Shown one piece after another: positions 1 to 64,000 of a stretch of 64,000 nucleotides of DNA (its first letter is position 1; every line of letters begins with the position of its first letter). The notes beneath the pieces are model-generated. The model searched no databases and was not told where the DNA came from. It saw only the letters and a list, made by a program, of their open reading frames with translations. The position numbers were made by a program, and so were the translations under genes. Origin of the DNA: Podospora anserina (lineage: Eukaryota); NCBI GenBank assembly GCA_017654855.1, contig CM030337.1, positions 1,922,001 to 1,986,000 on the forward strand. The letters are read 5' to 3'.

Positions 1-1286
1 TCCTGGAAGGAGCTGGACTATCTTGGGTCTTTCCTTCTGTAAGTCATGCTTCCCCACACCTCTGCCGGTATTTGCTAACATTACGAACAGTATGGCCTTC
101 GCAGTCCTGGTTGTTTTTCCCTTCCAGAACCTATCAAGTCAAAAGGCAGAGGGCGACTTGTCCAGCTTGAATCCATACGCCCAGCCAACATTCATCTACC
201 CCCTCGTCGGCGCCGCCCTTGCTCTCTTGCTGCTCATCGGTTGGCAAACATTTGCTATCCGTGGCCCTCGGAAACTCAAGTCCCTCGCCTTTGCCTTCCC
301 CCCTTCCCTTTGCAACCGAAAGTACATCGCCACAATTTTGGTCACAGCCCTAACCGGCTTCCCTTACCTCTTGTCCGTGTACGCATTTCCCATCCGCTTC
401 CAAGTCGTCCACGGGAAATCATCCCTCGAAGCAGGCCTCATGCTCCTCCCTATGCTAGCCTCCTCGGCCATCGGAACTGTCACAGCCAGTCTAGTCAACA
501 ACGGGTGCATAACAGGGCAGAAGAAACCTCGCTTTTTTGAGACGTTTCTCCTCGCCTGTCTGACTATGCTCATCGGCTGCGCCGCCCAGACAACACTGGG
601 TGACACCGATGACGGGAGCATCACCGGGTTCGACGCCAAAGATGTCGGGTTGTTGTCCCTCATTGGCTTTGGGTTTGGCATGTCGGCCTGCGGAGCGACA
701 ATGTTTATCAACCTCGAAAGTCCCATCGGAGATCACGGTATGTCTTCCCCTTTTATTTCCAACCCCACACAATCGCTTACAACCCCCCCTAGCATCCGCC
801 CAAGGAATCATAGCCCAATTCCGCATCCTAGGCGGCTCAATCGGCATTGCTGTCTCTTCCGCCATCTTGGGGGGGAAACTCCGTCCTTCAACAACCCCCG
901 AAATGAGCTCTCTCGTCCTGGCTCACATTGTCAGCCCAACGCCAGACTTTGGCGATGATGACTGGGCCGCTGTTCGCAAGGTGTATACCTCTGCGTTGAG
1001 GGAGGACATGAAAGTCTGCTGCGGGGTGTTGGCTGCGGCGGTGGTGTGCAGTCTGTTTGTTTACCGCCGGTACTGGCTCACGACGGGGGAGATTATGGAG
1101 TTGAGGTATGAGGAGGAGCTGGATAGGAGGATTGGGCTTTTGAGGGAGGATGTGGAGCCTCATGTGATGGCGGTGAGGGATAAGTTGATCAAGATTAGGG
1201 AGGAGATCTTTGAGGGGAAGCGGAGGCCTTTTCCCGGGATTAAGCGTGGGAGGACGAGGTTGGGGGAGGAGATTGAGGGAGTTTAG
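1..1286 (+). CDS. MFS transporter (DHA2-like, 14-TM drug:H+ antiporter), 5'-truncated by the window edge
   Basis: Multiple hydrophobic helices with MFS-like motifs (PIRFQVVHGKSSLEAGLMLLP; AQGIIAQFRILGGSIG). Introns 39-90 and 738-792 (GT..AG) join ORFs 23..958 and 600..1286. Confidence 0.8.
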
Positions 1287-1855
1287 GGAAAAGCAACGGG
1301 GTCGATGGAGGGTGAAGGGTAGCGGTGGGAGTTGGAGTGATGGTCGAAAGAGTGGGTGGATGGGTGGATGGGTGGAAGAGATGAAAAGGGTTTTTTGTGT
1401 TGAGAGGACGGTGGTTCCTGATCATCCATGAGGACATCGATCTTGATGGCATTCTTTTGGGTCTTTTCTTCTTCTTTCTTTTCTCTGGTAAATTCTTGCA
1501 AGTTGGATATTCAAGACTCTCAATCTATTTCTGTGAATAGTTACAAAGCCTGCAATGCGACCAAATCCGAGTTTTGTTTCGGGTTTGGATCGACCAGGTC
1601 TTGCGTGCCTAAATATTTGTCCAGGTTGACATGTGATCCTCTTGCAGCTCATCATCCGGAGGTCCTTGACTCTACCTGTTTGGCTGAAAAGTACCTAGCT
1701 CCTGTAATGTATACCACTAAACGTTTAATGTAGCGGTCGACATCTAGACCAGGGTATCTGTAAATTTGGGAAATAAAAGCAGAGAAAGCATCTACTGTCT
1801 AAGGTATACAAAAGGTGGACCGACCAAGCCACGGCCCAGCATGCACCATGTAACG

Positions 1856-4462
1856 TCACTTCCACCTCTGCCTCACGAAATATCCCGCGTCGAGATCGCC
1901 TCTATCCTTTAATTCTCTGAGTTGTTCCTCCAACTGGGAGGAACTTTGCTTCGGGTCGATGACCAGCATTCTGTGCTGAATCAAATCCAAGAAATCGTGG
2001 AAAAACCTTGTACATTCCGATCTTTCGCGCATGTCATCGGCGAACTGAGGGTTCTGGTTAGCCAATGTTCTTCTTCACTGTCTCGCAGTAAACTAGGGAA
2101 AGGCCGGACGTATACCATACCTGCGCAACATAGTCTTTCACCTCAGCCCAAACCTCCCCAGTGTGATCGTCCCTGGCTATCCAGAAAACGGCGTCGAGTG
2201 AACCCTCCCTCGCCCCGACCGCAGGTCAGGCTCTGCCCAGGCCGAAACAAAACTGTCAAAATATGCCCAGCCGCCAAAGCACCAGGTGGCAAACTCGAGC
2301 AGGACACATCCAAGGGACCAAATGTCATACGCTGTGCCAATCGACACCTGTCTTTCAACAAGATGTTCTGGGGTTTCAGGTCCCCATGTTGACAGACCAG
2401 CGTTCTCGGGTCAGGATCGCTCATGTTTTGATGAATATCTAATTCACTACAAAACAGAGACCTTCTGACAAGCTTTGCTCGTTCTTCAAAGCCGTCGGAA
2501 GAAGATCTTGAGCTCTGCTGGACTTGTCTTAGTGCTGATGTGAGGCCATGACATTGCTGAGCTAGCCACCTTGCCGTGCCCTCGTCATTGTGGGCTTGTG
2601 ACTTGTTTCCTGTTTTCCAGTACTGGAGAAGGTCACAGTCGGCCAGCGGGAAGAGAAGATGGAATTTCTCGTCATACTCGTACGTGACCAATAGGGTGAT
2701 GATATGTGGGTGCGGCTTTTTTTTCATGGCTTTGAGAATGCCGACCTCCTTGTCGGACTTCTTTCTGTCCGAGTCGGCGGAGTGAAGAGTTTTGACTGAG
2801 AAGTAATCGGGTTGAGTCGTGTTCTACGAGAGTTGTGTGGAGAAGCTTTAGTTGAAGGTCATGTGGTCTGGCGTACCTTTCGGTCTCCCTCCTGGCCGAC
2901 AGGCTTTGTCGTATCTATCTCCTCTGCCATTTGCTTTTCCCCTGTCTCCGCCCCCTTCCTTCCCTTCGAAGCAAATTCCTTGAACCCATGATGGGTCATG
3001 ATGAATTTTAACTTGCTCAACCTTGCCAGAGCCCCCCCTCCTTCCTACGGGCTCCAGCTCGAGGAATGGCAAGATAGTATGGCGCTGAAGAATGTAGTGT
3101 GTGATTTTGTTAGACGTATTGCGGGCGAAGTATGGCGAAAGGACTGTCCATTGCCAGGACTCGAAGTTTCTCCTGTCTTGTTTACTCCAAGATTTGAAGC
3201 ACGCAGTCGAGTGTCGGGTTTATCCTTCACACGGTAGCTCAAAGCGCTTCGAAACGGTGTGAATGACCGGAGTGAGGGCAGAATCAGAGACCCCTTCGTC
3301 GATAAATGCTTGGACCTTGTCTATTTTCTCCCCACACAACAAGATGATGGCGACGATCTTTCGGTATGTCACTTTGGGTTCCTTCTTCGTGTTGTTTGTT
3401 TCTTCCGAAACAATTCCGCAGACTTGTGAAGCGGTGATGCGTACTCGTTTCTCGAGGGAATCGCTGGTCGAGGGCCGGAAGTCCAAAAACTTTTTTGAAA
3501 GCGTCTCCGGATTGATCGATTCATGGATTCTTGTAGCTCTTGGACAATGACGTCTACCTTGATGAGCTCGTCAAGCTGAGACCTTGGTACAAACCCTTGA
3601 GTTTCCACCTTGTGATATTTGGGTTTCACGACAGCCCTGTGTATCTGAGACTGCAGACTTGTTGAGGTTAACTCGGAACTGGCACTGGATGCTTCTGACT
3701 TGGAAGAGGTTTCTGTGTCTCTGCGTCTTGAATACATTCCATCACCAAGATCCGTGATGACGGTGACGCTGGGCTCAATCAAGGCAGCGGGGGACCTTGG
3801 GATCTCTCCCTGCGTAAGGTCTGAGCCTACAATGTTGGCTTTATCTACAGGAAGAAGACGCTGACTTGTGTTATGTTGAAGCTTCAAATGGCCGTTTGTA
3901 CTTTTGCCGGACTAGAGTGTACTTTTAGCAATAATACCTTGAATCGATACCTGGCTCACTAGGTAAATCAAATAGAAATAGAAGATGACGGGCTTACGAT
4001 AATATCAGGTCCAAGACTGAAAACCTCCTCGTCCGCTTCGTCAGTACCAGCAAGTGTCGCGGTTCCATCCCGATCATTTTGGGTCAACCCCAGCAAAGCC
4101 TCGGGGAGATGTTCAAGACTGCCTCCATATAACATGGAGGGGCAGTTTGGCGTAACAGAACCATCGTTAGGCGTCGAAGGTCTCGGGCTGTGATCAAGTT
4201 CGCCTACCGCCTCTATATTGGCAATATCACTCGCCTTTGTGAGTAATTCCTCCAGCACTGATGGTTGACTTGGGTGGTTGAGGCGCGGCACAGGCTTCCC
4301 CGCTGGTGTGACGATGATAGGAATGACAACAGCGCCGGTGAGGGAGTCTGGAATATGTGGCATGTTTGCCTCTGGGGGCTCCTCATCGCCCCACAAATCG
4401 GTTTTGATAGGAATAGGTTTTTGCTCTCTGGAGCTTTTTGTTAGAGTATCTCTGAATATCAT
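1856..4462 (-). pseudogene. Ser/Thr protein kinase pseudogene, partner of the divergent kinase-HET gene
   Basis: ATG at 4462; intron 3912-3997. Kinase motifs are spread across frames: LPF..GGSGKVEQVKIH, FSVK, HPHIITLL, HGDLKPQNILL, YDIWSLGCVLLEFATW. At least 4 frameshifts (~3490, ~3235, ~3200, ~2995). The DFG/APE segment is missing at ~2345. Confidence 0.8.
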
Positions 4463-4571
4463 CAACTTTTACACATCTCTGCGGACGCCCGATACAATAG
4501 CGGCTGCTCCGTAGTCAGTTGACCTTAATCACTATTATCATCACTCTATCAAACTGAGTCCTGATCACATC
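4463..4571. promoter_or_regulatory. Very short intergenic region between divergent genes; putative bidirectional promoter
   Basis: Only 109 bp separate the divergent ATGs at 4462 (-) and 4572 (+). Function is inferred. Confidence 0.4.
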
Positions 4572-7500
4572 ATGGCTTCGAGCCCTATAACGCCAAGCGA
4601 CGAAGCACCGCATTACGACCTATCCTCATCTTCGTCTTCGGAAGATGGTGAGAATGATCAATTGTGCAACCTGATTATGCAGAGGGAAGCCACCAGTTGT
4701 TTCGACGGGGGCGGCCACATATTCACCCCAGAAGGAACCCTCGACGAGCTGCTAACTCCAGATGTCATCAAGAAGGAGCCAATGCGTTGTGCCCGCGATC
4801 CTCAGAAGGCGGAACGTGATATAGATGTTCTTGTCACCTACATCGAACAAAAGGCCAAGAAGCTATTCGCTATTGTTGTTAGACAGATCAAGTTCGACAA
4901 GCCTCATTATCTCAACAAGACTATGCACCTCTTCAAGCATGGTCCCAACGGCGGACTTTCAGATAGGAACCTCCCCCTGCCACGTCCTGCAGACGGCGAG
5001 AAACATATTTTGACCTTATTCAACCCGCCCCCTGGTAAGGGGAAGATGATATGGACAGAACGGAATATTGGCGAGTTCTGTAGATATCAATGGGCAGTCC
5101 AGGTTCCTGTTTTTCGTGTCGCCACCAAGACATCTTTCAGTCTCGACATTCCTCGGGGTCCTTGCCTGCCATTCATTGAGAAGGACGTGTCAACACGCCA
5201 GAGTGGTGGGTTTGGTGAGGTGGTGAAGTGTCGAATTCATCGCAAACATCTCATCAATGAAGAGAACCCAGTAAGCTGATTCAACCTACCTGAAACTATC
5301 ATGTCGAAACAGAAGTCTGATATTGCTGACACGCATACTCAAATTCAAAGAGCCTGACGTGGGGATACGTGGCCGTCAAGGAGATAGTGCCAAGAAATCA
5401 ACAGGATCGTGCCAAGAAATCAACAGGATCGTGCCACCATGATTCAAGATTGGGAGCAAGAAGCTAGGACTCTGCAAGAGACAAACACCCTTGGCCAGGA
5501 GCACATTGTGCAGTTCATCACCGCTTTTCGGCGTTGCGGAGCCCATTACATGTATCTCATGTTTGAATGGGCTGATGGCGGGAACCTTCGGAATTTCTGG
5601 AAAACATATCCCCGACCAATGCCAGCGTCGCCCACGTCAACGCCCGTTCGAGACTCGCTTACACAGATTTGGATGCTCGCCCAAGCACTCGAGGCAGCCC
5701 ATTATCCATCTGGGGATCGAAGGCGATTCCGTCACGGAGATTTGAAACCGGAGAATATCCTTTGGTTCAGGGACAACACAGGAGAAGGTGGTGGCATGGG
5801 TAAGTTCAAGATTGGAGATTGGGGGCTAGCAAAAGGGCATGACCTTGAGACGGAACTTCGTAGCAACAGAACATCAACTCCCTACGGAACACGACACTAC
5901 GAATCACCTGAAGAGAAAACTGGAACAGACGTCCTAGCCACCGGCGGCAAGTGACGATCCAGATTGTATGACATTTGGGCAATGGGCTGCATCACGCTGG
6001 AGTTTATCATCTGGCTATTGTATGGCTCGGATGGCTTGGACCACTTCAATCAAAGTATCGGACATGACAGCCCGATGTATCAAACAACCACCATGGTTGA
6101 GGGGAAGGTCGCCAGGGTACACGACGTGGTGGTGCGGTGGCTGGATTACATGTCAGGCCTTCCAGCATGCGAACCAGGAAGCACAGCCATTGGATCTCTT
6201 CTGGAGGTTGTCAAGAACAATCTTCTAGCTGTCAAGCTACCCAAAGGCCTGGGCTCTATGACAGGTTCTCCTCGACGCCGCTCACTCAGCAACATGGCAC
6301 CCAGAACCTCGGACGTCGATGTCATGCCCGCTTCGAGCTCCACGGCATCCTTAGAGGCCAACATGGCCCCGGGTTCGATCCCCGCAATCAAAATTTCGGA
6401 ACATGTGGACGAGAAATTAACCGAAGATCTGGAGAACATCGGGATTTCTGCTGGGCAAGGGCGGGCTCGCGCAAATGACCTTGTTTTGCTGATGGATCAC
6501 ATCATGCTGGAAGAAGACACCTCAGACAGTTATTGGTCCATTCAAGATTTTGCTGATTTAAGGTTACCTCAGCATCTCTCAGGTCACAGGCGGAACGAAC
6601 ACCAAGCGAGTATAATGGTTGTCAGCACGCGGCACAACGATGAAGGCACCAAGACTTCAGTGCCAGGCTCTACCGCGAAGCAAACGGTCTTTTTCCCACG
6701 TCCTGCCAATATCACCCAGAGTTATCTATTGGCTCCAGAACGTGTCGACTATGGCAGTCCACAATTCGATGAATTTTGGAAGCGCAGTGTGGATAACAAG
6801 CTCGCCGCCGTCTTGTTTGACATCTACCGTCGCTACCCGGATCCATCGTCACTCAGAGCCGAACCAACCCGCAAACTCTGTGGAACATGTCAATGCTCTG
6901 AAAGACTACTCCGTGAACCAGTTTTCAGCGAGGAATACAACCTAGGAACACTCAGATATTCCGCCGAGCAAGCGAAGTGTAACCTATGCGCGTTGCTCTG
7001 GGCGGCATGCCAGCAAACGGCACGGCCTCCGCCAACTACCGCCCGCTTTGATCGCAAAGGCTCCTACATACACATCAACTCCTCCGGCGGACCTGCTCTT
7101 TCCATATCCGTAACACCCTCTTTCAGTCTCCCATCAGAAAATGAAAACAGTGAGATACAAGTCGGACTTGTGCGGCTACCGCCCCTCAATAGTGATGCTC
7201 ATTTCGAAGTCATCCGACAGTGGCTCGCAGACTGCGACGAGAATCACGGCTGTATGACAACTGATTCACATAAGCCCATATCAGCCACTCGATCACAACT
7301 ACTTCCCACGCGCGTCATCGACGTAAGCCCTCCTGGCTCTGCTGATGTCCGCCCAGTGGAAACAGCCCGAGGATCGACCGGACGCTGGATAGCAGTCTCG
7401 CACCAATGGGGCGCCAAACCCTGCACCGTCAAGTCCAACCTTGCCTCTCACCTGAAGGGCATCCCCCTGTCTTCGCTCCCTGCCACATTTGCCGACGCGG

Positions 7501-8779
7501 TAAAAGTGACACGTGCCCTTGGGTGCCAGTACCTCTGGATTGACTCCATTTTTGTCGTTCAGAAGGAGGAGGATGACCCAGGAGACTTCAACAAGGAGAT
7601 GAAAAACATGGAGCAGTATTACTCTGGGGCATACTGTGTTCTGGGCCTCAGCGCGGGCGAGGGACACGGGGCTGGGTTTCTAGCGGAGAGAAAGAGAAGG
7701 GAAGTGGTGACGTTTGAAGGTGGAGGTGGAGGCCAGTTTCACATTGCGGAAGCAATAGATGATTTTGGGAAGCATGTTCTTCAAGGGCCGCTCAGGAGTC
7801 GGGGGTGGGTGTCGCAGGAACACGCTTTGGCGAGGAGAACGGTGTTCTTTACGGAGGCTCAGACGTATTGGGAATGCGGAGAAGGGTTAGGCGCGAGACG
7901 GGCACAAGGATGAATAAGTAAGTATCACTCAGCAGCCATTTGAGGGAGGGATCTCATGATAGAGGCTAACCGATACTGTTATCAGCACCCGGGCAGCCTT
8001 CCTGGGCGATCCCAAGTTTCCGTACCTCCTTAATGAATGTTGACCAAGGCGAAAAGATCCTACACTGCCAAGACCTTTTCAAGGTCTACTCACGTCTAGG
8101 GCTGACCAACAGCTTTGACCGCCCAGCAGCCATCGACAGCCTCCAGTCTCGAATCTTACGAGCCCTCAAGGCCAAGGGCAGGTTCGGTATCTTTGACGAG
8201 GGCAAGTCTTTGGGTCTTTTGCGGCGTAGTCTACTGTGGCAGCGGGATGATGGTTCCGATGATGGCATCAGCACCAACACAGAAAAGTTGATACCCATCA
8301 TCTTTCCCCCAGACACGGCCATCTCTGCGGTGCCGTCGTGGTCGTGGATGAAGTACGAGGGCGGGATCAAGTATGTGAATGTCGTGTTTGATAGTGTGGA
8401 GTGGGAATGGGTTGAATCACCCTGGTTTAGGACGAGGCATCGCCAACAGTCTGAGAGGAGACCAAGGGGCAATGATGTCACTCTGGTGACCAAGGTACAA
8501 GATGATGGTAATCGGTGTGGAGAGGGAAATATCATCTTGGATTGTCCTGGACAATCAAGCCCACATCTGCCACACAAGTGTGTGGTTTTGGGAAGGCAGA
8601 AGCACTTTGACGAGAGGAATGGGAGAAAGCAGCTTTGTTATGTTTTGATACTGCGTGAGACGGGGGGCAGCTTCATGCACCCAGGACACGGGAAGCTTAA
8701 GATTTATGAGCGAACTGGTGCTGGGAGTCTACCAGTCACATGTTTGGATGGTGGAAGAGTAATGGTCGCGATTCAATAG
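4572..8779 (+). pseudogene. Protein kinase-HET (heterokaryon incompatibility domain) fusion gene, disrupted
   Basis: Kinase motifs: GGFGEV, VAVKE, HGDLKPENIL, DWG, YESPE, YDIWAMGC. HET motifs at ~7386-7830: AVSHQWG, LPATFADAV, YLWIDS, MEQYYSGAYCVL, RGWVSQE. Post-HET PSWSW motif. Introns 5271-5350 and 7918-7985. Lesions: 22-bp duplication at 5387-5430, in-frame TGA at 5952-5954, frameshifts at ~7886 and ~8030. Confidence 0.88.
5387..5436 (+). repeat. Perfect 22-bp tandem duplication (gtgccaagaaatcaacaggatc x2 + gtgcca)
   Basis: Read directly. Removing one copy restores VAVKEIVPRNQQDRATMIQDWEQE. Confidence 0.95.
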
Positions 8780-9524
8780 GGAAAAGCTGAGGTGAATCAC
8801 AGAAACCATACAAGACTGTGGCATACCAGCTTACCTTAACTAGATGGCAGGCGACCCTGATTTCAATGTGTTTCATTGTCTCCCAAGTTACTCACTTGTT
8901 AACTTCCTACCTACAATCACAACTATACAATAAGCAGTTCCTTGACAGAAATTTGGATGAGTGGTAACACACTAAAGCAACAATTGTTTGTGACATGTTC
9001 ACCGATTCGGCCTGTGTAGGAAGTCGAAGATAGCTAAACGCTGGCCATATCCAAGACCCAGCTGAACTCACTCACCATGCTGTCAAGGCAGACTTGTTGT
9101 GGTTTAACTGAGGCTGAGCTCAGATAGCTCCTTCAACTGTTCACCAGTCCTACAGCTTGTCGTGCCACCTGAAACCGCATGCACCTAACCGCCGTGCTAA
9201 GTCCAGCCACAATCCTGAGTCAATCCTAGGTCTTCCTTTGACAGAATTGGCCAAAGACAAAGGGATAATCAAGGCTGACAGTTAAATAGGACGTCCACAT
9301 ACCGTGCATCTGCATGTGCAGTCCTCATGCACCGAGGCCCGCAGCCCCTCCTTTGTGCGACCACCGACCTGAGCCTCATCATGTCCTCAAAACCGCAATT
9401 GTTCCCAGTCTTCCTCCAGTTTATGAAAGCTTCCTCATCCCATGCTCCCAGTTTGACATCCACTGGAGATATCACATCTATCAACATCTTCTATCGCAAA
9501 ACACCAACTTTCATCCACCTTACA

Positions 9525-10172
9525 ATGGCCTTCCCCAACATCCTCTCCTGCCTCTGCGGCCCCACCTCAGACGACCATCCATCCCACCACGACGAGAAAT
9601 CCCCCCTCTACCCCTCCAGCACCCCATACACCGACCAACCCAAACCCCAACCCATACCCCCCTCTCTTTCCCCCTCCCCTTTGATCAACGACATCCTCAC
9701 CCTCCTCCTCACCACACCCCTCCCCATCACCCCCTCCGCCTCCCAATCCCGAATCGGCACCACCCTCGACCTCCACACCACCTCCTGGTCCGAATACCTC
9801 GCCGAAAAGATCCTCCATGCCCTCTCCGACCTCCTCGCCACCGCCACCGATCCCGAGTCCCGCAAGTCCTGGGGCGAGGCCCTCTCCCAAGCCTACGACA
9901 CCTCCATCACCATCGCCGAGGAGCTCTTCAATGACCTCGTCGAGTATGTCAAGGGCCACCCCTACGAAATCGCTGCTACGGTGCTCCTGTCATTGGTGAC
10001 ATTTGGGGTTTTGGTCCGTCTTGCTCCACGGGTGCTGGTGCTGCTTGGTTTCAGCGCCGAGGGTCCGGTGGAGGGGAGCTGGGCGGCTTGGTTTCAGAGT
10101 ATCTATGGAGGATACGTACCCAAGGGTTCGCTGATGAGTTACTTGCAGAGGCTGGGGATGACGTGGGAGTGA
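9525..10172 (+). CDS. 215-aa membrane protein with C-terminal ISG12/IFI6-IFI27 (Ifi-6-16)-like motif
   Basis: Intact ORF with ATG in a CACCTTACAATG context. TM helix followed by LGFSAEGPVEGSWAAWFQSIYGGYVPKGSLMSYLQRLG. Confidence 0.7.
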   Translation: MAFPNILSCLCGPTSDDHPSHHDEKSPLYPSSTPYTDQPKPQPIPPSLSPSPLINDILTLLLTTPLPITPSASQSRIGTTLDLHTTSWSEYLAEKILHALSDLLATATDPESRKSWGEALSQAYDTSITIAEELFNDLVEYVKGHPYEIAATVLLSLVTFGVLVRLAPRVLVLLGFSAEGPVEGSWAAWFQSIYGGYVPKGSLMSYLQRLGMTWE

Positions 10173-10340
10173 TCTGATTTGTGCCGGTTAAAGGGAGTCA
10201 TTGACGGGAAGGGGTTCATGTTGATGTTCTTTGATTTTGACGAAGAAATTCGCTTCCTTTACTCGAAGTGTCAGATGCTGACGTGCTGTTATAACTGTGT
10301 ATTCCGGGTTGGACTTCAGTGCCAGATCCTGATGGTTGAA

Positions 10341-12042
10341 TTAAAACCTCTTGGAGTCTTTCTCTGGTTTAGGAGTTCTCGGTTCAAGCTTTTCCACTTG
10401 GAAAGACCTTTTCTCCAACGCGTCTGGGTCAAGCGTGCTGTTCCCATCATACTGCCGATAGGCCTTCAATGTAGACTCGGTGAGAGGGACGTAGACTTTT
10501 CGGATGAGGTTTCTGATTGCCGGGACGGGTTTCGGAACCGGGGGCTTGTCCTCATCCTCGAGAACGACCCCTGATTCTGAAACGGGTAGCTCGTCTTGTT
10601 CTTCTTGGGGGATTCTTGACACTAGTGCTTCATCTTGTTCTTTTTGGACGACCTCCGGGCCACGCGGTGTGGTGGCCTCACGGGTGACGTCCTGTGGATA
10701 AAAATGCGGGATCTTTCGAATAGGTATCCCGCTCTCAGTTTGAATATCATCAAACGACTGCCGGGCGTTTGGCTGATTTTTGCGCGGCTTGAAGGGTGAG
10801 TACCACATGTGCTCGGGTCCCACCTCGATGTTTGCAAACCACTCGTGCTCCAAGGCCTCGCGTGCCGTGATTCTCTTGCTTGGATCCAGATGAGTCATCT
10901 TGGTGACCACGTCCACAAACCCAAGGTCGACGTGATTCTCCAGCCCGGGCAAAGGCTTCCGAAGACCAAAGGTCGTTTCTTTGACGAGTTTGTTGAGGGG
11001 GCCGTACCACTGGTTAGGTTCGTCTTTGACTTGTTCGAGCAGCCCCATCAACGCATCCGCATCTCCGAAATGGTTGAACCATATCTCGAGTTTGGCCAGT
11101 TGTTTCTGTGTCGGGACACCGCTGGCGAGTCCGCCCAACGCCGCGAGTCTCTTCTGTGGGAATCCGGTGTCGGCACACTTGAGGTTGAGGTTGTTGAGCA
11201 TAAAGTTGACAGACGTGAGGCCAAATGAAAACACGTCAGATGGCCTGGCTTGGCGACCTCGGATCCAAAACTCGGGACTCTTCCAGGGCAAATCTTCGAT
11301 GCCGAGGCGATAATGATCGATACGCTGCTTAGAAAGGTAGGGTAAGACGGCGTCCTCAAAGCGACCGAGCTGGACCTTGTGGACGCCATTGGATGGACTG
11401 GATCCCAACTTTGGACCGTAGTCGACAAGAATGGCACTTGGTCTGATATCTGCATTTTTTGGTCAGCCTTGGATCGTGGCTCTAGAGACGGCAGAACGTA
11501 CTAAGATGGGCGAGATCTGTGTTGTGAAGCGCCGCCAGGCCAGTCAGAGCACGTTTGAGGATTTCCTTGCGTGTTTCGTATGGTAGCCCAGGATGCTCGC
11601 GGATTAGACCGTTGACATTATACGGAAGGGTGCGATATATCAGAAGCTGCTCGTCACTGGCGACGTCGTACAAAGTCTGCAAGTTCGGGTGCTGTTGAAG
11701 CATCTGAGATGCTCCAAGCAAGTGCCTGACTTGCGAGTACCTTCGTACTTCTTTAAGAACAAACGTTTCTTTTAGGCCCTCCACCCACTTTATCGCTTGG
11801 TATGTCCGGCATACTGGCCCTCTTGGTTTCCACGTGGAAACCTGTGTTATCTCGTACTTGTCAGCCCTCAACCCCCAAACCACGTCACCCAGTGCCTGTG
11901 GCGGACGTTCGACTGGTGGGAGTTTGTTGGAGTTTGGCTCGGATGCCTGGGTATGCTGAAAGCGACACAAGGTTCTGCCGCGATATAGGACATGATGTGT
12001 ACGCCGCACCCCAACTGGGGTCTGTGCTTGTATAGGCCTCAT
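10341..12042 (-). CDS. Protein-kinase-fold protein, likely pseudokinase (~549 aa)
   Basis: Exons 12042-11502 and 11449-10341 (intron GTACGT..GCTGAC..CAG) splice in frame. Motifs: FVLKE, HLNIRPSAIL, VQLGRFEDA, WKSPE, SDVFSFG, DPSKRITAREALEHEWF. Confidence 0.8.
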
Positions 12043-12234
12043 GTTTGTGAATGATGTTTGATCATTTTATTTCGTAGATATAGAGAAACAAATGTTCGAG
12101 ATATCAACGAATGGGAAGAAGCGTCCGTTGCAAATTCTTGCTCCACTTCTATCCGCCAATCGTTTCGCAAGATAAATCCACCAGCAAAACACCTGCTCGC
12201 AGCTGGTGATGGAGTTATAAAATAAAATACTTCC

Positions 12235-12240
12235 AAAAAA
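12235..12240 (-). terminator. Pol III oligo-T terminator of the 5S gene
   Basis: A6 on the plus strand directly abuts the 5S 3' end. Confidence 0.85.
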
Positions 12241-26280: not shown

Positions 26281-28729
26281 CTATGAAACTTCCACCGGCC
26301 TCCCCTTCCTATCAACCCTCTGATCCCTCGGATCAAACCCTCCCCTCCCCCACGTGGCCCACTCCGGCGTCTCGGGCCCCATATACTCCTCCGGCGTAAA
26401 CTCCCCATCCGGCCCCCTCTCCTCCAGCAGCTCAAAAAACCTCTCGTAATCAATCCTAGTATGCCACTTCCCCTCCTTCTGAAACCTGTCACTCGCCAGC
26501 AAGATGCAGCAACTGTGCGCATGTTCCGCCGCAATCCCATAATTCAGCCCCCTCTTCTTCAGCGCCTTTTCTAGCGCTACCACAAAGTCACACACCTCGT
26601 TGTAAAAGGGCACATTCTGCATCGTCAGACCTGCCGAGGACGAGGTGGATGTTCCGCAGTAGGTGACACCCTTGATTTCGACAAAGCAAGGGAGTCCCTT
26701 CTGGACTAGGTCAGCGTAGCCTTCCACTTCGTCTTCGAGGTTAAAGTCCTTGACGAGGGTGAGGCGGAATACCGTCCGTTGTTGGAAGCGGCGTTCGCGG
26801 AGGATGTCGAGGCAGCGGTTGAATCGCTCCCAGAAGTCGCGGTGGAGGGGTCTGTCGATGCGGCGGAGGGATTCCTTGTTTGAGGCGTCGATGCTGACAT
26901 ACAACTGGGTGACGTGTTGGAGGGCGGCGAGTTGATCGGGGTGCTGGGCGTTGCACACAAGGAAGGAGGAGATGCGCTCCTTGTGGAGCATACCGAGGAA
27001 CTCGTTGATGTGAGGGTAGAAGATGGGCTCGCCGACTAGTGACAAGGCGCAATGGCGGATGCGCATGGCCTCAGCGAAGCGCTCTGCTCGTACTCCAGGG
27101 ACGCCGCGCATCATTTTGATCTTCTTGTAGTGATTCTCCTTCACACCGTTGAAGATGAGATCTGGGGGATCCACGACCCAGCGCCAGTTGGTGCCGACGG
27201 GATTTGTGCCGTGGCGCCAGCAGAAGACGCACTTGTTGGAGCAGGAGAGCGATGGTGTGGTTTCCATGCACTGGTGAGAGTTGATGCCGTAGAAGGAATA
27301 CTTGTAGCAGGAGCCACGGCCGCGCAGGGCAGACTTTGTCCAGCGGCAGATCTTGACACCCGAGTGAGAGCCGACGATGGCGTAGCCTTGCTTCGTTAAG
27401 GAGTTATATGTGGGTGAACCCTTCGGTACCATTTCCTTGATGACGGCCGGGGCAGCAGCCTTCCTTTTTGGCTTGCCTTCGGTTGTGAAATCGACCGCGA
27501 TCGGCCCAGACGACTTCTTCCCAGTATTGCCGCTCGCCGCCATAATCTGCCCAAGATCCTCCAGATCTCCCAAATCCCCCGAGCTCTTGGACTTTCCATT
27601 TTGCTCAGCGCTCTCATCATACACCTCTCCATCATCATCAAGTTCCTCATTATCACTCTCAATCGGATCACCAGAACCAGGAATACCCTCCCCTAGCCCA
27701 CCATTCTGCTCAATCTGACCCAACACATCTACCAACCCACTCTTCCACTCCGCCAATCTCTCCTTCCCGTCCCTCTTCCAATCACCCATCCCCAGCGGAT
27801 ACGCCCTCTTCCTCCCACTCAACTTCGCCATCCACTTATCCACCTCCTTCGCCTGGAAACAATACCCCTCCTCCTCCGTCGGCCACCCCTCCCTATCCCC
27901 AAACCCAAACACCGAATACCCCAATATCGGCGCCAACGGCGAGGTATCAATCCGGAAGTCGTGGTGTGTTTCCTGAAGGTGCTCCAAGAAGGTATCGTTG
28001 ATACTATCAATATTAAAACTCGGCAGCAGGATCAAATAAAAGTAATCCACCTTCTCCTCCCCCTCCGTCTTTGGCGGACTGATGAAATACTCATCATAGT
28101 CCACCTCCGAAAGATCCAACACCTGCGGCGGCAAGAATGTCGTTTGCTCCCCTTTTGCCTTTGTCAAAGCCTCCTTAAACGCCCCCGCGAACTGCTTCGC
28201 GATCTTCTCGGTGCTCCCCGTCAAACAAGAGAAAAAGACCAAAACTTGAATCTTCCTCGCTTCTCCCCCTTCCTTCTTCACCCGTTTACTCGCATCACCC
28301 TTTATCCTCCTCGGCCCGGCGATCTTCTTCTTTACCCCCTCTTTCTTCTCATCATCACCCGACGAACCCTCCGAGCTGGAAACTTTCTTCACCACCACCT
28401 TGTCAAGTTTCTCTGTTATCGTCGTCGTCGTCTTCTTCTCGTCCTTATTCAACGCCCTCGGCAAAGCCACCAATTTCTGTTGCTCTGATTGTGCGTCGTT
28501 CAACCGGAGGTAAAATCTCAAAAAAGTAAGGATAAACGCCGTCGAAAGCAAAATAGGGATGCGGTGTTCGTGCCAGAGATCTACAGCATCTACAATATGA
28601 GGGGAACACAACATATTAGCCCACCATACAAAGCGAATGGGACCTAGGGATGGGGGAACAAAACTCACAGTCCATCACCCTGCCCATGATGGCGGGGCTG
28701 AACCCTTCCCAGTCATTGTGGAAGACCAT
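26281..28729 (-). CDS. TYW1: tRNA 4-demethylwyosine synthase (flavodoxin-like + radical SAM)
   Basis: GSHSGVKICRWTK, CSNKCVFCWRH (CxxxCxxC), HCALSLVGEP, EIKGVTYCG, EHAHSC; short first exon with donor at 28668. Confidence 0.95.
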
Positions 28730-29173
28730 TGCCGGCGGCGTTGATTGATTTGCTGCTGCCTCAGCGCGATGTTGTACCACGTTCCCTTCTCGAGATGTAT
28801 ATGCAGGTCGGGTGTGAAAAGCTCCTACTCTGCTGCTACGACACAAAAGGGCGGTTGTCGCAAGAGAAAAAAAGATTTGAATTGGGGTTGTCTGGATTGA
28901 TTCTCACCCGCCTCCCTGCACGCCAAAAACTGGTGCCCCGCACTAAACGTCGGATTAAGCTTCCTTTCCCTTATCGTTGGACCCCTGTAAGTGGGAAGCC
29001 CCGCTAATAACCGCTGGGCGCTGGTTGACGGTGTGGTGATCCAATGGGAGTTGGAGTGTTGAGCATCTCAAGACAACATCAGGTTGAGACAATCCAGAGT
29101 TCTGTATACATATAAAATCTACATGTTTTGTATCTATTCGCCAGAATGGGTATCACATCAACCAACACCCCCT

Positions 29174-30368
29174 TCACCTCTCCTCCTCCACAACTAAATC
29201 CTGTAACACATCCTCATCCTCCTCCTCATCATCCTCACTCTTCCTCCTCCTCCCCTCAACCCCATCATCCTGCGTCGCCAGTGAAATCCCATCCACACTT
29301 ACACCATCACTCATCACTGCTTCCTTGGCCCCCTCATCCTTGCTCCCAATAATGACATTCCCCGCCACAAGCATCGCAGCCCCCATCCACCACAATGGCG
29401 GGAGCGCCTCAGAGAAAATGGCAAAGCCGAGGATGGCGGTGATGAAGAAGTTGCAGGAGGTGTTCATGATTGAGACTTGAGTCGTAGAGTTACCCTTTGA
29501 GAGGGCTTTTGTAAAGAGGGTCCACATCTAGGCAAGAGTTAGTGCGACTTGAAAGTGAGGGTGTTGTAAGTGGGAGGGAGGTGAGGGGTGGGGGTTGGTG
29601 AAGAGGCACAATTGGTATTATTCGCAGCCTCGTAGGGCTGGACCACTCAGCTGAGGTGGTGGATGCATGGATTTGCGCGCCATTGACGCAAGGGGCAAGG
29701 GGAAGAGAAGGGCGGGGGGTATGCAAGTATCAGGCCATGTGGAACACATAAGTGAAAACGGTACTTACGATGCCATTGAAGACGAGATTGAGGGAGAAGA
29801 AGGACTGTTGAAGATGTCAGATACATAGCTACATGGCTTGATTCATAAAATGGAGTGAACTTACACCTCTCACACCAACCTCAACAATCCCCTCAGCCTT
29901 CTCCAGGCCAACAAGGCGCGCAATCCACATCGACAGTGTAGTCGTCAACTCAGTCGTAGTCCTGCAGAGATTAACATCGTCATCAGTTTGAGCCCCAGAC
30001 ACACACTCGACATGACAAAGAATCACTCACAACTTGGCAAAAACACCATTAAAAGCAGCACAAGCCCCGCTAGCAAGCGCATAAACAATCCACTCGTTCC
30101 TTTTCGTCCAGCTCGCCGTCGATGATGGCACACCAACCCCATCAACGGCTGTACCCTCCGGAAGGAGCGGACGCTCCTCATCTGATAGCCGGCTCATACC
30201 ACGCTTGTCCTTCTCATCCTCTGCAACCGTTGGCTGATTTGGCGGGGCTCTCTTTTTGAGAGATGTCACGTTCGTATCCGATGAAGAAGTCACAGCCGAG
30301 GAGGTGGTTGTTGTATCATCCAACCCAGAAGCAAGCCTGCGCTGCGCCTGTTGTCTTGTCGTTGGCAT
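29174..30368 (-). CDS. TMEM42-like / EamA-superfamily small membrane protein
   Basis: ASGACAAFNGVFAKL, MWTLFTKAL..STTQVSIMNTSCNF, FSEALPPLWW; several introns. Confidence 0.75.
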
Positions 30369-31308
30369 TGCTTGAGTCGTCGTGGTGTGGGGACAGACGC
30401 GGGCCGCGCTGAACAAGGAAGGCCGACTGGCTGGCTTTAAAGAGCAATTGATCCCCGTCCGTTATCGAATGGGGGTAGCGGATGGCCCGGAACAAAAGGC
30501 CTGCGGTTTGGGGACGCACAGAAGTCCTCGGTTCCTGTTTTGTGCCGTTTCCAAGGATGTGGGATGGAGGTCTTGGCTGAGGTTCGTTGTTCACGAAAAC
30601 GGTGTCCCAATGTTGGTTTTGGAAGTGGTTGTCAAAGTTCGAGTCATGCAAATCTGAGACTTGGAAGCGGTGATAGGTGAGATGGTAATTGCTTGATGAG
30701 TTCTCAATTACACTTGTGAGATGAGTGTGTTTCTTGACGCGATGTTGGATTGATGTCAACTCTGGCCCCTGTAGTGGTGCACGTGCCACTGGAGAACAGG
30801 GGGGCCTTTTCAGTGTGATGATACCTTCATTTGCAGACTGTTTTACTTAGATACCTGGTAATCTCTTTGCCCGCTTTTGAGCAAGTTCAGAAACTTCATG
30901 TCGTATATATTCAACATATATGGCCATCCCCTATCAATCAAGGTGGTGGGCAAGGCACGAATGCCGATTGGCTCAGTTCATCATCACAGATTCCCAGGCC
31001 ATCCGGCCGAGACACATGAGAACAAACGATATGTGATATGAGGGCCTCTTCAGTCCCATGTCTGTTTATCCCAATGGTTTTTTGCTCAAGTCTCGACGAC
31101 TGGTGAGCTGCTGTATAAATAAGATCTCTGCTGGTGTGTAATCTCAAAGCAAACCGCATATGAGAACCTCTAGGTTGACCATAAACGCCTATAAAACGCC
31201 CATACTATGCCCATATGCCTCGAAAACAAATGCCCAACTCCAGCTTGCCATTGCAAAAAAAGAAAGTCCATGATGTGACAAAAGCTCAGGTCGCTTGGCG
31301 AACGGCGC

Positions 31309-32017
31309 TTACTTGTCGTCGTTGCGCTTCGCGCTGCAGCTCACAATCTTCACCTTGTCGGCGACGACCGATCCTTGGTTTCCGTCCATCTTGAAGGTGA
31401 CATTGCGGATCAAGAAGGTCCAGACTTCATCACAGAAGCGATATGTGTCGAGGGAGCCCTGTAACGTGAGAGGAGTGTAACCTCGTTGTTAGCCTTGCAT
31501 GTTCTTAACCACTCGCCGTGAGAGGGCAGGCAAAGAAGGGTTGTGTGTATGCAAGGGTTATAGATGGGTGTTCGTGTACAGCGTCCCTCAGGTTAGGAAT
31601 GTGGAAAGAAGATGGTATTCACCTTGAAAGTCAAGCGCTGCTTAACCTTTTCTTGTAGCGTCTCGGCAACAACACGATCGAACTGAGTCAGCACCTTCAT
31701 GGCGAGCTGAGGAGCGATACTTTCATCGCCAATCAGTTCGTCGAGGGCATCCGTCAGCGTCAAGCCGAGACTGTATCCCGACAGGGAATGTCAGCAACTC
31801 GACTTCCTGATTTTACGATATGGAGATGAAGAATGGATCTGTGTTGGAAAGAAGTGGGCAGCAGTGAAACGGCTTGTTTTGCTCTGCTATGCTGCCTTGG
31901 GGTGCGCCACCGCATCCGCGGATGGGGCTCGCGCAGCCATCAAGAGGGCGGATTCGTGCAAGTAAATATGTACCTTCCATGACGATACAAATCGTAAAAG
32001 CCGGTGTTCGCCGCCAT
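31309..32017 (-). CDS. TOA2: Transcription initiation factor IIA gamma subunit
   Basis: Three exons: FYDLYRHGS / [21 protein letters not shown] / [23 protein letters not shown]. Confidence 0.93.
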
Positions 32018-32406
32018 CGTGTCTGTATCTTATGTCTAGTGCGATTTTCTTGATACCGCAGGGTCTGATGGCGTGGTTGTTTGATGAAAAGTTCAAAAGT
32101 TTGGGTGGTTTAAATACTTCTGGGGAAAAGGAGGGCTGAGAAAGCTGGAAGCAGGCGAAGCCGTCTGAGTCACGTGCCAAGGGATCCACTTGTCTCCAAC
32201 GCAGCAGCTGCGGGCTTGGCAGTTGGCGGCGCTGTGGACTGGCTCATTGGACATCTGTGTTTTGGGGAACCTGGAAGCAACGCAACGCATCAAAGCCGAT
32301 GAACGAACTGTCGAAGCTCTGGAAAGGGACCTGACGACCGCCTCCTTTTCGATCGACAAGCATCGGCACGAACCCGAACAACGGTGCAATCAATACATCA
32401 GTCAGG

Positions 32407-33324
32407 ATGAGCTTAACGTACGGGGTTGCGGGGATAACAACCCTCCTGACAGTGGTGGGAGCTTGTGAGTTGCCTACACCAGCGCAGCAGCATGCATGGC
32501 GAGATGGCCATCATGAAGAGTTTCCTTTGCTAACCACATTGACTGCGCAGACATGCTTTTTACTGGAAACGGTGAAGCATTCAATGTACGATTACATCCG
32601 TCCATCCGTTCGATCTGTTCCTATCAGCGCAAGCCATCATCACGCGGTCTCGACAGCATGCTTACGACGAATCGCTTGTTCTAGGTCGGCGCCTTTCTCG
32701 AATCCGTTTCCCCATACGCGTGGGCAGACACAGGCATTGCCCTCTGTATCGGCCTTTCAGTAGTAGGAGCAGCATGGTATGGACCAACCCCTATCGTTCT
32801 GGGCAGAGCAACAGCATAATAACATGGTGATGCAAACTACAGGGGTATCTTTATCACCGGTTCCTCCATCCTGGGTGGTGGTGTCAAGGCCCCCCGAATC
32901 CGAACCAAGAACTTGATCTCGATTATCTTCTGTGAGGTCGTCGCCATTTACGGCGTCATTATGGCCATCGTCTTCTCCGCCAAGCTCGCCCCCGTCGAGG
33001 GCGCGGATGTATACTCTGGCAGCACCTACTTTACGGGTTATGCGCTCTTCTGGGCTGGTCTGACTGTCGGCATGTGCAACCTTGTTTGCGGTGTTGCTGT
33101 TGGTATCAACGGTAGCGGTGCTGCTCTTGCCGATGCTGCCGATCCCACTCTGTATGTGCGCCCGCGATCAACAACATGATCAAGGTACAGCTACTGACAT
33201 CATATGCCACAGCTTCGTCAAGATCCTCGTCATCGAGATTTTCAGCTCCGTTCTTGGACTCTTCGGGCTCATCATTGGACTTCTCGTTGCCGGTAAGGCT
33301 GAGGATTTCGGAATGCACTCCTGA
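32407..33324 (+). CDS. VMA16: V-ATPase proteolipid subunit c''
   Basis: [27 protein letters not shown] and [20 protein letters not shown]; four introns. Confidence 0.93.
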
Positions 33325-34324
33325 TCAACTTTTCAGTCCTGTCTTGTCTTGTGGTTTTAACTACCTCTAACGTACCATTATCACACACGCATCATTCAAG
33401 GATGACGAAACGGTGTACATTACACATATCTTACACAACACAACACACCACCACATATATGACGCCGCCCCCCCCCTCCTCCCCACACCCAAAAAGAAAC
33501 ACGCATCCATGAGAATTTGAGACTGCTATAGCGAGCGTGTCTTGTCATCGTCGTCGTCGTCGTCTGTGTTGTAGTAAGCAAGCTTCATTTTTTTCTTCAT
33601 TACACCTGGCGTTTTTTGGAAGAAATTAGGGCGGTAAATGGGCTATTAAGGGGGTATGGGTTGGTTGGTTGGTTGGTCTTTATTGGCATTGATGATGATG
33701 GACAGGCATATGTATTAACTTGGGGGATGGGGTTGGGGGATAGGTGGTGGGGAGTGTGTAGAAGTAGAGTTACTCTTTTTTTGCCAAGGTTATTGTACAA
33801 AGGAGAACAGAGTCAAAGAGACTGGCTATGTTGATTGATCTCTCCAAAACAGTGATGCTGCTCCTGCCACACAACCAGCATCAGGTTGCTCCTTCCGCAT
33901 CATGTGACTACCACCAAATGTCGCTCCTCCCCTTCTGGGGTTTATATACTGCCTTTCTCGCTCCTTTCGTCACTGGACGAGTCTCCTTCGACTCTGCTCT
34001 TGGCAAATGGCTCAGCAGTGTTGGGAGTCGCGGCACCGACTTTGGTAAGGACCAAAGAGTACCAAGGGGCGTCCGTTCGAGTCCAAGTAAAACCACTGGT
34101 TGTCTCTATCCAACTAGCAGAGCTAGTTGGTGAGCTTTTTGATTTTTCACTTCTCCTTTCTTCACCAGGCGATCATTTTCTTTTCCAGAGGTACTTGAAT
34201 GCCACTTTCTTTTTGCTCGCTGGTGCAGAGAAATATATAACAGCCATAATTCAAATCTTGTGGTTACGCTACATGGCTTCAAAACTTCCTTGTTCGTTTA
34301 CATCGTAAGTTAAGAGACAAAAGA

Positions 34325-36424
34325 TCAAGCCAGCTCACTCCTCAACTCGCCCATCATCAGCGCCTCGATTTTTTCTCCCTTTTTGATCGGACCATTACCC
34401 GCCGGCATGGTAAGCAGTGCGTTCGCCCCTTCCAAACTTCCTACTTTGGAACTTCTCTGCCCGCCTGTGCTAGTGGCGATGAGTTTCCCCTCCTTCGAGA
34501 CGGTCACCATGGCGCGGTGGTATTCTGGCCGCGATTTATCAACGGGAAAGTCGTGACCTAGCACCACTGGCACTTTTGGGAGTCCTACTGGACTAATACC
34601 CGCTAACTGATGCAAAGCAGGGAGAACAAACAGATAAAACGTCACCAGCGCCGAGGCGGGGTTGCCAGGGAGGCTGAAAATCATCTTCTGGGATTTCGTC
34701 CCGTCATTGTTCTTGACTGGGACGGTAGCGAAGGTGGTGGGTTTGCCGGGCTTCATGTTGACTCTGCCGAAATGGATTGTCCCGCCAAGGGAGCGTTCGA
34801 TGGTTGGTTTGAGGAGGTCAAATTCACCCATTGAGACGCCGCCTGTGGTGAGGACTATGTCGGAGGATCGAAGGGCCCGGCGGAGGGTGGTCTCGAGGTT
34901 GGATTGCTTGTCTGAGACGATCCCGAGGTCGAGAGGGGTGAAGCCTGCTTGGGATATGACTGAGATGAGGGTTGGACGGTTGCAGTCGCGGACCTCGCCG
35001 AGGGATAATTCGCGGGGAAGGGAAGGGTCAACAATTTCGTCGCCGGTGGAGAGGAGGGAGATTGTGGGTGGAGAGTAGATTTTGACAGATTGGGTTCCGA
35101 TGCTGGAGAGGAGGCCGATAGAAGCTGGGGAGAGGCGGGTCTTGCTTGGGAGGAGGAGGGTGTTGAGGGGGATGTCGGAGCCGATTTCACGGATGTTGGC
35201 GCCGGGTTTGACGATGCCGTCAGAGAGGATTTCTACGGAGGATTCTTCTTCGATTTCCTGGCCGGTGGTTGGGTGGGTGGTTTTGGTCGTGGAGATAAGG
35301 ACTGTGTCTTCTACCATGACGACGGAGTTGGCGCCCGGGGGTAAGGGCGCGCCGGTGGTGATGCGGGTAATCTGGCCTTCTTTCAAGGGGACGAGGTTGG
35401 AGGAGGGCGCGGCATGGGAGGTAGAAACTACGGGGTAGACTCCGCGGAGGTGCCCAGAGGAGGGGACGACAACGGCATAGCCGTCTACAATACTGGCGCG
35501 GAAGGCTGGGACGGGAGCGGAGGCGTAGATGTCTTGAGCAAGGACTTTGCCGACGAGGTCAGGGGTGACTTTGGCGGTGGTGGTTGTGGGGTATGGGGTG
35601 TGTTTGGCTATGAGGGAGAGAGCATCGTCGACCGAGAGCATCGGGTATGGGGAGGAGCGGTGTCTTCGGCTGGGGCCGAGCGATGGGTCGTTGGATTTGG
35701 GGTTTTCAGAGGAGAGTCTGACTAAGTTTCCGTGATTGTGTCCATGGCCGTGGCCGTGCGAATGTGTGTGTCTATGACAGCTATGGCCATGGTCATGATG
35801 GTGTGAATGAGAGTGACCGTGAGTGTGAGCTTGAGCCTGGGCATGGCCCTGGGAGCCCACTCCTGCTTCCTTCTCAAGTTTCTTCACTCCGCCAGAGTGA
35901 AGAGCTCTAGAATTGGCTCCGGCTGCTTGAAGACAAGCATGTGGTAGTGTCTTGATCACAGCTTGGAGGTTCTCTTTGGCGCCCTTGGGGGACCCAGGAA
36001 GTGTTATTATGACTGTTTTGTTCCTCACGCCCGCAACGGGGCGGGACATCATGGCAAAAGGAGTGATAGCCAGAGAAGCTGCTAGCATTCCGTGAACGAG
36101 ACCAGGGGCTTGCTTGTGAAGTAATGGCGACACAGCTTCAGGGGTGCGGTCAGCAATGGCAAAGCCGGTGCCACCCGTTGTCACAACCAAGTTGATTATG
36201 TGTTTGCCTTCCTCCACAGGTTCCGTCCAAGTGGTGATTTGACGCTGGATTTCTGCCGAGTCATCGCTCACGATATGAGTCTCAGCAACCGTCCATTGGT
36301 TGCCACCATCCTGCTCGAACACACTGCGTAGTGTAGCTTCTGCGGCATCGGTGGAGGGGTCTTTTGCAGCTGTCGTTGAGACAATCAGAATGGCTGCTCG
36401 CAAAGCCGGGGATTGGGACGACAT
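34325..36424 (-). CDS. cnxE: Gephyrin-like molybdenum cofactor biosynthesis protein (MogA-MoeA fusion; CnxE/Nit-9)
   Basis: TTGGTGF..DRTPEA, LPGSPKG, ASIVDGYA, STGDE, TTGGVSMG, MKPGKP, LPGNPASA, QRSS; single ORF of 699 aa. Confidence 0.93.
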   Translation of the reverse strand: MSSQSPALRAAILIVSTTAAKDPSTDAAEATLRSVFEQDGGNQWTVAETHIVSDDSAEIQRQITTWTEPVEEGKHIINLVVTTGGTGFAIADRTPEAVSPLLHKQAPGLVHGMLAASLAITPFAMMSRPVAGVRNKTVIITLPGSPKGAKENLQAVIKTLPHACLQAAGANSRALHSGGVKKLEKEAGVGSQGHAQAQAHTHGHSHSHHHDHGHSCHRHTHSHGHGHGHNHGNLVRLSSENPKSNDPSLGPSRRHRSSPYPMLSVDDALSLIAKHTPYPTTTTAKVTPDLVGKVLAQDIYASAPVPAFRASIVDGYAVVVPSSGHLRGVYPVVSTSHAAPSSNLVPLKEGQITRITTGAPLPPGANSVVMVEDTVLISTTKTTHPTTGQEIEEESSVEILSDGIVKPGANIREIGSDIPLNTLLLPSKTRLSPASIGLLSSIGTQSVKIYSPPTISLLSTGDEIVDPSLPRELSLGEVRDCNRPTLISVISQAGFTPLDLGIVSDKQSNLETTLRRALRSSDIVLTTGGVSMGEFDLLKPTIERSLGGTIHFGRVNMKPGKPTTFATVPVKNNDGTKSQKMIFSLPGNPASALVTFYLFVLPALHQLAGISPVGLPKVPVVLGHDFPVDKSRPEYHRAMVTVSKEGKLIATSTGGQRSSKVGSLEGANALLTMPAGNGPIKKGEKIEALMMGELRSELA

Positions 36425-36952
36425 GGCCTCGGCTCTTAATAGAGGTTAAATTCACAAATGAGGAATGCCTTTTGTAGTTGAAGCGAGCAAAAAAGAGAAG
36501 AGATGTAAGATTATCTATCCACAAGATGCTCAAAGTGGGGGATAGATGCACTTCCGCGGGGTCAAGATCATGGTGTAAAGGTGGGGCAGCTCCAGGTTGG
36601 TGTCATCGTCCACCGCTTATCACTATCAATCTTCCCAGACTCCTTCCCACAGCTCTACCATTCAGGACCACCATGCTGCTTACCACCGGTTTATCTTCAA
36701 AGGTTACCGGCGGCTGGTTCATCCTTGCCCATCGGTGGTTTGTCTTCAGCGTTTCAGGCTGCGCCTCAAGCGCTGTGCATCTAGTACAGTGCTTGGACGA
36801 GTCTCACCAATGATGGCCTTGTCGCCCATACTGTGGTCTCGTCAATGGCCCGCTGTTGGCTGAGATGATATTCATCTGTCCCTTTGCATTAAACTCTAAC
36901 TCCTTGCCTTTGAATTCGACGTTTCGACTTTTCTTTGTCACCAGGCCTCGGC

Positions 36953-39159
36953 ATGGATAACGACAACAGCAATTCCCGTCCCGACTTTGTCGATGACTCC
37001 GCGCGCAACTTCGATCGCGACTCTGATCACGACCCTGATCACGACTCTGAACACAACCCCGATACCCCATCTGATTGCCCATGGGTTGGCTTTTGTGTCC
37101 CTCGCCGGTGTCGCCTTTGCACCTACCCAATTGAGCCTAACGAATGGATGGTAGCTACCAGTAAGTTGTCTGACTCCTACCCCAAACACAGCTATTGCTA
37201 ATCATTGGCCAACCAAGACTTCATGGTGAAGTTTACTCTGCGTTCATAAATAATGAGCATAGTATTGAAGATGTACCAAGATTGAAGGAGGAGTTCAGGC
37301 CATGCCCTCCAGCCTGTGCTCATGATCAGTCTTATTTGAACGGATCTGTCCCTGTATATCACGCAGAATGTTTCGACTATGCAGGCAATCCTCGACACGA
37401 CCTCCTCACCATCACTGCCTTCTCGTTCGAACCAATGCCATCATACGATATCAAACGAAAAAAGAGGATGGTGCAGCTTCTGGCTACCAAAATGGGTGAT
37501 ATGTGGTGTCACCTTCCTCATGAGCTGTGCCTTATGATATCCGAGCTTGCGGTTGGGAAGTACACGATTGCTATGCTACAAGGACTGTATACTGCCCCTG
37601 AAGACCTACACCACAACCTGGATCTCTCGCAAATCATCTGGGCACGGTATATTGACATTGGGGTTTATAAATACGTCTGTGAACTCTCCAACATACGTCG
37701 AGCGCAATGCTTCCGGAAATTGTACGACCCGGAAATGACCCCCGATGTCAACATCTTCTATGTGCTAGAAGATCACCTGGGCATGCGGGACCTGCTCTTT
37801 TCTAGTACCGAGAGCAAGCAAATGAATCTTTCATCCGAACATCTTGGACCAGGATTCTGGTGGCGGGTTCTCTCGTCCCCCCAGGTACTCCAGGCAGAAT
37901 ACGATGTAAGTGCCTCTTATTCACCCGAGGGTACACTTGGCCGACCATTTTCCATTTATAAATGGCGTGAAACTCCGAAATATAGTGAATGCGCCAACAT
38001 ATTCATCGAATCTCCACAATATGACATTCTCCGCGCTATTGCCGCGGGAGAACGTAGCTACCCTCAAGCTGTATTGCCGCCCTCTATCTCCTTTGCAACC
38101 TGAGATGCCTTTGGAAAGTCTTCAAATGGTTCCATTTCGAATCAATGGACCGGGCGTCACTGGATATTCATTCTGCTGGTCTGAAGGTCTCTATTATCTT
38201 CACACCCACTACATAGGTGAAGATGACCTGGCTATATATAATGACTTCGTCATCTTAACAGAGGATCCAATCTGGATACATTTGCCAGTCGCACCGGATG
38301 AATATATAAACAGCATCTGGTTTCGGCGTGCTGCATACACCTCAGAGATTGCCTTGTGGTAAGGAACCCCCAGCAGCTGAGAGCCACGTCACGGTACTAA
38401 TTGTGGATTTGCAGATTGTAACCAACAAAGGCAACGATGTGATTACCAGGCCAACAGCCGCAACCCCTATTGAGCCTGGCTCATTGCTCTTCGACAAGTT
38501 TCCAAACGCAACAATTGAATTGGAGCCGGCTGATAGGCCCACTCGACAACGGGGAGCCCGTTCAGACATACTTTAACCTTTCCAATCGGGGTGTCAAGGT
38601 GTTTGCAACGCTGCAGCCAAACATCGCTATTAAGCCCGGTCCAGAACCGCCATCATGGCTCCGTTCAGCCTGCTCTTATGAGCCAGGTTCCTCGTTCGCG
38701 TACGTGGCGCATATGTCTAATGTATCCCAAATCATTGCCTGCAAAAAGAAGGTGACATATTCCCCCAGAAGACTTGGAACCGCGGAGACGTATTTTGACT
38801 GGTGGGGGTCACATTCGCCAATAATCGGCCTCATTCTTGTGTACGCCGACGGAACGAGAATTCTTCTGGGGCAATAGCGTATGGACTCTGAGACTTTGGC
38901 ATTTGATATTCAACATCTGACGGCCTTATACATGGCTTTCAGACATGCTGGCATCGACAGGAACTACCCTTATCTCTCAGAAATCTGTCTTTCCGCCCCA
39001 AGTACACCCAGCAATTTCCCAGCGGCGTGGCGCTGGCTCAAGATAGATCCTTGTCAGCCAGACTCTCTGCGGTGGTGGACTGTCAAGGGGCTACACAGTG
39101 GTTCTCATATGGTATATGGAGACCAAACTACCTACGACGATCAAGGGCCCCAAAGCTGA
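36953..39159 (+). pseudogene. Pseudogene, paralog of 12513-14717
   Basis: Same motifs and intron positions as the paralog. Intron-2 acceptor appears as ...TAAAT|GGC instead of AG (~37962). One base missing at the intron-3 donor (~38359). Frameshift at ~38470-38500. In-frame TAG at 38875-38877. Confidence 0.75.
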
Positions 39160-39235
39160 CAAAGACCTACGACCTTTGGAAGTTACTGGAAGTCTACACC
39201 ATTTTAAACAGAAAATAAACCTTTCAAATATCCTT

Positions 39236-39382
39236 GTATGCCTCTCAACTATCTTTGAAAACATATTAACTATCATTCAAGGCCTATTCAACTGTTTTTA
39301 AGGCATATTGATAAACTTCTCAAGTCTACTAACTATCTTCTAAGGCCTATTCATTTCTCTTCCAAATCTATTATTATGTTTT
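39236..39382 (-). repeat. Degenerate 21-bp tandem array, ~7 units
   Basis: Units such as gaaaacatattaactatcatt and tcaagtctactaactatcttc are reverse complements of the 55-kb array unit. Confidence 0.7.
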
Positions 39383-40265
39383 GAGGCATGGTTTACCGTG
39401 CAGATTCCCCACAAATTCGAAACACATATGCTTTTGGATACCTGAATGAAGCCCCCTTAGCCACTATACTTTTAGGCTCACAGATGTCCAATTTGCAGGT
39501 AAGTGGATATCAAAGACACTCTGGGTCGCCTCAGTTACCATGGCCTCGCTGTTTCCATCATCCGTTGGCCTTGCCTTCCCCATCCCCTCGGGATAGATAT
39601 ACTGTACTGGTCCTCACGGCCTTTATTCAAAGCTGCAGTGTCCATCTTTTTGTTAACGACATACCCTTGCTAGTGTCATCTTACCCCTGTAACACACTCG
39701 GCATGGATGTGTGAGGCATTATTTCCGAATGACTTGATAATACATACTCATCTGTCGAGCAAGTCATAACTAAGGTAGGTAGGGGACAGCTATGATCTCT
39801 GTGGATATCCATCGTAGCCTCGACGACACCCAAGTGTTCAGTGAAGACCTTGACAACTGTCCCCGTTCTCCGATACATTGGTATCTCTAAAGATAAGATA
39901 TCCTCCTTTGTCGTTGTTCTCTTCTTTTCTTCAACAAAGAAAGCCTCCCACTTAGAAACCGCACACAAAGCATTATCCTTTACTAGCAACACAATCTCAT
40001 TGTCTATCTCCTCATACTGAACAATGTATTGTCTTTACCCCCTGAGCCAAAATGTATATAAACCCCCTGCCCCTCCCCCTGCCCCCCAAATCCCCTTTCC
40101 TCCCTTATCATCATCATCATCATCAAAAATACATCCTCCACACCTTTCTACTAACCAAAACAGCCTCCCACCACAACAACCTTTCATCTCCATCTCACTC
40201 ACCAACAAGGTAAGTTCTTATTATCTCACCCCCAACCCTTTCACAACCCCCCCTAAATCCTCAAA

Positions 40266-40487
40266 ATGACCGTCATCGGCTCCACCGCTAAATTCACCTC
40301 CCCCCACCTCCGAACCAAGAAGCAGTTTCACCGGAGACCATACACTTCTCTCTCTCAATCTTCTACCGCTGCGGCGGCTACTCCTTCTCTTATTTACAAG
40401 ACTCGGACTGTGGTCACCACAGACGAGGAGGGGTTTACTACCAGGCAGAGGATTAGGTATGTCTCTAGCGATCGGGGGAGGACATGA
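40266..40487 (+). CDS. Possible small (73-aa) basic protein
   Basis: CAAAATG start context, TATATAAA at ~40055, C-rich 5' and G-rich 3' sequence like neighbouring genes. No family recognised. Confidence 0.3.
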   Translation: MTVIGSTAKFTSPHLRTKKQFHRRPYTSLSQSSTAAAATPSLIYKTRTVVTTDEEGFTTRQRIRYVSSDRGRT

Positions 40488-43400
40488 GTGGAGGAGGGGG
40501 AGTATATAAAGGGGGAGAGCTGGGAGGTGGTGGTGTAAACTCTAAGGTGCGGGTAGGTGGGTGGTGAGTAAGTACATCCGGCTGGGCTGGATGAGAAGAG
40601 GAGGACGGGAGGGAAGGTGTGGATGATGATCACAACTTTTGCCTTTTTCTTTTTAGGATGGGAGATAATAATATTTTTTTGTCTTGACTTTGCTTCGTTC
40701 CCATGAAGACTTGTATGTGATGCCTTAACTGTAATACATGAATTGGTTTCATGTCTTGAATCTACTGTTCTGTGGTCTATTAGTGTTGTGTTGAAGTTTG
40801 TCCGCAACCTGAACTCGGCATGCAACAAGTCACCATATAGTATGGCAATCCCTTCGGTGGCCATCTTTGTGTACCATGGCAGTAGGTTGGTAGTAGCATC
40901 AGAAGCAAGGCTATTTTCGGCAAATGTATGCCTCCTATGCCATGTGAACAGCTCTCCCGTCTGTGTGTTGCTGTGTACAGCCAGGAAATCTTCCCCGGAT
41001 CTGCGTTATTTTTGCCATCGGTTAGATCTGACTGAGCGGTCAACAGCCTGTTTAGGTAGGCAGATCTTGATCGCGACAATAGCCACCGGGAGTCCAGACC
41101 CTCTTCCCATCGACGTTAAGCATAAAGATGGGGCTCAAAACAACTACCGACACTAATCAGGGGTCCTCCCAGACAAGGTTGCGGCATTTGAACATCGTCT
41201 ATCTCTCTACCAACCCTCCAGTGTGTCAGGATGCGGGGGAAGCTGGCAGCAGCTGCTTCGCTTGACAGTTACCGAGAGGTCTCTGTTCGGTTCAGGTTTC
41301 TTATAAGGCCGGTAAGTACAGAGCTGAATTTGGTCCTGGGGAAACGATGTGAAAAACGACACATTCGCTTGCTCGTTGGACGGCATGCTTTGTTATGCAT
41401 TGAGAAACAGTTCTGTTTGGGTTGGGTTACGTTGGACCATCTGGAGTTCGCTTCGCCCAATCTGGCTGCTGGGTGTATGAAAAGGGGTGTCAGCGTTTTG
41501 CAAGTGCTTGCATGAATGATCTGTTCAGAGACCCATGCTTCGAAGGGATGGAGGTCCTGAAAATCATTTGGCTAGCAGACATGGAATCGGCGTGTCCGAC
41601 TGATGTTGTGGAGACGAGATAGTGCTAAGAAGCAGTGCGCTTCTCTAGTTGTCGAGTATCCCACCTAGTATTTACAGAGAAGCAAACAAAGAACAAGGCC
41701 CGGTTCAGACTAGCATTAGAATGCGGAATGAAACCCGAGGTGGAAGATGGAACGCGGGAAACAGCTTGTTTGGTAGACTCGGTACCTCCTGTGGCATTCA
41801 TTGGATAGATCGCAGATGGTTGTCGCATCATGGCCAGAGGGTCTGAGCGGTATGATGCTGAACGAAAACGAGGGAAAAAAGGAAAGATTCCGGCAGTCGG
41901 GATACACATAGAAACAAGACAAAGATAGCTAGCTCACCCGCTCCCGTCCATCCCAGAGCCAGATAATATCTGGTTACGCTCAGTTACGCAGAGGTTCCGA
42001 GCCGTGTGGTGTCGTCGGGCGGCTGTCCAATGGCCTGAAAATACATTCCTGGTTCCGAGAATGGGCGGCAAGAAACACATTCCGATGCACCGCGCTCCGT
42101 CAACCAGTCGAATCGCCCGCCCGGTAGTTAAAGCGCTTATTTAGATTATTCGTGCAGTCGGGTCTTTTGATTCCCGGCTCAACAGACCGTATCGCGCACT
42201 TGCAGATTCCGAATAGATGCCCTTCGGGATCTCTAAGAGTTGGAATTGAGCCTGTCGATGGCATGGTCCATGATGTCGAAGGCGGCGAAGGAATACCTCC
42301 CATTGGTGAAAGCTGGAGCGAGCTGCAGAGGTCGGCGATACATACAAAAGACAGCCATCGGGTTGATATCGTGGGGGCGTCCACAAAAGCTGTCTCACCA
42401 AGTCCCGGCAACCAATGAGAAGAGACTGACTTTGAAACCATGTGCTTGCCCCACTATTATTTCGTGCTAGCTCGGTCCCGGGTCCGGGGCCCCACATCGA
42501 AAAGTCTCCCAACCCACCATCCCATCAAGCTCATCCTCGACATTGGGGGGCACTTTTAAGTGATTGCAGTTGCACAGGAAGGCAGTCCCTAGAAGACCTT
42601 AAAGCTATTTCCATGTCAAGCATGTCAACCACTCACTGCTGGTTGAATGCGTTGAACACAACTCGGCTGGTATAGTCGCAGGAGCATGGTGCTGGGCGAG
42701 TCGATCATAGACAAGCGCCTCAATGCCATGGCGGGCCAGAAACAACCTTTCGGATTTACTTTTTGCAGCCTCGTGCTCAGCCACCATCTGTGCGCAACGC
42801 GTCTTCAGCAGAGGGAAAAAGCTAAAGATGCAAGGCGCTGTCAAACATGGCAGCTTGGAGCTCTGACCAACACATGGCAACACAACAAACTGAATTCAGA
42901 TGACAGGACTGTTTTCTGTGCTCCGTGTGTACACCGCTAGATTTGCGGTTTGTTACCATCTCACAGTTTGTTAAATCCTCTTCGTCTATACGAAGGTGCT
43001 GGAAGCAAAAATTCCTCTTGCCAGGTAAGCGCACAGGCTGCTTTTCAAGGCATAAGAATTGCAATAGCCCTCATGGCCTGCCTATACTTCGTAATGTCCC
43101 AAAGTCCCAGTGCTCCACAACCGGCAGCGGGCTCTCCCAACTTTATTTCGTCCCAACAAGTCCTGGAAGGACTCATGTCTCCAACATCGTGATCTGTATT
43201 CTCTTCCATCAAAACATCACAAAGAGGCTTCTTGTTTCTGCACGTTGTTGATTCAGGGCGCCCTGTAGAAAGACTTGAAGCACCACAACCTGTAAAAGGA
43301 CAGGGTTTATCTGCAAAGCCCCTGCATTTACGCAGCCCTAAGCCTGATGAGGCAAGCGGTACACCGATACCTTAACCTCAAGCGAGATTGGCGGTGGGTC

Positions 43401-44247
43401 CCTGACCAATCCACACGCTTCCTGGCTGACTTCCAAATCCACACATCCACCTTCAATTCTCCGTCTCTCTCTTCGTCGTTCTCTTCCTTTTGTTCTCTTG
43501 GGGCGTGCCACTTGTACAGACACAACGAGTAACAGGTGACCTCGACCGTCTTCACACCCTCACCCTCAGAAATAGACTTTGTTTCGTTCCGCTCGTTTGC
43601 ACCCCATCTCGGCCTCCGCGCTGCGACTGCATCTTGGGCCTTCTGTTCCTGCAACCTGCAGCGATCATCGCGTCAGTCGGCTGTCCAACCACCACCACCA
43701 TCTTGACTGCCATCCCTTCCTGCCAATTGTCTCTGGCCGACTCCTGCAGCCACCACACCTTGACCGGCAAGAGCGAACCGCTGGTCGCTGTCGCGCTGGT
43801 GCTGGCCACCGACCTCCTCACTGGTTGCCGCTCATTCACTCGCATATATGCGGGGACCAGGCCCAGCTGCCTTCCATAACAAAAACAGCTCGTCCAGTCT
43901 CCTCTCTATCGTCAACCCGACCTTGGGCTATTCGCCGTTCGCCATTCGCCATTCACCAGCTCAACGCCACGGACAGTTTTTTGTTAGGGACTTAATACAC
44001 GCAATATTACTCAATTGAGCAACAAATTAGGCCGGTAATACTCCGTACGCCCACGTCAAACAAGGTTCGCCGCTCCGACTCGCTGGCACCACACACCTCA
44101 AGACTATGAGCCATGATAGCATCCCAAGACAACCATGACAACTTCGCAAAGGTGACACCACAACCCGGAAACTGCTGCGACATCACCAGTGACGCGTCTG
44201 CCGAAAGGCCAACTGGGCACCACAGAGGGGGAGAGGAGGAGATCACA

Positions 44248-46226
44248 ATGAGCGGACAGCCAGCCCGGAGAAGGCGAGGGCATTCGCTAGCAAGCACCAA
44301 GACCGTGCTTCTTTCTTTATTATCAGCATCACCAACTGCCATGGCCGCCTGCATTTCACTGCAAGGATCTAAAGCTTGTCCGGCCTGGCAGTCAGCTTCC
44401 ATTACAACTTCCAATGGTCGTCTGAACGGTATCTTGTAAGTCGCTTGTCCCACGTGGATATCAGACATCCATTCCAGCGGGTTTCAGATTGTAGATGGAC
44501 TAACATGCTGCCGGCAGTCGTTTCTTATCATTCGTTTCTAGCACCGAGACTTTCGATCAACGCTTATTGACTTTTGTGCAATCGGACTATGTCCAAGAAA
44601 AGTACGTCGACGCCATGTGATGTTGCGAGGTTTCGACTACTGACTGTTCCTAGATATCAAACCCTGCTTGGTTGCGGGGATTTTGATCTCACCAACACCA
44701 CCGAGCTCTACGCGCGTTTCACAACTACTGTAATATGTAATACTATCGTGCAAGAATCGATAGCAGATTGCAGTCTCGCCCCCGAAGACTCTCGACCTGT
44801 GTGCGCGGAAACATGCGTACGAGACCCCATGTCCCCTATGTTTTGGTGTAGAATTGGGAGGTTGTACTGACACCATGACTAGTCACAATTTGCCGAGGCC
44901 GAGACGTACGTTGTCAGTGACAACACGCTCTGTCCCAACCCCGGTAGGAACGCAAAGGAGCAGATCAGAGCCGACTTTACGGACTGCTCATCGCCTGACA
45001 ATGCGCTTTCCGGACGCTCCTGTATCCAGGGTATCGCCAACGAGCCCGAGAACTGCGGGTATGGTAGTAGCACCATTGGTCTGTGTTGGTACTGCGCTAA
45101 GGGCGGCATCAACTCGACCGATAGTTGCTGCTACAACTCGAATGCCGATTCGAGGTGTGCTGGCGTCGTTTTGCCCTCGATCACACCTACCTTTGTACTT
45201 CCCACAAACACAGCACTGCCGCCCTCGAACGAGCAAAACGACGCTGAGAAGACCGGGCTAGGAGGGGGACCCATCGCTGGAATTGTGATTGGATCGATTG
45301 GCGGTGCTGCGCTGTTGGCATTGGGCATCTTCCTCTGTTGGCGGCGGCGTAGGCAGAGGCAGGGAAGCCAGAGCGGAAGCGTCTTCAATCAACCATCGCC
45401 TGCTAGGAAAGGGCCGGCCGTTCCTCAAATGGCTCAGCCAGGAACACCAGGACAGCCAGGTGTGCCGCCGGGCTTTGAGGCTCTACCGGGCGGTAGAATA
45501 GCCCGGATGTCGGCACTCGAGGGACACTCGGCCGATGCACCATCACACCACGTTGGCCGAGATATCGCCACAGCCACGTCTGCCGGCTACAGTAGGAGGA
45601 GCGACAGAAGAAGAGGCGACGATCATTCCTCCTCTGACGGGTTTGGGTCCAGCCCAGAATCAGACCGCGGCACGGGGATTGGAGTTCTCAGACCTCCGCC
45701 AACTGCTCTCAGGAGGAATGGTTCGCTCTCTAGCAGCTCGGTGCTGAATAGTGATGAGCCGCACTCCCCAACTAGTGGTGGGATGTCCTCTCCCCAAGGT
45801 ATGGCCAGCCAGCAGTCCGAGCAGCTGCCATTCTTCAGAGACTACTATTCGCAAGACGAAATTCACCCTGGCGATAGGGTGGCTGTGCTGTGGGCATATC
45901 AACCGCGTGCCCCTGACGAGTTCACTTTGGACCGCGGGCATATGCTCAAGGTTGTGGGTATTTGGGACGATGGGTGGGCGACGGGTATTCTGTTGGACGA
46001 GAGAGCGGAGGAGTGGGAGGCTCGCAGGAATGCTCAGCGAGACAGCGGGGTCTCGAACACATCTGGCAGAGTGGCATCGACTTCTCCACCAGCGAACGGT
46101 GAAATCAAGGCGTTCCCCCTCGTGTGTGTCTGCCTGCCAGAGCATTGGAGACGGACGATCGAGGGCGATGGGTCTACCGAGACGGGATCTAGCAGCCACC
46201 CGCTGACGACAACAACTGGGTCCTGA
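44248..46226 (+). CDS. Type-I membrane protein: Cys-rich ectodomain, single TM, C-terminal SH3 domain
   Basis: Signal-like segment then ACISLQGSKACPAW. TM GPIAGIVIGSIGGAALLALGIFLCW followed by RRRR. SH3 motif VLWAYQPRAPDEFTL..IWDDGWATG..AFPLVCV. Three short introns at 44436-44882. An alternative in-frame ATG lies at 44113. Confidence 0.85.
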
Positions 46227-47224
46227 TTGATAGCTTGCGATTATGATACCAGCGCTCGATCTACGTTCTGAATAATGTCTCGATGAGTGTCTCTTTATTG
46301 TTTGGCATTGGCCACGGAGTTCGGTTGCGACACGGTTAGCTGCATTCTCTTCTCGACCTTCTCAGGTCATATCCCTGGCTCGCCGCCTTGTACATATCGC
46401 ACCCAAAACGTGTTAGTTTTTGGTATATACCCATGTTAAGGAAGGTGTTTGCGGTTGGTGTTGGGGAGATTAGGGGGTGTTCGGTTTGTAATGATGTCCA
46501 GGAGAGTATCTTCATGATGACCGGTTAGAGATTCTCGTGCTTCTTTCTTATCACATAGCATCAAGATATTCTGCTGGTACTTGTTTTAAATACAAAAAAC
46601 TGTTAGAGAAATCTGTTAGGATCCTGTACTTTTGAGGCTGTGACTGTCATTGAGGATTGTGTCACATTCTTCGGAAATGAAATCAACTTATTCTCCCAAC
46701 AAACCTCCAGCATCATTTTCGAGTGCTTTGTTGCCCACCTCCAAGGCTGTCGAGAAGTTGTCACTTATATGCACAAAGCGGGGTGTGGAGTTCGCGGGGT
46801 GACAGGCTGGGATCATGGGTGGAGCTGAAAGGTAAACGGCCCACAGTGACTTCATTTGAGCCAAAAGCTATCGTTATCTTATCGGCAGGCACCGATTGGC
46901 CCACCACCGTGTGCGTACTGTAGGCTTCAACACCGACTGACCAAAGCACCTCGTGCATCATAAAGCTGACCCAAAGTTCTGTCCCATACACATTTCCCCG
47001 GCATTTCGACCCCGAGAAGACTACATCTGACCGTCACTCGCGACCTCCGACCGTACCAAGCACGAATACCTCCCTCACCCCGCATTGTTGACGACCTTTC
47101 CGCAACTTCGAGCACCGCGAACCATTCGTCTACTGGTACTCCAAAATGCGCCGAGCTTTCTCAACATTGAGACCTAGGTAGCCAGCTGTTCTAAGCGTCC
47201 CACCGCTCAATATCTCACACAGCG

Positions 47225-50200
47225 ATGGGGCAGGGATTTTCTCTCGCCGCACCCCCAGCTGGGGCTGCCGGGATAGACGTTCCTGAGCTTGCCGACTTGG
47301 TCTACGAAAAGAGCATTGGCACCGCCCGCTTCATGAAGAGCATCCGAGCAAGACACCATGATGGAGTCGTATTAGTCAAAGTTCTCATTAAACCATATCC
47401 CATGTCCCTGGACAAGTACAAAGAACAGGTCCTTCGTACGCGCCCTTTCCCCTCAGCTTTACTGTGGGCATTGCTGACTTGTTGTCTCTAGGGGTAAGAA
47501 ACGTGCTGGCCGATGTACCAAATGCCCTTCCATATCAACGTGCGATCGAGACCGAAACGAACGGATATTTGATTCGCCAGTTCTTTTACAACTCGTTATA
47601 TGACCGTCTGAGCACACGACCGTTTTTGGAAGATATCGAGAAGAGATGGTTGGCCTTTCAACTGCTTTGCGCTGTGCGTGACTGCCATGACAAGGACATT
47701 TATCATGGCGATATCAAGACGGAGAATACACTGGTGACGTCGTGGAACTGGCTGTACCTGTCCGACTTTTCGTCCTCGTTCAAGCCGGTCATGCTACCTG
47801 AGGACAACCCTGCCGATTTTTCCTACTTTTTCGACACGTCCGGCCGCAGAACTTGCTACTTGGCGCCAGAGCGATTTGTTCCTTCGGGGGAGGAACTAGA
47901 CCCAAATGCAAAGATAACATGGGCGATGGATGTGTTCAGCGTCGGGTGTGTGATTGCAGAGCTGTTTCTTGAAGCGCCCATCTTCAGCTTGAGTCAGCTG
48001 TACAAGTACCGGAAAGGGGATTATGATCCTGGGATATCGCACCTGAGTCGGATCCCTGATAAGGACCTGAGGGAGATGGTGGGCCACATGATACAGCTGG
48101 ATCCGCAGAAGAGATATTCGGCGGAACAGTACCTTGAGTTTTGGAAGGGAAAGGTGTTTCCGGCATACTTTTACAACTTTCTGCACCAGTACATGGAGGT
48201 GATTACGGATCTCTCCCCTGGGCACTCTTCAGATCCTGCCAAGAACGTCGGTCAAGCTGATGAGAGGATCGAGAGGGTGTGGTCGGATTTCGACAAGATC
48301 TCTTATTTCTTGGGATATCACAATCACGATACGCAGGTGGAGGAACGACCGGTGGCTCCCAGGCTGGGACTGGGGCACTTCCCAGTCCGACTCAACATCC
48401 CGAATAATGGGCATTCCGTGTCGAGCGACAAGCAGCCGTTGGCAGATGACGGCACGCTGATATTCCTGACGCTGATTGTCTCCTCTCTCCGAAATACGGC
48501 ACGCGCAAATTCAAAAGTTAAGGCATGCGATATACTTTTGGCCTTTTCTGAGCGGTTGACCGACGAAGCAAAACTGGACCGGGTCTTGCCATATCTCGTT
48601 GCTTTGCTCAATGACAAGTCAGAGATTGTGGTCATTTCTGCGATTAGGACGATCACGCAGCTACTGGATATGGTGAGGGTCATTACGCCTGTGAACGCAC
48701 AGATATCTCTGGAGTATATCATGCCTAGGATGCAGGTTGTCTTGCTTGGAACGCAGCGCTCGACTAGTTCGGCGGTTCGAGCAACATATGCTTCGGCTTT
48801 GGGCAAGTTGGCCAAGATTGCGGACCGCTTTCTTGTCATGGCTGCTACGCTGCGAGGAGATGGATCTACGACCATTGCAGACCCTGAGGTTGAGCCTGGG
48901 ACGGAGCCAGACGCGGCGTTTGATGGGCTTTATGACAATGCCCGCAGGGAGTTGACCGGCCTGTTCGAAACTCACACCAAGGCGCTGATTGAGGATTCGG
49001 ATCCCTTTGTGCGACGAGCCTTCCTTACCTCGGTGCCAGAGCTGTGTATCTTCTTCGGTGTTGCCCAGGCCAACGATATCATCTTGGCTCATCTCAACAC
49101 CTACCTCAATGATCGAGACTGGATGCTGAAATGCGCCTTCTTTGACGCAATCGTGGGAATTGCGGCTTTCCTCGGCAGCAGCACGCTGGAAAAGTTCATT
49201 CTGCCTCTTATGGTGCAGGCGGTCACGGACCCGGAAGAGTATGTTGTCCAGGGTGCGCTCCGTTCTCTGGCAGAGTTGGGGTCCTTGGGTCTGCTGACCA
49301 AGCAGTCCTACACTGATCTCATCAGCGATGTCGCGCGCTTCACGGTCCACCCTAACATATGGATCCGAGAGGCGGCTGTCGAGTTCATTGCTTCGGGCAG
49401 CAAGTTTTTGAGTCGGGCATATCTCAAAGTTCAAGTGCTGCCAAAGCTGGGGCCGTATCTCAAGCCAGATCGCGTACCGGACTTTTCTGAGCTGGGGATT
49501 CTTGAGGCGCTTCAGAAGCCGCTGTCTCGGTCTGTCTTTGACCATGCTCTGATGTGGGCTTCCAAGACGGAGAAGGGTGATTTCTGGACGTTCAAAAAGG
49601 GACGTGATAGTGTTTTGGGGCCGAGCCAGATATTTGAGCAGGCGTCAAAGAACAAGGAGGACGATGCGTGGCTGAGGAAGTTGCGGAATTTGGGTCTGTC
49701 TCAAGAGGATGAGCCGAAGCTGTTGGCACTTAGGGAGTTTATCTGGCGATTGAGCCAGATGAAGACAAGGGATTCGACAGGTCAAGAGACGACGACGACG
49801 ACTACGGGTGGTAGTAATGGTATTATTCCCCTTCGGTCACTTGGGATTACCCCCCAGACTGTGTTGTTTGATGAGGAGCCTTTGCGGTATCCGATGCCGT
49901 CTATTCAGGCTGAGCCGGGGACTCCGAGGACGATAGAGGATGCGCTGCTTGATGCGTCCATGTCGATTGATGACCCTGTTGGCAAGAAGCGCAGGGCGGC
50001 GTTGAATAATCATCGGTCGAGACTTAGTAGCAGGGATAACATGTCGCCGGCGTCTGTGGATGGCAGGCGGCCTTTTGAGGATGAGGGGGCGGTATCGCCG
50101 ACTGCGTCGAGGGATACTTCTGTTAGGACGTCGGTGACGCAAGGGAAGAACGTGTTGTCTGTTATGGATGATGATCGGTCGCTGTCGGATGCGCCTTATG

Positions 50201-51945
50201 CGAGCAGGAGGGCTTTGCGGCATCAGTCGAGTGCGATGAATCTGATGAATAGGAAAGACAGCGCCAAGTCTGGGCCTGAGACTGGCACGACGGAGACGAA
50301 TGCGTTTGGACAAGTCGAGGGGCCGCTCAGTCAAGGGTTGAGGGTTTCGTCTTATCCCGAGACGGAGACTGGGCTGGCTTTTGCGAAGGAACGGTTGAGG
50401 GGTCATCACACCTATACTGGGAGCGACCCGAACATTATCCGGATGCTGGATAACATGTACATTGAGAATTATCCCCGGGATTTGCTCGAGTATGGGCCGC
50501 TGGTGACGCCGGTGAGGCGACGGAAGTCGAGCAGGCAGTCTGTCCCTTCTGGATATGAGGAGCCCTGGAAGCCGGCGGGCAAGCTGGTTGGCATGTTGGC
50601 CGAACATGTCGGCCCCATCAACCGGGTTGTTCCCTCGCCGGACCATCGGTTTTTTATCACGGGTGGGGATGATGGGTGTGTTAAAGTCTGGGATACGAAA
50701 CGCCTAGAGAGGATGGTCACACATAAAGCGAGGCAGACTCACAAACATGCTCCCGGGGCGAGGGTGCTGGCAATGTGTTTTGTTGAAAACACGCACAGCT
50801 TTGTCAGCTGTGCCACTGACGGGAGTGTGCACATCCTCAAGGTCAATTCGATTCTCAGCGGGGTTAGTTACCGGTATGAGAAGCTGAAGTTGCTCAGGGA
50901 GTATACTGGACTAGGGGAAGGGGAGTATGTAGTCTGGTGCGAGCACTACAGACAAGAAGCGAACTCGGTGCTGGTGCTGCTGACGAACAAGAGCAACATC
51001 ATTGGTGTCGACCTCAGGACAATGGGGGAGCTGTTCCGGCTGGAGAACCCGGTTCATCACGGCACGCCGACGTGTTTCTGCGTGGACAGGAAGAGGAACT
51101 GGCTTTGTCTTGGGACGAGCCATGGGGTTTTGGACCTGTGGGATCTGAGGTTCAAGACTAGGTTGAGGGGGTGGGGGGTGCCGGGGAAAGGGGAGATCTA
51201 CAGGGTTACGCCGCACCCGGCGAAGGGGAGGGGGAGGTGGGTTTTGGTCAGCGGGGGGACGGGGCAGGGGGAGATTACAGTTTGGGACTTGGAGAGGTGT
51301 ATTTGTCGGGAGGTGTACAGGGTGGCGGGGAATAAGGAGGGGCCGAAGGGGTATGATGCTTGGGAGGTGGACGAGGAGAGGCCGGAGGGGATCATGCTGG
51401 GGAGGTTTGCGACGAATATTGAGATGGGGGCTGGGGGGCCGGCGGGTGGGAGTGGGGGGAATATGGATAGGGGGGTGAGGGCGATGACGGTGGGGATTGG
51501 GGCTGGGGAGGATGTGAGGGATGTGAGGCATGCTTTTGTTATTACGGGGGGGAGCGATAAGAAGTTGAGGTATTGGGATTTGGTGAGGGTGGATAATAGT
51601 GTGATTTTTAGTGGGTTGATGCCCGAGGATGGGAGGTTGGGGTATTCTACTAGTCATCCGACTGCCAGTATGACGCTGCATACGGAGCGGCCGCCGAATC
51701 AGAAGGAGAAGGGGGGTGGGGGGACGAACGGGCCGGCGGCGGCGAATGGGGGGACGGGGTTGGCGGGAGATGTTGAGCAGCCGGTCAAGAGGGTGAGGCA
51801 GGCGAGGAGTACGGTTGTTTCGGCGGAGCAGCAGGGGTTGTTGAGGAGTCATATGGACGCGGTGATGGATGTTATCTGGTTGGAGTCGCCCTATCCGATG
51901 ACTGCGAGTGTGGATAGGAGCGGGACGATCTTGTTGCTGCAGTAG
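47225..51945 (+). CDS. VPS15: Vps15 PI3K regulatory kinase (kinase, HEAT and WD40 domains)
   Basis: MGQGFS myristoylation start, LYDRLSTRPFLEDIEK, HGDIKTEN, CYLAPERF, DEAKLDRVLPY; one intron at ~47436-47491. Confidence 0.96.
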
Positions 51946-52435
51946 GGGCTATGGTTTGAGACGGAGTCTGCGATGATTATTTAGCCCAGAGATGAAATAA
52001 TACCTTTGCTTAAGAAGGACCTTCGCCTGTGTCTATTTTAAGTTGGAGAAACTATAGACAGAATCGTGCAGCACTGGACAAATGGAATGCTGGAGTACAG
52101 CCCCGTTTAAGCATAAGGGGGCGGGTGAGGGTTAGGGTCAAGACATGTCGTTGCCAGGCGGTGAGTGCTGAGGCTCCACAATTTATTTTGCCGCTCAGCC
52201 TTGTGGAGCTTTTTGGGAATGGGTGTGTGGTTGTTGCGCCTGCCGCGTCCAAAGTGAACTTGCACGCGACAACGATCTTGATATCTTGGAATTGCGAATT
52301 GCGACTCGCTGATTACAGCAATTTTATCGCCCGCTACGACTTTTACCTGCTGCGCAAACACGGAATCGAGAAAACAGTCAAGATAATCACCACCACCAAA
52401 AGTCAACAAACCAGCTAGAGGATCAAACCATCAAA

Positions 52436-53347
52436 ATGAGGCTAACCCCCGACCTCATCGCCTCGTCCCTCTCCTACCTCAACCCGCTCAAAGAGCGCGA
52501 GATTGACCTCCGAGGTACGCTTTTTTTTTTTCTCATCTGAAAAGAACAGATACTGTCCACACTTGAGCTCGGCTTACCTACCACACACCCTCCCGTAAAA
52601 AAAGGCCATAGAATACCCGCCATCGAAAACCTCGCCGTCGCCGGCCCGCACGACTCGATCGACCTGACCGATAATGACATCCAACTCCTTGGGAACTTCC
52701 CCTTGTCGCCGCGGGTGAGGACGTTGCTGCTGGCGAGGAACAGGATCAGCGCCATCGCGCCGGGGGCGGTGCAGAGCCTGCCGAACCTGAGGAATTTGAA
52801 CCTGGGGGAGAACGAGATTAGGGAGCTGGGGGATTTGGACGTGCTGGGGAGGTGGGGGGGTTTGGTGCACTTGTGTCTCGGGGGAAATCCGGTTGTGAAG
52901 AAGGAGCATTACCGGTATTGGGTGCTTTGGCGGTGCCCGAGTGTGAGGTTTTTGGATTATCAAAAGGTGAGGGAGGCGGAGAGGGAGAAGGCCAGGGAGT
53001 TGTTTGGGACGGTGGAGGAGCCGAGTGAGTTGGCGCAGAAGGTGGGTTATTATTCTGTTGATGGGTATGGCGGGGGAGGGTTCAGGCTGACTGGGAAACA
53101 GATTATGGGCATCAAGAGCAAGACGTTCGATTCGACGACTACTTCGGGAGGCAAGGGTGGTGGACCGGGTGGTGAGATGTCTAAGTTGTCGAGACTGAAA
53201 CTGACGGATAAGGAGAAGAAGAAGCTTCAGGAGTTGATCAAGAAGGCGAACTCGTTGGAGGAGATCAACAGGCTGGAGAAGGCGCTGTTGGAGGGGAGGT
53301 TGCCGCCTGGGATTATTGTTGAGGATGGGGATGCTATGGAGGAGTGA
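52436..53347 (+). CDS. LEA1: U2 snRNP A' protein (leucine-rich repeat)
   Basis: MRLTPDLI..LNPLKEREIDLRGHRIPAIENL..IDLTDNDI, YRYWVL..VRFLDYQKV; two introns. Confidence 0.92.
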
Positions 53348-54895
53348 GGGTATGACATTGAGACAAACCGAGGGGAAACGGGTGTCGTTACTGGAGTCAG
53401 ACGGCCACCGGAAAAAAAAATGTGATTGGGAAAGGAGATACCAAAATGTATAGAATAATGTTCAGAGCGGGTGGTACATGGTCAGAATTCGACTTGTATA
53501 TTGTGCCCATGTCTGGTCGTTGCCAGACGTAACTACCGGCACTCCCCGTGCTGAGACATCACTGGGACAGCACCTTTCTCTGCCTGTGGGCTCCGTCCCC
53601 ACCATTTCCTTTTACCTCTGGTCATGCACGGCGCTCTCTGTGCTGAAATAAAACTAGGACAGCGGTTTTCCTTGCCGTTTCTTCATTTGCCTTTTCCTTT
53701 TGGTGAGAAAGAACAACCGCCATGGCAGCAGCAGCGGCGAGAGCATTTCTTGAGATAAGCTAGACACACACAAGCATTAACGCATGATGCCTTCGTCGCA
53801 GAATATATGAGCATACCTCCATCGAGGCCACCCTCGCGGGCATCAGGTTTTCTTTGCTTGGCCGCTGGCTGGGGAAGTTTTCTTTTCATCATCAGAGAGA
53901 TTGTTTATGATGATGACGATCAAGAGGGCAATTGATAAGAAGGCATTCAGGACCGTAAGGAAGGTGAAAAGATCATCAGACATGGTTGCTGAAGCTCTGG
54001 GCGGTAACTCGTGGAGAAGTGGAAAAAGAGAATGTTGGATTACTGGAGTTTTGCGCTAATATTGTTTTGACAAACACAAGCCCGGTGGTAGGGGCTTGAC
54101 GCCACAGTGGAAAGGGTTGTTTTACTGGGTCTTGATCACCTCCTGCCTCCCACGCTTTTGACTGGGTCACAGTGATAGGAATAAGGTCAGTTATGGAAAC
54201 CATGAAAAAGAATGGAAAGCAGGAACTGCTCTTGATGACGCAAAAAGTATGAAAATACACGCATCTTTGGATAAACGCTACAGGACACATACCGGGTTCT
54301 TTCTCCAACAGCGACTTCCTAGCAAATCTCCACCAGCCGTTGATTCTTCGGAAACGAAGTAGGCGATTGTGAGCTCGAGGAAGCCGTCGGGGCAACAGCC
54401 AGATCGGGTTGAGGAGGGTTTGGACACGTTGCTTGGTTGGTAGCGGGCTCGGTAGGAGTGTCTGGTTCGGAATTCGGTGAAGCTTCTGGGTTGGCCTTGT
54501 CATCACCACCATCCGTCTTGGTGTTTTTGTTGCCACCTCTTGTCTTCAACTGGACCCAAGTTATGCGCCAAGGGAAAGCTAGGACTAAGGCCAGGATAAT
54601 ACGATACTGTTGCAAAGTGTGCAGTACTGGTGCACGCCCCAACGGCTGGTCGTGGGAATGGGTTTGACGATCTCAACTTGGGTGATTCCGGTTGGGGATG
54701 TAATGGGGTGGTGGTTCTGGCGGGTTCTGGCGCGATAGATAGCGTCACCGCAAGGTGAACCTCGGTGATGTACCTCGCCTCCTGGGTGTTGAAACCGGGG
54801 CCTGTGCATGTTGTGGTGTATCGACTATAGTGATGTGTTTTGGCTGGTTCAGTTGCGAATCGTTGAGGTGGCTGTCCACACATCACCAATGTCCT

Positions 54896-55136
54896 AAAAT
54901 ATGGTTGATAGGCATATATTACTTGTCAATACGCCTTCAAACATAGTAAATAAGCATTAAAGGACATCAATACATTACCAAAGATAGTCATAGGCCTTTA
55001 AAGATGATTAATAGGTCTTGAAAGATAGTCAATATGCCTTGAAAGATAGTTAACAGGCCTTTAAAGATAGTCGATAGGTGTTTAAGTTAGTATTAAAGGC
55101 GTACAAAGTATCTTTAAAGGCCTATTGATTATGTTG
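54896..55136 (+). repeat. Degenerate 21-bp tandem array (~9 direct units plus 2 inverted units)
   Basis: Units include aaagatgattaataggtcttg, aaagatagtcaatatgccttg, aaagatagttaacaggccttt and aaagatagtcgataggtgttt. Inverted units at 55095-55136. Confidence 0.85.
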
Positions 55137-55454
55137 TAAGGGGTTAATGTCTTAGTGTAATTTCTATATTTTATGTTTGATCCCCCCAAGGGTATTACCA
55201 TCTACAAGCTCTAAGAATTCAATGGTAGTACTATGCGAGGGAGAGAACAGCTGGGACTCGAAAGTGTTCCTTCCTACTTGCCACACCATAACGAGACTTG
55301 CCGTACTCCAACAGAATATTTCGACTCAGGCTAGCAAAGACCTTCCCACTTTTTAATATTCCCCTTCCGCAAAATAATCTCCCAATCCTGTCTGGTCCGG
55401 TTGCGATTTGGCTTGCTGTGCTGGCGTTGACTTCGAAATTTTGGGGGGGTGGTT

Positions 55455-56619
55455 CTATATGTTGTCCATGATATCTTTCGCAGCCGATCCTGGTGGCCCT
55501 GAACTCTTCTGTCTTCCCCTAAGGTAGATGGCTATAAAGCGAGTAATCAGAAAATCCAAAGCTGGCGATGTATGGGTATACGTCTGCCTCGTTGGGTTTT
55601 CCTTTCTTGACAAGATCTCAATATCTTTCCTTAACAAGACCGCCGGCCAGCCTTAAGCCGTGCTATTGAGCAAGATGGCGATGATGAAGTGGACCGGGAT
55701 CAGGCCAATCGAAATGATGATTGCAGGCATGGAGCATGACGGGGAGCCAAGCCTATTCCCGACGAATTCAATGAGGAGCACGGTCTAGTTGAGATTGACA
55801 TTGTCAACTTTGGCGTAACCAGACAACTAGCCAGGGCCGAGAACGACAAAGGCTTGACATTACCTTGTTCCTCCTTCTCGATAACGCCGTCAGTGCATGT
55901 TGCCACGTGTTGGGGAAGAAAAGAATGCACAGTTACCTGCCTTCTCGTTGGGTTTCTCCGGGCAAGCCATTCCAAGACGAATCTCTCTCCCAAACGTGCG
56001 AGCAGGGACCAGAGGGGCAGCCTGCTAAAAAACTGCAGGAACACCCGGGACATCGCGGCATACACTACTTCACTGGGCCGGAGAATTCGGTGATTATGGC
56101 TGTGCCTCTCGGTCAGCCGCAGGCAGTAGGCTAAGTCGCCCATCTTAGAGCCAGGTATCGATGACGGAGGTATATACACCAATGTCTGCTGTGGGTAGTC
56201 CAGGGCTGCCATTAGCCGGAAAGGTCAGGGGCCCTAGCCGTGATTATCTGAGTCGAGCGTCTTTCTCACGAACCGAAAAGGGTGCATGTAAAATTCCATC
56301 TGGTTGCGTCGGTGAATTTGTTCAAAGTACCCTCCGATAGCGACAAAATCCACCAGGCGGACCATGGGAACTTTGACCGCAGGGTCATACTTCTTTCGCC
56401 GGTGCCGCATGTCCATGCGTAAGGCTGCTGGGTCCGCAAAATATTTCCATCGCAACGACATTTATAGCAAGTCTGGAGCATGCAAGCCGAGGTGCGGATT
56501 CTCAGTCTGAAATCTTTCGAGAATGTCAAAGGCCTCTCTTGAAGTTGGCGGTTCATTTTGAAGATAGGCATCAGAAAGAAGTCTTGCGTTCCTGGGTTCG
56601 TGATGTTGATGATAGACAT
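55455..56619 (-). pseudogene. Possible fragmented gene remnant between two 21-bp arrays
   Basis: Consecutive same-strand ORF fragments (56266..56619, 56234..56461, 55700..56212, 55455..55637) with protein-like composition. No family recognised. Confidence 0.3.
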
Positions 56620-57097
56620 GGGGTAATTGTCATTGACTGTTGGATTTCCCGTGCAAGATCCAGTTTCGTTATCTCTGGGAGCTTGAGTTCACGACCGGTT
56701 TGGAATCTGCTAGCTAAGGTAGCCTCTTGGATTCTGCGGACAAGGTGAATTGTCCCCAGGGCTTGCGTTTGTTTGGACGAATGACGAATAACTTGAAGTT
56801 AGGGAGAGCATGATCCCTGTACAGGTGGGCGTGAGGTATCGCGAATTTAGTCGTTTCACCGGTTCCGACATCTCTTTTCCCGAGCCCAAAGCTCTTCCCA
56901 ACCAGGTGATGTGACAGCGGCGTCCTCTGCTTGGTTCTCAGTGTTGCCAGTGAAACCATCTCTGCCGACTGGGGCACAATATCCTCGGACTATGCACAGC
57001 AAATGGCAAAGCAGCAGTTGGCTGGCTGTTCTGGAATCCGGGTCGAGTCGAACTCAATGTCAACTTTGAGTTCTTTGTGTTCCCCTAAGATACCTTA

Positions 57098-57223
57098 AAA
57101 GACAGTGTACATACCTTAAAATATAGTTTACCTGCCTTAAAAGATGGTTTGTATACCTTAAAATATAGTCTACAGGCCTTTAATTAAGGTCAATATACGT
57201 CCCAGGATAGCTGATAGGCCTCC
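57098..57223 (+). repeat. Degenerate 21-bp tandem array, ~6 units
   Basis: aaagacagtgtacatacctta / aaatatagtttacctgcctta / aaagatggtttgtatacctta / aaatatagtctacaggccttt. Confidence 0.85.
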
Positions 57224-57768
57224 TTAATAGTGGAAATGGCATTGTCTTAAAGTCGAAACACATAACGCTGCAAATGAGAGCTGCGACCTAGCTGGCTCGA
57301 AGTAAGGTTATGATATCGGACGCAAGAGCACCATCTGCAATTTTCGACTGAAATTGCAACAATTGACCTCCACTTCCACCCTTCCAGCCCCGGAGCCCCC
57401 GCTTCCTCCGAAATACCGGAGCGGGACCGGCTGTCGTCCAACGTGACTCCACCCCTCCGGCCATGGCACCGGACACTACGGTTAAGCCCTGTTCACTCTC
57501 ACCCAAGGGTTAGGGTAAAACTTCACCATCGCAACCATCTGATAAGCATTTTTTGGCTTATCACAACCGTTGCGCAGCGCAGTGAGGGGCATCTTTTCAC
57601 AAAAAGTTTTCAAGGCTCGGTCCTCAAGGTTCCCCCCGCAAATTGAATATCACATCCCTCCGTCCAGTCTGCGCGGCACCAGCAGACAGACTTGTCGCAT
57701 TCACCTTTTCGCCCCCCCAACCAAACAACCACCCCAAATCCACAGCAACAGCAACAGCAACAGTCGAA

Positions 57769-58747
57769 ATGGGCAAAAAGCGCACCAGAAACCCCGACGA
57801 CGACGTCGCCATGACCGACGAAGTCCCCGCGCAAACCAAGAAGAACAACAACGGCGGTGATAGCTCCGACTCGGACGATGTTTGTCTCCCATCCCCCCTT
57901 CCTCCTTTCCCCGCCCATTAACACCCCTCCCCCCTAGGACATGGACATAGTAAACGTGGACTTCGAACTCTTCAACTACGACCCCACAATCGACTTCCAC
58001 GGCGTAAGAACCCTCCTCCGCCAGCTCCTCGACGCCGACGCCTCCCTCTTCGACCTCTCCTCCCTCTCCGACCTCATCGTCGAGCAAAACACGGTCGGCT
58101 CCACCTGCAAGGTCGACGACAAGGCCAACGACGCCTACGCCTTCCTCACCGTACTCAACATCCAAGAGCACTCCCCCACCAAACCCGTAGTCAAACAACT
58201 CGCCGAGTACCTCGCCGATCGCGCCACAAAGTCCCAAGATGAAACCCTGGCCAAGGTCGTGCCCGAGGTGTTGCTTGGAGAGGGGAAACAACAGGTCGGG
58301 TTGGTCCTGGCGGAAAGGTTACTCAACATGCCGGCCGAGGTCATCCCGCCAATGTGGAGCTGCATGATTGATGAGATTGAGGCTGCGGTCGAGGACAAGG
58401 AGCCGTACGAGTTTACGCATTATCTTGTGCTTTCAAGAACGTACCTCGAGGTGGAGTCAACGTTAAATCAGACAGAGAGGAAAAACAAGAGGTCAAAGGC
58501 GACGGGGGAGCTGCAGTATTTCCATCCCGAGGACGAGGAGATGAGAAAGTTTGCGACGGCGGCGGGAAGTTTTGAGTACACAAAGGAAGGACAGGCCGCG
58601 GTGGCGGATAGCAAGCGCGCGTTCCAAGAGATGGGGATCAAGCCGGTGGGCTTCATGATGTTGATTGAGGCGGAGAAGTTCCCCAAGGCTGTCCAGGGGA
58701 TCACAGAGTATGTGGCCACTGGCGGGATGTCAATGGAGATTTCATAG
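57769..58747 (+). CDS. BCP1: Bcp1/BCCIP 60S biogenesis factor
   Basis: [49 protein letters not shown]; one intron. Confidence 0.92.
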
Positions 58748-58842
58748 GGAAAAAAGATGATTAATATATACTTTTATTTATTGCTCCCTGATCAAAGCCA
58801 AAGGAAGTCCAACGCTATGTTCTTGGTGAGTAGTAGTGACAA

Positions 58843-59701
58843 TCATTGCTGTTCGGGTTCGAGTCGCTGCATGAGGTACTCTACCTCGACTGCCTTTGTC
58901 AGGGGAATGACAAAGTCTTCGTACATGGACACAACAGCCTCAACGTTGATCTTGACCTGCTCAGCAGCGTCTGGACCTTGGAGCGAGGGATCGGTGCCGT
59001 AGGTCTGCGCCTTGAGCTTGAGACGCTCCAACACCTTCTTCTCAACCGCCTTGTTCGTGATGGCCTCACCGATTCCGTCCCGGTCGCCAGCCCGGATCAA
59101 CCTCGTGAACTTCTCCGTTTCCGACACAAACTTGGACTCGGCAACAAACTTGCCAAAGTGAATCCGCCTGGAAAGTGCTTGCAGGCAAGCAATGTCGCAC
59201 GTGGCGGATGAGCCGTAGTTCTCCTGAGAAACACCCCTGTCCTCGCGACCAAAGTCGCGGCAGACCTTTGGAAGGAAGTTCTCTGTGTAGAACTGCTTGA
59301 TCTTGTCGTTCACACAGACATCGTTGGGGTAGAGAATTGGAGGGTAGTCGAGTGGGTCGAGGATTGGCTTTTGGACGGCATCAGGGAAGAAAGGGTACTC
59401 GTCCGGTGACTCAAAGCGGCGGATGAGGGATTGGAGTTTTTCCTGTTCCCGAAGGTACCAGTCCATGAAGCTCAATTCCGAGTTTGGGATCGGAACTGCT
59501 CCTGGGACGTAGATGTTTTTGTTAAGAGGGAACTGGACACGCTCAATCAGATGAAAGGTGATGGTATCCTCGAGACGACTGGGGGCTTGTTAGTTACTTG
59601 TGACCAAGAAGGCTAGGCGGGTAGACTGACATGAGCTGATAGCGGATGTTCGTGAGATCCAGGGCCTTCGACCGGTCTGAAAGATCGATGATGGTGTCCA
59701 T
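58843..59701 (-). CDS. ARO7: Chorismate mutase
   Basis: [11 protein letters not shown] / [59 protein letters not shown]. Confidence 0.95.
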
Positions 59702-61142
59702 TTTGAAATGAGAGTATCTTCTTGTCTGCCGAAGAAAAGGGGCAGTTGTTTTGATGTTTGAAGGGGAAAAGGAACGACGAGAAGCCGACGTTAATGGTAC
59801 AATGAACGTGAGATGCGCCCAAGAACAATGCTACCCAACCGGTGAAAGCAGGCCAGTGTAGGTGTGGTGCAAGTCGCGATTTCCAAGTCGTAGACCCAAA
59901 ACTCGAAATCGATGACTCCTTTTTGAATTTGGATCACACAACTGCCGGTCTGAGCGGGTACCTGCTTCCCTCAATCAAAACGTGGATGAACCACGGGCTT
60001 GGAGTCAAGAGAGGCAGGGAGTGGGTGGGTTGCTGCCGCGTGGTTCCGATCGCGGGGCCGAATATACCCCAGTGACGCACCCGGCAGCGGTGGCGGGGTT
60101 CAATGACAGCTTTCCCCTGACCAATGTAACCTCAGCATTCCCCGACGACCCCCACTTTTACTGCCCGAATCGGCTGTGTCACCTTCCGCTTGACCTTGGG
60201 GTTGCTGTGTGAGAGCTGAAACGGCAGGCGGCGGGAAGAAGGTGAAGGCTGAGGTGAAGGGAAGGTGAAGTTCAAGGTGAGGCTAAGAAACCTCGGACGA
60301 AATGAAGGTGGAGGCGGCGGTAAAGAGATGGCCGGCCGGGACCCTAGCACTGGTGAAGTGTTCAAGCCCTCTTACTGTGACGTGGCAAGTCCCCTCAACA
60401 CACAGAAAAGCTACAAGCTCAATGGTATCAAATATGCCAAAGAAATCGGGACTATCACTGAGGTAAAGATAGAGTTTGGTCGTGGACTACGACGGAAGTG
60501 GTCGCGTGCCGTATGTGTTGATCATGGGAGGGAACGACTCTGTATGGATAATGACAAGGCTGCCAGAATTGGCTGATGTTTGTGCTCTTCTTCAGTATCC
60601 ATCTCTGGCTCTCCACGTGAAAGAACCCAAAGGAAACTTTTGAATCCATCCGTCGGCTTGCATGAATGAAAAAGATTGCTTCAGGGGAGCCGGTAAATTG
60701 ATAAGACCTCGATGCTACTCTGGTGGAGGTTTCAAAGGGGAGAGGGGCTGATTCCATATCTTGACTAAACAGCATATTTAACCCCAACCCTTACTTCCCC
60801 GCATCGGTCTGTGACGTTTTTTTCAAGATGTGCCGCCGGCGACTGGGACTGGGCTCGCAACCGGCTTTAACATTTCCTGGCCCCCCCCAAAATTGTGCCG
60901 CGCCTCTTCCCAACCACCACAACACACACACAGCTCGGCATTGTCTTCGCCAGCTCTGGCTGTGTCACTTCATGTCGCTCCCACTGCGCTGTCGACACTA
61001 CACCACAGCACCCTGAATCGCTACATTCAGCTGTGCTTGTCTGCCCCCCATTTACGAATTGACTGCGTCATAAAACCGAAAGCTTTCTGGAGCTCACCGA
61101 AAACCGGGCGAAGGGCGATAACCCCCTGAGGCGCGCCTACTG

Positions 61143-63326
61143 ATGGCCGACCCAGGGCAGAAGGATGACTTTCCCGACCTGTCGTCCTTTGACGACGATG
61201 TGTCGGTGATATCTGTGAGCGCCAACTTTTATCGGGCCGCAATGGGGCTCGGGAACGATGCTCATCAGCAGGGCAGAAAGACTAACCAAGTGATCAATCA
61301 TGGTAGACTCGAGGAGTCGAGGCATTCGGCCGCAAAGTGACGAGCACGGCGAGCCATCTGATCGGTACTATTGCCGATCCAACCTCCCACCCTCACTACA
61401 CCAGGGCCATGACCGAGGTCTCCCGTCAGTTGACGAAACCGTCTCTGCAGCGCACCATGTTCTCAATGGCGCGCACTACGCCTACCGACTTGGTCAGGTC
61501 CCGCCTCTCTACCACGGAAATACATTCGCGCGCTCTTGCCTATGTACCGGACGAGCTGCTCAAGAACATCCCCGAGGATGAGAACTCGTACTCTCTTTTC
61601 CAGGGCTTCAAAGCCAGCTTCCCCGAGTTCGCCGAGGATTCCAAGGGCAAGAAGCACAGGCGGCGTGTCTCCAGAGGAAGACGGCTTCTGGAGGAAAGGC
61701 CCACGACACCGGATGGATCGCCGGAATCGGTGCATAAGATCAAGAAGGAGAAGTCAACCATGATGCATCAGTTGGAGATGTTGAGCATTCGGAAGAATAT
61801 GGCCAGCGCTGAGATCAAGGAGATTGATGCCAAACTGGAGAACCTTGTAGGCATGAGGAAGATCATCCTTGAAAGGCTGGCAGCTCTGGAGAAGGACGAG
61901 GCGTTGCTTGAGCATGATAGTGGGTCTTTCCCCTACACGGCATTGCCTACTAAGCTAACGTTTGACTGCAGTTGTCGAGGTTGAGACGAGATTAGAAGAG
62001 GCTCAGGAGATGGCTGTCGAGGCAGCCTCTATTGCCCAACACACACCGGCGAGATCAGAAGACGGGCAAAACGAGGATGAGAACGCACCTGGTTTCATGT
62101 CGCAATCCATTTACGAGAAGCTCCCATCAGTATCATCAGGAAGTGGCCCCGTTAAGCGGAAGCCGAGAAGTATCAGGAGGAAGTCGGCGCCGATTTTGCA
62201 CGAGCACTTCGAGCCAGGAAGCATGATCCGCTCGATGCGCGCGCATCAGGACAGCATCACTACTCTCGACTTTGACGCCCCCTTTGGATTGATGGTTTCG
62301 GCTGCAATGGATGATTCGGTTCGTGTTTGGGATCTGAACGCTGGTCGCTGCATTGGTCTCTTGGATGGCCACACTGCTTCGGTTCGCGCTCTCCAGGTCG
62401 AAGACAACTTCTTGGCAACTGGCTCTATGGATGCGACTATTCGGCTCTGGGATCTCAGCAAGGCTCACTACGACCCGCAAGGCAGCAGCTTTGGTAAGGA
62501 GGAGGACGATGACGAGGACGCTCTTGCCTTCGAGAACCCCAGCGACTTGCCGGTAGACCCTCCTGCCAACAGCATGGCTGATTGCCCACTCTTCACCTTG
62601 CAAGCTCATCTTGACGAAATCACGGCTCTTCACTTCCGAGGCAATGTTCTTGTGTCAGGTTCTGCTGATAAGACTCTTCGGCAATGGGATCTGGAGAAGG
62701 GACGTTGCGTGCAGACTCTGGACGTTATGTGGGCTGCCGCGCAGGCCACTGCTCTCTCCCACGACAATGATACCTGGAGACAAACCAACAAGGCCCCGGA
62801 TACGTCTGCGGATTTCGTTGGCGCACTCCAAGTCTTCGAATCCGCACTCGCCTGCGGTACGGCCGATGGCATGGTCAGGCTCTGGGATTTGCGCAGCGGA
62901 CAGGTGCATCGCAGCTTGGTAGGCCATACTGGGCCTGTCACCTGCCTGCAGTTTGACGACGTACATCTGGTTACTGGCAGTTTGGACAGAAGCATTCGGG
63001 TGAGTGTAAATTCGAGGTTATTCAAGGGACGTTTGCTAACTGGTGGCCAGATCTGGGATCTCCGAACTGGGTCCATCTATGACGCCTATGCTTATGACAA
63101 CCCGATCACAAGCATGATGTTTGATCAAAGACGCATTGTCGCCGCTGCTGGCGAGGATGTCGTCAAGGTATACGACAAGGTTGAGGGCCGGCACTGGGAC
63201 TGCGGTGCTGGCATCACCGAGGCCGATGAAGCCAAGAGCCCTGCCATCGTGGAGCAAGTGCGCATCCGGGACGGATACATGGTTGAGGGTCGGCGGGACG
63301 GCATCGTTGGCGTCTGGACCTGCTAG
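61143..63326 (+). CDS. MDV1: Mitochondrial fission adaptor Mdv1/Caf4 (coiled coil + WD40)
   Basis: [10 protein letters not shown], coiled coil, WD40 repeats ([32 protein letters not shown]); three introns. Confidence 0.92.
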
Positions 63327-64000
63327 TCCTCTGGGTCCCCAGTACAGAGAATCTTGTATAACGTTACCATGTATCAGTAAAAAGAGACGACAGCGATGAC
63401 ATTTGGAGACATGAAGTCAGTTTTAGGAACATTTCACGGTTTTAAAGGCACATATCGGATGAGCATGATCAGAAGTATACGCAAGTGAGGCTTAGACAAT
63501 GATTATTTGTCCGTGATTCGGTTGCCGAGTGTTGTGCACAATCTCGAGGAGGTAGCGGCCGCATCACCCGCGCCCAAGTGTGTAGGAGGGCCAATGAAAG
63601 GGAAGCAAACTCCCCAATACGGCAGGCCCGCTATCTCCGGCCTTGCTGAAGCCGGGCGGAGGAGGACCGCATCACCGCCCCTGGGGCAAAATCTGCCGGA
63701 CAAGAATCTGCGGGCCCGCATCCCGCGGATCCCCTTTTTCTAAGCTGTCTTGTGGTTTCTCGGGGCTACATCTTTTCATCCGAGATGCGGGCGGTGTTGG
63801 TCCTGATGGTTGCTGAGGCGGAAAGGTTCGACGGGACTACGGAGTATCAGAAGAAACCGAGAGGCTCAGCCCTATGTTGGTTTCTCGAGCGTAGTGGTTA
63901 TCAAAGCTGAATCATGATGGTGAAAGGTGAAGGGAGGGATGTTAGGGTTGAGGTATAAGTATTCGTGATATCCGCCGTTTTCAACAGTCCAAGATAATCA

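Follow-up and report, generated by a model that had tools for sequence, protein, structure and literature searches.

Do two divergent kinase genes of Podospora anserina, only one of which encodes a HET domain, act together, and what would such a pair do? Fungal genomes carry from dozens to more than 100 HET genes without a known trigger, a gap that one review ranks among the most conspicuous in the field of fungal immunity (PMC10197012). In the initial annotation of the stretch analysed here (64,000 nucleotides, hereafter the window), the two genes, which we call A and B, were regarded as paralogs with a common pre-kinase region and were proposed to form a two-gene module for cell death or non-self recognition. 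In this work, we compared the pair with its homologs in fungal genomes and metagenome contigs, as well as with published expression and population data.

The Kinase Pair of the Window and Its Decay

Pfam Pkinase matches were found in both A (minus strand) and B (plus strand), and the HET match (E 1.4e-19; 71 bits versus a cut-off of 22.5) is present in B alone. The pre-kinase region was recovered in both genes (Table 1), in agreement with the initial annotation. The proposed paralogy holds in a distant sense only: A and B are related, but their intact orthologs share 24% identity over 433 columns and fall into separate clades.

Gene A consists of a low-complexity N-terminus, the pre-kinase domain, and an HGD-type non-RD kinase. 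Its start is either ATG 4462 or the next in-frame ATG at 4363, and an intron predicted from splice sites in the sequence (3997-3912) would splice the first open frame in phase to the second. Compared segment by segment, A is 46-67% identical to the ortholog P0195; P0259 is a second ortholog. The deletion at 2356/2350 covers the DFG motif and the activation segment, such that the alignment jumps from residue 415 of P0195 to 469.

Gene B is 56% identical to its ortholog P0001 over 1143 columns and contains, in order, the pre-kinase domain, a kinase with HGD and DWG motifs, a Cys-rich linker, the HET domain, and a PSWSW domain. With PF06985 above the cut-off and PSWSW downstream, B is a HET protein of the TOL/PIN-C type; the PSWSW motif and HET lineages of this type have been described (PMC10890737). 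One intron is predicted (5271-5350), and another (7918-7985) is spliced in reads of two runs guessed to be RNA, which cover B from 5483 to 8846. No piece of the coding part of A is among those listed for the same runs, which does not indicate silence.

Both genes are broken in the window, and neither retains an open reading frame that encodes every catalytic motif. The lesions are not assembly errors, since two whole-stretch contigs from other runs, possibly of the same strain, are identical to the window. RIP was rejected as the cause of the decay, as the dinucleotide indices equal the window background. The window copy is a decayed, non-functional example of a cassette of filamentous ascomycetes, and it has lost both reading frames and the micro-gene X described below.

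The spacer of 109 bp reported in the initial annotation is correct if A starts at 4462, but it becomes 208 bp from ATG 4363. ATG 4462 sits inside a short dispersed repeat, for which no Rfam family was found. An identification of this repeat as a piece of U3 snoRNA was rejected because Rfam gave no support. In intact cassettes the start codons of A and B are 1.0-1.45 kb apart, such that the window spacer is atypically short and the 500-bp linkage limit of the initial annotation would overlook intact cassettes.

Table 1. Features of the A/B locus (window positions).
Feature	Position	Strand	Evidence and remarks
Gene A, partner-kinase pseudogene without HET	1856..4462	-	Pfam and orthologs P0195, P0259; stop 1856-1858
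Kinase domain of A	1877..2823	-	~53 codons gone at 2356/2350, with frame change
Pre-kinase domain of A	3058..3660	-	Frameshift near 3487; in-frame stop 3220-3222
Short dispersed repeat, ~100 bp	4390..4498	.	9 other genome places, 74-93% identical
Divergent spacer	4463..4571	.	109 bp from ATG 4462
Gene B, kinase-HET pseudogene	4572..8779	+	ATG 4572, stop 8777-8779; Pfam and ortholog P0001
Pre-kinase domain of B	4668..5168	+	Region common to A
Kinase domain of B	5172..6239	+	Frameshifting 22-bp tandem duplication near 5393; in-frame TGA 5952-5954
Conserved Cys-rich segment ahead of HET in B	6750..7184	+	Homolog comparison
HET domain core (PF06985) of B	7386..7820	+	Pfam; frame change close behind, near 7889
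Post-HET domain of B with PSWSW motif, TOL/PIN-C type	8030..8779	+	Frame change near 8035

Linkage and Joint Duplication of A-Type Kinases and Kinase-HET Genes

Each of the four kinase-HET genes found in the P. anserina genome has a family kinase without HET beside it in head-to-head orientation, and five of the nine non-HET family kinases have no kinase-HET gene in the 10-kb stretches examined. In a second decayed cassette (C6), one deletion took the N-terminal halves of both genes, and both partners are dead in each decayed copy (window and C6). Elsewhere, A and B are one or two accession numbers or tags apart in seven public genomes of two classes, and the pair is retained across Sordariomycetes and Dothideomycetes; in three further records, A and B are on contigs of equal size. 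The linkage expected in the initial annotation is thus recurrent, but not universal. The two genes are on different contigs in Triangularia, where the A ortholog is partial, and in Xylaria curta. Among metagenome loci, the arrangement is head-to-head in L014, L016, and L027 and tail-to-tail in L031 and L045, making the orientation variable, and L021 and L028 carry an apparently intact B with no linked A. Where 3 kb or more of upstream sequence is available, A is absent from two of four kinase-HET loci; the metagenome counts omit L046-L091 (46 of 78), which are weak generic kinase matches, of which L046 and L073 alone were checked. Tandem A+B gene models account for 8 of the 120 B homologs, although as models only, their linkers could be merged neighbors; such models come from Colletotrichum, Plenodomus, Cucurbitaria, and Stylonectria, among others. 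Kinases of the pre-kinase family also occur in other cassettes (L101 and L036).

Trees built for 21 partner pairs proved congruent (Mantel rho 0.87, p 2e-4), and paralogous cassettes cluster alike in the A tree and the B tree. The cassette duplicates as a unit, and has done so repeatedly, on a linkage that is old. Congruent trees would also be expected from long linkage without interaction.

The cassette often includes a third member, a micro-gene (X) of ~66 aa that annotations usually miss, in the order A <-, X ->, B ->. In L004, L014, and L016 it occupies the interval that separates A from B, in L018 it is found upstream of B, and it adjoins A-type kinases with no adjacent B seen in L012, L038, and L041. 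X is absent from the examined spacers of the window, C1, and L027 pairs. It has no match in Pfam, and the Atlas gave only leads below 0.8, two of which are Ascomycota clusters of 66-75 aa. A genome search with a piece of X was uninformative, being blank also at loci known to contain X. The two-gene module proposed initially often comes with this third gene. Its core is upheld by repeated linkage, congruent trees, and co-induction, and that A and B form a two-kinase functional module is well supported.

Conserved Motifs and Predicted Structures

The motif HGD[IL]KP.N is present in most A-type and B-type sequences, DFG in 126 of 148 A-type sequences, and DWG in 99 of 120 B-type sequences; HGD-x-K-x-x-N and DFG/DWG are thus retained in both kinase types. 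PSWSW is nearly invariant across 42 homologs. A structure model of an A-type protein (pLDDT 80.5) matches kinase folds with Z up to 20. Judging from the beta-3 Lys, the catalytic-loop Asp/Lys/Asn, the DFG-like motif, and the modeled fold, intact members of both types are predicted to be active Ser/Thr kinases. The pre-kinase domain gave no fold match of its own in searches with the larger model, which were dominated by the kinase. A model of P0195 folded without an alignment (pLDDT 37) was discarded, and complex prediction for an A/B pair of Nemania, in which alignments were not used, was uninformative (score 0.00).

Induction During Incompatibility

Two apparently intact P. anserina cassettes were identified by gene order (Pa_6_10460-10490 and Pa_1_1400-1420). 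In published incompatibility data (PMC3689799), all seven of their gene models are 11-45-fold up, and the window pair is only about 2-fold up. Genome-wide, 433 genes are induced more than 10-fold in this experiment; the induced set comprises more than half of the HET genes and 21% of the whole gene complement, and its members cluster (PMC3689799). Under bacterial challenge, published data have one intact cassette up and the A gene of the other cassette down.

Possible Functions of the Cassette

We tentatively favor, at somewhat less than even chances, an induced defense or death module, not a polymorphic het locus, in which A gates or activates B and the HET domain kills or signals. Non-self or death responses would switch the cassette on from the common divergent region. 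A would act as the upstream regulator and activate B through phosphorylation, X would be a small adaptor or a brake, and activated B would free its HET (TIR-related) domain to signal or to execute regulated cell death, in a relay resembling that from RIPK to MLKL or from a sensor kinase to an executor, with a HET output. Overexpression of a HET domain is sufficient for cell death (PMC12881547). The data show that A and B are linked, duplicate jointly, and are induced together, and that both kinases keep their catalytic motifs. We infer, rather than observe, the control of B by A and cell death itself, including killing, phosphorylation, and binding.

A guard or antidote role, in which A, with X, keeps B inactive and HET death is set off once a pathogen incapacitates either A or X, appears possible but rather unlikely. 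It would fit the P. anserina genome, where B was never found without A and A is often alone, and the loss of both partners in both decayed copies. However, A is co-induced with B instead of being constitutive, and L021 and L028, where the kinase-HET gene appears intact although no A is linked to it, are easier to reconcile with an activator than with an obligatory antidote.

We consider slightly less probable a co-regulated and co-inherited unit that does not kill, with kinases acting in parallel or on common substrates and a HET signal for non-lethal stress or development. Most HET genes are not het genes (PMC12881547), deletions of the related Ffk kinases of Aspergillus nidulans are viable with no phenotype found (PMC3591445), and the occurrence of family kinases in other cassettes (L101 and L036) would agree with such a role. 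The strong joint induction in a death reaction and the complete TOL/PIN-C-type HET module argue against it.

It is improbable that the cassette serves certain species as a true het locus, at which particular combinations of A and B alleles are incompatible. To our knowledge, het-S, het-C, het-Q, and het-V are not kinase pairs. The nine P. anserina loci het-S, C, E, D, R, Z, Q, V, and B have all been cloned and are other genes; het-E, D, R, and Z are NLRs, and het-B is a HET-lectin/PII-like pair (PMC10890737). The last of these does establish that het loci can be adjacent genes with a HET partner (Bh/Bp), and syntenic metagenome contigs vary in the HET half of the cassette (L028 versus L030; L019/L020 versus L017). 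Balanced polymorphism, proposed initially as a check, is not seen in the Neurospora kinase-HET gene NCU06583, the one gene to which these values apply, which has low diversity and a negative Tajima's D (pi 0.0014, D -1.71, KSmax 0.007; PMC4540973 supplement). No divergent allele of the window was found among the listed runs, though that list favors identical copies. The allorecognition reading of the initial annotation is thus disfavored.

Least credible of all is that the linkage has no functional coupling behind it and is left over from an ancient inverted duplication or from the dumping of genes in variable regions: A and B are paralogous, some copies are unlinked, and the two genes are not always head-to-head (tandem models; L031 and L045 tail-to-tail), but the pair has been kept across two classes despite 24% A-B identity, duplicates as a unit, often retains X, and is co-induced.

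Relation to Known Systems

More broadly, the cassette might represent an unstudied, widespread kinase-relay death pathway of filamentous ascomycetes, in which a paralogous kinase fused to a HET/TIR-like enzyme is under the control of a non-RD sensor kinase and a micro-protein of ~66 aa, and whose kinase-plus-micro-protein core is perhaps wired to other outputs; we hold this to be less probable than the induced module itself. If true, fungi would have their own equivalent of RIPK-MLKL and of plant kinase-fusion immunity, and HET domains would for the first time be seen to be switched by phosphorylation independently of NLRs. The cassette offers a candidate regulator (A), cofactor (X), and mechanism (phosphorylation) for one HET class with a wide distribution.

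In necroptosis, RIPK1/RIPK3 likewise act above a kinase-fold protein with a death domain, MLKL (PMC12881547; PMC10197012). However, MLKL is a pseudokinase with a four-helix membrane domain, whereas B has a HET/TIR-like output and keeps its catalytic motifs. Cereal tandem-kinase/NLR and NLR/MLKL sensor-executor pairs require both a kinase and a death executor (bioRxiv 10.1101/2024.08.30.610185; 10.64898/2026.08.07.743466), and two tandem kinase domains occur in some cassette gene models, if these are not merged neighbors. The likeness to the cereal pairs is confined to function; the cassette contains no NLR, and no ligand is known for it. Fungal gasdermin/protease two-gene clusters also place a regulator beside an executor (PMC10197012), but they work by proteolysis and pores, whereas phosphorylation and HET are proposed for the cassette. 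Pairs of a HET gene and a neighbor, such as het-B (Bh HET-lectin/Bp PII-like), likewise recur across distant ascomycetes in variable orientation (PMC10890737). Unlike in het-B, the partner here is a paralogous kinase, the HET protein has a kinase of its own, and the likeness covers gene arrangement, not divergent haplotypes or incompatibility.

We found no study of the A/B pair in the literature covered, which mostly excludes subscription journals, and no kinase-HET fusions in Kosti 2010 (PMC2838846), where the term HET occurs 0 times. The best matches of A. nidulans FfkB and FfkC in published best-hit tables are NCU06582 and NCU06583, but unlike the cassette kinases, FfkB and FfkC carry ankyrin repeats (PMC3591445). 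NCU06583 combines HET and kinase domains (PMC10684091). In the passages of these papers and of PMC3689799 covered here, the pairing, pre-kinase domain, X, and function are not described. NCU06582 and NCU06583 are adjacent, and PMC3689799 Table S1 gives them as orthologs of the A gene and the HET model, respectively, of one of the intact Podospora cassettes. With apparently intact copies in two model fungi, Podospora and Neurospora (NCU06582/NCU06583), the function of the cassette is directly testable.

Decay of the gene pair in the window

The window (G000:C7:1922001-1986000 of a 36-Mb genome) carries a minus-strand kinase gene (A) and a divergent plus-strand gene (B). Pfam identified a kinase domain in both and a HET domain in B alone, in agreement with the initial annotation. 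Gene order near the pair is Pa_6_1980 (MFS), 1975 (kinase-like), 1970 (kinase and HET), 1960, 1955 (kinase), and EXO84; the window was equated with these annotated models by gene order, not by sequence. Both reading frames are broken (see table), and A lacks ~53 codons spanning the DFG motif and activation segment, such that this copy of the cassette is dead. All sampled words were present in 14 of the 24 listed sequencing runs, and two runs aligned along the whole stretch, possibly from the same strain, did not differ from the window. Splicing of 7918-7985 and coverage of B were seen in two runs that we guess to be RNA. The proposed 109-bp spacer holds when counted from one ATG, but this ATG lies inside a dispersed repeat and the next in-frame ATG gives 208 bp. 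The repeat has no Rfam match, and one copy sits on a contig of very high depth in two runs that we guess to be RNA.

Lesions, copies of the small gene X, and nearby features. Coordinates without a prefix are in the window; L, same-genome stretches or metagenome contigs.
Feature	Location	Strand	Basis or remark
A frameshift	near 3487	-	sequence reading
A in-frame stop	3220-3222	-	sequence reading
B duplication, 22 bp	near 5393	+	sequence reading
B in-frame TGA	5952-5954	+	sequence reading
B frame changes	near 7889 and near 8035	+	sequence reading
Short repeat	4390-4498		9 further copies; longer copies (among L093-L099) with GC-rich hairpin
Pa_6_1960 (by gene order)	9525-10172	+	C-terminal Ifi-6-16 (PF06140); 9-fold up in incompatibility
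Pa_6_1955 (by gene order)	10341-12066	-	atypical kinase of different type, adjoins cassette; ~5-fold down
Possible HET gene remnant	56431-56733	+	weak match (E 6e-4) to pre-HET segment of B
C6 remnant cassette	L009:3400-4500		G000:C6:3453.4-3454.5k
Solo A-type kinase	L011:5055-8724	-	long N-terminal extension; cluster of PODANS_4_5900; induced 5-fold, neighbor Pa_4_5890 9-fold
Subtilase (S8)	L004:5296-6794	-	after intact cassette; 3-fold induced (by gene order)
AAA/DUF7025	L004:8148-9999	-	after intact cassette; 48-fold induced (by gene order)
X	L004:1535-1773	-	between A and B, on B strand
X	L014:2676-2930		between A and B, on B strand
X	L016:5120-5350		between A and B, on B strand
X	L018:788-994		upstream of B
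X	L012:7790-8004		beside A-type kinase
X	L045:8101-8293	-	beside A-type kinase
X	L038:2801-2896		beside A-type kinase
X	L041:1804-1911		beside A-type kinase

Pairing in Podospora and other fungi

Searching the genome with the HET frame and the kinase C-lobe of B yielded 66 matches; kinase and HET parts of the B subfamily occur together at four places. A kinase-HET gene diverges from a second pre-kinase-domain kinase at C7:4112-4120k (start codons 1.45 kb apart) and C1:498-506k (1.07 kb). At C6:3453-3457k, both kinases are reduced to their C-terminal ends, cut close to the same motif and fused back to back, as if a single deletion had taken both front halves. All four kinase-HET genes found are thus paired, which bears out head-to-head pairing as a recurrent arrangement, and five family kinases are solo, with no kinase-HET gene within the 10-kb stretches inspected (C4:266k, C5:3320k, C6:2723k, C6:3637k, and C8:747k); these counts are lower bounds. 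The Table S1 orthologs in Neurospora are the adjacent genes NCU06583 and NCU06582 (PMC3689799), the former described as HET plus kinase in the available part of PMC10684091.

Querying with the front half of P0001, an intact ortholog of B, we obtained 186 proteins; the 120 proteins listed are from Sordario-, Dothideo-, and Leotiomycetes, most with HET. A quick tree separated A from B kinases (SH-aLRT 96), with the C1 partner kinase on a long branch on the B side. Accessions, which say nothing about orientation, were checked for 30 proteins (22 A-type, seven kinase-HET, and one other); the choice was not blind, favoring A-types near known partners and B records on equal-sized contigs. A and B have consecutive accessions or tags in Paraphoma (KAH7093392/393) and Cosmosporella (Fc.00g043260/270), and are two apart in Cladorrhinum, Lophium, Aaosphaeria, Bipolaris victoriae, and B. 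zeicola. They are linked only through equal-sized contigs in Nemania (37 kb), Didymella (336 kb), and an ENA contig (13.8 kb), and lie on separate contigs in Triangularia (A partial there) and Xylaria curta. The remaining 11 A-types, with same-record B absent from the list, carry no information on linkage. In eight of the 120 listed B homologs, a single model has the A kinase ahead of the B kinase; these may be same-strand neighbors or true fusions. In the model P0025, an AAA lid is merged ahead of the A kinase.

Among 78 metagenome loci, 32 belong to the family and 11 show HET. At least 3 kb upstream was available in four of the latter, of which L016 and L027 are head-to-head with a partner and L021 and L028 are without one; L014 is paired, but its sequence stops before HET. 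Syntenic contigs differ in the presence of the HET half of the kinase (L028 vs. L030; L019/L020 vs. L017), the HET-less forms having a DUF7580 gene upstream. Two A-type kinases are head-to-head in L039, and family kinases are tail-to-tail in L031 and L045.

Across 21 pairs, including unlinked Triangularia orthologs, three equal-sized-contig pairs, and six tandem models, distances in the A tree correlate with those in the B tree (rho 0.87, p 2e-4), a value that is inflated by shared ancestry and does not prove interaction. Because Pleosporales pairs form two separate groups in both trees, the cassette was duplicated as a unit.

A small third gene

Accession gaps of two prompted inspection of the spacers, where we found X, an unannotated spliced gene of about 66 aa with no Pfam family. 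It is also merged into three B gene models. Searches for it in the pairs of the window, C1, and L027 were negative. The middle genes of the two-apart accessions are presumably X, and its loss may account for the short spacer in the window. Members of the X family are repeatedly found next to kinases that have the pre-kinase domain, whether or not a kinase-HET gene is present.

Expression and possible function

In incompatibility, the second intact cassette (Pa_6_10460/70/80/90, with Pa_6_10480 in the X position) is up 15, 25, 45, and 34-fold within a larger induced cluster, and the decayed window pair, matched by gene order, 1.7 and 2.2-fold; genome-wide, 2231 genes are up, 433 of them >10-fold, and more than half of HET genes are up (PMC3689799). 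Under bacterial challenge, the C1 cassette trio is up and Pa_6_10490 is down, on an unverified scale (PMC4835503, available part).

Both kinase types retain a non-RD catalytic loop (HGD), and the motif that is DFG in A reads DWG in B. Kinases of the non-RD class are characteristic of immune signaling. B additionally has a Cys-rich segment, followed by HET and a PSWSW domain. The A-type structure model, a confident one (pLDDT 80.5), matched only kinase folds, and its pre-kinase domain had no match of its own in that search. The evidence demonstrates linkage, joint duplication, co-induction, and conserved motifs. HET domains are TIR-related and can kill when overexpressed, according to the portion of PMC12881547 consulted. 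We tentatively favor a model in which A would phosphorylate and activate B, X would modulate this step, and HET would deliver a death or defense output. A guard model is a lesser possibility, and a non-lethal signaling unit is also unlikely. The suggestion that the pair is an allorecognition (het) locus did not hold up and seems very improbable: those het-locus tests that could be run were negative, the nine Podospora het loci are all cloned (PMC10890737), and NCU06583 has pi 0.0014 and D -1.71 (PMC4540973), both sources being partly available. Neutral linkage, set against the recurrent pairing, is scarcely credible.

Relation to known systems

Judged from partial sources, Bh/Bp (PMC10890737) and gasdermin/protease pairs are likewise micro-clustered regulator/executor pairs, and RIPK-MLKL and cereal kinase-fusion pairs work similarly by analogy only. 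The two- to three-gene cassette is real, conserved, and apparently undescribed: we found no study of the A/B pair within limited literature coverage (subscription papers and the PMC3245316 supplements may bear on this), in line with the initial annotation, which knew of no characterized system of this design. ORFs beside pre-kinase family kinases at L101:2621-7818, where the X profile had no hit, and L036:4202-4987, which had no Pfam hit, are presumably CorA-like. The cassette kinases are probably related to the uncharacterized Ffk group (PMC3591445, available part).
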